Shown here one piece after another: positions 1-62,960 of a stretch of 62,960 bases of DNA. The notes beneath the pieces were generated by a model. It was not told the origin of the DNA, did not search any database, and saw nothing but the letters and a program-made list of their open reading frames with translations. The translations under genes were made by a program, and so were the position numbers. The stretch comes from Acidobacteriota bacterium. GTDB taxonomy: Bacteria; Acidobacteriota; UBA890; WLXD01. The stretch spans positions 1-62,960 of the forward strand of contig DASCOT010000052.1 of the NCBI GenBank assembly GCA_036012155.1. Direction: 5' to 3'. The number at the start of each line of letters is the position of its first letter. The first letter of the stretch is position 1.

Positions 1-2974
1 GCACCTCAGCGTCCACATCCGGCACCGTATCGATGTCCGACACGGGCACCACGGTCCAGTTTGGTTGGATGCCCCGATCGATTGACTCATCGACGCGCTG
101 TCGCCATTCATCGTGCTGGGCGGCACCGGCAGCGGCGGCGCCGCCGGCATCGCCGTCATCGGCGAGCAGCAGCTCCTGATGCAGACCAAAGGTCCTGGGT
201 ACATCGACCGCCAGCAACGCCGGATCCCACCACACCACCGGGGTGCCGCAATCAGACACGTGAAGGCCGGGCCGCACAGAGATCTCCGCCTCTCCTGGCA
301 CCGCATGCGGCCTAGCGAGCACGGTGCGCTCACCGAACGTCGGACACCCGGGCGCAACCTCGCTTCGCCGGTAGCTCTCGCGCGACGGGTAAATTGCCGG
401 GTTGAGCGGTGAGGCCCAGCCATCCTCCCAGGCATGGTCACCGACAGTCGGAACCACCAGAAGATCCCGAGCACGAGTCGCTGCCACATAGGCAACACGA
501 ACGGCTTCGGCAGTATCGCGAGCCCGTTCGCGCTCGGTATTCTCCGTCAACTCCCACGGTGAACAGCCCAGGAGTCGCGTCGCACTCAGCCGGCGCTCGG
601 GATCGATGTGTGTCGACGGCATCGCGTGCGTCAAGTTGGCCGTAATGTCGGCGAAGATCACCACCGGGAACTCCAGCCCCTTGGCGCCGTGCACGGTCAT
701 CACGCGCACACCTTCGGCACCCTCTTCGAGCACCGGTGACTCGGTCGACCCGGCGCGCTCGGCCTCATCATTGAGCCGGCGAACGAACCCACGAAACGAG
801 ATCCCGCCGCGGAGCTCGAAGGCGCGCGCCAAGTCACAGACGCGCTGCACGTTTGCCAGCACCTGGTTGCCCGCCGGCCGCATGGCGAACCCTGCGTGGG
901 CGCGCGTCGCCTCCAGCAACTCGAGAATGGTCTGCGCGATCGGCACTTGATTGCGACGGCGATGTAACGCACCGAGCAGCGACAGCGCCACGCCGATCGG
1001 GGTGAGCTCGTCATCGAGCTGCTGATCGTCGCGCCGGAATGGGTACAGCCTGCCGATCTCCTGGCGAAACCTCAGCAGCGCTGCGTCGGGAATCGCGAAT
1101 AGGCCGCCTTTGAGAGTGGCGAAGACCGAGAGCTCGTCGTCAGGCCATTCCATCGCACTCAGCGCGGCACGCAGCGTTTCCACCTCTTCGCGCTGGTGGA
1201 AGGAGCGACCACCAGAAAGCAGGTGCGGGATGCCGCGCGCCTCGAGAGCCGCCAGGTATGGCCGGGTGACGTCGGTACGCCAGGAGAGAAAGCGGCGGAA
1301 CAGGACGGCGACGTGGCGGGGCCGGATCGACACCAACTCGCCCGGGTTGTCAGGGTCGTCGACCTTCCAGTCGCTCTCGGTGAGCAACCAAGAGATCCAG
1401 GCCGCAATCACTTCCGGGAGGCCGCGATCCACCTCCCATTTGGTAATTCGGTAACGTCCGTAGGGCTCGGGGACCGGCAACGCCACCACGGCGGGCTGGC
1501 CGTCGATGGAAGGGCGATGATTGGCCAGTGGCACGTAGTCAGGCTGCCCCGACTCTCGGTCCCCGGTCATCAGTCGACTGAACGCTCGATTGACGCTCTC
1601 CTGAAGAGGCTGCACGGAGCGCCAGCTGCGGGTCAGCTTCTCGAATGCGACCCCCTGTCGCTGCAGCCCTTCTTTGATCTGCTCATAAAGCACCACGTCA
1701 GCTCGGCGGAATCGGTAGATCGACTGCTTCGGATCGCCTACCAGGAACAGCTTGCCGGGCGCTGGGGTCGCGCTCCGCCAATCTGATACCCGCGGGTCGG
1801 CAGCGGCCAGCAGGAGAAGAATCTCGACCTGCAACGGATCTGTGTCCTGGAACTCGTCAACGAAGATGTGGCGAAACCGGCCCTGCAGATAGAGGCGCAC
1901 GTCGGGGTTGTCGCGAATCAGGTCGCGGGTGCGAATCAAGAGGTCGAGAAAGTCGAGCTGTCCGGCGTCACGCTTGAGGCGCCCGTATGCCTCGACGACT
2001 TCGTCCAACTCGCCGCGCAGCAGTGCCGCCAGGTCGGCGTCGGCGTATCGCTCGAACTCCTCGAGACCGGCGATTAGCGCGTCGCGCCGGCGCCCGACTT
2101 CCGCCCGTGAGATACCTTCCGCCGACCAGGTGCCTCTGCCCTTCTGCCGTCTATTGCGGCGCAGCTCGCGCAGCGTATCCAGGAGGCGAGCCTCCAGCGC
2201 ATCGTAGTCACGGCGCGGCGCGACATCTTCCGAGCGTCGCACCCATGTATCGAGCTGCTCGGCCGGCGCGATCGCGCGCCGCAGCGGATCATCGGTCTTC
2301 CGGCACTGTTGATAGAGTGCGGCCACCTCAGCAACGCGCTCGATCTCGACGTCGATCATCGCCTGCCGATCGTACGGCCGTCGCTCCCATTTCGCCGGGT
2401 AGTCGCGCCATTCGAGCAAACGCTGGCCAGCTTCGCGCAATCGCTCCATCGGGGTTGACCCATCGAACGCCGGGCGTACCGCCAAACGACTGAGCGCCCG
2501 GCGTAGGCCCTCGGGCATCTCACCCAGGCGTCGTTCGATCCACCAACGAAAGGCGCGGTCGTAGAGGCTGGCGGCTTGCTCGTTGTCGATCTCCCCGAAG
2601 GCAGGGTCGATCTTGGCCTCCACCGGTCGCTGGCGCAGAATCTCGGCGCAGAACGAGTGGATCGTTCCGACGCTGGCCTCTTCCAGCCGCGCGATGGCGT
2701 CGGTCAGGCACGCGCGGCGGTCGGAATCCGTCTCGCTGGCCCGCGCCCGATCCAACTCCTGGCGCAGTCGTAGCTTGAGCTCGCCGGCGGCCTTGCGCGT
2801 GAAGGTCACCGCAACCACGGCTTCGATCGGTGCCCCCGCCGCCAGGGCATTCACCAGGCGAGCTACGAGAATCGTGGTCTTGCCGGTCCCGGCCGCCGCT
2901 TCCACGAGGAAGCTACGCGTCAGGTCTTGGCGAATCCGCTCGCGGGCTGCCCTGTCGTCGTCGATCGAGCTCAT
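1..2974 (-). CDS. addA: AddA/UvrD-family helicase subunit (runs off the left edge)
   Basis: Hand translation from ATG 2974: MSSIDDDRAARERIRQDLTRSFLVEAAAGTGKTT (Walker A), FVDEFQDTD, VGDPKQSIYRFRRAD, MTVHGAKGLEFP, YVAATRARD. All segments checked, down to position 1, are in one frame. The start overlaps the stop of the upstream gene (ATGA). Confidence 0.9.
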   Translation of the reverse strand, partial: MSSIDDDRAARERIRQDLTRSFLVEAAAGTGKTTILVARLVNALAAGAPIEAVVAVTFTRKAAGELKLRLRQELDRARASETDSDRRACLTDAIARLEEASVGTIHSFCAEILRQRPVEAKIDPAFGEIDNEQAASLYDRAFRWWIERRLGEMPEGLRRALSRLAVRPAFDGSTPMERLREAGQRLLEWRDYPAKWERRPYDRQAMIDVEIERVAEVAALYQQCRKTDDPLRRAIAPAEQLDTWVRRSEDVAPRRDYDALEARLLDTLRELRRNRRQKGRGTWSAEGISRAEVGRRRDALIAGLEEFERYADADLAALLRGELDEVVEAYGRLKRDAGQLDFLDLLIRTRDLIRDNPDVRLYLQGRFRHIFVDEFQDTDPLQVEILLLLAAADPRVSDWRSATPAPGKLFLVGDPKQSIYRFRRADVVLYEQIKEGLQRQGVAFEKLTRSWRSVQPLQESVNRAFSRLMTGDRESGQPDYVPLANHRPSIDGQPAVVALPVPEPYGRYRITKWEVDRGLPEVIAAWISWLLTESDWKVDDPDNPGELVSIRPRHVAVLFRRFLSWRTDVTRPYLAALEARGIPHLLSGGRSFHQREEVETLRAALSAMEWPDDELSVFATLKGGLFAIPDAALLRFRQEIGRLYPFRRDDQQLDDELTPIGVALSLLGALHRRRNQVPIAQTILELLEATRAHAGFAMRPAGNQVLANVQRVCDLARAFELRGGISFRGFVRRLNDEAERAGSTESPVLEEGAEGVRVMTVHGAKGLEFPVVIFADITANLTHAMPSTHIDPERRLSATRLLGCSPWELTENTERERARDTAEAVRVAYVAATRARDLLVVPTVGDHAWEDGWASPLNPAIYPSRESYRRSEVAPGCPTFGERTVLARPHAVPGEAEISVRPGLHVSDCGTPVVWWDPALLAVDVPRTFGLHQELLLADDGDAGGAAAAGAAQHDEWRQRVDESIDRGIQPNWTVVPVSDIDTVPDVDAEV

Positions 2975-5900
2975 CCCGCACCTCGCAGGAGCCGCAGGCT
3001 GGCAAGTGGTGCCGGGTCCTTACGGCGAACCCGGAGCTCTTCGTACGGCCCACACACGGCGCGAAAATCGCACCAGTCACAAGCACGTTCGCGCGGCGCT
3101 GCGGGTAAGAAGCCGTCGTTAATCGCAGCGTCGATGATTCCGAGCGCCTGGGAGACCTTCATCCGATTCTCGGCATTGAGCGCCACCTCGCGGTCCTGGA
3201 ACTCGCCTCGTCGGGTGCAGTAGAAGAGACGGCCGGTCTCGACCTCGCCCTCCAGGTGGTGCTCCGCGGCAAGAGCGTAGAGCAACGGCTGCAGCACCTC
3301 GCCGCCACCGATCGTCACGTAACGTGCGCGCAACGCTCGACCCGTCTTGTGATCGGTAACGCGCCAGGTGTCCCGCGCCGGTTGGTGCTCAATGAGATCA
3401 ATGGCACCACGCAGGCGATAGCCGTCGGAGGTAAGCGCCTCGGCGCGATGGCTAAGCGGATCGCGGCCGGCTTCATTTCCCAGGCCGAAGGAGAACTCGA
3501 AGAACGTCGGCTCCCAGCCATCATCGGCCTCGGCAACCTCGCGAATCCAGCCACGTAGGTCTGTGCGCACGCCTTCGACCTCGTCGTCCCAGACGCGTGG
3601 AATGGCTGGCGCGAGCCGCTCTGCGTAGCTCGCCGCCAGATCGTCGAGAACAGCGTCAACGGCGACCATCGCGGCGGCGCGATTGGCCGCCGCAATCGGT
3701 AGGCCGCCAGCGTCTCGAAGGCGCTGCAGGAGCACGTATTGCACCTCATGGAACAGGCTGCCACGCGTCAACGGATCCATCTGCTCCAAGGCCACGGGCT
3801 CTTCGCGAGGTCGCAAGCGCTGGATGGCGTAGAGGTAGAACTGGTACGGGCAGGCCGCGTATCGCTGTAAAGCCGTGGGCGAGTAGCTGCGCTCGCTCAG
3901 ACGATGCCGGTCGAGGACCAAGCGGGCCGCAGCGCCCGGTTGCACTAGCCCGTCGGCCGCGAAGAACCCCGGGCGCCACCTGCGAGCACGAGCGCGGAGC
4001 GAGCGCGCCAAGTGCTCATTGGCGTTCAGGAGGAATCGCGCCCGACCGGTCACCTCACCTTCGGCCCGCGTCAGGATGGGCTCGAGGTAGGAGACGTCGA
4101 ACTCGGCGGCGTCAATGGCGCCTTGCGTATCACGTGGCGCCGGCCAGCCGAGCAATGAAGCCGAACCGGACGCAGCGCGGGACTCCAGCGTACGGGTGTC
4201 AGGGAGATGCCCTTCGGCGGCACGCACGATGTCGAGCGCGTAGAAGGACGGCACTCGCGCCCGGCCCTGGAGCACGTCCTGGGTCGGGTAGGATACGACC
4301 AGACGGCGTGATGCCGCGCCGACCGCAATACGCAGCAACATTCTCTCGTTCTCGAAGCGCTCGTCTTGAGTCATCAAGGGCGCATCGACCAGCCGGCGCA
4401 TCTCGTCCAGCAGAAGCGGGTCCTCGTTGGCTCGCCGCGGGAAGATCCCCTCGGCAAGGCCAGGGAGAAACACCACGTCGAAACTCTGCCCTCGCGCCTC
4501 GTCGATCATGGCGACGAATACCTTGCCGTAGCGTCGACCGGTAGGTTCGTGGCGCAGGAACGCGAGGCGTTCGTCGAGCACCCGCCGCACCTCCGCCAGA
4601 TCGACTGGCCCGACGCTTTCCATCGGTTCCAGACCAGCGAGCACGGCGAGGACTCGCTCCGGCCGTCGCAGCGTCGCAGCGGCGAGCTGACGAAGCGATT
4701 GCAGCCAATCGCCCCATGGCGCCGATCCAGGTAGATCCGCCAACATGTCGACAATCGGAAGCGCGAAACTCTCGAGGTTGGCGAGCCCCTCGATTTGACG
4801 CCGGAGGTCGTCGCTCCGCGTCTCGTCAAGATCCTCCAAGGCGCGACACCGTTCTTCGAGCTCGGCGCGCACCCCGGCAAGCCGCCGCTGCCAACGGTCG
4901 CGCCCACCCACAACCGCCGCATCGACGAGCAGCTGCTCCCACCGGCGCGGTGTCCGTACGGTGCCGGCGACGACGGGACCGTCGCCCCCGTCGTCCTCTT
5001 CGGCGATGACGGGGTCCGGCACGAACGATTTAAAAACCAGCTGAGCCCCGGCCGGCTCCACCCACGGCATCTCGATCGTGCGCGCCTCGACAACCTCGGC
5101 GCGCGGCGATTGCCCCAGCGACAGGTACTCTGCAAAGCGCGACGCCGAAAGATCGTCGGCGGCGCAGGCCAACAGCGCCAGGAAGGCGCGCCCCGCCGGG
5201 TCGGGGCGCACCGTGCCCCGCGTAAACCAGGCCGGCACTCCCGCCCGCCGCAGCGCCTCTTCCACCAGGCCGAGGTAGGCATTCGGGTCGCGTAACAAGA
5301 TGGCGATGCGGTCGAACGGCACTCCCTCTCTTGCAAGGGCGTGGATGCGACGGGCAACTTCGACGGCCTCGCGTCCCTCACCTGGGGCTGCAACGATCTC
5401 GAGCGTGTCATCGGTGGCCGCCGCGACAGGTTCTGTCTCGCCGAACACGCCGCGTCGAAGCCTTGCGAGCTGGGTTGCCGCAGTGGACGGCGTCTCATCG
5501 AGCTCCGTCGGGTCGGCGCAGAACGCTGCGGAGAGCCCCTCCAGCGTCTGTCGGTCGCCGCCGATCACCGTTGCCAACGCGTCGGGGGAGCGCTCGACGA
5601 GACGGCGCCACGCCTCGCGTTCGAGTGCGCTGGTCGGCGACAGGTCGAGCAGGAGCAGCGGCACGCCGACAAGGTTGTGCTGCGCCGTCTCGACTGCCTC
5701 CGCTGCCAACTGCCACAACATCGACGGGTCGGCGAGGCCCCAGCGCTCGATCTCACTGGCGTACGCTGTGGCCAGGAGCTGCAGGTCTAGCCCCGCGTCG
5801 CCCAGCTCGACGAGTTGATCGGTCTCCACACTGGCCAAGCGCAGCTCGGTGAGGGTATGCCGTAGGGCCCGCGGGAATCCCGGGTACTCGGCCACCGGCC

Positions 5901-6225
5901 CGAAGTACCGCAGTCCTTCCAGACCGCAGCGTTCCGATGCGCGAGCCGCAAGCGCCTCCATGCCAAGCCCGGTTACCGGGGCAAGCTGGCGCTCTGCCAG
6001 CGCCGCCACGGCGAGGTCCGCGGCCAGCCGACCCGGGGTGGCACGGTGAACGCCGAACAGGCCTTGGCCCGGAGCCAGTAGCGAGCGCACCAGGTCGTCT
6101 GCCGCGCCGCGTGTCGCCGATACGACGAGGACCGGCCCCCGTTCGGCGACGCGGCGGAGCCATCCTCGCGCGTGTTCGAGACGTCGCGCGGCGCTGTTGG
6201 AGTAAACGACGGAGGCGGTGCCCAT
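2971..6225 (-). CDS. addB: AddB/RexB-like subunit: degenerate helicase scaffold plus C-terminal PD-(D/E)XK nuclease with Fe-S cysteines
   Basis: 1084-aa ORF. YSPTALQRYAACPY, RGAIDLIE..VTDHKTG, QPLLYAL and CDWCDFRAVC (four-Cys staple). No Walker A. Coupled to the helicase gene. Confidence 0.85.
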   Translation of the reverse strand: MGTASVVYSNSAARRLEHARGWLRRVAERGPVLVVSATRGAADDLVRSLLAPGQGLFGVHRATPGRLAADLAVAALAERQLAPVTGLGMEALAARASERCGLEGLRYFGPVAEYPGFPRALRHTLTELRLASVETDQLVELGDAGLDLQLLATAYASEIERWGLADPSMLWQLAAEAVETAQHNLVGVPLLLLDLSPTSALEREAWRRLVERSPDALATVIGGDRQTLEGLSAAFCADPTELDETPSTAATQLARLRRGVFGETEPVAAATDDTLEIVAAPGEGREAVEVARRIHALAREGVPFDRIAILLRDPNAYLGLVEEALRRAGVPAWFTRGTVRPDPAGRAFLALLACAADDLSASRFAEYLSLGQSPRAEVVEARTIEMPWVEPAGAQLVFKSFVPDPVIAEEDDGGDGPVVAGTVRTPRRWEQLLVDAAVVGGRDRWQRRLAGVRAELEERCRALEDLDETRSDDLRRQIEGLANLESFALPIVDMLADLPGSAPWGDWLQSLRQLAAATLRRPERVLAVLAGLEPMESVGPVDLAEVRRVLDERLAFLRHEPTGRRYGKVFVAMIDEARGQSFDVVFLPGLAEGIFPRRANEDPLLLDEMRRLVDAPLMTQDERFENERMLLRIAVGAASRRLVVSYPTQDVLQGRARVPSFYALDIVRAAEGHLPDTRTLESRAASGSASLLGWPAPRDTQGAIDAAEFDVSYLEPILTRAEGEVTGRARFLLNANEHLARSLRARARRWRPGFFAADGLVQPGAAARLVLDRHRLSERSYSPTALQRYAACPYQFYLYAIQRLRPREEPVALEQMDPLTRGSLFHEVQYVLLQRLRDAGGLPIAAANRAAAMVAVDAVLDDLAASYAERLAPAIPRVWDDEVEGVRTDLRGWIREVAEADDGWEPTFFEFSFGLGNEAGRDPLSHRAEALTSDGYRLRGAIDLIEHQPARDTWRVTDHKTGRALRARYVTIGGGEVLQPLLYALAAEHHLEGEVETGRLFYCTRRGEFQDREVALNAENRMKVSQALGIIDAAINDGFLPAAPRERACDWCDFRAVCGPYEELRVRRKDPAPLASLRLLRGAG

Positions 6226-6598
6226 GGTGATTTCCCGGGCCGAAGGTTGAATCCCTGTTCTATAGGAAGGACGGGCTACTGGCGAGCGCGTCGACGGGGG
6301 AATCGCATCGTGTCGTGTTCAGCGGTTGACGGTCGTCGGGGCGGTCCGCACCAACGGCGTGCTCGGGACGCGCCTGGCCATGATGAATGTCGACATACGG
6401 CCGCCAAGTAACGCCCACATACGGTCGACGTCGACATGCGGACATGCCATGTCGGCCGCCACTGCCGGGACCGATCACCGTTCGGGCTCGCCGAACACCA
6501 CTCGCTACCCAACTCGACGACCCGATAGCCCTGTGTTTCCAGTCGCCTGGAGGCTCCGTGAGAGTCAGGGGACAGCCAACCTCGACGCCACTGCCGTT

Positions 6599-6615
6599 CT
6601 GGCATGCACCTTGCG
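6599..6615 (+). promoter_or_regulatory. Sigma-54 (-24/-12) promoter
   Basis: CTGGCATGCACCTTGCG has exact GG-N10-GC spacing and closely matches TGGCAC-N5-TTGC. It lies about 145 nt upstream of the GWxTD gene. Confidence 0.65.
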
Positions 6616-6757
6616 AAACAGACTCGTGCGACCCAGGACGCTCCCGACGGTCGGCGCCTTAGGCGCCCGGCACCGACCGCCGATCGCCAGGATCGTGAGG
6701 ATCAGATCGTGACAAAGGCGCCGTGTTGTCCACACGGCATCATCAAGGAGGACGAAC

Positions 6758-7411
6758 ATGCGAGCTCGAAATCGCCGACTCACGAGCCTTCTAGCCATAG
6801 CCAGTGCCGTGGCTTTGCTGCCGGGAGCAGCGACAGCCGCATCATCGGCCGACGAGCTCCCGGAAACGGGAGCCGAAGCAATGGCTCACTTCGAGGCCAA
6901 TCCCGATACCTGGTTGGATGGCCCGGTCGACTACATCATCCTCGACGACGAACGGAAGGTCTTCAAGAAGCTCTCGACAACCGCGGAGCGCACCGACTTC
7001 ATCGCCGAGTTCTGGGATCTCCGGGACGCTACGCCGAAGATTGCCGGCAACGAGTTCCAGCAGCAGTTCTACGAGCGTGTGGCGATGGCCAACGACCGGT
7101 ACCACGACTTTCCTCGAGGCTGGAGGTCGGATCGTGGCCTCATCCACATCGTGCTCGGCCGTCCGGACTATATCCGGCCGATCTTCGGGCGCTCGGACAC
7201 TGACGTCTGGACATACTTCACGGTCGGCGAGGAGGGTTCGAAGCGCCCCTTCCGTGCCGTTACGGGGCAGGTTGCCATCGCGTTTGTGAGAAACCCGGCC
7301 CGCTCCAGCTATCGAATCTACGGTGGCTTCGGCGGACCCGGATTCTTCCCGTTCTACATCCAATACGCGCTTGAGTACGCGAAGGAGGCGGCAATCGTTA
7401 GCACCGATTGA
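6758..7411 (+). CDS. GWxTD-domain exported protein
   Basis: Signal peptide; WLDGPVDYII, FIAEFW, FYERVAMAN, GWRSDRGLIHIVLGRPD, WTY. GAGG RBS. Confidence 0.85.
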   Translation: MRARNRRLTSLLAIASAVALLPGAATAASSADELPETGAEAMAHFEANPDTWLDGPVDYIILDDERKVFKKLSTTAERTDFIAEFWDLRDATPKIAGNEFQQQFYERVAMANDRYHDFPRGWRSDRGLIHIVLGRPDYIRPIFGRSDTDVWTYFTVGEEGSKRPFRAVTGQVAIAFVRNPARSSYRIYGGFGGPGFFPFYIQYALEYAKEAAIVSTD

Positions 7412-7435
7412 GTCCCGTCTGCAGCCAGACTCGGC

Positions 7436-7475
7436 TCCGGCCCGCGCCACCTCCTGGCGCGGGCCGGATTGCGTT
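7436..7475 (+). terminator. Hairpin / probable intrinsic terminator
   Basis: Perfect 14-bp stem TCCGGCCCGCGCCA-cctcc-TGGCGCGGGCCGGA followed by TTGCGTT, 25 nt after the stop. Confidence 0.55.
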
Positions 7476-7511
7476 GGGAGCGGCGCTCCTAGGAAGGCTC
7501 CCCCCTTCAAT

Positions 7512-7520
7512 TGGTATAAT
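7512..7520 (+). promoter_or_regulatory. Extended -10 promoter element
   Basis: TGGTATAAT, a perfect TGnTATAAT in a GC-rich background, upstream of the E1 gene. Confidence 0.6.
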
Positions 7521-7702
7521 GCGCGCTCGCGACGGCCTCGCCGGGGAATGAGGCTGGGACGGCTTCACCGTGTCGGTCCCGGTCAGCCCCCGCCCCGGGA
7601 ACGCCGCCGTCCGCGAACGCCGCACCAATTGGGTGGCGTGTGTGTCGTGATGCTAACTAGACGATCACGACCGCGCCGTTGCCGTGCGCAGGGAGTAACT
7701 GG

Positions 7703-9904
<2,202 letters not shown>

Positions 9905-10050
9905 GCACCGCACCGACTGTCCCCTCACTCCTTCCAAGTGAGTTTGCGGGCTCGTCCCCCGTCTAGGACAATCAGCCTGTAGTCACGCTACCCCTGACGT
10001 CGCTGCCGCGGGCTTACTCACGCAACGATCCGAGCACAGGAAAGCTACGC

Positions 10051-11193
10051 ATGAAGATCGCCATCCCGCGCGAAGCGAAGGTGAACGAGCCACGCGTACC
10101 CGTCGTGCCGGAGGGCGTTGCGACGCTTGTGCAGATGGGCGCCGAGGTTGTCGTCGAAGCGGGCGTCGGCAAGACCGTGAAGGTCGCCGATTCAGGATAC
10201 GAAGAGGCCGGCGCCCAGGTGGTTGAGGATCGCGCCACGCTCCTGCGCGACGCAGAGGTGGTGCTGCGACTCAACCCTCCGTCAACCGAAGACGTCGAGA
10301 TGCTCGGGGCTGGCGCCGTTCACATCAGCTATCTCGACCCGTTCTTCAACCAAGAGCTGGTAGAAGCACTGGCGGCGCGCAACGTGAGCGCCGTCTGCAT
10401 CGAGCTCATTCCGCGTACGACTCTGGCCCAGAAGATGGATGCCCTGAGCTCGCAGGCGAGCCTGGCAGGCTACGTCGCAGTGGTGCTCGCCGCCGAGAGG
10501 CTTGCCAAGGCCTACCCGATGATGATGACCCCGGCAGGCACCCTGCGGCCGTCGCGCGTGTTCGTGATCGGCGCCGGTGTGGCCGGCTTGCAGGCGATCG
10601 CCACGGCGAAGCGTCTGGGAGCGCGGGTCGAGGCCTTCGATACCCGGCCCGTGGTCGAGGAGCAGGTCAAATCGCTCGGCGCGAAATTCGTCAAGATCGA
10701 CCTCGGCGACACCGGTCAGACCGAGGGCGGCTACGCCAAGGAGCTGACCGCGGAGCAGATCGAGATGCAGCGTCAGGGCATGGGAAAGGTCTGCGCAGCG
10801 TCGGACGTGGTGATCACAACGGCGAAGCTGTTCGGTCGCAAGCCGCCATTGATCATCGGCGAAGATATGGTTGCCGGCATGAAGCCGGGAAGCGTCATTG
10901 TGGACATGGCCGCCTGCGAGCACGGCGGCAATGTCGCCGGGACCCGACTCAACGAAGAGGTCGACGTCGGCGGCGTACGGATCATCGGCCTCGACAACTT
11001 GCCGGGCCACGTCGCCGTGCACGCCAGCCAGATGTACTCCAACAACCTGGTCAACTTCCTCACCCATTTCTGGGATGACGAAGCCAAGCGCATGAAGCTG
11101 GACCGTGATGACGAGATCATGGCCGGTGCGCTCGTCACCTGCGACGGCCAGATCATCAGCGAGATGCTGAACAAGGCATACGCCGGCGAGTAA
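10051..11193 (+). CDS. pntAA: NAD(P) transhydrogenase alpha subunit, part 1
   Basis: IPRTTLAQKMDALSSQ, PMMMTPAGT, GAGVAGLQAIATAKRLGA, GGYAKE. Confidence 0.95.
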   Translation: MKIAIPREAKVNEPRVPVVPEGVATLVQMGAEVVVEAGVGKTVKVADSGYEEAGAQVVEDRATLLRDAEVVLRLNPPSTEDVEMLGAGAVHISYLDPFFNQELVEALAARNVSAVCIELIPRTTLAQKMDALSSQASLAGYVAVVLAAERLAKAYPMMMTPAGTLRPSRVFVIGAGVAGLQAIATAKRLGARVEAFDTRPVVEEQVKSLGAKFVKIDLGDTGQTEGGYAKELTAEQIEMQRQGMGKVCAASDVVITTAKLFGRKPPLIIGEDMVAGMKPGSVIVDMAACEHGGNVAGTRLNEEVDVGGVRIIGLDNLPGHVAVHASQMYSNNLVNFLTHFWDDEAKRMKLDRDDEIMAGALVTCDGQIISEMLNKAYAGE

Positions 11194-11232
11194 CGCCGAG
11201 CCAACCATTTACCGGGGCAGAGCCGAATCCCA

Positions 11233-11532
11233 ATGGACGCTCAGACGATCGTATTTCTGTTGTTCATCTTGATGCTCGCCATCTTTCTCGGGTTCGAGCT
11301 CATCTCGCGAGTCCCGTCGCAACTACACACTCCGCTGATGAGTGGCTCCAATGCCATCTCCGGAATCACCATCGTCGGCGCGCTGCTGTCGCTGCGCGGC
11401 GGCAACGAGCGCGTCACCATCATTCTCGGAACGCTGGCGGTGGTGTGCGCCACGATCAACGTCGTCGGGGGCTATCTGGTAACCGACCGGATGTTCGCGA
11501 TGTTCCGCAAGAAGGGCCAGGGGGAAGGCTGA
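11233..11532 (+). CDS. pntAB: NAD(P) transhydrogenase alpha subunit, part 2
   Basis: LHTPLMSGSNAISG, INVVGGYLVTDRM. Confidence 0.95.
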   Translation: MDAQTIVFLLFILMLAIFLGFELISRVPSQLHTPLMSGSNAISGITIVGALLSLRGGNERVTIILGTLAVVCATINVVGGYLVTDRMFAMFRKKGQGEG

Positions 11533-11533
11533 G

Positions 11534-12949
11534 ATGAGCCGCGCGTTCCTCATCGACCTGGCGTATATCGCGGCCGCGGTCCTGTTCGTATACGGCCTCA
11601 AGGGGCTGCAGCGCGCCGACTTGGCGAGGCGCGGTAATCAGATCTCGGCCATCGGCATGCTCCTCGCGGCGATCGCCACGGTGGCGTATGGCGGGCTCGA
11701 CTACCAGTGGATCGTGCTCGGCATCATCGCCGGCGCCGCTATTGGCGGTTTCGCCGCCCGCACAGTGACAATGACCGGCATGCCCGAGATGGTTGCACTG
11801 TTCAATGGCAGCGGCGGGCTCGCATCGTTGCTCGTCGGCTGGGCGGAATACCACCAAACGCAGAGCGCGGTCGCCACTGCCGACGCGCAATTCAGCGCAT
11901 TCACCCTGGGCTCCATCGCCATTGCGTCGTTGATCGGTGGTGTGACCTTTACCGGCAGCATCATCGCGTGGGGCAAGCTCGCCGGAAAGGTCCCCGGGCC
12001 TCCGATGCTGTTTCCCGGCCAGCAGGTCGTCAACGTTCTGCTGGTGCTCGGCGCTTTCGCCGCCTGCGTAGTGTTCGCGATGGTCGGCGAGACCAGCGCT
12101 TTGATGGAAGCGAAGTACGCAGCCTACCTGACCTTGGTCGGTATCAGCGTCGTGCTCGGCATCCTGAGCGTCATCTCGATCGGCGGCGGCGACATGCCGG
12201 TAGTCGTCGCCCTGCTCAACAGCTATTCGGGCCTGGCGGCGTGTGCGACTGGATTCATCATCGTCAACAAGGTGCTGATTGTGTCCGGGGCGTTGGTCGG
12301 GGCGAGCGGGCTGATTCTTGCCACGATCATGTGCAAGGCGATGAACCGTTCGCTGGCCAACGTACTGTTCTCCGGCTTCGGCTCGGCATCGACACGTTCT
12401 GCCAAGGGTGCTCAGGGCGAGGCCAAGGTGATCAATACCGGAGACGCTTTCCTGATCCTCGAGGCCTCGAGCAGCGTGGTGTTCGTGCCGGGGTACGGAA
12501 TGGCGGTGGCCCAAGCGCAACACGCGGTCCGCGAGCTGGCCGACATGCTGGAAGAAAACGGCTGCGAGGTACGGTACGCCATCCATCCGGTGGCTGGCCG
12601 CATGCCGGGCCACATGAACGTGCTGCTCGCCGAGGCGAGTGTGCCCTACGAGCAGCTTGTCGAGCCGGGGGACGTGAACCCGAAGATGGAAACCGTAGAC
12701 GTCTGCATGGTCATCGGTGCCAACGACGTGGTGAACCCGGCCGCCAGAGAGGACGAGGACAGCCCGATCTACGGGATGCCGATCATCGACGCCGATCGCG
12801 CCCGCACCACCTTCGTGCTCAAGCGCTCGCTGGGAGCCGGCTATGCGGGGATCGGCAACCCGCTGTTCTTCAAGGAGAACACCCGCATGCTGCTGGGCGA
12901 CGCCAAGACGTCGATCACCGCGCTGCTTGCTGAATTCAAGGTGGACTGA
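11534..12949 (+). CDS. pntB: NAD(P) transhydrogenase beta subunit
   Basis: MPEMVALFNG, IGGGDMPVV..LLNSYSG, PGYGMAVAQAQ, HPVAGRMPGHMNVLLAEA, GANDVVNP. Confidence 0.97.
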   Translation: MSRAFLIDLAYIAAAVLFVYGLKGLQRADLARRGNQISAIGMLLAAIATVAYGGLDYQWIVLGIIAGAAIGGFAARTVTMTGMPEMVALFNGSGGLASLLVGWAEYHQTQSAVATADAQFSAFTLGSIAIASLIGGVTFTGSIIAWGKLAGKVPGPPMLFPGQQVVNVLLVLGAFAACVVFAMVGETSALMEAKYAAYLTLVGISVVLGILSVISIGGGDMPVVVALLNSYSGLAACATGFIIVNKVLIVSGALVGASGLILATIMCKAMNRSLANVLFSGFGSASTRSAKGAQGEAKVINTGDAFLILEASSSVVFVPGYGMAVAQAQHAVRELADMLEENGCEVRYAIHPVAGRMPGHMNVLLAEASVPYEQLVEPGDVNPKMETVDVCMVIGANDVVNPAAREDEDSPIYGMPIIDADRARTTFVLKRSLGAGYAGIGNPLFFKENTRMLLGDAKTSITALLAEFKVD

Positions 12950-13115
12950 GCTCGCGGCTGGCGCGCCGCGTCTGCCTATTTCTGTCGCCTGCCGATCGTG
13001 ACCTGTCGCCGATCCGCGGTGTCAGGTCCGGACGTGACCGAATGCGGCGATGGCACGCCGCGCGTCAGGCTCGGCTAGACGCGTAGCAGTGCTCGACGCC
13101 TATCAAAACACAGTG

Positions 13116-13724
13116 TTAGCCAGTTGAATCTGCGGTTGTCGCGCCGCGTCGCGACCGTGAAGTCGAGCTCGTCCGATCACTGGACTCCTGCGATCCCGCC
13201 AGCCTCTCGAGGAGAGGATGGAAGTGCGACCAGTCCGGTGACCGAGTGCCGCGCTGCTTGCCGGCCATGTCTTCCCACCGCCGCAGCCGCACGCCTTCGC
13301 GGTGGTACGGATTGGCCTCGAACTCGCGGCGCTCCGCAGACGACATCGGTCCTCCCTGTTTCTCGAGCGTGTATCGCGACGCTTCCGAGAGCACGGCGGT
13401 GTATTCGGCATCGGTCGCACAGAGGTAACGCTTGGCCGCCACGTGAAGCCGCGCCGGCTCGCTGACGCTGGCAGGGAAATAGCGCGCCAAGTAGTCGCCC
13501 GACACGTCGCCATGGTCGTGCACGCCATAGGCGTCATCGGACTCTTCGAGCAGGTGCCCGATGTCATGCAGCAGGCACGCCACCACCAGGTGGTCTGACG
13601 CCCCGGCTCGCTCGGCGGCCTGAGCCGTCAACAGCGAATGCTCCAGGAGGGTGACGCCTTCGCCGTAGCATTCGTGTCCGAGCCGCGCATAGAGATCCGC
13701 TAGCTGTTCGGCAATCGTGCTCAC
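13116..13724 (-). CDS. tmpB: HD-domain diiron oxygenase, PhnZ/TmpB-like
   Basis: YGEGVTLLEHSL, LLHDIGH, HDHG, LHVAAKRYLC, LSEASRYTLEKQGGPM. The start overlaps the dioxygenase stop. Confidence 0.75.
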   Translation of the reverse strand: MSTIAEQLADLYARLGHECYGEGVTLLEHSLLTAQAAERAGASDHLVVACLLHDIGHLLEESDDAYGVHDHGDVSGDYLARYFPASVSEPARLHVAAKRYLCATDAEYTAVLSEASRYTLEKQGGPMSSAERREFEANPYHREGVRLRRWEDMAGKQRGTRSPDWSHFHPLLERLAGSQESSDRTSSTSRSRRGATTADSTG

Positions 13725-14851
13725 CCTCGACCCTCCAGAACTCGCAACGTGCTGTGCAGACCGTCCTTGTCAGCGTAGCAACCCTGCAGGTGCCGCCCGC
13801 TGCCGGTGAAGCCCGTTCGCGCATGCAGCACCCGCTGATTGTCGAGCAGCATCAGATCTCCCGGCCCCAGCTTGAACGACACCTGAGCCGACGGGTCCTC
13901 GAGCAAACGGCCGAAGTGTCTGTAGGCATCGTAGAAGCGGGGCAACACCTCGACGGGCATGTCGAGCGGTGCCGCCGAACGGCTGTTGTAACGCACCGCC
14001 AGGACCCGCCCGGAAGGGTCCGTCTGGATGAGCGGCGCTGCGCTGCGCAGATCGACAGACCCCGATTCGGTGTATCGAAACGCCACCGCGTGCTCGCGCA
14101 GGAGATCGAAGTGCGGGCGAGCGTCTTCCCGCAGGCACTCAGCGGCCGAAAACCCGTCCACCAGCACCGACAGGCCGCCCTCGACGTCGGAATCCGGGCA
14201 ATGCAGGAGCTGCAGGCCCGGTACGGGATCGCGGTACGGATTGTCGGTATGCGCCCCGACCGCCATCGAGGTGTCGGCAAGATTCGCGGCGTCGCGCTTG
14301 GTAAGCACATCGAAAAGCCGGCCGTAGTTGGTCTCGCGGACGAAGCCGAAGAGCTGCACCACTTCGAGCACGGTTGCGGGGACGGTCGGCACGTTGCGCA
14401 GCAGGGCGAAGCCGTAATCTCGCACCGTGCGCAACCACCCGGCGAGCTCGGTGGGGTCGCCGGCGACGCGGTCGTAGTCGATGAATTCGAGCTTCTCTTG
14501 GTGCTCGCCCGACCACAGGGTCGGCGGCACATCCCTCGCTTCACGGGCAGCCCGGTCCAGCCGGTGGCGCTCCAGCCAGGCGACTTCGAAGACGTCCTGG
14601 ATTTGCTCTGGGTCGAAGGTTACGGCGAGACCACCATCGGAGGTCAGCGCCGCGGAGCTCAAGGTAATGCGATCCGGCAGCTGGGCGATGTCGAACAAGC
14701 GCTGCCCCTCGCGCGTGTGACGCCCACTGGGAATGTTGTCGCGTAGCCAGATCGCGGGAAAACGGCTTTGCTGACCGTCAAGCCAGCGGACCGTGAGCCA
14801 CTCGTCGTCGTGGAAGACGTCCTCGACGAGCAGCCCGGCGTGTTCGGCCAC
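13721..14851 (-). CDS. tmpA: Fe(II)/2-oxoglutarate dioxygenase, gamma-butyrobetaine hydroxylase family, TmpA-like
   Basis: WLRDN...GQRL N-domain without Zn cysteines, RETNYG, HTDNPYRDPVPGLQLLHC, DNQRVLHAR, RHLQGCY. Adjacent to the HD oxygenase. Confidence 0.8.
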   Translation of the reverse strand: MAEHAGLLVEDVFHDDEWLTVRWLDGQQSRFPAIWLRDNIPSGRHTREGQRLFDIAQLPDRITLSSAALTSDGGLAVTFDPEQIQDVFEVAWLERHRLDRAAREARDVPPTLWSGEHQEKLEFIDYDRVAGDPTELAGWLRTVRDYGFALLRNVPTVPATVLEVVQLFGFVRETNYGRLFDVLTKRDAANLADTSMAVGAHTDNPYRDPVPGLQLLHCPDSDVEGGLSVLVDGFSAAECLREDARPHFDLLREHAVAFRYTESGSVDLRSAAPLIQTDPSGRVLAVRYNSRSAAPLDMPVEVLPRFYDAYRHFGRLLEDPSAQVSFKLGPGDLMLLDNQRVLHARTGFTGSGRHLQGCYADKDGLHSTLRVLEGRG

Positions 14852-14868
14852 CTCGGCTCCTTTGCCTA

Positions 14869-16449
14869 CTAGACGAGACGGCGCTCGATCTGCTTGCCAA
14901 GCTGCATGGTCACCATGACGGCGGGGATGGTGATCGATCCGTCACTACCGCCCATGTCTATCGGGCGCTTCTCAACGTTGTTGACCACGACCACGCCGCT
15001 CGCGCCGGCATCCTGAGCGCTCTTGACCTTTTCGACGAAAAGACAGTCCCCACGGTGGACCACGGCGATCTTACCCGCAATCTCCGCACCGTTGACCAAC
15101 GGGCCGCAGGCCAACGTCGGCGTTGCGGTGCCGTCGTCGGCAAGCGCCAGGTCTCCGGCCAAGCCGGCTTGGTCGAGCGCCGGACCGAAGAACGCCCGAC
15201 CAACGATGTGGGTTCCCGCAAGGTTGTCGGGAGCGATGATCTGAATCACGTGCGCACCGCGCAACAATGGCTTCGCATCACGCCGCGTCTTGTCGCCCGT
15301 GAAAGCGACCTCACCGTCGCGTACGAGGGACTTGAGCCGCGCCTTGTTGCCGGGCAGCTCGTCCCACGTCTGGTTCCGCCGGTTATCGAGGGTCATCGTC
15401 GCCAGGATGTCGGGAAGACCCCGAAAGAACGCTCCGGTGTTCAGATCCATCAGGTTGAGGAACCCCAACCCGTGGCCCATCTCGTGCAGGGCCACGGGCA
15501 AGAACGCCACGCGCTGCGGCGGGTGGTTGTTGTCCAGCCCGTAGTACCAGCCAGTACCCGGGCCCATGCATCCCTCGTCGATCGCGGCATTGAAGGTAAT
15601 CGCGATGTCGGGGTCGTCGGCCTCACTCAGGTCAGCACGGACGATCGATTCCGCCATCGGCCCCGGATACCAGACGCCTGGAATGCCGCCGCGGAACTCC
15701 GCGGCTACGAAGAGCGGAGTCACGTGCGCCAGCGTTGCTCCCGCTGGCGAACACGAGAGATCGTCGAACCTGGCAGCGACGGTGAGCTTCGACGCGCTGC
15801 CCAGGAGCCGTCCCCAGACACGCAGCATGAACCGCAGGGCCTTGCGCCGCGCCGGCCCCAAGACGGGATCCTTGAAGCCAGTGCCATCGTCGTCCGTGAA
15901 CTGAAACTTCGCGCGGAACTTCCCGGCACGCCACCCCATGTCGCGCAGCGCCTCGTCCGTGACGTCTACCTTGTTGAACGGCAGGTCGGGCGAGCTAAAC
16001 GGCTCCATGAGCAAGTCAGGGTTGGCGCTGGGGTCGAAGTGCGACCGGCTCGACCCGGGCTCCACCGGATTGGGCATGTACAGGAGCACACGGCCGGCGT
16101 CGTCGACCCCCGTCGGGATGTCCGGGTCGAACCGCATCGTGGCGCTGACCATGGCCCGCGCCACGCGCTCGTAGTCAACGCGCTCATCGAGCTCCGTCTC
16201 CGGCGCCACAACGCGATCGCCAGACTGGAGCAGAGCGGCAGCGACGTGTCGATCTCCCTGGATGCACTCGCGACGCAGCCTGCCGTCGGGCGCCGGGCGC
16301 AGGATCATCGTGTGATCCGCCTCGCCATCTAGAAATACGCCGGTCCCGCCACCCCGCAGAGCGAAGCTGCGCTGCTGCGAGTTGATTGGCGTGGCCAGCA
16401 CCGTGATGGCAGCTAGCGCAAAGCAACAGATCGCCGTAAGACGTCGCAT
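14869..16449 (-). CDS. Secreted PA-domain zinc metallopeptidase, apparently circularly permuted
   Basis: ATG 16449 after AGGGG, then signal peptide MRRLTAICCFALAAITVLA. HEMGHGLGF; C-terminal PA domain (GKIAVVHRGDCLFVEKVKSAQDAGA..ITIPAVMV). Confidence 0.85.
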   Translation of the reverse strand: MRRLTAICCFALAAITVLATPINSQQRSFALRGGGTGVFLDGEADHTMILRPAPDGRLRRECIQGDRHVAAALLQSGDRVVAPETELDERVDYERVARAMVSATMRFDPDIPTGVDDAGRVLLYMPNPVEPGSSRSHFDPSANPDLLMEPFSSPDLPFNKVDVTDEALRDMGWRAGKFRAKFQFTDDDGTGFKDPVLGPARRKALRFMLRVWGRLLGSASKLTVAARFDDLSCSPAGATLAHVTPLFVAAEFRGGIPGVWYPGPMAESIVRADLSEADDPDIAITFNAAIDEGCMGPGTGWYYGLDNNHPPQRVAFLPVALHEMGHGLGFLNLMDLNTGAFFRGLPDILATMTLDNRRNQTWDELPGNKARLKSLVRDGEVAFTGDKTRRDAKPLLRGAHVIQIIAPDNLAGTHIVGRAFFGPALDQAGLAGDLALADDGTATPTLACGPLVNGAEIAGKIAVVHRGDCLFVEKVKSAQDAGASGVVVVNNVEKRPIDMGGSDGSITIPAVMVTMQLGKQIERRLV

Positions 16450-16507
16450 GGTCCCCCTGGTTATGGAACTTTGTCCCGGTCGTTCTTTGCCAGCCCCGGG
16501 TGTCGCG

Positions 16508-16700
16508 TTAGCGTCGGACATCGACTCGGCGGTAGGCATCGATGACCGCCAGCTCCCCGGCCCGTCCGGGACGGGAATTGCCGTGTTCCATTCCCAGGAT
16601 CCCATCGAAGCCCTTGCCGTGTATGTGACGGAAGACGTTACGGTAATTGATCTCGCCGGTGGTGGGCTCGTCCCGCCCGGGATTATCGCCGATCTGAACG
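16508..16700 (-). pseudogene. 3' remnant of a hydroxypyruvate isomerase (Hyi/TIM-barrel) gene
   Basis: QIGDNPGRDEPTTGEINYRNVFRHIHGKGFDGILGMEHG..AVIDAY is the Hyi C-terminus. Upstream sequence is unrelated and leaves no room for the rest. Confidence 0.8.
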
Positions 16701-16867
16701 ACCCTTTGGTCTAGAATCAGGCTTCGCCACGGTCGTGCGGCGTTTGTTGTCGCACGCGTCGTGCCGCGGCCCACAGCTCAAGAGCCAATGGCGGAGACCC
16801 AGCGTTCACCCGTAGCCCTGCCTCCTCGGGGCCTTTGCGCCCGCGCTTCAGTCGGACCGGCGGCGGA

Positions 16868-18100
16868 ATGAAGCGCCGCGCTTTCCTCAAGCGGCTGGCC
16901 GGGACGGCGACGCTCGCATTTCCGCCCTTCTCGGTGGTCCGGCAGGCGCGACCGCGTGTCGGAGTGGTGGGCGGCGGAATCGTCGGGGTCTCGATCTCCC
17001 TCCACCTTGCGCGGGGCGGCGCCGACGTGGTGCTCTTCGAACGGCAGGGCGCGGCGGCGGGCGCCACCTCCAAGAGCTTCGCCTGGCTCAACGCCATGAG
17101 CGCCAACGTCGACTATCACGCGCTCCGGCGGCGCAGCCTATTGGCCTGGCGTGAGCTTGCTTCGCAGGTTGGCCTTCAAGTCAACTGGGGCGGGGTGTTC
17201 ATGTGGGAGCGTCGGGGCACCGCAACGGAGCAAGCGGTCGCTGAGTTGCGCGCCTTGCAGGCAGCCATTTCAACGGCCGACTATCCCCTGCGATCGCTGA
17301 CGCCGTCCGACTTCTCGACGATAGCGCCAGAGATATCGCCCGGCGACTTCGAGATCGCCATTCATTGCGGAGTCGACGGGCATATCGACCCGGTGGCAGT
17401 GACGAACAAGCTGCTGCAGGCCGCTGGCGGGCACGGCGTCGACATCACCATGCCTTGCGAGGTGACTGCCATACGCATGGAGAGCGGTCGCATACGCGCC
17501 GCGACAACCGCCGGCGACTACCACCTCGACCGGCTGGTCATTGCCGCCGGTGTCGATAGTGCCAGGCTGACATCCCTCGCCGGGTATCAGCCCCCACTCG
17601 ATCACGCTCCCGGTATTCTCGCCCACAGCAGATCGATGCAGTTTGCCTCTGCCGCCGTTCATTACGCGCCCGGGGTGCATTTCAAACAGTTCCCCGACGG
17701 TCGCATCGTCGGCGCTGACAGCGACCGCCCGCCCGACACGCCGGCCCACGAGCAGATCCTCCGACGGGCCGGAGGCTTCCCCGATCAAGCGATGCGCGAT
17801 GAACACGGCGAGCGAATCCTGGCGCGGATTGGCGACGTCATGCCGGATGCTCGGCACGCCGAGCTCGATCGACTGACGCTCGGGTTTCGTCCGATGCCGT
17901 CGGACGGCCTCCCGATCGTCGGCTATGTCCCCGGCTCCGCGCATGTCTATCTCGCCGTCATGCATAGCGGCGTAACGCTGGCACCGATCATGGGCCAACT
18001 GATCAGTCGCGAGGTGCTCAGCGACAACGGCACGGACTTGCTCGGTAGTTACCGCCCCGACCGATTCTCCGGTCGTGACGACGATCCGGGCAGACTGTAA
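16868..18100 (+). CDS. Tat-exported FAD-dependent oxidoreductase (DadA/glycine oxidase family)
   Basis: MKRRAFLK twin-arginine signal, VVGGGIVG, GATSKSFAWLN, GFRPMPSDGLPIVG, HSGVTLAP. Confidence 0.88.
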   Translation: MKRRAFLKRLAGTATLAFPPFSVVRQARPRVGVVGGGIVGVSISLHLARGGADVVLFERQGAAAGATSKSFAWLNAMSANVDYHALRRRSLLAWRELASQVGLQVNWGGVFMWERRGTATEQAVAELRALQAAISTADYPLRSLTPSDFSTIAPEISPGDFEIAIHCGVDGHIDPVAVTNKLLQAAGGHGVDITMPCEVTAIRMESGRIRAATTAGDYHLDRLVIAAGVDSARLTSLAGYQPPLDHAPGILAHSRSMQFASAAVHYAPGVHFKQFPDGRIVGADSDRPPDTPAHEQILRRAGGFPDQAMRDEHGERILARIGDVMPDARHAELDRLTLGFRPMPSDGLPIVGYVPGSAHVYLAVMHSGVTLAPIMGQLISREVLSDNGTDLLGSYRPDRFSGRDDDPGRL

Positions 18101-18132
18101 CCTGTACGGGAACCCGTCTCGAAGGCAGATCC

Positions 18133-18585
18133 GTGCGCTTGGTCGACCGGCCCGTTTGCATTTTCGTTGTTGGACTGATGCTCGCCGCGACGGCTGCGCC
18201 TCTGGCCGGCGAGCTGCTCGGCCACCCCTCGGACCACACCTGCAACGATCTAGTGTGCATGTGCCCGCCGGGGTGCAGAGAGCACCACCGGACTGGCGGC
18301 GCCGCGGCCCGCCAAGGAGAGGGCCCGAATCCGACGCCGCACCACGCGCAAGCCGGGGCCGAAGCAGCGGCGTATGGCGAGACTGGGGTCTTCTGCGCCG
18401 CTTATCGTGTTTGCTCGCTGCGACCCCTGGCGGCAATGCCAACGGTTGCTCGAGTACAGCATGCGCTGCTCCGTGCTTCGGTATCGCTGCCCGACATCGC
18501 CGTGTCGGGCCGGGTCGATCAGACAGATCCGAGGGCGGCCGCTCCAGTGCCCCGCCAACCGGTGAAACCTCCCCCACGCGTCTAG
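18133..18585 (+). CDS. Cys/His-rich small membrane/exported protein, DUF2946-like
   Basis: N-terminal hydrophobic helix, HTCNDLVCMCPPGCREHH, C-terminal PVKPPPRV. Directly upstream of a TonB-dependent receptor. Confidence 0.55.
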   Translation: MRLVDRPVCIFVVGLMLAATAAPLAGELLGHPSDHTCNDLVCMCPPGCREHHRTGGAAARQGEGPNPTPHHAQAGAEAAAYGETGVFCAAYRVCSLRPLAAMPTVARVQHALLRASVSLPDIAVSGRVDQTDPRAAAPVPRQPVKPPPRV

Positions 18586-18694
18586 CCCGCCGACCGAGTG
18601 GTGGGCTCCCCGTGGCAACGCGAGGGGCGAGGAACGGCAACCGCGACGCGCGTCCGGACTGTTGGGGCGCCGTCTCGATCAACCGGACTGGCAA

Positions 18695-21037
18695 ATGGCG
18701 AAGAAGATTCTCAAGAACGGCTATGGGGGCCCCCTGCGTCGGCTCTCTCGGCACACTGGCTCGTGGGTGGCCTTCGTACTCGGAACTGCCCTCACTCTCT
18801 CTCCGACTCCCGCTCTCGGCCAACAGACAGGGAGCATCGTAGTCACGGCAGTTGCGTCCGAGGGAACGCCGGCTTTCGAGGTATCTGTGTTGGGCACGGC
18901 GCTCACACCCGTGGCGAGTGCCGATGGCACCGCCCGGATCGACGACTTGCAACCCGGCACCTATCGGATCGTGACCCTCGCTCTGGGGTACGCTCCGCAG
19001 ACGTCGGAAGTCAGAGTTGCAGCCGGACAGACTGTTCCGCTCCGAGTGGAACTCGCCCCTCTGCGTTTCGAGACCCCGGGCGTCGTGGTGACCGCTTTGC
19101 GCCCAGACCTACGACCCGAGCTGCTGGTTGGCGAGCAGGAACTGCGTACTACCAATCCTCGCGACGTGGGCGAGCTGCTTCGTGGCCTGCCGGGAGTGGA
19201 CTCGGTGCGGCGCGGGCCGCTCGGCTTCGATCCGGTCGTTCGCGGACTGCGCGAGTCTGAGGTCGGTGTCTATCTCGACGATGCGCGCATCTTCCCGGCC
19301 GGTCCGGCGCGAATGGACTCGGCGCTGAGCCACTTCGACCCCAGCACTGTACGTAGCGTCGAGGTCGTCAAGGGACCCTACGCGCTGACCTGGGGCGCCG
19401 GCAACCTGGCCGCCATCCGTGCCTCCACCGCGTCCCTGCCGCCGGCGGTTGCAGGCGCTGTCCACGGCACCGTATGGGGCGGTTACAACTCGAACCTCGA
19501 GGCGTCCGAGGGCGTCGGACAGTTGTGGGGAAGCTCCGGCGGGACATCGTATTGGCTGGGAGGGTCGCACCGGCAGGGTAACGACTACGAGGACGGCGAC
19601 GGCAACGTGGTTCCCGCCGACTACAAGTCGAGCGAGGTGCGCGGCAAGCTCGGCATCGAGCTCGGCAGCACCCTCCTGTCGGTCCGCGGTGCCTACCAGG
19701 ATCAGCGTGATATCGACAACCCGGGTCGGCTGTTGGACGCACAGTTCTTCAAGTCGAAGTACTTCGCGGCCAACATCGAGTCGGCGGCGACCACCGGCAC
19801 CCGCGTGTACGGGTCCGCGTACTTCAGCGACGTCGACCATTTCATGGACAATGACGAGAAGCCGACCGCGCTGGCCAATCCGCACCGCACCCCGCCGTTT
19901 CCCTTGGAGATCACGGTAGACACCGGATCGCAGACCGTCGGCGGCCGCGTGGCGGTGGATATCGACACATCGGACAGCGTCGGCCTCGAGCTCGGCGGCG
20001 ACTTGTATCGAGTCAATCGCAATGCCATCCGAACGATTCGGCGACGCGCCGGTGGCGCAACGATCGCGCAGGATACACCCTGGCCCGACGCCGACATCAG
20101 CGATGCTGGCCTCTTCGCGAAGGTAGAGACTGCCAACAACGGGGTGACCCTGGCGGCCACGGCGCGACTCGACTTCGTTACGGCGCGAGCCGACGAGTCG
20201 CTGGTGACCGATTTCTTCCGAGCCAATGCGACCGGCGAGCTCGACTCCAACGAGACCAACCTGAGCGGCGCGATCACCATGGCCGTGCCGCTTGACGCAC
20301 ACTGGGTGCTGTCGGCCGGCGTCGGTAGCGCCGTGCGCACCGCGGATGTTCTGGAGCGCTACTCCGATCGGTTCCCGGCCACCAAGGCACAAACGCCCGC
20401 GGAGTTCATGGGCAACCCCGAGATCGAGCCGGAGCGCGGCAGCCAGGCGGATCTCTGGATCGTCGGCCGATACGATCGCGTCGCGGTCAACGCCAGCGGC
20501 TTCTACCGGCGTATCGACAACTACATCACGCTGGAGCCTACCGACCTCCCGAAGAAGCTACCGTTGAGCCCACCGGTGGTATTTCGATACGTCAACGCCA
20601 AGGCGACATTCTGGGGCTTCGAGTCGAACCTGGTAATACACGCCACCGACAATCTCGCCTTGAGCGCATCCGCTAGCTACCTGCGCGGTACGGACGACAG
20701 GTTCGACGAGCCCGCCCTGGGGATCACGCCCTTCAGCGCCGACTTCAGCGCTCGGTTCGAGCCGAGTGCCCGCTGGCATGCGCAAGGGGTCTTCCGTGTC
20801 ATCGGCGATCAGAACCGCGTCGCCACACGGCGCGGTGAGACAGCGACCGAGGGCACCGAGCTAATCGATCTCGACGCCGGCTGGCGCACCGGATTGGGCT
20901 TCGAGATCAACGCCGGCGTACTGAACCTGGCGAATCGCCGGTACGTGAACCACTTGAACGCCAAGAACCCGTTCCTGCGCGCTGCGGTACCGGAACCCGG
21001 CCGCGTGGTCTACGCAAGAGCCGTGTACTCGTTTTGA
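18695..21037 (+). CDS. TonB-dependent receptor, OprC/NosA-like
   Basis: Signal peptide, N-terminal extension domain, plug (LPGV..DPVVRGL, VEVVKGPY), RMD and HFMDN motifs, YVNHLN..EPGR, terminal YSF. Confidence 0.9.
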   Translation: MAKKILKNGYGGPLRRLSRHTGSWVAFVLGTALTLSPTPALGQQTGSIVVTAVASEGTPAFEVSVLGTALTPVASADGTARIDDLQPGTYRIVTLALGYAPQTSEVRVAAGQTVPLRVELAPLRFETPGVVVTALRPDLRPELLVGEQELRTTNPRDVGELLRGLPGVDSVRRGPLGFDPVVRGLRESEVGVYLDDARIFPAGPARMDSALSHFDPSTVRSVEVVKGPYALTWGAGNLAAIRASTASLPPAVAGAVHGTVWGGYNSNLEASEGVGQLWGSSGGTSYWLGGSHRQGNDYEDGDGNVVPADYKSSEVRGKLGIELGSTLLSVRGAYQDQRDIDNPGRLLDAQFFKSKYFAANIESAATTGTRVYGSAYFSDVDHFMDNDEKPTALANPHRTPPFPLEITVDTGSQTVGGRVAVDIDTSDSVGLELGGDLYRVNRNAIRTIRRRAGGATIAQDTPWPDADISDAGLFAKVETANNGVTLAATARLDFVTARADESLVTDFFRANATGELDSNETNLSGAITMAVPLDAHWVLSAGVGSAVRTADVLERYSDRFPATKAQTPAEFMGNPEIEPERGSQADLWIVGRYDRVAVNASGFYRRIDNYITLEPTDLPKKLPLSPPVVFRYVNAKATFWGFESNLVIHATDNLALSASASYLRGTDDRFDEPALGITPFSADFSARFEPSARWHAQGVFRVIGDQNRVATRRGETATEGTELIDLDAGWRTGLGFEINAGVLNLANRRYVNHLNAKNPFLRAAVPEPGRVVYARAVYSF

Positions 21038-21073
21038 GGCCTCTGCGGACATCGGCGGGGAAAAGCGAGCTTG

Positions 21074-24309
<3,236 letters not shown>

Positions 24310-24310
<1 letters not shown>

Positions 24311-25557
24311 CAGGCGCTACCTGCCGAGCCGAGCCCACTCTCGGCGCGGCGCGCTATCTCGGCCCCGGTAACGGCTTGGCCTGCTTTATTGCACAGCACC
24401 ATGTCCCTGAACCGTTGGAATAGGCCCTGGGCATCGTGGGGACCCGGCGACGCCTCAGGGTGGTACTGAACCGAGAAGATCGGTCGCGTCCGGTGCGCCA
24501 AACCCTCCACGGTGCCATCGTTGAGGTTGACGTGCGTTATCTCGACTGGCTCGCCGGCTCGCTGCAACGAATCAGGCTCGACAGCGAAACCGTGGTTCTC
24601 CGCACAGATTGCCACCCGCCCGCTATGCACATCATGGCCGGGCTGGTTTGCGCCGTGGTGTCCGAACTTCAACTTGGCCGTCGATCCACCCAGAGCCAGG
24701 CAGAGGATCTGGTGGCCGAGGCAGATGCCGAAGATCGGATAGCGCTCGGCGAGCTGCCGTACGGTATCGGGTGCCCCCGGCACGGCGGCGGGGTCGCCGG
24801 GGCCGTTGGAAAGGAAGACCGCATCAGGTTCGAGCTGCACCACCTGGTCGGCCGTCGTGTCCGCCGGCACGACGGTGACTTCGAAGCCATGATCCACCAA
24901 CAACCGGAGGATGTTGCGTTTGATGCCGAAGTCGATCGCCACCACCCGCAGGGCGACATCCGGCATGTCAGGTTGCGGTAGCTGCCCGACAATGCCGGGC
25001 CAGCTGCCCTCGTTCCATACGTAGGGCGCCGAGCAGGTCACCTCTGCCACCAGACCGAGGCCCTCCATCGGCGTCGCAGCGCGCGCGATTTCTACCAATG
25101 CGTCGCCGTTCTGGCGGCGCGGATCGGTAGAAAGCACGCCGTTCTGGCAACCCTGATCGCGGATATGCCGCACCAACGCGCGGGTATCGATGTCGGAGAT
25201 TCCAGGTACCTCGTGGCGACTGAGGTAGGCGCTGAGCGGCTCATCGGCGCGCCAGCTACTCGGCTCGTCGAACACCTCGCGCACCACAAATCCGGCGAGC
25301 GACGGCGTGTCCGATTCGGCATCGGTGGCATTCGCACCAACGTTGCCAATCTGAGGGTAGGTCATGGCGACGATCTGACCAGCGTACGACGGATCGCTGA
25401 GGATCTCCTGGTAGCCCGTCATGCTGGTGTTGAAGCACACCTCGCCAGTGCGCACGCACGAGGCACCGAAGCCAATTCCTCGAAAGAGCGTACCGTCGGC
25501 GAGCACCAACACGGCGGGGCGCTCATCGCCGAACAAACTGCTATTCCGACCGTCCAC
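24310..25557 (-). CDS. carA: Carbamoyl-phosphate synthase small subunit
   Basis: [43 protein letters not shown] 25557 after GGAGG; stop overlaps the carB start. Confidence 0.96.
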
Positions 25558-25656
25558 GGCCCCTCCCGCGGCGTATGAAACCACTTGCGGGAGTGCACGG
25601 CAAATCAAGGCGGTGGTCGGAGCGCGCTTACCGTGCTCAGCTACTCCGCCAGGAAG

Positions 25657-25998
25657 CTACTCCGAGAAGCTGTGGACCGCTTCGGCGACGTCGTTGTAGT
25701 CCTCGAAAATGCTGATGAGCTGCGTGAACAGCAGCAGATCACGCACCTTGGAGCTGAGATTCAAGGGCTTGAGCTGGGCACCTCGGTTAGCGCACGAGGT
25801 GTATGCCGCAACCAGCTCCCCGGTGCCCGAGCCGTTCATATAGCGGACACCACCGAGGTCGAGCAGGATCTTGGTCTCACCGCGCTCGAGCAAGTCGTTG
25901 ACTAGTTGGCGCAACTTCACGTCGCCTGAGCCCAGCGTTAGCTTGCCTTCCAGCGCAACGATCACTACCCCATCGATTTGGCGCTCATGGTGCTTCAT
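25657..25998 (-). CDS. STAS-domain anti-sigma factor antagonist
   Basis: GKLTLG, KILLDLGGVRYMNGSGTGELV, DVAEAVHSF; SpoIIAA/RsbV-like size and pattern. Confidence 0.88.
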   Translation of the reverse strand: MKHHERQIDGVVIVALEGKLTLGSGDVKLRQLVNDLLERGETKILLDLGGVRYMNGSGTGELVAAYTSCANRGAQLKPLNLSSKVRDLLLFTQLISIFEDYNDVAEAVHSFSE

Positions 25999-26208
25999 AG
26001 AGGTTCCCTCTGGACGTTCTCGTTGAACGCTCGAAGACTGACATCACCCAGCGCGATTATCGCTCCTGACGGTTGGTCGGTCGAGTTGTCGTAGCGCCAC
26101 ATCCGTTCGGGGGCTCCGTTGCGGCGAAACCAAATCACCGGATCCGGCGAATAAGCGAGTAGAGGTTCCGCCGGCCACCCCTCCGAGCGGGACGCGGGAG
26201 AGGCACCA

Positions 26209-26742
26209 ATGAGCGAATCAATGGATCACCTGCGAAGAGAGTACCCGTCGCCAGCGGTGACGGGGGTCAACCCGCTGCTCCTCGGCAACTGCTCTCACCT
26301 CAACGACCTCAGTACCAAGGCGCTTGTCGGGCTCTCCAAGCTCGGCGAATGTCGTCTGGTGCACGAGGAGGAGTGTCTGTTCGCCCAGGGGGATCGTGCC
26401 GACTCCGTGTACCTGCTGCTCGACGGTTCCCTGAGGATGGAGCGGTTCGAGGAAGCTGGTGGTCACGCCTCCTACGATATTGTCGCGCCGTATGCGTCCT
26501 TCGGTGACATCGTGCTGCTCGGCGAAGAACTGCGCCGCTACTCGGCGACCGCCGCGGAGGACTCCGTGGTGCTGGAGCTTCCCCTCCTCCCATTGGTGCG
26601 GGTGCTCAGCGCCAATCCGCCGCAGGCTCTGGCATGGCGCGGCGCCGTGATGGCGCGGCTGCATCGCCTGGAGCCGCAACAGGCCGGCCATTTCGCCTGG
26701 AAGATCCTCGACAAGATCGCCGGGTTGTTCGACGCCGCCTGA
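26209..26742 (+). CDS. Stand-alone cyclic-nucleotide-binding domain protein
   Basis: LFAQGDRADSVYLLLDG, FGDIVLL...RRYSATA. No C-terminal HTH. Confidence 0.85.
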   Translation: MSESMDHLRREYPSPAVTGVNPLLLGNCSHLNDLSTKALVGLSKLGECRLVHEEECLFAQGDRADSVYLLLDGSLRMERFEEAGGHASYDIVAPYASFGDIVLLGEELRRYSATAAEDSVVLELPLLPLVRVLSANPPQALAWRGAVMARLHRLEPQQAGHFAWKILDKIAGLFDAA

Positions 26743-26760
26743 ACAATCGAGAGGCCGTCC

Positions 26761-26789
26761 TTGTCACGGGGCGGGACGTTTTGCTAACG
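26761..26789 (+). promoter_or_regulatory. Sigma-70-type promoter
   Basis: TTGTCA-17 nt-TAACGT with an extended TG. Confidence 0.5.
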
Positions 26790-26847
26790 TCGATTGTGAA
26801 CGCCTTCCGTACCGGCGCGCCAGCGAGCCCACGACCTGCATGGGCAT

Positions 26848-27384
26848 TTGATGAACGCCGTACGCGAGTTCCCACCGAACCCTCACGCCCTTGTCGTCCA
26901 CACCGATTCCCTGGTGACCGACGAGATCGTCGAGACCTACCTGGCCGGCTCTTCGGTGCCGCCGGTGGTGTGGATGCGAGCCGTCCTCGAGCTTCCCGGG
27001 GTGCGCGTGCTATCGCTCAACGCCTACAAGGTGCGGTTACAGAAGCACAAGGAGGCTCGCTGGGGTGACATCATGGGGCCCTTCGAGCGTGTCCTCTGCG
27101 ACGGCCTCGACATCGAGCAGCTGTCTGACCTCGTTGAGGCGGAGTCGCGGAGTCGTCGCTTTGCCTGGCACGGTGCGCCCCTGGAGCGCCGCGTCTATGA
27201 AGGCAAGCGTCAGGCGCTCGAAGATCCGTTGGCGGGGGTTCTGTTCGAGATTGCCGGCGTGGCCGAGATCATCTTCGACGGGCACGAGATCGAGATCCGC
27301 AAGTGTCCACTGCGGCGCTGGCGCGAGCTGGCGCCGGAGATCACGAGCCGGTTGGCAACCGGGTCGGCGGTGCCGGCTTCCTGA
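26848..27384 (+). CDS. Protein with two Nfu/NifU N-terminal-like repeats
   Basis: PNPHAL..AVLELPGVRVLSL..KVRLQK..ARWGDI and DPLAGVLFEIAGVAEIIF..IEIRK..RWREL. Confidence 0.6.
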   Translation: MMNAVREFPPNPHALVVHTDSLVTDEIVETYLAGSSVPPVVWMRAVLELPGVRVLSLNAYKVRLQKHKEARWGDIMGPFERVLCDGLDIEQLSDLVEAESRSRRFAWHGAPLERRVYEGKRQALEDPLAGVLFEIAGVAEIIFDGHEIEIRKCPLRRWRELAPEITSRLATGSAVPAS

Positions 27385-27431
27385 CCGACGAACCCGGCGG
27401 TGAGACTGGCCGGGCGCTCGCCGCCCCGCCT

Positions 27432-27824
27432 TCAGTTCTTGAAGCCACGCGCTGCAATCACTTCGAGATGCCAGTCGCCGTACGGCACGGTCAAGCCACG
27501 GAGCACCTCCAGGGCGACGTCTCGATCCATCGCCAAGAAAAGCGCCGCGACGTGCTTACACAGCCGTCGCTCGCGCGCCTGCCCCAGAAAGTCCCGGCAG
27601 CCGTGCTGCACACGCTTGGCCGATACGTCGAGCACCACGTTGTAGGCGCTGGCGGCAGCAATCCAGAGATCGGGCCCCGCGGTGAGGAACTGCACCTTGC
27701 CCGCCTCTCGGCGCGCTCGGCCCAGTCTCTTCGCCTCGGTGCACAGGGCGAGCAGATCGAGCAGCTCGTCGCTGTCCGGCGCCCCCTCTGGAGTCGTTTG
27801 CGGCGTCTCGTTGGCGATCGTCAG
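27432..27824 (-). CDS. SWIM-type zinc-finger protein (start uncertain: CTG 27824 or GTG 27695)
   Basis: YNVVLD..QHGCRDF..RLCKHVAALFL. The frame is open up to the end of the upstream gene. Confidence 0.65.
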   Translation of the reverse strand: MTIANETPQTTPEGAPDSDELLDLLALCTEAKRLGRARREAGKVQFLTAGPDLWIAAASAYNVVLDVSAKRVQHGCRDFLGQARERRLCKHVAALFLAMDRDVALEVLRGLTVPYGDWHLEVIAARGFKN

Positions 27825-27828
27825 CGCC

Positions 27829-28587
27829 TCAATTGGGACGCTGTATCATCGGCATTCTTTGCTCACGATAGCCTGCCGGGGCTTCCTTCCAGGCATCGAA
27901 CGGACCGTACTCCCAGCTGTCGATGACCATGCTTACGCCATCGGCGGAGTCCATCCGCAATACACGGCCATCGGGTAGCCCGCGGGCGCGCGCCAGCTGC
28001 ATGTACTCGGCCATGCCGGCCACCGGATTCCGTCCCCCAGGGCCGCCGCCCATCATTGGACCGGCAACCTTGGAGAGGTGTTCGGCGAGGCGGCTCCAGA
28101 CTTCGAACAGACCGACATCGCTCGTCGTCGACAGCCAAAGGGAAGCGCGCTGGCCCTCGGGTCCGGTCATCTCGACTTCGAACACATCGTGATTCATCAC
28201 CGTGTCGGTGGCCCCGGTGCGACGAAACGAGTAGGCAGCGGGGTCAAAGTCGTCCATGTCAGGGATGCTGTTGCCGCGCATCTGCGCCGGCATCCGTTCC
28301 ATCATCTGTCTCATCCGATCCATCATCTCCTTGGTGAATCGAATGAACATTTGGTTCTCATGCTGAACCATGATCCAGGCAATCGGTCCCCAGATGATCG
28401 ACACCCCTTGCATGTCGAGTCGGGCATGCTCGCCCCCGACCGTCGCCTTCATGGTGTTGGTGCCCTCATCGGGGTTCGTCACCGTGAAAGAGACTGCTAA
28501 ATCGGGTTCTTGTGCCGTGGCGACGGCAACCACCAGGCCGCTGCAGACGGCGATAACGACGGCGACGTGCAAGGAACGGAGCTTCAA
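27829..28587 (-). CDS. Exported DUF4412-like protein
   Basis: TTG 28587 after AGGAGG; signal peptide; RLDM, RTGATDTV, LWLST, APAGY. Confidence 0.7.
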   Translation of the reverse strand: MKLRSLHVAVVIAVCSGLVVAVATAQEPDLAVSFTVTNPDEGTNTMKATVGGEHARLDMQGVSIIWGPIAWIMVQHENQMFIRFTKEMMDRMRQMMERMPAQMRGNSIPDMDDFDPAAYSFRRTGATDTVMNHDVFEVEMTGPEGQRASLWLSTTSDVGLFEVWSRLAEHLSKVAGPMMGGGPGGRNPVAGMAEYMQLARARGLPDGRVLRMDSADGVSMVIDSWEYGPFDAWKEAPAGYREQRMPMIQRPN

Positions 28588-28884
28588 TGGGTCCTCCTGC
28601 TCGATAAGAGCCAGCTGACGATTGGAGCGTCGGCCGCCACCCTGCGTGTAGGTCGCAATCGCGCGGGCCGAGCGATAGCCACAGGACAAGGGCTGCCAGA
28701 AGCACGCCGACGACGATCAGCATCTCCCCGGTCATGCCGGCGGAGTTTACCATCGTGCCTGACACGGTCCGGGGTAGCGCAGGTGGCAGCGGCGGGCGAG
28801 GGTGTCTGGCGCCACCGGGATGCGCCGCCGCGAAGCAGACAACGGGCAAGGCCGTGGGGGCGCACACCTGCTAATGTGATCGCC

Positions 28885-30030
28885 ATGAAGTGGAGCCGTC
28901 GCCAACTCTCGCTCATGCTGGCATCGTTGGTGCCCGCCGGTAGCGGCATGCCCTGGGCGATCGCACCGGCGGCGGGATCCGGCCCTGGTGATGGCTCAGG
29001 TGCGCCACGCGCCAGGAGCACGGGTGCCCCGCCAGGCGGTGGCCAAACCCACCCCATCACGCTCACCGACGTTGCCGGGGTGCTCGTGGGGCACGCGACG
29101 CGCGACGATCGACCCACCGGATGCACGGTGATCGTGACCCCCGACGGGGCCACCGGGGGTGTGGCGGTGCGCGGCGCCGCACCCGGCACACGAGAGACCG
29201 ACCTGCTGCGATCGGAGAGCATGGTCGATCAGATCCACGCGGTGGTCCTGACCGGCGGCAGCGCTCCCGGATTGGCAACCGCCGACGGCGTCTCGCGACG
29301 CCTGCAGGAGACCGGCGTCGGCTTGCGGTTTGGCGAGGCGATCATTCCGCTCGTGCCCGCAGCGGTGCTTTACGACCTCGGAGTCGGCAACGGAGGCAGT
29401 GCGCCGACCGCTGCCGACGGCTACGCCGCCTGCCAAGCCGCCACCTCGGACCCCGTAGCACGAGGAAACATCGGCGCCGGCGCCGGCGCTACTGTCGGCA
29501 AGATGCTCGGCAGCGGTCGCATGAAGGGGGGGCTGGGAACAGCTGGCTTCCGCTTCGATGACGGGACCGTGGTTGCCGCCTTGATCGCCGTCAACAGCCG
29601 TGGCGACGTACGGGATCCGCATAGCGGCAGGCTGATCGCGGGGGCGCTCGGTAGCGATGGCCGGTCGCTGGCCAACACACAGTCGACGCTGCTGGAGTCC
29701 GAAGGTACGAGCAGTGGGGCTGCTGGACAGAACACCGCGATCGGGGTAGTAGCGACCAACCGCACGATGAGCAAGGCGCAATGCAATCGGTTGGCGTCCG
29801 TGGCCCATGATGGGCTGGCGCGCGCTGTCGTCCCAGCACACACCTTCTATGACGGCGACACACTCTTCGCGCTGGCCACCAATCGAAGTGAGGAGGTCAG
29901 CTCGATCGATGATCTCGACCGCATCGACGCAGCCGCCGCCGCTGCAGTGGCCAACGCGGTCATCGACGCTGTAACGCACGCTACGGCGATCGACGGAATC
30001 CCGGCGGCACGCGACATAGGCACTGTTTGA
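28885..30030 (+). CDS. DmpA/P1-family (S58) aminopeptidase with Tat-like leader
   Basis: LTDVAGVLVGH, GAAPGTRETDLL, GGSAPGL, GAGAGATVGK, NTAIGVVATN, PAHTFYDGDTLF; N-terminal SRRQL. Confidence 0.9.
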   Translation: MKWSRRQLSLMLASLVPAGSGMPWAIAPAAGSGPGDGSGAPRARSTGAPPGGGQTHPITLTDVAGVLVGHATRDDRPTGCTVIVTPDGATGGVAVRGAAPGTRETDLLRSESMVDQIHAVVLTGGSAPGLATADGVSRRLQETGVGLRFGEAIIPLVPAAVLYDLGVGNGGSAPTAADGYAACQAATSDPVARGNIGAGAGATVGKMLGSGRMKGGLGTAGFRFDDGTVVAALIAVNSRGDVRDPHSGRLIAGALGSDGRSLANTQSTLLESEGTSSGAAGQNTAIGVVATNRTMSKAQCNRLASVAHDGLARAVVPAHTFYDGDTLFALATNRSEEVSSIDDLDRIDAAAAAAVANAVIDAVTHATAIDGIPAARDIGTV

Positions 30031-30119
30031 CGCCGCCCTGGCGGCACGCCCACCACACCGACGGAGCGGAGGAACACGGGAGCACGCCCCTGCTACGATG
30101 GGCTTCGCCCGCTTCTTGC

Positions 30120-30209
<90 letters not shown>

Positions 30210-30300
30210 TGATCATTCTGCGGGCTACCGCGCCGTCCGGGGCCGTCGACCTCCCCCGATCGCCGGTAACCTCGTCACCGACGAAATGGAGGGAGGATTC

Positions 30301-32049
30301 ATGAGGACCTTTGTCCCGACCGCATTGTTGGCGTGTCTGCTTGTCCTCGCCGTTGGAGCAACTCCGATGGCAGCCCAGGGTGCTGCCCCGCCGCGAGCTT
30401 TCGTCGAGACAATCATCAGTCCGGCCGACGATGAGCTCGCGAAGCGCGTTGACGAGATCTTCGCGGCATGGGATTCGACGAGGTCGCCCGGCGTAGCACT
30501 CGGCGTCATCGATCACGGCAAGCTCGTATATGCACGTGGCTACGGCATGGCCAACCTCGAGCACGGTGTGCCGATCACCCCGACGACGGTGTTCCGCATC
30601 GGCTCGACCTCGAAGCAGTTCACCGCGGCATGCATCGCTATCCTCGCGCTCGAAGGCGAGATCTCGCTCGAGGACGATATCCGCGAGTACCTGCCCGAGA
30701 TGCCCGAGTACCCACGGCCGGTCACCGTAGAGCACCTGGTACACCATACGAGTGGGCTACGGGACTACCTGACGCTCGAATTCGCCGTGCGCGGCCTGCG
30801 CGCGGACGATTACTACACGCCGCAGGATAGCCTCGCGCTGCTCACCCAACAGCGTGAGCTCAACTTTCTGCCCGGGGACGAGCACCTTTATTCGAACTCG
30901 GGCTACTTGCTGATGGGCATGATCGTCGAGCGCGTCACCGGCCAGACATTGGCTGAATTCGCCCAACGGCGTATTTTCGAGCCGCTCGGCATGGACAACA
31001 GCCACTTCCACGACGACCACACGTTGCCGGTGCGCAATCGAGCCGACGGCTACGCAGCCACCGAAGACGGCTTCCGGGTTGCCAACACCACACTCGATCA
31101 CGTCGGTGATGGCGGAGTGTTCACCACCATCGAAGACCTGGTCTCGTGGGATCAGGCGTTCTACAGCAACACACTCGGTGCCGAGCTCATGAAGCTGATG
31201 CACCAGACCGGCAGCCTCACCGACGGGGAGCAGCTCGAATACGCCTTCGGGCTCTCGGTATCGGAGCGACGTGGGCTCCCGATGGTTCGGCATGCCGGCG
31301 GCTTCGTAGGCTTCCGGGCCGACATGGTGCGCTATCCGACCGAGGAGTTCTCGGTGATCTGTCTGGCCAACCTCGGATCGATCAATCCGTCGGGGTTGTG
31401 CGACGAGGTCGCCGACCTCTATCTGGCCGACCGGTTTGGCGACGATGCGTCGGCGACGATGGCGTCCGATACGGTCGACGGGCTCGTTCCGGTGACGCTG
31501 CCGTTGAGCGCCCTCCAGAGCAAGGCGGGGACCTGGCTTCACGAAGCATCAGGAATGCAACTGGAGACCGCCGTCCTGGAAGGTCGGCTGGAGCTCACCG
31601 CCGAGGTCCTCGGCGGCGCGATCTCGCTCACCCCGGTCGGTACCGCACGCTTTGTCGGCGACCTTGACGGGCAACGGCTATCAGCGACCTTCGCTCCGGA
31701 CGACGCCACCGCACAACGAGCGACGATTGCCATCCGGGGCGTCGCCAATCTCGATCTGATACGACTACCCGACCTGCCAGCGATGTCCGCGGCGGCGCGC
31801 GGCGCGTACTCGGGTCGCTACTGGAGCGACGAAGTAGAGGTTGCCTATGAGGTGACGGCCCGCGGGGACGGCGTATGGCTCCGCGTTGCCGGCCGGCCTG
31901 CGGAGATGATGCAGCGCCTGGGGCCCGACAAGTTCTCGGTGGCGTCCGGGACGGTGGAGTTTCTGCGCCAAGACGGTCTGGTGACGGAGTTCCGACTCAA
32001 TGCCGGGCGCGTCCGGATCCGTTTCATCAAGCAGCCTGACGCCGACTGA
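30301..32049 (+). CDS. Exported serine hydrolase (beta-lactamase class C / D-aminopeptidase family)
   Basis: GGAGG RBS, signal peptide, GSTSKQF (SxxK), HHTSGL, YSNSGY, HAGG; C-terminal beta domains. Confidence 0.92.
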   Translation: MRTFVPTALLACLLVLAVGATPMAAQGAAPPRAFVETIISPADDELAKRVDEIFAAWDSTRSPGVALGVIDHGKLVYARGYGMANLEHGVPITPTTVFRIGSTSKQFTAACIAILALEGEISLEDDIREYLPEMPEYPRPVTVEHLVHHTSGLRDYLTLEFAVRGLRADDYYTPQDSLALLTQQRELNFLPGDEHLYSNSGYLLMGMIVERVTGQTLAEFAQRRIFEPLGMDNSHFHDDHTLPVRNRADGYAATEDGFRVANTTLDHVGDGGVFTTIEDLVSWDQAFYSNTLGAELMKLMHQTGSLTDGEQLEYAFGLSVSERRGLPMVRHAGGFVGFRADMVRYPTEEFSVICLANLGSINPSGLCDEVADLYLADRFGDDASATMASDTVDGLVPVTLPLSALQSKAGTWLHEASGMQLETAVLEGRLELTAEVLGGAISLTPVGTARFVGDLDGQRLSATFAPDDATAQRATIAIRGVANLDLIRLPDLPAMSAAARGAYSGRYWSDEVEVAYEVTARGDGVWLRVAGRPAEMMQRLGPDKFSVASGTVEFLRQDGLVTEFRLNAGRVRIRFIKQPDAD

Positions 32050-32226
32050 TCCACCGCGGCCAGGAGCGTAGGCCATCGTACCGCCGGATCGGTCGGGTGC
32101 TCGCTTGATGGCCCTCCGGCCGGCGTGGCACCATCGGCCTTCGGCCGCGGCGCGGTGCAGCTCGCCCCGCGGCGCTAGATAGATCGATACGATTTCGGCG
32201 GTGGCCCACCGCCAGCAGCGTCTTGG

Positions 32227-32334
32227 GACGGCGCCGGGCCCTGTGCGGTGCAGCCTCGTGAACCGCGTCAGACCCGGAAGGGAGCAGCGCTAAGCGGAAG
32301 CCTGCAGGTGCCGCAGGATTACCCGGCGTTCGTC
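32227..32334 (+). ncRNA. ffs: Small SRP (4.5S) RNA
   Basis: TCAGACCCGGAAGGGAGCAGC helix-8 motif at 32268-32288, closing stem GCGCCGGG/CCCGGCGT, located upstream of dnaX. Confidence 0.92.
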
Positions 32335-32409
32335 TCGTTTGTCAGCCTCACAGAAGCCCGACGGCTTTGCGATATTTAACCGTAATCTACGTGATTTTCC
32401 GGTAGACAC

Positions 32410-34401
32410 ATGGCTCGTCAGAACTATCAAGTGCTCGCCCGCAGGTGGCGCCCCCAACAATTCGCGGATGTCGTCGGTCAGCAGGCGGTAGTCCGGACCC
32501 TGGCGAATGCGCTCGATCAGCAGCGCATCGCCCACGCCTACTGCTTCTCGGGGATCCGCGGCGTCGGCAAGACGACCATCGCGCGATTGCTCGCGCGAGG
32601 CCTCAACTGCCGCGCCGGCGACATGGCGACGTCGACGCCGTGCGGCGAGTGCGAGTCATGCCTGGAAGTCATGGGCAGCCGCGCACTCGACGTCTTCGAG
32701 CGCGACGCGGCTTCGGACCGCGGCATCAACGAGATGAAGGAGCTTATCGAGATCGCCCGCTACGCGCCGTCGCGCGATCGCTACAAAGTGATGATCCTCG
32801 ACGAGGCGCACATGCTCACCACCGAGGCATCCAACGCGTTGCTGAAGGTGCTGGAAGAGCCGCCGGAATACATCGTCTTCGTGCTCGCGACCACCGAGCC
32901 AAACAAGATCCTGCCGACGATTCTGTCGCGATGCCAGCACTATCAGTTTGCCCGCATCAGCCAGCGCGAGATCAGCGCCCATCTCGCCCGTATTGCCCAG
33001 GCAGAAGGGATCGACATCTCGAGCGACGGCCTGGCGCTGATTGCCGAGGCGGCCGACGGTAGCTTGCGCGATGCCCAGAGTCTGCTCGACAAGCTCATCG
33101 CATTTGCTGGCGACCACATCGAGGAGTCGACGGTCGTCGATCTGCTGGGGCTAGTCGACCGCATGTTGCTCTACCGCTCCACCGATCTGGTGGCTGCCGG
33201 CGACGTCGCGGGCGTGCTGGCGTTGGTCAACGAGATGGTCGAGCAGGGTGTCGACCTGCACCAGTTCGCCATCGATCTGCTGGGCCACTTTCGGAATCTG
33301 CTGGTGGTGCACAGCGTGGCGGATCCGGGCGCCATCCTGCATCTGCCGGCGGCCGACATCGATCGCCTACGGAAGCAGGCGGAGCAGTTCGAGGTTGACG
33401 ACCTCGATCGGGCGTTCTCATTGATCGCCAGCAACGAGTATCGGATCAAGGTCGCCGAGCAACCGCGCTACCACGTCGAGGTGGTGCTTTCGCGCCTCGC
33501 CCGCATGCCGAGCCTCGAACCTATTCGGAGTCTCATCGAGGCGGTGAGCTCCCCGTCAGGCGGCCGCGATGACAGCGGCCCTGGCGGCACCTCGACCGGC
33601 CGGGGAGCGGCGCGCGGCGCCACCGCCGCGTCCTCTCATACGGCGGCGCCCTCCCAAGAAACCAGACCACTGCCTACTGAAGCGCCACTCTCGGCCGCCC
33701 CGACAACGACCATCGTCGTCCCCACAAAGGCCCCAGCGCCACGGCCGCCTTCTGCACCCGGGCCAGCCCCCGCACCAGCGGCGGTCGCAGCGCCACCGCC
33801 AGAAGAGCAACCGCCGCCGCCGCCCGAGCCTGATGCACCGCCGACGAGCACCCATGACCTACCCGACACGCCTGTCGAACCCCTGCCGGTCGCGGCTACC
33901 GGCAATCACGCCGACCTACTCGGCGAGCTTCAACGGTTGCTCGAGGCCTCGCACCCGCTGGTTGCCCAGGTGCTGGGGCGCGCCAGTGGTATCGACCTCG
34001 ACGAGCATGCGGTGACCCTCCGTTTTCCGTCGAGCGCCGGCATCTTCGCGGAGCGCGTGCGCGACCCGCAGGTTCTCCCGGCGCTATCGGCAGCCTGTAG
34101 CACGGTGGCCGGAAGGCCCGTCAAAGCGCAGGTCGAGCTTGACGAGGGCGACCCGCGAGCCGCTGCGTCGGCCGCAGGCGATGCCGGCGGCGGAGCGACT
34201 GATGCCGGCGTCGGGGCGACTCCGGACGACCCAGCCAAGGCGCAAACGCCGGGCGCGCGTTCCGCGAACGGTGTCCGCCCGCCGACCGACGATGTGCAGG
34301 GCGCTTCCGGCGAGCTTCTAGAACGAGCCGAGAGCGAGCCGCTGGTGCAGGACCTTCTGCGCGAGCTCAAGGGCCAAGTGATCTCTGTAGAGGAGGGGTG
34401 A
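32410..34401 (+). CDS. dnaX: DNA polymerase III subunit gamma/tau
   Basis: LARRWRPQQF, GIRGVGKTT, Zn Cys cluster, DEAHML, SRC; Pro-rich linker. Confidence 0.97.
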   Translation: MARQNYQVLARRWRPQQFADVVGQQAVVRTLANALDQQRIAHAYCFSGIRGVGKTTIARLLARGLNCRAGDMATSTPCGECESCLEVMGSRALDVFERDAASDRGINEMKELIEIARYAPSRDRYKVMILDEAHMLTTEASNALLKVLEEPPEYIVFVLATTEPNKILPTILSRCQHYQFARISQREISAHLARIAQAEGIDISSDGLALIAEAADGSLRDAQSLLDKLIAFAGDHIEESTVVDLLGLVDRMLLYRSTDLVAAGDVAGVLALVNEMVEQGVDLHQFAIDLLGHFRNLLVVHSVADPGAILHLPAADIDRLRKQAEQFEVDDLDRAFSLIASNEYRIKVAEQPRYHVEVVLSRLARMPSLEPIRSLIEAVSSPSGGRDDSGPGGTSTGRGAARGATAASSHTAAPSQETRPLPTEAPLSAAPTTTIVVPTKAPAPRPPSAPGPAPAPAAVAAPPPEEQPPPPPEPDAPPTSTHDLPDTPVEPLPVAATGNHADLLGELQRLLEASHPLVAQVLGRASGIDLDEHAVTLRFPSSAGIFAERVRDPQVLPALSAACSTVAGRPVKAQVELDEGDPRAAASAAGDAGGGATDAGVGATPDDPAKAQTPGARSANGVRPPTDDVQGASGELLERAESEPLVQDLLRELKGQVISVEEG

Positions 34402-34405
34402 GTCG

Positions 34406-34717
34406 ATGGTGGATGTGAAGAAGATGATGCGCCAGGCGCAGCAAATGCAGGACAAGTTGCAGACTGAGCTCGAAGAAATGCGCGTTTCGGCCACGGTCGG
34501 GGGCGGCATGGTGACGGCAACTGTTAACGGCGCAAAGGCTCTTTTGGAGCTCAAGATCGAGCGCGATGTGGTCGATCCCGATGACGTGGAAATGCTGCAG
34601 GACCTCGTGGTGTCGGCAGTCGGGGAAGCGACGCGCCGCGCCGACGAGCAGGCGCAGCAGAAGATCGGCGGCATGATCCCGGGTGGCCTCGGTGCGCTCG
34701 GCGGAATGCTCGGCTAG
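34406..34717 (+). CDS. ybaB: YbaB/EbfC nucleoid-associated protein
   Basis: MMRQAQQMQ, GGGMVTATVNG, DVEMLQDLV; lies between dnaX and recR. Confidence 0.95.
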   Translation: MVDVKKMMRQAQQMQDKLQTELEEMRVSATVGGGMVTATVNGAKALLELKIERDVVDPDDVEMLQDLVVSAVGEATRRADEQAQQKIGGMIPGGLGALGGMLG

Positions 34718-34720
34718 CCC

Positions 34721-35323
34721 GTGAGCTATACGGATTCCGGTCCGGTGGCGGATCTCGTCGATCGGCTGCAGCGCCTGCCGACGATCGGACGAAAGACAGC
34801 CCAGCGGCTGGCGTTCTACTTACTCAAGGCACCGGCCTCCGAGACACAGGAGCTCGCCGACGCCCTGCTCGAGGTTCGCCGGAAGATCCGTCCCTGCAGC
34901 CGCTGCAACCTGTTGAGCGATGAGGACCCGTGCACATACTGCACCGATCCCAACCGCGACGACGGGCTGCTTTGCGTCGTCGAAGAGGGGCACGACCTCG
35001 CTGCGATAGAGCGCACCAGTCACTTTCGTGGCCGCTACCACGTTCTCGGCGGCTCGCTTTCGCCGCTCGATGGAATCGGGCCCGACGAGCTCCATCTCGG
35101 ACAACTGGAGCGCCGCGTACGCGACAACACGGTGCGTGAGGTGATCGTGGCGACCAACCCGACCGTCGAGGGGGAGGCAACGGCTGCATACCTGGCCAGG
35201 TTGCTGAAGCCTACCGGCGCGGTGGTAACGCGGATCGCCGCAGGGATCCCGGTGGGCGGCGATATCGAGTACGCCGACGAGGTCACGATGTCGCGCGCGC
35301 TGGAGGGACGCCGGGAGCTGTAA
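34721..35323 (+). CDS. recR: Recombination mediator RecR
   Basis: LPTIGRKTAQRLAF, C4 zinc finger, LSPLDGIGP, ATNPTVEGEATA, IEYADEVT. Confidence 0.97.
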   Translation: MSYTDSGPVADLVDRLQRLPTIGRKTAQRLAFYLLKAPASETQELADALLEVRRKIRPCSRCNLLSDEDPCTYCTDPNRDDGLLCVVEEGHDLAAIERTSHFRGRYHVLGGSLSPLDGIGPDELHLGQLERRVRDNTVREVIVATNPTVEGEATAAYLARLLKPTGAVVTRIAAGIPVGGDIEYADEVTMSRALEGRREL

Positions 35324-35459
35324 CCGCCGCGCCGAGTCACCAGCGTGAACCCGCAAAGTTGTTGTCGGCCGGTCGACAACGGTGGTACCTTTTCTGCGCC
35401 GGCGGCTTCGTACGAAGTGGCCGGCAGGAATGTTTCTCGGACGCTTTGGCGTCTCTTGT

Positions 35460-35532
35460 TCCTGAGTAGCTCAATTGGCAGAGCATCCGGCTGTTAACCG
35501 GAGGGTTGTAGGTTCAAGTCCTACCTCAGGAG
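35460..35532 (+). tRNA. tRNA-Asn(GTT)
   Basis: TCCTGAG/CTCAGGA stem, TCCGG-CTGTTAA-CCGGA anticodon arm, GGTTCAAGTCC. CCA is not encoded. Confidence 0.96.
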
Positions 35533-35573
35533 CTTTTCGAGTCACGTAGCTCGAACCAGCTACGGGTTTATTG

Positions 35574-35606
35574 AGGGCGCCCGGCCGGGTAGGCGGGGCG
35601 CCCTTT
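35574..35606 (+). terminator. Hairpin after tRNA-Asn
   Basis: AGGGCGCCC...GGGCGCCCT stem with a short T tail. Confidence 0.4.
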
Positions 35607-35647
35607 GCCATTGCTCCACCAGCGCGGCGCAACCTTAGGAGCGGGGA

Positions 35648-37405
35648 ATGAGCAGCTGTCGAGTGATTCGTGAGGCCCTCCGGAACGATCCGCGCACGGC
35701 GCCCGTCAGGGCGCGCTTCGCGGCGGCGCTGCTGTTGTCCCTGGCCCTGGGGGGCGGATCCAGCAGCGCTGCGGATACGTATCCCAAGAACCCGGGAATC
35801 GACGTTGCCGAGTATGTCTTCAGGCTGGAGCTCAACGACGGCAACGATTCGATCACCGGTCTGGCCACCGTCGACGTGCGCTTCCGTATCGCCGGCCTCA
35901 CGGCGGTCGAGCTCGATCTCATAGGGCCATCCGAGCCCGCGGCCGAGACCGGCATGTCGATCAACGGCGTGTGGGTAGCAGACGGGTTGAGCGAGGATGA
36001 GGCAATGGCCCCCTCGCTGGACGGATCGGCGCGCGGGTCCGCCGCACAGTTCAGTCACTCGAACGACCGCTTGCGTATTCTGCTTCCCCGGCCGTCCACG
36101 GTGGGTCAGCGAATACTCCTGACGGTCGCCTATGCCGGCGTACCTGCTACCGGCTTGATCATCGGCGAAAACAAACACGGCGACCGCACCTTCTTTTCCG
36201 ACAACTGGCCGGACAAGGCGCGCCACTGGCTGCCTACCGTGGATCATCCCTACGACAAGGCCATGAGCCAGTTGGTGGTAACCGCGCCCGGCCAGTATCA
36301 AGTCGTCTCCAACGGGTTGCTGGTCGAAGAGACCGACCTGGCTGACGGGAGCCGCCTGACCCATTGGCGCCAATCGGTTCCAATCGCTCCGTGGCTTTAC
36401 ATGCTCGGCGCGGCGCGCTTCGCAGTGCAACACCTCGGCAATCACACCGGTGTGCCGGTGCAGACCTGGGTGTACGCACAGGACCGCGACGCCGGGTTCT
36501 ACGACTTCGCTTACCCGACGCGCGAGGCGCTCGGTTTCTTCGCCGACGCGATCGGCCCCTACGCCTACGAGAAGCTAGCCAACATTCAATCCAACAGCGT
36601 CGGCGGTGGCATGGAGGCCGCTTCCGCGATCTTCTATGGCGACGATTCGGTGACCGGCACCCGCAGCATCCGGTGGCGCAACGTCATCATCCACGAGATC
36701 GCCCATCAGTGGTTCGGGAACGCGATCACCGAGTACGACTGGGACGATGTCTGGCTGAGCGAGGGGTTCGCTACCTACTTCACCTTGCTGTTCATCGAGC
36801 ATGCATACGGCCGCGATGCGTTTGTCGACGGCCTGCGCAGCGCCAGCGCCCGCGTATTGGCCTTCTACGACACCAACCCCGACTACCGCATCGTGCACGA
36901 CAATCTCGACGACATGTCGGCCGTCACCACCGGCATGCAGTATCAGAAGGGGGCATGGACGCTGCATATGTTGCGCGGCCTCGTGGGCACGGAGACGTTC
37001 TGGGAGGGCATCCGCCGGTACTACGCGAAGTACTTCAACGCCCATGCCTCGACCGACGGTTTCCGGGGCGTCATGGAGGAGGTATCCGGACAGGATCTGA
37101 AATGGTTCTTCGACCAGTGGCTCTATCGCGGCGGCGGCGGCATCGGGCTGGAGGGCTCCTGGCGTTACGACGCTGCTTCGCGCGCCGTCGTCCTGGACAT
37201 CCGGCAACCGAGCGATTACGTGTATCGAACGCCGCTCACGGTCGAGCTCCGCAACGGCGATGGGTCGCGCCATCGGCAGGTCGTCGAGCTACAGGCGGCC
37301 GCTCATCGCTTCTCGATCGACGCCGGCAGCGAACCGACGGCCGTCGTGCTCGACCCCGACACCTGGCTTCTGCTGCGCGGTGTCGTGGCCCGCAGCGACT
37401 CCTAA
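35648..37405 (+). CDS. Exported M1-family zinc aminopeptidase
   Basis: GGMEA (GAMEN variant), HEIAHQWFG..WLSEGFATY, YQKGAWTLHMLR. Confidence 0.93.
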   Translation: MSSCRVIREALRNDPRTAPVRARFAAALLLSLALGGGSSSAADTYPKNPGIDVAEYVFRLELNDGNDSITGLATVDVRFRIAGLTAVELDLIGPSEPAAETGMSINGVWVADGLSEDEAMAPSLDGSARGSAAQFSHSNDRLRILLPRPSTVGQRILLTVAYAGVPATGLIIGENKHGDRTFFSDNWPDKARHWLPTVDHPYDKAMSQLVVTAPGQYQVVSNGLLVEETDLADGSRLTHWRQSVPIAPWLYMLGAARFAVQHLGNHTGVPVQTWVYAQDRDAGFYDFAYPTREALGFFADAIGPYAYEKLANIQSNSVGGGMEAASAIFYGDDSVTGTRSIRWRNVIIHEIAHQWFGNAITEYDWDDVWLSEGFATYFTLLFIEHAYGRDAFVDGLRSASARVLAFYDTNPDYRIVHDNLDDMSAVTTGMQYQKGAWTLHMLRGLVGTETFWEGIRRYYAKYFNAHASTDGFRGVMEEVSGQDLKWFFDQWLYRGGGGIGLEGSWRYDAASRAVVLDIRQPSDYVYRTPLTVELRNGDGSRHRQVVELQAAAHRFSIDAGSEPTAVVLDPDTWLLLRGVVARSDS

Positions 37406-37414
37406 GCGAGACGA

Positions 37415-40180
37415 CTACTCGCGACGCAGAGCGCTGGCGGGAGCCAGGCGCGACGCGCCACGTGCCGGCAAGTAGCAGGCACCGAGCGCCACGGCGGTGA
37501 ATAGGACCGCGACCGCGCCGAAGACCACGGGGTCCGTCGGCGCGACACCGAACAGCAGTCCCGACATGAACTGCGACAGCGCCAGGGCGCCGAGCAGCCC
37601 GAGGGCCACACCGGTGGCTGCAAGCACCGCGGTCCGTCCCACCACGGCACGGACAACTGCCGTCGGAGACGCCCCGATCGCCATGCGGATACCGATCTCA
37701 CGGGTCCGTTGCGTCACGCCGTAGGACACGATGCCGTAGACACCCAGCGTCGCCAACACCAGCGCCACGACGGCGAACGCCCCAAGCAGCGTCAGCGCGA
37801 ATCGTAGCGGGGCAATCGACTCGCCGAGGTACTCGGACAAGGGCCGCACCCGCTGCAGGGGTTGGTCGGCATCGAGCTCATGAACGATGCCACGCACCGA
37901 CTCCACCAACGAGCGTGCATCGGCGTCGGTACGAATCGTCAACGCCATCGTCCGTTGCGGAGCCTGCGCGTGGGCTATGTACACCTGCTCGGATCCGAGG
38001 GTGCCTGGCTGGTGCCGCAAGTGCTCGACAACGCCCACCACCTCGGCCCACTCGCTGTAGCGCTCGCCCGCCAAGAACACCTCGACCTGCAGGCGTTGCC
38101 CCACCGCACTGGTCCCCGGCCACGCCTGCCGCGCCAAGATCTCGTCGATGACGACAACGCGCGCCGTGTCGAGGTCATCGGTCCGCGCTATCGTGCGACC
38201 TTCGACCAGCCGCGCCCCCATTGCCTCGAGCCACCCCGCGGTGACCGTACGATAGTCCGCCGCGATGCTGTTCCATTCCACGACTCCTGCCTCCGCCTCG
38301 TATGCATATGGAGCCAGCGAGTAGCGGCTGCCGTCCAAGGGCAGCTGCGTCGTCGCGCCGACCGCCCCGACAGCGGCGAGCTCGCCGACGCGAGAGACGA
38401 GCTGCCGGTAGAACTCCGCGATCTTTGCCGGTTCGGAATAGGGATAGTGGGCATCGACCAGCGATAGCTTCATGGTCAGTACGTCGGACGACTCGAAACC
38501 GGGATCGACCTGCGACAGCAACGCAAAGCTGCGCACCACCAACCCGGCACCCACGAGCAACATCAGTGAAAGAGCTATCTGTCCCATCACGAGGGCGCTG
38601 CGAACACGCTCGCTACCGGCACCCGTGAGGGCCCGGGCGCCCTCTTTCAAGACCGCTGCCCGACCGCGAGACCGCAGCTGCATCGCCATCGCGCTGCCGA
38701 ACACCAGCGAGGTGCCAATCGCAACCAAGCAGGTGAAAAGCAATACCGGCCCGTCGATGCCAACCGCCTCCAATCGTGGCAGGTCCGCCGGTGCCAACAA
38801 CGGCAATGTCCGGATCCCCCACCTGGCCAGCACCAACCCGAGCCCGGCGCCCGCGAACGTGATCACCGCGCTCTCCGTCACCAACTGTCGGAGCAGCCGC
38901 CAGCCACTTGCGCCCAGCGCACCGCGGATGGCGAGCTCACGCGACGCGTTCACCGAGCGCCCCAACATGAAGTTGGCGACGTTCGCGCAGGCGATCAACA
39001 GAACGAAGCCCACCGCGGCGAGCAGCAGCACCAACGTAGGGCGTACGTGCGCTACCAGATCATCGGCCAGCTGCTCGATTCGCAGGTCATATCCGGAGCC
39101 CGCATAGTCGTCGGCGTGGTCGCTACGGACCTGATCCGCGACGCCACGAAGCTCAGCGGTTGCGGCGGCCGCGCTCAGCTGCGGCTGCAGACGACCCACC
39201 ACAGTCATCACACGCCAGCGTCGCGGGTACTCGTCGTAGCTGCCGCCCCAGGTCATCCACGCGGCGACGCGCGGCGGCATATGGATGTCAGGTGGAAACA
39301 ACATGCGAAAATCGGCCGGCATCACGCCGACAACCGTTCGCGCCACCCCGTCGAATTCGATCGTTCGCCCGACGAGATCGGGATCTCCACCATAGCGGCG
39401 CTGCCACGTTTCATGTGCCAACAGGACGACCCGCGATCGATCCAGGTCCTCCTCGGGTCGCGGAAAGCGCCCCAGCAGCGGCTCCACACCGAGCGTCGGT
39501 AGTAGCCCCGCTGAAACGAACGCCACGTCGATGTCTTCCGGTTCGACACCGTCGTCGGTCAAGGCGGCGGGTCGATACCACATGGCTCCCAACGAGGCGA
39601 ACGCGTCGGCGTGATCGAGCAGGTCCTGAAACTCCGGCGGCGAGCTCGCCGGAACCGTCTCACCCTGTTCTTGCAGCTCCGTGTGAACAACAACGAGCTG
39701 GCCGGCCTCGGGGTACGGCAACGGCCGAACCAGCACGCTGTTCACAACACTGAAGATGGCGGTGTTGGCGCCGATACCGATAGCGAGTGTCAGCATTACG
39801 ACGAGCGCTGCCAGCGGACTTCGCGCCCACTGGCGAACGGCGACGCGCAGGTCTTGTGCCAAGCCTCGTCCCCATCCGCCCGGCGTCCGGCGTCCCGAGC
39901 CCAACCCGGCGTCGTCGCCGCCAGGTCGGCGGGCAAGTCCTAGATCGCCTCCCGGGCCGCCCTCGGCCTGCGTCGCGTTTCCGCCCAGCCGGGCGCGACC
40001 GAAATGCAACAGCACGCTAGCAACGCGGCGCGCATGACGGGCTGCGGCTCGCGCATACCCAAACGTGCGAGTTTCCCGCGCGCGAATCTCGTCCAGGTCG
40101 CCGACCAGCGATGCCGCGAAGCCATGCTGTGGCACGACCCGGAGCAGCAGCCGGCCCAGGACTCCTTGTGGCCTGCTCAC
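37415..40180 (-). CDS. ADOP-type duplicated MacB/FtsX ABC permease
   Basis: TLAIGIGANTAIFSVVNSVL, LLIACANVAN, RELAIRGALGA, QRTREIGIRMAIGA. No adjacent ATPase. Confidence 0.93.
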   Translation of the reverse strand: MSRPQGVLGRLLLRVVPQHGFAASLVGDLDEIRARETRTFGYARAAARHARRVASVLLHFGRARLGGNATQAEGGPGGDLGLARRPGGDDAGLGSGRRTPGGWGRGLAQDLRVAVRQWARSPLAALVVMLTLAIGIGANTAIFSVVNSVLVRPLPYPEAGQLVVVHTELQEQGETVPASSPPEFQDLLDHADAFASLGAMWYRPAALTDDGVEPEDIDVAFVSAGLLPTLGVEPLLGRFPRPEEDLDRSRVVLLAHETWQRRYGGDPDLVGRTIEFDGVARTVVGVMPADFRMLFPPDIHMPPRVAAWMTWGGSYDEYPRRWRVMTVVGRLQPQLSAAAATAELRGVADQVRSDHADDYAGSGYDLRIEQLADDLVAHVRPTLVLLLAAVGFVLLIACANVANFMLGRSVNASRELAIRGALGASGWRLLRQLVTESAVITFAGAGLGLVLARWGIRTLPLLAPADLPRLEAVGIDGPVLLFTCLVAIGTSLVFGSAMAMQLRSRGRAAVLKEGARALTGAGSERVRSALVMGQIALSLMLLVGAGLVVRSFALLSQVDPGFESSDVLTMKLSLVDAHYPYSEPAKIAEFYRQLVSRVGELAAVGAVGATTQLPLDGSRYSLAPYAYEAEAGVVEWNSIAADYRTVTAGWLEAMGARLVEGRTIARTDDLDTARVVVIDEILARQAWPGTSAVGQRLQVEVFLAGERYSEWAEVVGVVEHLRHQPGTLGSEQVYIAHAQAPQRTMALTIRTDADARSLVESVRGIVHELDADQPLQRVRPLSEYLGESIAPLRFALTLLGAFAVVALVLATLGVYGIVSYGVTQRTREIGIRMAIGASPTAVVRAVVGRTAVLAATGVALGLLGALALSQFMSGLLFGVAPTDPVVFGAVAVLFTAVALGACYLPARGASRLAPASALRRE

Positions 40181-40506
40181 GCCTCATCCAGGGCGTCGGC
40201 AACTGGCTCCCAAAGCGTCAGCAACGCCGTACGCGAACGCCGCAGCGCCGCGAACCCCGCGGCTGTTACTCGGAAGTAGCGCCGTGGCCGGCCGCCGCTA
40301 TCTTGCGACCCAGCAGCCTGGCGCCCCCCTACCCAGCCCTTGCTCTCGAGGCGCTGAAGTGTTGTGTAGAGCGCACCGGCGGACGGCTCGCGCCCGACCA
40401 GCTCGGTAAGCTGCGCACGAACCCGCCCGCCATAGGCCTCGTCGCCGAGTTGCAGGATCACTAGCAACAGCATGTGCTCGAATTCGCCCGGGTAGTCGAC
40501 ACCCAT
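40177..40506 (-). CDS. PadR-family transcriptional regulator
   Basis: GEFEHMLLL, AYG, GALYTTLQRLESKG, GGRPRRYFRVT; overlaps the permease start. Confidence 0.92.
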   Translation of the reverse strand: MGVDYPGEFEHMLLLVILQLGDEAYGGRVRAQLTELVGREPSAGALYTTLQRLESKGWVGGRQAAGSQDSGGRPRRYFRVTAAGFAALRRSRTALLTLWEPVADALDEA

Positions 40507-40584
40507 ATCAACCTCAACATTGTAGAGTCTGACTATGCGTCTACATTGTGTAGTCCATCCAGGCAACAGCCACCGAGGCGCTCC

Positions 40585-41787
40585 TCACCTTGGGCCGGAT
40601 CGCTGCTCCGGTTGGCCTGCTGAGAAGCGCAGTGTGGTACGGGTCCGATAGGGTCGGCCGGGGCGCACGATCGTTGTCGGGAACGCCGGCTGGTTCGGCG
40701 AATCCGGGAAATGCTGCGTCTCCAGGCAAAACCCCGACCGGTGCGCATACCGACGTCCGCCTTTGCCCACCTGTGAGCCATCGAGAAAGTTGCCCGTGTA
40801 CAGCTGTATGCCGGGCTCGCTGGTGTAGACGTCGAGCACCCGGCCGCTATTCGGCTCGACGACGTGGGCGGCATGCATCGGCGCGGCGACTCCGGTGTCA
40901 GCGGCGGTATTGAGAACGAAGTTGTGATCGTAGCCGCCGCCGTGTCGCAACTGCATATGGTCAGCGTCGATACGCGCCCCAATGGCGGTCGGCATCCTGA
41001 AGTCGAAAGGCGTGTCTGCCACCGTCGCCAGCTCGCCCGTTGGAATCAACGTTGCGTCGACGGGCGTGTAGCGATCGGCGTTGATGTGGACCTCATGGCC
41101 CAGAACGTCACCGCTGACGGCAAGGTTGAAGTACGTGTGCTGGGTCAAGTTGACGGGGGTTGGTGCTTCGGCGACCGCCTGATAGTCGATCACCAGCTCG
41201 TCATCGTCAGTCAGCCGATAGGTGACCGTGACATCGAGCGCACCCGGATAGCCTTCCTCGCCGTCCTCGCTACGGTAGGTGAACGTGACCTGGGTCAGGT
41301 CAAGCGCTTCGCCACGCCAAAGAACTTTGTCGAAGCCGCGATCACCACCGTGTAGATGGTTGGCACCGTTGTTCGTTGCCAGCGTGCTCAGCGTCCCGTC
41401 GATAGAGAAGCGACCACCGGCGATACGATTGGCATAGCGTCCGACAACGGCACCGAAGTAGGGACTGTTGCCGAGGTAGCCGTCGAGCGTGTCGTAGCCG
41501 AGAGTAATGTCGGCAAGCTCACCGTCGCGATCGGGCGCCTCGATCGACTGCAGGATGGCGCCGTACTCGATGGCACGTACCCGGAGTCGGTTCGCGTTGG
41601 TGAGCGTGAACCGGCGAACATCGCGTCCGTCCGGCAGGGTTCCGAATGATTCCGGCGCGCTGCTGCTCTCGGTCGCCCCGCCATCCTCGTTGTCGCCCGG
41701 TGAGCACGCCGCCACCAGCAGAGCAGCAACCAGCAGCAGCGTCGCCACGGTACCGCCGGCCACCGGCGCGTCGGGATCAACCTTCAT
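40585..41787 (-). CDS. galM: Aldose 1-epimerase, predicted lipoprotein
   Basis: Lipobox LVAAC; GRYANRI, HLHGG, NLTQHTYFNL, GYDHNF, CLETQHFPDSPN. Confidence 0.93.
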   Translation of the reverse strand: MKVDPDAPVAGGTVATLLLVAALLVAACSPGDNEDGGATESSSAPESFGTLPDGRDVRRFTLTNANRLRVRAIEYGAILQSIEAPDRDGELADITLGYDTLDGYLGNSPYFGAVVGRYANRIAGGRFSIDGTLSTLATNNGANHLHGGDRGFDKVLWRGEALDLTQVTFTYRSEDGEEGYPGALDVTVTYRLTDDDELVIDYQAVAEAPTPVNLTQHTYFNLAVSGDVLGHEVHINADRYTPVDATLIPTGELATVADTPFDFRMPTAIGARIDADHMQLRHGGGYDHNFVLNTAADTGVAAPMHAAHVVEPNSGRVLDVYTSEPGIQLYTGNFLDGSQVGKGGRRYAHRSGFCLETQHFPDSPNQPAFPTTIVRPGRPYRTRTTLRFSAGQPEQRSGPR

Positions 41788-41987
41788 CGTTCTCTCACGA
41801 GTTCGCCCCGCCCGCTCGGCGGCAACGCTACGGCGGACCTTATCGGGCCATGCTTGAACGCTCAACGACCTGGCTGGGCGCCTGACGCCGCTTCTCAGCT
41901 TGGCTCACATCTGCTATAGGTAGCTCGCCGGATGCAACTACCGTTGCTGCACTCTGCCGGCAATCGTGCCGAAGGGGAGCGCGAACC

Positions 41988-43052
41988 ATGCGGTCTGGAT
42001 TCCTCGCCTCGCTGACTCTCAGCCTATGCTGCGCTCTCACCTCCGCCGACGTCGCGGCCGGGGCCGGGGCCGCCCACGACGCACTCGAACGAGCGCCGGT
42101 TTTCCCCCGAGCCCATTGGAAGAACCGCACGGCGGCGGCCCTCGACCTGGACGGCAGCGTGCTCGATGCGTTCGTGGCGAAGGTCGGCGGAAGTGGCATC
42201 ATCGTGCGCCACGGGTACATCGTTCGCAGCTGGGGCGTCGTCGACGAGCGCCTTGATTGGGCCTCGGCGCTGAAGTCGCTGCTCGGCACACTGCTGTTCT
42301 TGGCGATCGATGAGGGCACGCTGAGCGGCGTACATCAGACGATTGCCGCCGACTGGCCGGATCTGAAGGTACCGGACCGCCGCATCACCTTCCATCATCT
42401 GGCAAACAACATCAGCGGCTATGCGATGCCCGACCGACCCGGTAAGGCCTGGTCGTACAACGACAATGGCATTCGCCTGTTGTGCGAGTCGCTTCGCAAG
42501 GTGTACGGCGGCCGCACGGTGGCTCAGGCCATCCGCAAGCGCCTCAGACGCCTCAAACTGGAGGACGGGCTCAGCGGCGCGCGCGAGCGCTGCGGTGTGC
42601 TGATCTCGGTTCGCGACTTCGCCCGCGTCGGCTGGCTATGGCTAAATCGCGGTATCTGGCGGAAGCGCCAGGTGATTGCAGACGGGCATTTCAGCGACAG
42701 CGTTCGTGTGCAGGTGCCTGGACCCATGGCGGTGGCACGGGCAACGGCGTGCAACGACTATCTCGGGGTCGGCACGTTCGGTGGCGAGTGCAGCCAGACT
42801 CCGTTCGGCCCTGGGATCTTCGGTTACACGTGGTGGTTCAACGGCATTGTCGGCGGATCGCAGCGGCGCGCTTGGCCGGCAGCGCCAGTAGACACGTACG
42901 TCGCCGACGGCGACTGGGACGCGCGCATCGTCGTGGTGATTCCGAGCCTCGACATGGTGGCGGTAACGCAGCAGCAGAACGACAACGTAGCGCCCGATCT
43001 GGGGCGCATGAACGGCAAGCTGGAGCTGCTAGCCAAGGCGGTGCTCGACTGA
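41988..43052 (+). CDS. Exported serine hydrolase (beta-lactamase-like)
   Basis: Signal peptide, WASALKS (SxxK), WSYND, SVRDFARVGWLWLNRG, VIPSLDMV. Confidence 0.85.
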   Translation: MRSGFLASLTLSLCCALTSADVAAGAGAAHDALERAPVFPRAHWKNRTAAALDLDGSVLDAFVAKVGGSGIIVRHGYIVRSWGVVDERLDWASALKSLLGTLLFLAIDEGTLSGVHQTIAADWPDLKVPDRRITFHHLANNISGYAMPDRPGKAWSYNDNGIRLLCESLRKVYGGRTVAQAIRKRLRRLKLEDGLSGARERCGVLISVRDFARVGWLWLNRGIWRKRQVIADGHFSDSVRVQVPGPMAVARATACNDYLGVGTFGGECSQTPFGPGIFGYTWWFNGIVGGSQRRAWPAAPVDTYVADGDWDARIVVVIPSLDMVAVTQQQNDNVAPDLGRMNGKLELLAKAVLD

Positions 43053-43109
43053 CACAGCGTCGCCCGGTCGGCCGGGCCGGGCCGGGCTGTGCCGGAGATC
43101 AGCGGCGCC

Positions 43110-43175
43110 GGCTCTCAGTTTCCGGCAAACGTCGAGCCCATCGCTGTCCGGCAGCATGAGGTCGAGGATCACGAG
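43110..43175 (-). pseudogene. Internal remnant of an OmpR-type response regulator receiver domain
   Basis: Minus-strand LVILDLMLPDSDGLDVCRKLRA with unrelated flanks; not in the ORF track. Confidence 0.7.
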
Positions 43176-43252
43176 ACCCTGGTGCAGGGTAGATTGCACT
43201 TGTCACGAAGAGCTTCACGCCCGAAATCATGTGATTCGCATTGCAGGGACCC

Positions 43253-44833
<1,581 letters not shown>

Positions 44834-44897
44834 ATATCCGGTGCGCGCCCGACCCCTTGACCGGGACCGGGGCCCGCCACACTTCCACCCCGGCCCG

Positions 44898-46373
44898 CTA
44901 GCGCAGGGCGAAGTCGGCAATCAGCGGCAGATGGTCGGAGGCCCGGACCGTATCACCGCGCCGCAGACCATAAGCACGGCGCCGCCTACCGGTCATTGAC
45001 GGTGTATGCAGCACGAAGCGGTTCCGCGGCGTGAGAACGCTGTCCGTGAAGAAGACGAAGTCGAGGCGGCCAGGTGAGAAGTTACCGCTGCTGTTGTCGC
45101 GTCGCCAGGTGTACGCCATCGGCAAGTCGGCGTGCAGCGGCCGCAGATCCGTGAGCGCGCTGCCATCCCAGTCGGGGTCGAATGGCGGCCCGCCGCTGAC
45201 CGAATCGAATGGTGTCCCGGTGCGTAGGGCGTGCAACTCCTGTGCGTCACCGACCAGATTCATGTCGCCGATCATCACGATCGGTGTGTCTGGTGGCAAG
45301 GTCACGGTGCTGCCCGGGCTCAGGGCATCGCGCCAGAATCCGAGGATCGCGTCGATCTGCCGCCTGCGCTGACCGGCTGGGTCTTCGCAGCACTTCAGGC
45401 TCACCACAACTACCAGCATCTCGCTCGCCAAGAACGAACGCGTGTCGATGCGGTAGGCATCCACCCCAGGCGTAATCAGCCAGGTCTTGCTGATCGGAAA
45501 GCGGCTGGCAACAGCCGCGTCGCCGGCGGCCGCCGAAGCGTGCCAGCGGCGACCACCGCGCCGCGGTAGCCACTCGTCAAGCAGCGTCGCGATGCCGGCG
45601 GTGTTGTTCTTGGCGACCTCCTGGAATCCGACGACATCCGGTCGCACCGCGCTGAAGATACGCTGGTACGCCGGCTGGCGATCCAGATCAAAGAGCCCGT
45701 CGTGTTCGACGTTGTAGTTCATCACCCGTAGATGCCTGGCGGCGGCGCGCTCGAGCATGGCCCGCTCAGGCTCCGGGACGGAGCGCGCGCCGAGGCGGTA
45801 CGCCACACGTCGGGAATCACCGCTGCCGTGCAACAACGCCTGCACGGTGGTTAGCACTGCCCGGATCCGTCGGCCGGTGAACAGCACGGTGTCACCCGGC
45901 CGCGCCCCCAGCTCCAGCGCCAGCTCGAACCGTCGGGCGCTGACGGTCGGTGCGGTTACCAGGCCGATGTCGGCTGGATGGAGGCCGATACGCTGCGCGC
46001 CAGCGTGGCGCGTCCCCGACCGGGCGCCGAAGCGCCACTCAACGTCGGCGCCGATGCCAAATGCACGCCTCCCGGTTGCGGCGTCGGCGTCGGCATCCAG
46101 GAGCAAGACCGCGTCGCTCGTGCCCTGCAGGATCGCTTCCTGCGGCAGGCGGAAGTGGAAGTAGAGAAACCGGCCGCTGTCGGCAACCGCGAGGTCGGCG
46201 GCGGTGTGAGCCGAGCCGAGTAAAGCATCCCAGTCGGCGAACTTGCCGTCGATCACGATGGCACCCGGATACGCCCACGTCCGCGTTGGCGTGGCGCCGC
46301 TGGTTACCATGGACAACAGGGACAACGCCAACAGCCCCGCGCCTTTGCGCCAGGTGGTGCCTTTGCGGCCCAC
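44898..46373 (-). CDS. Exported endonuclease/exonuclease/phosphatase (EEP) family protein
   Basis: Signal peptide, N-domain IVIDGKFADW, RVMNYNV, DVVGFQE, GDMN, GRLDFVF, ASDHLP. Confidence 0.88.
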   Translation of the reverse strand: MGRKGTTWRKGAGLLALSLLSMVTSGATPTRTWAYPGAIVIDGKFADWDALLGSAHTAADLAVADSGRFLYFHFRLPQEAILQGTSDAVLLLDADADAATGRRAFGIGADVEWRFGARSGTRHAGAQRIGLHPADIGLVTAPTVSARRFELALELGARPGDTVLFTGRRIRAVLTTVQALLHGSGDSRRVAYRLGARSVPEPERAMLERAAARHLRVMNYNVEHDGLFDLDRQPAYQRIFSAVRPDVVGFQEVAKNNTAGIATLLDEWLPRRGGRRWHASAAAGDAAVASRFPISKTWLITPGVDAYRIDTRSFLASEMLVVVVSLKCCEDPAGQRRRQIDAILGFWRDALSPGSTVTLPPDTPIVMIGDMNLVGDAQELHALRTGTPFDSVSGGPPFDPDWDGSALTDLRPLHADLPMAYTWRRDNSSGNFSPGRLDFVFFTDSVLTPRNRFVLHTPSMTGRRRRAYGLRRGDTVRASDHLPLIADFALR

Positions 46374-46378
46374 CCTCG

Positions 46379-47656
46379 CTATCGCCGGGTCAGTCGTCGG
46401 CTTAGTGTCCGCGCACCGGCGAGCAGCCGGGCGATCGAGGTCGCCGCCGGTGCAGGCTCGCCGCCGGCCAGATCATGCGGCAGAAAGGCCCGCGCGTAGT
46501 CACGATCGATCATGTTGCGGTTGCCGTCGTGCAACTGAGCACCGAGTCGAACCGTTCGCCGCCACCCATGAGCTGCGCATCGCCAAAGCGCGCCTCCCGT
46601 ATTCGCCACGCGCACCGTCAACATCGTGGGCTCCGTGGCACGGCCCTCCCAGGCGCCTTCGCCGGCGAAGGAGATGTCGGCCAGTAGGCGCTTCCCGGCG
46701 ATGGCGTTGCAGGTCTGGCTCGTGTCCCAAATCTCGTGGTAGATCTCGTGCCACGCTGTAGTGCCGGGCTGGTACTTGTCGCTCGCCGCTGCAGGAGGAT
46801 GGTTGGTGATCTCCCAGACGAGCTTGTCGACGCCGATCTCGGCAGCCAGCTCTCGCGTACGGCTCATCTTCTCGTCGGAGTCGTTCCAATTGAAGATGAT
46901 GTAGCGCCAGTTGAGATAGGGGAGCTGCGCGCCGTGCGCCTCCCGAATCTCGACGAACCGGCGCATGATGCCGAACACCTTGTCGAAGTCGCCCTTGACG
47001 CGATACTTGACATACGTTTCGTGGTCCGGCCCGTCCACCGAGAAGGTGATCTCGTCGACCCCGGCCTTTACCAGGCGCTCCATCTTCTCATCGGTGAGCA
47101 GCAAACCGTTGGTGCTGATGTAGAGGAACACGTCCGGGTAGGTCGACTTGATGTACTCCATCATGTCGACCGACTTCGGGTGCACGAACGACTCGCCGTA
47201 GTTGAAGAAGTCGAGGCGCACGAGCTCGTCGCCGACCGAATCGACGATACGTTTGAAGTCGTCCCAGTCCATCAGACGCTGTGAGCGCGTCTGCACGATC
47301 TTCGAGGTCTGGTTACAGACCGCCTCGAAGCACGAGATGTTGCAGCCGACCGCAGGCTCCAGGAAGATCCTTGGCAGCGTCTCGACGTGCTCCGGTCGTT
47401 GAGGAATCGCGTAGTCTTCGTCGACCATCGTCTTGAGACCGCAGGGCTTGCAGAACGGCGCGTAGCCATCGTTCAGCTGGCGTCGGATCTTCTTGACGTG
47501 GGGAGCGTTCCAGATGTCGTGCAGCGTTTGTTTGTTGAGATCACCAAGCGGGCGCTCACCGTAAGGATCGGCGCAACCGCAAACGACCTTGCCATCGGAG
47601 AGCACGACGAGCTGGTTCCACAGCTAGTCACAGGTAAACCGCTGCTGTTCGGTCAT
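46379..47656 (-). pseudogene. SPASM-radical SAM-Ig-like gene with in-frame TAG (47624-47626) and truncated C-terminus
   Basis: ATG 47656 MTEQQRFTCD*LWNQLVVLSDGKVVCGCAD..CKPC; CNISCFEAVC, FNYGESFVH, STNG, FSVDG. A restart at GTG 47605 is possible. Confidence 0.7.
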
Positions 47657-47782
47657 CGTTGTGTGGGAACCGCGGCCGCGACGGTTGGCGGTCGCTCGAC
47701 TAACTGGGTTCAGGGACCGGGGACTCCTTCAAAGTATCGCAGCCGGCCCTTGGTGGTAATAGGCGCTGCCGTCTTGCCAGGA

Positions 47783-47977
47783 TCACGGATCCGTGGGCTC
47801 GTTCGAAGGGCGGTTCTGTCGCTGGTTGGCGCCCAGGCGCCCGGCGTCGCGCAGGGCGCGCCGCAGCACGTACTCCACCTGTGCATTGAGCGAACGCAGC
47901 TCATCGTCGGCCCATCTCCGCAACGATGCGTGGACCTTCGGATCAAGCCGGATCAAGACCGCCCTGCGCTCTGCCAC
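47783..47977 (-). CDS. Arc-like ribbon-helix-helix DNA-binding protein
   Basis: RAVLIRLDP..LRRWADDELRSLNAQVEYVL; follows the SPFH gene, a commonly seen pairing. Confidence 0.85.
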   Translation of the reverse strand: MAERRAVLIRLDPKVHASLRRWADDELRSLNAQVEYVLRRALRDAGRLGANQRQNRPSNEPTDP

Positions 47978-48059
47978 CTGCCGTTGCTCGCCTCGTCAGT
48001 ACCCCGCCCGGTGCCCTGCGCTATGCTTCCTATTCCAGTCGTCGTGCCTGTCGGCGCAT

Positions 48060-48950
48060 CTAGTAGACGCTACCGGCGTTCAGCACCGGCTGGGGCCGCG
48101 ACTCGCTTGTCAGGACCACGAGCAAGTTGCTGACCATCTGCGCGCGGCGCTCGTCGTCGAGTTCCACGATGCGCTGCGCGGAGAGCTGGTCCAGCGCGTC
48201 TTCCACCATCCCGACCGCCCCCTGCACGATCTTCTTGCGCGCCGCGATCACCGCGGCCGCCTGTTGGCGCTGCAGCATGGCGCTGGCGATCTCGGGCGAG
48301 TACGCCAAGTGACTTATACGAGCTTCGATCACCTCGACGCCCGCCTTGTCGAGACGATCCTGGATCTCGACCTTGAGCTTGTCGCTGATCTCGGCGGTAT
48401 GCGACACCAACGACACCTCGCCTTCGTCGAAAACGTCGTACGGGTATCCCGTGGCCAGAGCCCGTCCAGCTGCCTCGCTCTGCACGTGCACGTAGTGCTT
48501 GAAATCGTCGACCATGAACACCGCCTCGGCGGTGTCGACCACCTTCCAGACCACGACCGATGCGAACTCAATCGGGTTGCCACGCTTGTCGTTGACCTTG
48601 AGCTTGCCGGTCTCGAAGTTGCGCACCCGAAGCGACACTCTTTTCTTGGTCAGGAACGGGTTGGCCCAACGCAAGCCGGGCTCCTTGGCCGTGCCCACAT
48701 AGCGTCCGAAGAGCTGCAGTACCTTGCCCTCGTTCGGGGCGATCGTGAACAAGCCGGCCAGCATCACCAGGTCGGCGGCCCAGGCGAGGATCAGCCCCAC
48801 GAGCCACCAGACGCGACCAACGCTGGAACCAAGCTCTCCCAGATCGCGGATCGTCGCCACGATCATCCAGCTGAGTCCGACGAGCACCGCCAGCAGCACG
48901 AACAGCATCAGGAAGCCACTCAACGCCTTGTGTTCGATCTCGCGAATCAT
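48060..48950 (-). CDS. SPFH/band-7 membrane protein
   Basis: Two TM helices, [45 protein letters not shown]. Confidence 0.93.
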
Positions 48951-49037
48951 CGGTCGCTCCTGCTCTCATAGAGGGCCGTCGGAGAACCGCCGCTACGGTG
49001 GCCGCTCAGCTCCCCGGTCTCCATCACAGAAACTGTA

Positions 49038-49057
49038 TCAAAGTGATATCACTTTGA
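49038..49057. promoter_or_regulatory. Perfect 20-bp palindromic operator-like site
   Basis: TCAAAGTGAT|ATCACTTTGA, AT-rich with no loop, about 90 nt upstream of the SPFH start. Confidence 0.75.
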
Positions 49058-49078
49058 AAAGACCGAACTCCGTTCGGC

Positions 49079-49927
49079 TCAGCGTTTGGCCGCGACGATG
49101 TAGCAGACCCAGGCCTCGTCTGGGTCGGCGCTTTCCTGGGGCGTGTAGTTGCCATCGCCCTCGCCGGTCTTCGCATCGGTGCCTTCCCAGTACACCGTTG
49201 ACGAAGCGAAGCCGGCGTCGGCCAGCGCGTCTCGGATCTCGGGAATGGTGTACATGCGCCAGCGATAGGTGAACGCGCGCCGCAAGGCGCTGCCGTCGCC
49301 GAAAGTGAAGTGGATGTAGCAAGTCGCCATCCGGTTGATGGGATCGAAGTCGTCCTGATCCCAGATGTAGCTGAAGTCGTCGTGCTCGGTCTCGTCCTCG
49401 ACGCGTTGCACCGATTCCGGGCCGCCGTAGGCATCGAGAACCAACAGTCCTTGGCGATCGAGGTTGCGGCGCGCGGCTCGCAGATAGCGCAACAGTGCGG
49501 TGCGCTCAGTGAACAGGAAGTACGAGAAATTGGACGCCATCACGACGTCGACCGGAGGCGTGCGTTTCGTACGCACATCGCCCTCTACCAGGGCCACCCG
49601 TCGCCGTGTCTTCTTGGGCAGTTTGTCGAGGTTGTGGGCGCGGCCCCAGGACAGGGTTTCGGCATTCAGATCGACGCCCCAAGCCCGGTTCTTCTTGTGC
49701 GCCAATACCCAATCACGACAGACTGCGGCGGTACCGCAGAAGTCCTCGCGCAGACGGTAGGCTCGACGCCCGAACTCGCTGCGAAACGCATCGATCGCGA
49801 AGTTGACGTCGGCCTCCGGCTCCTGCACGGCACGCTCGTACAGAGCGTGCTTGTCGGCCGACTCGGCCTCGGTGGGAGCAGCTGGGCCGGGGATTGGGCC
49901 ACCCGAGCGGCGCGATTTGCGAGTCAC
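49079..49927 (-). CDS. Class I SAM-dependent methyltransferase
   Basis: LYERAVQEP, LREDFCGTA, GVDL, NFSYF, VLDAYGG, FTYRWR. GTG after GAGGAGG. Confidence 0.87.
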   Translation of the reverse strand: MTRKSRRSGGPIPGPAAPTEAESADKHALYERAVQEPEADVNFAIDAFRSEFGRRAYRLREDFCGTAAVCRDWVLAHKKNRAWGVDLNAETLSWGRAHNLDKLPKKTRRRVALVEGDVRTKRTPPVDVVMASNFSYFLFTERTALLRYLRAARRNLDRQGLLVLDAYGGPESVQRVEDETEHDDFSYIWDQDDFDPINRMATCYIHFTFGDGSALRRAFTYRWRMYTIPEIRDALADAGFASSTVYWEGTDAKTGEGDGNYTPQESADPDEAWVCYIVAAKR

Positions 49928-50050
49928 TCCTGTCTCCTCCTCGTCGCGGGCTGCCCAGAGGATCGGGCGCCCGTCGTGACCGCCCATCGTAAGCTACGGC
50001 GCGGAGCCACCGCACACCCATCGAGCACCCGAGAGACTAGGAGCCTGGCG

Positions 50051-51790
50051 ATGTCTCGAGTCCGTCCAGCGCCCGCCCTGCTGTTGGCTACCCTGACGAT
50101 CTACTCATGCACCGGCACGCCGGCAATTCCGTACGACATCGTCTTGCGCGGCGGCACGGTATACGACGGCAGCGGCGAGCCTCCGTTCCTCGGCGACGTC
50201 GCCATCGCTGCCGACCGCATTGTCGCGGTCGGTGATCTCGGCGACGCCGTCGCCGACGAGGAAATCGACGTTGCCGGGCTGGCCGTCGCGCCCGGGTTCG
50301 TCAACATGCTCAGTTGGGCTACTGATTCGCTGATCGTCGACGGCCGGTCACAGGGCGACATCCGGCAAGGTGTGACGCTCGAGGTGTTTGGCGAGGGCTC
50401 TTCCTACGGCCCCCTCAACGAGGGCATGAAGGCCGATGCTCTAGCCAACTGGATTGCCGGCGGCGGCGGCGAAGCCGCGGTCCGCGAGATGCTCGGGTTG
50501 GCGGCCGGTTCGAGGGTGGAGGTTCCCTGGACGACGCTCGGAGAGTACCTCTCCTTCCTGGAGAACAAAGGCGTCGCGCCGAACGTAGCCTCGTTCGTCG
50601 GCGCCACGACGCTGCGCGTGCATGTGCTTGGATACGAGGACCGCGCGCCCACCTCCGAAGAGCTCGTACAGATGCAGGAGCTCACGCGCGCCGCAATGCG
50701 CGAGGGCGCCATGGGTGTCGGCTCGTCGCTCATATACGCGCCGGCGTTCTACGCCGACACAGATGAGCTCGTCGCCATCGCCGCCGCCGCCGGTGAGTAC
50801 GGCGGAATGTACATCTCACACATGCGCTCGGAAGGGAATCGACTCATCGAGGCCGTCGACGAGCTCATCACGGTGGCGCGAGATGCCGGCGTGGCAGCGG
50901 AGATCTACCACCTCAAGGCGGGAGGACAGGCGAACTGGCCGAAGATGGCCATTGCCATCGACCGAGTAGAGGCGGCACGCGCCGAGGGCCTGGCGATAAC
51001 CGCCGACATGTACACCTACACGGCTGGCTCGACGGGCCTCGATGCGGCGATGCCTCCGTGGGCGCAGGAGGGCGGCTACACCGAATGGAGGGAGCGGCTG
51101 CGCGACGCCGACACCCGCCGGCGGGTACGGGAAGAGATGACCACACCGACCGACGAATGGGAGAACCTCTTGCTGGCTGCCGGGGCCGAGGGAACGCTGC
51201 TGGTCGGGTTCCGAAACGCCGAGCTGCGCCGGCAATACACCGGCAAGACGCTTGCGGCGGTCGCCGCCGAGCGCGGGCAGCATCCCGCCGACACCGCGAT
51301 CGACCTGGTGATCGAGGACGGCACGCGTGTGCAGGTGGTCTACTTCCTGATGTCGGAGGACAACATCGAGCTACAGATCAAGCGGCCCTGGGTGTCGCTT
51401 GGCTCCGACGCCGGTTCGCTCGCGACGGAGGGACGGTTCATTCTCACCAGCACGCACCCGCGAGCCTATGGCAACTTCTCGCGACTCCTCGGACGCTACG
51501 TCCGCGAGCGTGGCGTGATCTCGCTCGAGGAGGCTGTCCGCAAGCTCGCGGCGTTGCCGAGCGAGAACCTCGGCATCGTCGGCCGTGGCCGGCTCCAGGC
51601 AGGCTACTTCGCCGACCTTGCCATCTTCGATCCCGACACCATCGCCGACCATGCCACCTACGAGAATCCGCATCAGTACGCCACCGGAATGGTGCACGTA
51701 TTCGTCAACGGCCAGCAGGTGCTACGCGATGGCGAGCACACCGGCGCCCTCCCCGGGCGGGCGATCTATGGACCTGGCCACCCGGACTGA
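50051..51790 (+). CDS. N-acyl-D-amino-acid deacylase family amidohydrolase, predicted lipoprotein
   Basis: Lipobox IYSC; VAPGFVNMLSW, QGVTLEVFGEG, SHMRSEG, GSDA, THPRAYGNF, GYFADL. Confidence 0.92.
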   Translation: MSRVRPAPALLLATLTIYSCTGTPAIPYDIVLRGGTVYDGSGEPPFLGDVAIAADRIVAVGDLGDAVADEEIDVAGLAVAPGFVNMLSWATDSLIVDGRSQGDIRQGVTLEVFGEGSSYGPLNEGMKADALANWIAGGGGEAAVREMLGLAAGSRVEVPWTTLGEYLSFLENKGVAPNVASFVGATTLRVHVLGYEDRAPTSEELVQMQELTRAAMREGAMGVGSSLIYAPAFYADTDELVAIAAAAGEYGGMYISHMRSEGNRLIEAVDELITVARDAGVAAEIYHLKAGGQANWPKMAIAIDRVEAARAEGLAITADMYTYTAGSTGLDAAMPPWAQEGGYTEWRERLRDADTRRRVREEMTTPTDEWENLLLAAGAEGTLLVGFRNAELRRQYTGKTLAAVAAERGQHPADTAIDLVIEDGTRVQVVYFLMSEDNIELQIKRPWVSLGSDAGSLATEGRFILTSTHPRAYGNFSRLLGRYVRERGVISLEEAVRKLAALPSENLGIVGRGRLQAGYFADLAIFDPDTIADHATYENPHQYATGMVHVFVNGQQVLRDGEHTGALPGRAIYGPGHPD

Positions 51791-51884
51791 GACGCCGCCA
51801 CGCCCCGCGAGCTCTGAAATAGCGCGAGGTATGCAACGCAGGCCGCAAGCACGCCCGGCGACCGTGGTATAGCGTGCCGACCTG

Positions 51885-52931
51885 ATGAAGATCGGACTCG
51901 TAGGATTCCCCGGCAGTGGCAAGACCACCGTCTTCAACGCGCTCACCGGCCTGGCCGCCCAGACTGGACCCGGCGCGTCGAAGCCCGGCACCAAGAACCT
52001 GGGCGTGGTGAAGGTTCCCGACGACCGCGTCGACCGCCTGGCGACCCTCTACCAACCGAAGAAGACAACCCACGCAGAGATCCTGTTCTGCGACATTGCC
52101 GGTGGAACAGGGCCGCGCGAACTCGATCGCAGCGTCCTCAACAGCATGCGTGAGATGGACGCCCTCGCCCAGGTTCTGCGCGCCTTCGACAACAGTGCGC
52201 TGGGAGTTGATCAGGATCCACAACGGGAGTTGCTCGACCTGCAGACGGAGACAGTTCTGGCGGATCTGGAAATCGTCGAGCGCCGCATCGCCCGTCTGCG
52301 CAAGGATGGATCCGCTCCGCAGGAACTCAGCCTACTCGAGCAGATCGAGAGCCATCTCGAAGCCGAGCAACCGCTGCGCACGCTCGACCTCGACGACACG
52401 GCGCGGAAGCTCGTCTCCGGCTATCAGTTCTTGACGCTCAAGCCTCTGTTACTGGTGCTCAACGTCGAGGAAAGCAGCGTCGCCGACCCTGTTCCGGAAT
52501 CGCTGGACGAAACCGCGAGCGCTATCGGCACCGGCATCGTGCCGCTGTCGGCCCGTGTCGAGATGGACATCGCCCAAATGCCGGCCGACGAGCGCCCCGA
52601 GTTCTACGCGGAACTGGGTCTCGGGGAATCGGCCCGAGCGCGGTTCGTCCGCTCGGCGCTCGACCTGCTCGACCTCATTACAATGCTGACGGTTGGGCCG
52701 GACGAGTGCCGGGGCTGGGCCGTGCGAGCTGGCAGCGCCGCTCCGCGGGCCGCCGGCAAGGTCCACTCCGATATCGAGCACGGGTTCATTCGCGCCGAAG
52801 TAGTGCGCTGGGACGAGTTGCTCGAGCTCGGCAGCGAAGCCAAGTGTCGCGAGGCCGGGAAGCTGCGGGTCGAGGGACGCGACTACGTGATCCAAGACGG
52901 CGATGTGGTGAACTTCCGTTTCAACGTCTGA
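51885..52931 (+). CDS. ychF: YchF/Obg-family ATPase
   Basis: [58 protein letters not shown]. Confidence 0.93.
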
Positions 52932-52952
52932 CTGTCCGCGACCCGAGCGCAG

Positions 52953-53567
52953 TCACTCGCCCCCGGCCGACGACCCGCGAGGCTGAATCCTGTCGACCAC
53001 GAGCCGCAGCAGCTCTTCGTGAACGGCCTCGGGCGCTGCAGTGGCATCTATACGGACAATGCTCTCGCCGTCGCAGTAGCTCAGGTAACGGGCACGCACC
53101 CCGTCCAGGTAATCGCGCTCTTCGAAGGTATTGGTGGCACCGCGGGCGGCGCGAATGCGCTGCCGCGCCACGTCTGCAGGGATGTCGAGCAACAGTGTGA
53201 GATCCGGGGGTGGAGCAATCGCCTCGTTGGCCGCCAAGATCTCGACCGGGTCGACGCCGAGTGCGCCCTGGTAAACCACCGACGAGAGGTAGTAGCGGTC
53301 CATGATCACCACCTTGCCGGCCGCCAGAGCCGGCAGAATATTGCTGCGCACGTCGATGCGGCGATCCTCCAGGAAGAGGCGCATTTCCTCGCGTGGCGAC
53401 ACGTCGCGCCCTTCCACGAAGATGCGGCGCAGCTCGCGGCCATACTCGGTGTCCCCGGGCTCACGGAACGTCGCTGCCGCCAGGCCGCGCTCGATTAGCG
53501 CCGCCGTCAGCAATCGAGCTTGCGTCGATTTGCCGCAGCCGTCGATCCCTTCGAGGGCCACAAGCAT
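52953..53567 (-). CDS. tmk: Thymidylate kinase
   Basis: EGIDGCGKSTQ, REPG, MDRYYLSSVVYQG, PDLTLLLD. Confidence 0.95.
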   Translation of the reverse strand: MLVALEGIDGCGKSTQARLLTAALIERGLAAATFREPGDTEYGRELRRIFVEGRDVSPREEMRLFLEDRRIDVRSNILPALAAGKVVIMDRYYLSSVVYQGALGVDPVEILAANEAIAPPPDLTLLLDIPADVARQRIRAARGATNTFEERDYLDGVRARYLSYCDGESIVRIDATAAPEAVHEELLRLVVDRIQPRGSSAGGE

Positions 53568-53644
53568 TCCTTGGCCGCCTGCCGTGTGTGTCGCGCGCTC
53601 TATACTCACCAGCACGGCATTGTTTCATACCGTGAAGGAGCGAG

Positions 53645-54733
53645 ATGTCCCAGACCGAAGAGCAGTCGAGGCCACGACGAGAGCGTTCCACCGGCTTGGC
53701 TCTAACCACACTCGCAATGAGCCTGGCGCTGATCAGCCTCGGCGCTCGGCCGGTCTCGCACGCGACGCGACCCGGTTCCGAGATCGCATACACGGTTCCT
53801 GTGGCGACGTTTTCCATCGTCGCCTTCGATCCCGACACCGGCGATCTCGGTGTCGCGGTGCAGTCGAAGTTCTTCGGTGTCGGTGCCGTCGTGCCATGGG
53901 CTCGGGCCGGCATCGGGGCGGTGGCCACCCAGGCGCGCGCCAACACGACCTACGGACCGCGGGGCTTGGATCTCCTATCCGACGGCGACTCGGCCGAGCA
54001 AGTGGTTGCGGCGCTCACCGACGCCGACGACGGTCGAAGCCGACGCCAGCTCGGTGTTGTTGACGCCGCCGGCAACGCGGCCACCTTTACCGGCGATGCG
54101 TGCCTGCCTTGGGCGGGTGGTCAGGTTGGCACACATTACGCTGCCCAGGGCAATATCCTCGCCGGTACCGAGGTCGTCGAGGCCATGGCGGCCACGTTCG
54201 AAGCCAGCAAAGGTGACCTGGCCACGCGGCTGGCCGCGGCGCTGGCTGCTGGGCAGGCCGCTGGTGGAGACGCTCGCGGACGCCAGTCGGCGGCCTTGCT
54301 CGTGGTCCGCGAAGCGGGTGGCTACGGACAGCTCAATGACCGCTACATCGACTTGCGCGTCGAGGACCACCCCGCACCGATTGCGGAGTTGCGCCGGTTA
54401 CTCGATATGCGGCAAGGACAGCTGGCGAGCCAACTTGCCGCCGAGTACCTGGCCGCGGGCGAGTTGGCTTCGGCGCTCGAGCACGCTGGCAGGGCCACGG
54501 TCCTGTATCCCAACAACGGATATGCCTGGTTATTGTTGGCCTCGGTCCGCGTAGCGCGCGGCGAGACGGAGAAGGCCGCCACTGCCGGCCGCGAGGCCCT
54601 GATGCGTGACCCCTGGCTCAAGACGGCGGTGATGCGCGATGTATTCGGCGGCAACATCCGGGAATCGGTGGAGCCGCTGTTGCTCATCGATTCTTTCGCA
54701 CGGCTGTGGGAGACGATCCCGGTACGCCGTTGA
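53645..54733 (+). CDS. DUF1028 (Ntn-hydrolase-like) exported protein with C-terminal TPR
   Basis: TFSIVAFDP..GVAVQS, ATQA, QGNILAG, GGDARGRQSAAL, DLRVEDH; TPR-like helices. Confidence 0.88.
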   Translation: MSQTEEQSRPRRERSTGLALTTLAMSLALISLGARPVSHATRPGSEIAYTVPVATFSIVAFDPDTGDLGVAVQSKFFGVGAVVPWARAGIGAVATQARANTTYGPRGLDLLSDGDSAEQVVAALTDADDGRSRRQLGVVDAAGNAATFTGDACLPWAGGQVGTHYAAQGNILAGTEVVEAMAATFEASKGDLATRLAAALAAGQAAGGDARGRQSAALLVVREAGGYGQLNDRYIDLRVEDHPAPIAELRRLLDMRQGQLASQLAAEYLAAGELASALEHAGRATVLYPNNGYAWLLLASVRVARGETEKAATAGREALMRDPWLKTAVMRDVFGGNIRESVEPLLLIDSFARLWETIPVRR

Positions 54734-54751
54734 GCCGAAGCTCCGGTGACC

Positions 54752-56503
54752 CTAACCGCCGAACACGCCGACTTCCCGGATCTCGATCTGTACCTGGCTG
54801 CCGGGGCGCATGCGCTGCGGCGTAGCCACGAAGGCGACGCCGGTAACCTGCGCGAGCTCTTCGTCGAGTAGCTCACCGCGCACCATCTGTCCGTCCGCTC
54901 CGATCCGCCGGAAACGTCGCCACGGTGACAGGGTCGGTGTTGCCTCTGGCGAGCTCGCAACGATCAGTTCCCACGTTTGCTCACCGTTTTCCGAGGCGGT
55001 CCAGACGCGCATGCTCACTCGCCACTCACGCTCCGACGACAGTCCCGCGGTCAGGCCCAGGGTTCGGCTCCAATCCTGCGCGGCTTCCGGTCGCCAGGCC
55101 ACCGCGGAGAAGGCGTCTGCAGCCGCCTCACTGGGTACGCGAACGTTCCACAGGAGGCCATCAACCATCGGTGCCATGGCGCTCGCCGAGAGCGCGTCGC
55201 TTTCCGCCGCCCAACCTGGCTCCGGCAATAGCGGTCGCGCCGTCTGCGGCGCCGGCAATCGAGGTGCCGGGTACACTCGGGCCGCGGTGATCGCCGCCGC
55301 AGGCCAGAGATAGATCGGGTTGCTGATGATCCACGGCGTTGCACCCGGCTGTCCGCCACCCGGTGGTCCCGTGGTGCGGTACACCTCGATGCGATACGTC
55401 CCCGGCGCCGGGGCCTCGAGCTCCAACCCCGTTCCCTCAGCGCGACCTACCACCTCCCCGTCGCGCAGCAGCAGCACCGTATAGTCGCCCGGCGCGCCAA
55501 GCCGCGCCTCGAGAGTCCAGCGCCCATCGCCCCAGCTCCTCGTCTCTCCCGGAAGGACATTGCTACCGTCGGATCCCGTCGCAACGAACGAGGTGCCGGG
55601 TGCGCGCCCCGCAGCCGAAAGCTCGATGGCCACTCGCCCGCTCTGCAGCCGTCGCACCAGGCGGCCGGCAACGGCGCGGTCGGCGACGCCGGGCAAGGGT
55701 GGCTCGTCCATCCACACCAGGGTGGTCACGGTGCCCAACGCGATGTCGTAGCTCGGTACGCCAAGCCCACGTACCGGGCCGTGCGCATCAACGGATCCGA
55801 TCGCAACCAGAGGTCGCGGCAAGGACGCACCGGACAGCGACGTGCGGGCGCTCCATAGGTCGAGGGCGGGCGGGCGGGCGCTCAGCACACGTAAGCCAGC
55901 GGCACTGGGGCTCGCCGGGTAGGCCAACGTCGCCCGCAATCGCTGTGCCATCGACAGTCGATCGAGCGCCCCCGACAAGCTCACTACTTCGATGCCCGCA
56001 ACTCCGCCAAGACCGGCTGTCCAGGCCGGATCGCCGCCCGGGTGCGCGACCCACGAGGCACCGCCCAAGACTCGAATATCCTCGAGCGCCTGGCGCGCCT
56101 GCGGTCCCAATGCGTACGGGTGTGCCGACACGGCGAGCGCCAGAAGATGGCCGTCGCGCGTGGAGATCTCTTCGCCGACAAGCACCAAGACCGAGCCGTA
56201 CCATCCCGGTACCGCTCGCCCCGCCGTACCGCGCGCGCCGGTGTGGTCCGACAGCACGACGAAATCGAGCCCGACTCGGCGGGCCGCAGCAGCAATCTCG
56301 CCCACGGTTCCGGTGGCATCGGCCGACAATTCCGTGTGCACGTGAACCGCGCCGCGCCACGCATAGCCTGTTGCGCTCGCCAGCGTTGGATCGAGCCTCG
56401 GCGCCCGGTAACCGATCACGCCCGCCGTACCCAACCAGGCGAGCCAGAGAGCCAGAGCAGCGCCGCAAGCTAGCAAAGCCGCGGGCACGATCCGCGAACG
56501 CAT
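54752..56503 (-). CDS. Membrane-anchored PHP-domain (CehA/McbA-like) metallohydrolase
   Basis: GAVHVHT..D, SDH, GEEIST..GH, AHP, SVDAH, SNPIY. Confidence 0.82.
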   Translation of the reverse strand: MRSRIVPAALLACGAALALWLAWLGTAGVIGYRAPRLDPTLASATGYAWRGAVHVHTELSADATGTVGEIAAAARRVGLDFVVLSDHTGARGTAGRAVPGWYGSVLVLVGEEISTRDGHLLALAVSAHPYALGPQARQALEDIRVLGGASWVAHPGGDPAWTAGLGGVAGIEVVSLSGALDRLSMAQRLRATLAYPASPSAAGLRVLSARPPALDLWSARTSLSGASLPRPLVAIGSVDAHGPVRGLGVPSYDIALGTVTTLVWMDEPPLPGVADRAVAGRLVRRLQSGRVAIELSAAGRAPGTSFVATGSDGSNVLPGETRSWGDGRWTLEARLGAPGDYTVLLLRDGEVVGRAEGTGLELEAPAPGTYRIEVYRTTGPPGGGQPGATPWIISNPIYLWPAAAITAARVYPAPRLPAPQTARPLLPEPGWAAESDALSASAMAPMVDGLLWNVRVPSEAAADAFSAVAWRPEAAQDWSRTLGLTAGLSSEREWRVSMRVWTASENGEQTWELIVASSPEATPTLSPWRRFRRIGADGQMVRGELLDEELAQVTGVAFVATPQRMRPGSQVQIEIREVGVFGG

Positions 56504-56513
56504 GGTCCGCTGC

Positions 56514-57146
56514 TTACTCGCCGCTAAAGGCAGGATCGCGTCGCAGGGCGCGCACGGTGACGCGCGTCAGATTGCTGAACAAGTCAGGATCAATATCGGC
56601 GCCGAGGGTCCCGAAATGCATCGGAACGACCACCCGGGGAGCGATGCTGTTGGCGGCCGCCGCCGCCTCTACGAGGTTCATGGTCTCGCCGCCGGAGATC
56701 GGCAGGCACGCGATGTCGACTCGCATCTGGCGCATCTCGGGGATGTAGTCCGTATCGCCGGCGTGATACAAGCGCACACCGTCGATCTCCAAGATGTATC
56801 CCACCCACGCGTTGTCGCGCTCATGCATGCGGCTCTTGCGCGTGTACGCCGGCACCGACTCGATACCGATGCCGTGCAGGGTCACCTTGTCGCCCGGCTG
56901 GATGATCCGACGTAGGCCCGGGAGGTCATTGAGCGCCGTCAGGCAGTCGCGCGGGCACACGATCTCTGTGTTCTCGCCGACGATCTTGGCAAGATCCGTC
57001 GGTGAACAGTGATCGTAGTGGGGGTGCGTGAGGAGCACGAGATCGGCACGCGGCCCGCCGACGATCCGGAACGGATCGATGTAGACACACGGAGACCCCT
57101 GTACAACGAAGCCCGAATGCCCAAGCCAGGTCAGCCGGTCGAGCAT
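56514..57146 (-). CDS. MBL-fold metallohydrolase (UlaG-like)
   Basis: WLGHSGF, IDPF, THPHYDH, YHAGDT, PMHFG. Confidence 0.9.
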   Translation of the reverse strand: MLDRLTWLGHSGFVVQGSPCVYIDPFRIVGGPRADLVLLTHPHYDHCSPTDLAKIVGENTEIVCPRDCLTALNDLPGLRRIIQPGDKVTLHGIGIESVPAYTRKSRMHERDNAWVGYILEIDGVRLYHAGDTDYIPEMRQMRVDIACLPISGGETMNLVEAAAAANSIAPRVVVPMHFGTLGADIDPDLFSNLTRVTVRALRRDPAFSGE

Positions 57147-57344
57147 ACCGTGCCACCCCCCCATGGCGCTGAGTTGCCCGCCGCAAGGTGACGAATATCC
57201 CTTGCCGCAAAAGGCAATCGGACATTATCTACGCCCTTCCGCGAAGTCAACATGCTGCGTACGTCGCAGGACGGGCCCTATATAATCGCGCTCGGTGGTC
57301 CCAACCTCACAAATGTTCTCTTCCGCGAAAGGCCGACATCGACA

Positions 57345-58205
57345 ATGGCAAAGACTTGGACCGAAGAGAATGAGGACTTCATCCGCGAGCACTTCCGGCA
57401 CAAGACCTACGCGGAGCTCGCCGATCACTTCGGCGTCAGCCAGAAGGCTATGGAGTCGAAGATCCGGCGCATGGGGCTGAAGAAACAAGACTACAAAGAG
57501 CCTGACCCCATGCCCGCCGTGCTACCGCCGCAGCCGATGGAAGAGAGCGCCGCGCCGGTGGAGACCGGGCCGACGCCCATCAAGAGCGCCAGCCTGCTGC
57601 CGCGCAGGCCGGTTCAAGCTACCGAGACACCCGCCGAACGCCAGGATCGCCTCGACGCAGAGCGCAGCGCCGCAGAGGAAGAGAAGGGCCGCCGTGCCGA
57701 GATGCGCGAGGGTGGCGCGGTCGCCAAGGCCCTCAAGAAGTTCGAGATGGGCGTGAAGCGCTACAACGACGGGGCGTTCGGAAAGGCTCTGGAGTCGTTC
57801 CAAGCGGTGGTTGCCTTGAACCCGCCGGACTCCGTACTCATGGCCCGCACCCGACAGTACCTCGCCGGCCTCGAACGGCGGGCGCGCAGTAGTGACTTCA
57901 GCCCACAGGACGCCGACGACCATTATCTGTTCGGGGTCGTCTCATTGAACGCCGGCGATCCCGCCACCGCGCTGGAGGCTTTCGCGTTGGCGCTCGACCA
58001 GGCGCCGGGGGATGATCGGATCCTCTACTGTCAGGCCGCAGCCTTGGCGCAGAAGGGCGACGCGGACGCAGCGATCAACGCCCTGCGAGCCGCCGTCGAC
58101 ATCAACGACGCCAATCGCGTCTACGCGCAGAACGATCCGGATTTCGTACCGCTGCGTGTACACGAGGACTTTCGTGGCGTCGTCAGCGGAGACGGGGGGC
58201 TGTAG
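57345..58205 (+). CDS. HTH-TPR protein
   Basis: MAKTWTEENEDFIREHF..TYAELADHFGVSQKAMESKIRRMGL, a Pro-rich linker, TPRs ending AQNDPDF. Confidence 0.78.
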   Translation: MAKTWTEENEDFIREHFRHKTYAELADHFGVSQKAMESKIRRMGLKKQDYKEPDPMPAVLPPQPMEESAAPVETGPTPIKSASLLPRRPVQATETPAERQDRLDAERSAAEEEKGRRAEMREGGAVAKALKKFEMGVKRYNDGAFGKALESFQAVVALNPPDSVLMARTRQYLAGLERRARSSDFSPQDADDHYLFGVVSLNAGDPATALEAFALALDQAPGDDRILYCQAAALAQKGDADAAINALRAAVDINDANRVYAQNDPDFVPLRVHEDFRGVVSGDGGL

Positions 58206-58227
58206 TGCCCCATGCGAGAAGTCGGTG

Positions 58228-59622
58228 ATGCTGCCGGTCCATGTCGTCATCCTCGCCGCCGGCGAGGGGACGCGCATGCGCAGCGACACGCCAAAGCTGC
58301 TGCATCGGGTTGCTGGCCGGCCAATCATTGAACACGTCGTCAATGCGGCGCGCGCCTTGTGCCCCACCAGCATCACCTTGGTCGTGCCGCCCGAGCACAC
58401 GGGAATTCGCGATACGCTAGACGATGATGCGCTGCGCTTCGCCGTGCAGGACCCGGCGCTTGGTACCGGAGACGCGGCGGCATGCGGTCTCACGGCGACG
58501 TTCCCGGACGGTGATCATGCCGGTGTGGTCGTGGTCATCAACGGCGACTGTCCGGGGATCAGCTCAACAACATTGCGCGCTTTGGTCGACGCGCACGACA
58601 CTGCTGCCGGCACGTTCTTGACGGTCTCGCTCGACGATCCAACCGGCTACGGCCGTGTGATCCAGGCTCCAGACGGCGCCCTGGAGCGAATCGTAGAGGA
58701 GACCGATGCCACCGACGAGGAGCGTGCGCTCCGTGAGGTCAACGCAGGGATCTATTTGTTCACGGCTACCGCGCTGCGCGATGCGCTGGACGCGCTGAAA
58801 CCCGACAATAGCCAAGGCGAGTTCTACCTGACCGACACACTGCAGGTCCTATCGAACCGAGGCGATAGCGTGACGCTGTTCCATCACTCCGACGCCGACG
58901 AGGTACATGGAGTGAACACGCGCGGTGAGCTAGCGCGTGCCGAGGCGTTCCTTCGCCGCCGCAAGCTCGACGAGCTCATGGAGGCCGGCGTCACGCTGCG
59001 CAATCCCGCCGCCGTGTCCGTGGACGTCGACGTTCACGTCGGCAACGATACCGTGCTGTATCCGGGCGTCACCCTCGAAGCGGCTTCAGCTGTGGGGCAA
59101 CGATGCACCCTCTACCCCAACGTCCGGGTCACCGCGAGCCAGATTGGCGACGACGTGGTCGTGTACGACGGGTGCGTGCTCGAGCACGCCGTCGTGGAGA
59201 GCGGCGCTAGGGTTGGGCCGTACGCGCGGCTGCGTCCCGGAGCGCACATCTGCGAACGGGCCAAGGTTGGTAACTTCGTCGAGGTGAAGAAGACTAAGCT
59301 CGGCCCCGGCAGCAAAGCCGGCCATCTCGCGTACCTCGGCGACGCCGAAATCGGCGCCGACGTCAACGTTGGCGCGGGAACGATCACCTGCAACTATGAT
59401 GGCGTTAACAAGCACCAGACGCTGATTGGCGAGGGCGCGTTCATTGGCAGCAACACTGCGCTCATCGCACCAGTGCGGATCGGGCGCGGCGCCTACATTG
59501 GTGCTGGCTCGACGATTACGAAAGATGTGCCGGACCATTCTTTGGGAATTGCGCGTGGCCGGCAGGTAGTCCGAGAAGGGTGGGCGAAACGCGCCAACGC
59601 CGACCGCGACGAGCGGGACTGA
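58228..59622 (+). CDS. glmU: Bifunctional UDP-GlcNAc pyrophosphorylase/acetyltransferase
   Basis: ILAAGEGTRMRS..PKLLH, GYGRV, EVNAG, GEFYLTD, hexapeptide repeats, CNYDG. Confidence 0.97.
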   Translation: MLPVHVVILAAGEGTRMRSDTPKLLHRVAGRPIIEHVVNAARALCPTSITLVVPPEHTGIRDTLDDDALRFAVQDPALGTGDAAACGLTATFPDGDHAGVVVVINGDCPGISSTTLRALVDAHDTAAGTFLTVSLDDPTGYGRVIQAPDGALERIVEETDATDEERALREVNAGIYLFTATALRDALDALKPDNSQGEFYLTDTLQVLSNRGDSVTLFHHSDADEVHGVNTRGELARAEAFLRRRKLDELMEAGVTLRNPAAVSVDVDVHVGNDTVLYPGVTLEAASAVGQRCTLYPNVRVTASQIGDDVVVYDGCVLEHAVVESGARVGPYARLRPGAHICERAKVGNFVEVKKTKLGPGSKAGHLAYLGDAEIGADVNVGAGTITCNYDGVNKHQTLIGEGAFIGSNTALIAPVRIGRGAYIGAGSTITKDVPDHSLGIARGRQVVREGWAKRANADRDERD

Positions 59623-59707
59623 CGATTCCGGTTGCTTGAGGCAACGGCATCGGTGTAGTGATCCTCTTGGAATCAACGGTCCACTGGCGTGCGAACGGAG
59701 CTGAGAC

Positions 59708-61540
59708 ATGTGCGGCATTGTCGGTTATGTGGGCGCGCGGGAAGCGGTGCCCGTTCTGCTCGACGGCCTGCAACGCCTCGAATATCGAGGTTACGACTCA
59801 GCGGGCGTCGCGGTAGCGCGAACCAACGGCGACTTGGGGCTGCGCCGGGCCGCCGGGAAACTCGTCAACCTGGTTGCCGAACTCGAGGCCTCCCCCATCG
59901 CCGGCGACTATGGGATCGGTCACACGCGCTGGGCGACCCACGGTAAGCCGACGCTGGAGAACGCACATCCGCACCGCGATGGCAGCGGCCGCATCGTGTT
60001 GGTGCACAACGGCATTATCGAGAACTTCCTCGAGTTGCGGGAGCGACTCGCAGCGGACGGCTGCGAGTTTGTCACCGAGACCGACACCGAAGCGATCGTG
60101 CATCTGATCTCCACCCACTACGTGGGTGATTTGGCGGAAGCTGTCCGCCGCGCCCTCGATGACCTGGAAGGCATCTATGCGCTGGTCGTGATATCGCTCG
60201 ACGAGCCGCAGAAGATCGTTGCTACCCGCCAGGGGCCGCCGATCGTTGTCGGCCTCGGAGAGGGCGAGAACTTCATCGCCTCCGACGTTCCGCCGCTGCT
60301 CCAGTACACCCGCAACATCGTCTTCCTCGACGACGGCCAGCTAGCTGTCGTGACGCCCGACGAGGTAACGATTACAGACCGTGCCGGAAGCCCGGTCACG
60401 GTCGAGCCGCAGCGAATCACCTGGGATCCGGTCACTGCCGAGAAGGGCGGCTACAAGCACTTCATGCTCAAGGAGATCCACGAGCAGCCCACCGCCGTGC
60501 GCGACAGCCTGGTGGGGCGCGTCAACCGTACCCGCCTGGAGGTTCGCCTCGCCGAGCTCAACGTCGACGAGGAGATGGCGCGATCGATGACGGAGCTCGT
60601 CTTGCTCGGCTGCGGCACATCCTGGCATGCCGCACTGGTCGGCAAGTATTGGATCGAAGTGCTGGCCGGCCTGCCCGTGACCGTCGACCATGCGAGCGAG
60701 TTTCGCTACCGAGGGCCCATCGTCAGGCCTGGGTCGGTGGCGTGTGCCATCACCCAGTCGGGCGAAACCGCCGATACCCTGGCAGCAATGCGGGAGGCAC
60801 GCGAGCGCGGTGCCGACCTGTGGGCGATCTGTAACGTCGTGGGGTCGATGGCGACGCGCGTTGCGGACGGCGTTCTGCTGACCCAGGCGGGGCCCGAGAT
60901 CGGCGTCGCTTCTACCAAGGCGTTCACCACGCAGCTCACTTGCTTGTACTTGATCGCGCTGCGGCTCGCTGAGCTTCGCGGCCAGCTCTCACGCGAGGCG
61001 CTCGAGCTACGCCTCCACGCACTTGCCCGCATACCGCGACAAATCGAGAGCATCATCATGCGTGAGGACGAGATCGCTGAGGTCGCCCGGAGGGTGGCGC
61101 ACTTCCAACAGTTCCTCTTCATAGGTAGGGGACCTCTCTACCCGATCGCCCTGGAGGGTGCGCTCAAGCTCAAGGAAATCTCCTATATCCACGCGCATGG
61201 CTACCCGGCGGGTGAGATGAAGCACGGGCCCATTGCGTTGATCGACCGCGACGTGCCCGTCGTGGCGCTCGCGCCCCATACCGATCTGTACGAAAAGACG
61301 GCGAGCAACATACAAGAGGCCAAAGCCCGCGATGCGTTCCTGCTGGGCGTAGGCACCGAAGGGGACGACGAGCTCGGCGAGCTCAGCGATGAGCTGTTGA
61401 CGATTCCCGACTGTTTGCCAGAAGTCTCGCCGCTGCTCGCGGTCGTGCCCCTTCAGCTTCTCGCTTATCATGTAGCGGTGCAGCGCGGCTGCGACGTCGA
61501 CCAGCCGCGCAACCTCGCGAAGAGCGTCACCGTCGAATAG
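59708..61540 (+). CDS. glmS: Glutamine-fructose-6-phosphate aminotransferase
   Basis: MCGIVG, LEYRGYDSAG, GHTRWATHG, QSGETADT, PRNLAKSVTVE. Confidence 0.98.
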   Translation: MCGIVGYVGAREAVPVLLDGLQRLEYRGYDSAGVAVARTNGDLGLRRAAGKLVNLVAELEASPIAGDYGIGHTRWATHGKPTLENAHPHRDGSGRIVLVHNGIIENFLELRERLAADGCEFVTETDTEAIVHLISTHYVGDLAEAVRRALDDLEGIYALVVISLDEPQKIVATRQGPPIVVGLGEGENFIASDVPPLLQYTRNIVFLDDGQLAVVTPDEVTITDRAGSPVTVEPQRITWDPVTAEKGGYKHFMLKEIHEQPTAVRDSLVGRVNRTRLEVRLAELNVDEEMARSMTELVLLGCGTSWHAALVGKYWIEVLAGLPVTVDHASEFRYRGPIVRPGSVACAITQSGETADTLAAMREARERGADLWAICNVVGSMATRVADGVLLTQAGPEIGVASTKAFTTQLTCLYLIALRLAELRGQLSREALELRLHALARIPRQIESIIMREDEIAEVARRVAHFQQFLFIGRGPLYPIALEGALKLKEISYIHAHGYPAGEMKHGPIALIDRDVPVVALAPHTDLYEKTASNIQEAKARDAFLLGVGTEGDDELGELSDELLTIPDCLPEVSPLLAVVPLQLLAYHVAVQRGCDVDQPRNLAKSVTVE

Positions 61541-61585
61541 CCGTTCGTCGGACCCCCGGGTCGCGACGGCACCGGACCACCCACT

Positions 61586-62960
61586 GTGAGCCAGCTCGAA
61601 CTGCGCCACGATCTTTCTGGCGACCTGAACGCCGAGCAGTACCGGGCTGTCACCCACGACGGCGGCCCATGTCTCGTGCTCGCCGGCTCCGGCTCCGGCA
61701 AGACTCGCGTCATCACGTATCGCATAGCCTGGTTGCTCGCCGAGCTCGGCGCACCGGCTTCATCGATCTGCGCTGTTACGTTCACCAACAAAGCGGCAGG
61801 AGAGATGCGGTCTCGGGTCGCGCGACTCGCCGGAGAGGCGGCCTCGGACGTTTGGGTACTGACCTTCCACGCTCTCGGCTTACGCATCTTGCGCGCTGCG
61901 GCCGGGATCGACGGCGCCCCGCGGCCCGGATTCGCGGTCTACGATCGTGGCGACGCGCTGGCGGTCTGGCGACGGTGCCAAAGCGCCGCGAACATCGATG
62001 CTAACGAGCTGCGGCCGACGATGCTGTACGAGATGTGCAGTCGCGCGCGCAACCAACTGGAAGACCCTCGCGCCTGGGATAGTGCTGGCCGGTCGCCCGA
62101 GGAACGTGCCGCGGCCCAGATCTACGCTCGCTACAAGACACAGATGGGCGCTGACAACGCGGTCGATTTCGACGATCTGCTCGCTCTGCCGCTGCAGTTA
62201 CTCAGCGACGGCATCGTCGGTCTCGACCGTAGCCGCTTCCACCACCTGCTGGTCGACGAGTACCAGGACACGAACCGCACGCAGTATCGCCTCGTGCGTA
62301 AGCTGCTCGACGAAACCGGCTCGCTGATGGTCGTCGGCGACGAAGACCAATCGATATACCGGTGGCGAGGAGCCGATATCGCCAACGTTCTCGAGTTCCG
62401 CGAGGACTTTCCGAGTGCCACCGTCGTACGGCTCGAACAAAACTACCGTTCGACGCAACCCATCCTCGCCGCCGCCGGGTCGTTGGTCTCCCACAACAGC
62501 GAGCGCCTCGGGAAGCAACTGTGGACCGACAACCCCGGCGACTCCAAGCCGACCTACATGCAATGCGCCACCGAGCGGAGCGAGGCGGTCTGGATCGCCA
62601 AGCGGATCGCCGTGGCGATCGCTGCAGACGCGTCTCCCGCAGACATGGCCGTCCTCTATCGAACCAACGCGCAATCTCGGCCCTTCGAGGAGGAGCTTGC
62701 TGGGCGGGGGATCCCGTTTCGCGTGCTCGGGGGCCAGACCTTCTTCCGACGCGCCGAGATAAAGGACGTGCTGGCCTACCTACGCCTGTTGTCGGCGGAC
62801 GACGACGCTGCCTTTGCGCGAGCAGTGGCCGCCCCACCGCGCGGTGTCGGGCCAGCCAACCTCGAGTCCTTACGGGGCCAGGGTGGCTCGTTGGCCGCCG
62901 CGCTGCTCGGCGCGGTCGCCGCCGCCGACCCGGAGGCGCAGTTCCGTGATATCGGATGCC
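61586..62960 (+). CDS. pcrA: PcrA/UvrD ATP-dependent helicase (runs off the right edge)
   Basis: From GTG 61586: LNAEQYRAV, LAGSGSGKTRVIT, VTFTNKAA, VDEYQDTN, VGDEDQSIYRWRGA, LEQNYRST, LYRTNAQS. Frame is consistent at the start, middle and end. Confidence 0.9.
   Translation, partial: MSQLELRHDLSGDLNAEQYRAVTHDGGPCLVLAGSGSGKTRVITYRIAWLLAELGAPASSICAVTFTNKAAGEMRSRVARLAGEAASDVWVLTFHALGLRILRAAAGIDGAPRPGFAVYDRGDALAVWRRCQSAANIDANELRPTMLYEMCSRARNQLEDPRAWDSAGRSPEERAAAQIYARYKTQMGADNAVDFDDLLALPLQLLSDGIVGLDRSRFHHLLVDEYQDTNRTQYRLVRKLLDETGSLMVVGDEDQSIYRWRGADIANVLEFREDFPSATVVRLEQNYRSTQPILAAAGSLVSHNSERLGKQLWTDNPGDSKPTYMQCATERSEAVWIAKRIAVAIAADASPADMAVLYRTNAQSRPFEEELAGRGIPFRVLGGQTFFRRAEIKDVLAYLRLLSADDDAAFARAVAAPPRGVGPANLESLRGQGGSLAAALLGAVAAADPEAQFRDIGC

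Follow-up and report, generated by a model that had tools for sequence, protein, structure and literature searches.

A putative leishmanolysin-like zinc metallopeptidase of Acidobacteriota with a circularly permuted domain order

We describe a gene from an Acidobacteriota bacterium whose product carries the three modules of a metallopeptidase family, here called CAT, PA and BLK, in a circularly permuted order. The gene lies in a 62,960-nucleotide stretch of DNA (the window), and its product is very probably a secreted, leishmanolysin-like zinc endopeptidase in which a CAT-PA-BLK module was permuted at the junction holding the inserted PA domain, the active site being completed by His137 and Met148 of BLK and the new order originating in a tandem duplication. 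Two swapped segments cover the domain, the old termini are joined and new termini have been created, which is the arrangement of a circular permutant. The layout of the gene is given in Table 1.

Table 1. Features of the permuted gene in window coordinates, with protein residues and the basis of each assignment.
Feature	Position	Strand	Residues	Basis and remarks
Whole gene	14869..16449	-	526 codons + stop (14871-14869)	ORF list, translation
Shine-Dalgarno-like AGGGGGA	16452..16458	-		2 nt upstream of ATG; read from sequence
Putative Sec signal peptide	16375..16449	-	~1-25	MRR, hydrophobic core, then VLA/TP; deduced from sequence
NT domain, putative prodomain	16156..16374	-	26-98	own HMM; jackhmmer; prodomain role proposed
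BLK, translocated C-terminal sub-domain	15931..16149	-	101-173	swapped HSP; aligned with 1LML GSAGSH...ELMAP
BLK His137 (SSRSH)	16041-16039	-	137	sequence; invariant
BLK Met148 within LLMEP	16008-16006	-	148	sequence; invariant
BLK helix DVTDEALRDMGW	inside 15931..16149	-		sequence
New linker RAGKFRAKFQFT, 12 aa	15895..15930	-	174-185	connects old C-terminus with old N-terminus
CAT, N-terminal metzincin sub-domain	15256..15894	-	186-398	conservation, VIA-align
Active-site helix HEMGHGLGF in CAT	15486-15460	-	HEMGH = 322-326	HEMGH at 15486-15472
Post-HExxH sub-domain of CAT		-	331-398	part of CAT
PA (protease-associated) domain	14875..15255	-	399-525	terminal in the window gene, inserted in canonical relatives

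Translation of the gene yields an intact frame of 526 amino acids followed by a stop, and both the frame and the ribosome-binding site noted in a preliminary description of this DNA hold. A longer open reading frame reaching back to 16605 is unsupported and not needed, since the alignments with homologues begin at residue 1 when translation starts at 16449. Within the putative signal peptide, AlphaFold2 (AF2) places a helix at residues 2-16 with low pLDDT. Pfam recognises the PA domain alone (PF02225, residues 444-521, 65.6 bits against a cut-off of 23.9, E = 4.5e-18), and the NCBIfam model NF038122 (metallo_LGF) remains sub-threshold at 27.7 bits against a curated cut-off of 80, matching residues 278-338 only, around HExxH. 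Our own PA profile extends to residue 525 of 526, so the gene ends where the PA domain ends, just as the preliminary description had it. The sequence strings quoted there are present at their positions, and the block ATMRFDPD...RDMGW, which it put at about 16150-15931, occupies residues 103-173. This block was also said to follow the signal peptide; it is indeed there, but not directly, as the conserved NT domain of about 73 residues (26-98) lies between the two.

To characterize the relatives of the window protein (P0001), we searched 5.8 billion clustered proteins, which gave 1181 matches at E <= 1e-3 among 8000 candidates scored, and compared the protein by BLASTP with its 120 best hits. 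About 56 of these hits are collinear with it. In about 60 others, query residues 186-525 align on subject residues ~30-385 and query residues 101-173 on ~385-460, that is, in reversed order. The swapped second segment reaches E values of 1e-11 to 1e-20 in these ~60 proteins, a sequence resemblance far beyond chance. Pairwise BLASTP with one canonical relative, P0114, illustrates the exchange: query residues 186-522 align on subject residues 151-506 (E = 2e-63) and query residues 101-175 on 514-589 (E = 3e-17). Two HSPs in swapped order against canonical homologues, as the preliminary description had anticipated for a permuted gene, are therefore present.

We then built profiles from an alignment of permuted sequences (A1) for BLK (residues 101-175), CAT (186-398), PA (399-525) and NT (26-98), and parsed all 342 stored relatives with them. 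The order CAT-PA-BLK, which we term canonical, was found in 190 proteins and the permuted order BLK-CAT-PA in 88, so that other proteins with the order of the window gene, for which the preliminary description had suggested a search, do exist. A further 39 carry CAT-BLK without PA, 11 are giants (3.5-5.3 kaa) in which CAT occurs three to five times, mostly with BLK directly behind it, and 14 are PA-only proteins and fragments. A search with the junction residues 98-262 alone (1114 candidates scored, 12 hits) is unfit for counting permuted forms.

The spacing between modules locates the breakpoint. In canonical proteins PA and BLK are separated by a median of 4 aa, and in the giants as well as in the CAT-BLK proteins BLK adjoins CAT without an intervening PA, which identifies PA as an insertion at the CAT/BLK junction. 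By these alignments, the permutation breakpoint coincides with the PA insertion site at this junction. The gene is thus opened right after the PA domain, where the preliminary description had placed the cut. Its further proposal that a short linker joins the former termini is borne out as well: the joint in the window protein is RAGKFRAKFQFT, and the BLK-to-CAT gap has a median of 11 aa, with both quartiles at 11, in the 77 permuted proteins among the first 262 stored.

What defines metzincins is the linear sequence of HExxH, third ligand and Met-turn. The permuted proteins conserve all catalytic motifs of the family. HEMGHGLG (residues 322-329), within model helix 316-328, is an HExxHxxG motif of the metzincin type, and residue 332 is Asn, so the extended HExxHxxGxxH/D motif with its own third ligand is lacking. 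Among permuted sequences, H137, L146-P150, H322 and E323 are invariant in 53/53; all of 79 BLK regions keep the BLK His and Met, and all of 72 CAT regions the H, E, H and GLG of HExxHGLG.

Profile comparisons with leishmanolysin (1LML) point to a role for the BLK residues. Built from ten contiguous CAT-BLK units, profile A2 matched 1LML marginally (E = 0.11) in two collinear regions, one being the HExxHxLGF helix and the other the GSAGSH...ELMAP...DLGF segment. A profile of the 79 BLK regions (A3) ranked 1LML first of 177,635 distinct PDB sequences, again at a marginal E value (0.24). Both matches share one register, His on His and Met on Met, each pair 11 residues apart. In leishmanolysin the matched residues are His334, the third zinc ligand, and Met345 of the Met-turn. 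Together with the invariance of both residues (53/53 and 79/79), these two marginal alignments support His137 and Met148 as the probable third zinc ligand and Met-turn, the assignment first made in the preliminary description. Pfam Peptidase_M8 (PF01457) gave no match in the window protein at E <= 1; the family thus resembles M8 in design without being filed as M8.

The AF2 model, computed from 53 permuted sequences, has a mean pLDDT of 86 and a pTM of 0.76; residues 100-526 are confident, with moderate values (65-76) near His137 and Met148. We searched the model against 48,161 PDB representatives with VIA-align. The PA domain matched 2ek8 (Z 14.8, rmsd 1.9, 113 aligned). Over model residues ~175-331, CAT matched MMP-9 (Z 7.3, rmsd 2.9, 103 aligned), MMP-12 (Z 7.0, rmsd 3.0, 101 aligned), MMP-2 and MMP-20. 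A further match, to leishmanolysin 1lml (Z 6.7, rmsd 3.7), aligned 149 residues, with model 174..397 lying on chain 105..313. At Z values of 6.7-7.3 a match may reflect a generic, common arrangement. Foldseek recovered the PA domain of VSR1 (E = 4e-7) and gave no matches against the PDB beyond the PA domain.

The contiguous CAT-BLK unit, modelled by AF2 from a 10-row alignment, came out poorly (pLDDT 60.5, BLK below 50). When BLK and CAT were co-folded as separate chains with Zn, the score was 0.57, against 0.00 for the best of 3 controls; this mark was reached by 58/80 solved complexes and 2/110 mismatched pairs, and with a score no higher than 0.60 it was reached by only 7 of the 80 solved complexes and by both passing mismatches. 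The runs agreed in at least 89% of contacts, with partner pLDDT of at least 67. The co-fold lends weak support to an association of BLK with CAT.

To assess how widespread the permuted order is, we examined 80 species-representative genome loci. Seventy-two are canonical, 7 are permuted and 1, from Myxococcota, ends at a contig edge. Six of the 7 permuted loci belong to Acidobacteriota, several of them to Thermoanaerobaculia; canonical loci occur in Lysobacterales (including Xanthomonas and Lysobacter), Burkholderiales (including Massilia), Eisenbacteria, Krumholzibacteriota, Verrucomicrobiota, Acidobacteriota and Chloroflexota. The canonical order given in the preliminary description, with the His/Met block after PA, is accordingly the one seen in 72/80 loci, including those of Xanthomonas, Lysobacter and Massilia, but its placing of the block at the extreme C-terminus does not always apply, the tail after BLK having a median length of 105 aa in canonical forms. 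At E <= 1e-3 the canonical family counts 8429 representatives, and at E <= 1e-30 it counts 607.

Closer to the window, its own genome carries a single copy, and the gene is present in 4/4 genomes of the genus, in 6/10 other genomes of the family and in 0/15 genomes of the sister family. Across the phylum, sampled evenly at 301 genomes, 39 had a match at E <= 1e-25; by match range these divide into 7 permuted, 26 with the canonical CAT-PA range, 3 with CAT only and 3 with PA or fragments only. With 88 of 342 stored proteins permuted, the order is not a one-off; by sequence comparison it is a clade trait, shared by a group of Acidobacteriota relatives. In one genome of the phylum (G184), two 657-aa frames lie 2.7 kb apart as tandem canonical paralogues.

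Three alternative readings bear on this picture. The window genome is fragmented into 239 contigs, and in one relative (G016) a frameshift splits the gene, features that would suit an assembly chimera or a decaying pseudogene. Contigs from runs X1 and X2, which may be the source of the window, span 14700-16650 with 0 differences; from another study (X6), one contig covers 15608-16028 and bridges the BLK-linker-CAT junction with no differences, and a second covers 14700-15448, across the stop codon, so that separate-study contigs are identical across both junctions. No break thus appeared where the preliminary description had seen a risk of misassembly, the comparison being made on contigs instead of raw reads. 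A 74% identical orthologue, moreover, sits on a 3.17-Mb contig. These contigs, including those of the independent study, and the presence of this order in 88 proteins drawn from many assemblies exclude a chimera, and given the intact reading frame and the conservation of all motifs, we regard the chimera or pseudogene reading as a whole as vanishingly improbable. It is also quite unlikely, if less remotely so, that BLK is merely structural and that another residue such as Asp355 provides the third ligand, in which case the permutation would move no ligand. Against such a ligand stand the BLK His and Met, which never vary across the 79 regions and match the 1LML His and Met at the same spacing in two independent profiles; speaking for it, Asp355, which lies downstream of HExxH, is itself invariant or nearly so in all architectures, and the leishmanolysin alignments are those two marginal ones. 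Ligation by His137 of BLK is the reading we retain.

The remaining alternative, that the permuted order arose several times or reverted, with the PA junction as a recurrent breakpoint, turns on the phylogeny. A FastTree reconstruction of the contiguous CAT-PA region (253 rows, rooted on giant units) gathered 76/77 permuted rows into a single clade with support 96, which itself lies among canonical forms; the exceptions are canonical P0145, which falls inside the permuted clade, and permuted P0167, which falls outside it beside canonical P0230. Both exceptions would suit recurrence, as would a quick IQ-TREE run (99 rows) in which four permuted rows are scattered among canonical ones and 5 changes are needed, with P0183 beside canonical P0157 (SH-aLRT 97) and P0167 beside P0161 (84). 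Tandem canonical paralogues, here in G184 and G220, are also raw material for such events. However, a tree constrained to unite all 33 permuted rows scored a log-likelihood 157.9 above the free quick tree (p-AU 0.992), which attributes the scatter to a poor search, and the uniform linker (quartiles 11 and 11 aa) likewise speaks against repeated origins. We consider recurrence or reversion unlikely; a single origin of the permuted order is compatible with the data and not rejected by them, if unproven.

The NT domain offers a view of how the new order may have arisen. Using jackhmmer with window residues 24-100, we found NT in 19 NT-BLK-CAT-PA, 15 NT-CAT-BLK and 5 NT-CAT-PA-BLK proteins; in the ESM Atlas, leads came up for the catalytic part only, and nothing of use on NT. 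The canonical carriers, which include P0114, P0141 and P0255, adjoin the permuted clade in the trees. Since NT is N-terminal in all three orders and its canonical carriers border the permuted clade, it is ancestral. The aligned architectures indicate that the rotated part is the CAT-PA-BLK module only, the signal peptide and NT having stayed fixed instead of the whole chain rotating.

Because signal peptide and NT were kept at the N-terminus, the likeliest route would start from an internal tandem duplication of CAT-PA-BLK, after which the first CAT-PA would have been lost in frame and the last BLK truncated. A fusion of two whole genes was considered as well and does not fit the fixed signal peptide and NT. 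Among the 342 proteins there was no duplication intermediate (BLK on both sides, or CAT-PA-BLK twice), a relaxed search (E < 1) gave no second BLK, and a search for longer proteins returned no tandem CAT-PA-BLK duplicate.

From these observations we propose the following scheme. In the basal form of the family BLK comes directly after CAT; a large branch gained PA at the CAT/BLK junction, and in the branch of the window gene CAT-PA-BLK was permuted at that junction, bringing BLK before CAT via a linker of ~11 residues and leaving PA last. The protein would be exported via the Sec pathway and is probably made as a zymogen, from which the NT prodomain may be removed. In the mature enzyme the catalytic zinc would be held by His322 and His326 of the active-site helix and by His137 of the N-terminal BLK, with Glu323 as the presumptive general base and Met148 beneath the site. 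The C-terminal PA domain may help to bind or gate the substrate, by analogy with other peptidases.

Of the known systems, leishmanolysin (GP63, M8, 1LML) comes closest in design. It shares HExxHxxGF on the active-site helix and has a similar fold in the N-terminal sub-domain (Z 6.7, 149 aligned residues). In the two marginal alignments, its third His outside the extended motif and after a long insertion, its Met-turn Met 11 residues further on and the helix after that, ending in D-x-G-aromatic, find counterparts in the window family. HExxH, the third His and the Met-turn are also the features by which M8 is defined, according to PMC6899020. Sequence similarity to leishmanolysin, in contrast, is marginal, and the window protein has no Peptidase_M8 match; the window family is bacterial, PA takes the place of the insertion, and in the window gene the His/Met segment precedes HExxH. 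Matrixins (MMPs, M10) align with the N-terminal sub-domain up to HExxHxxG (MMP-9, MMP-12, MMP-2 and MMP-20, Z 6.9-7.3) but differ in the third ligand of HExxHxxGxxH, which the window protein does not have, Asn standing at position 332.

The canonical CAT-PA-BLK peptidases are homologous to the window protein over all three modules, with 37-47% identity, the same motifs and a signal peptide; they differ in their unrotated order, and in many of them BLK is followed by FlgD-Ig or T9SS sorting domains. In the source databases they are named hypothetical or PA domain proteins and none is characterised. A literature search on this family with the term 'PA domain-containing protein' found no paper, and the ESM Atlas cites the Pfam 38.1 entry PF30956 for one canonical cluster. 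The canonical family is thus both large and uncharacterised.

Permutation within peptidases has a parallel in the permuted NlpC/P60 and transglutaminase-like enzymes, in which, according to PMC3142127 and PMC8195603, a catalytic residue has moved across the chain while the fold was kept; these, unlike the present family, are cysteine peptidases. For metzincins or zincins we found no circularly permuted case in the literature, the permutation lists of the CIRPIN survey (PMC13552848) excepted. We tentatively suggest, as a possibility a little short of an even chance, that this is the first natural circularly permuted metzincin-type metallopeptidase, with third ligand and Met-turn N-terminal of HExxH and with a former insertion site as its breakpoint.

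A clade that keeps every catalytic motif in rotated order indicates that the linear order is not required by the fold, and that a metzincin-like protease fold tolerates cutting and rejoining. The rotated order also means that annotation relying on motifs or profiles will overlook such enzymes or split them wrongly; here, PA is all that Pfam detects. CAT-BLK, CAT-PA-BLK and BLK-CAT-PA are three natural states that connect the insertion of a domain with circular permutation at a single site, useful both for studies of protein evolution and for the engineering of permuted or switchable metalloproteases. If the tentative suggestion above is true, the position that first accommodated an inserted domain later provided the new ends of the chain, PA would have gone from an insert with two tethers to a terminal domain with one, and the prodomain would be attached directly to the ligand-bearing segment. 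The freeing of PA or the attachment of the prodomain could then alter substrate gating or zymogen activation in this branch of the family.

The N-terminal domain of the peptidase (NT) had no match in Pfam and no usable one in the ESM Atlas, and a search against NCBIfam returned a weak match to post-PEP-CTERM_1 (E = 0.0059). Despite this lack of Pfam and usable Atlas matches, NT is conserved N-terminal to all three family architectures.

Features in and around the peptidase gene
Feature	Window position	Strand	Remark
NT domain	16156-16374	-	residues 26-98 of the peptidase
88-aa ORF	16508-16774	-	just upstream of the peptidase gene; partial xylose-isomerase-like TIM-barrel profile match
GBBH-like_N + TauD dioxygenase	13721-14851	-	directly downstream of the peptidase gene
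HD-domain protein	13116-13724	-	downstream of the peptidase gene, beside the TauD dioxygenase gene

The 88-aa ORF covers only positions 181-235 of the 249 in its profile (E = 1.2e-5, under the gathering score) and looks like the C-terminal remnant of a truncated gene. On the other side, the dioxygenase and HD-domain ORFs (together 13116-14851, minus strand) overlap by 4 nt, a pair that resembles the TmpA/TmpB or PhnY/PhnZ two-oxygenase route of aminophosphonate breakdown.

Locus L083 (G184:C6:190400-197400) carries two canonical CAT-PA-BLK genes in tandem on the same strand, each a 657-aa frame, and a similar pair lies on contig G220:C155. One genome from the window's family has, at L084 (G016:C2:3902600-3906200), the permuted gene broken by a frameshift within CAT into NT-BLK-CAT(1-28) and CAT(30-216)-PA, reflecting either a pseudogene or a sequencing error. 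Separately, a small, unrelated ORF of metzincin-like type with HEIGHCIGLAHP lies 3′ of a canonical family member in a Pseudomonadota MAG (L073:5585-6403, plus strand).

The related proteins also include giants of 1.7-5.3 kaa (P0121-P0124, P0136, P0140, P0142, P0143, P0159, P0195 and P0207), each with 2 to 5 complete HExxH catalytic units of the CAT-BLK type, without PA; between the units lie Ig-like repeats, DUF11 and CARDB among them. By their repeated CAT-BLK units, these giants are predicted to be multi-protease polyproteins.
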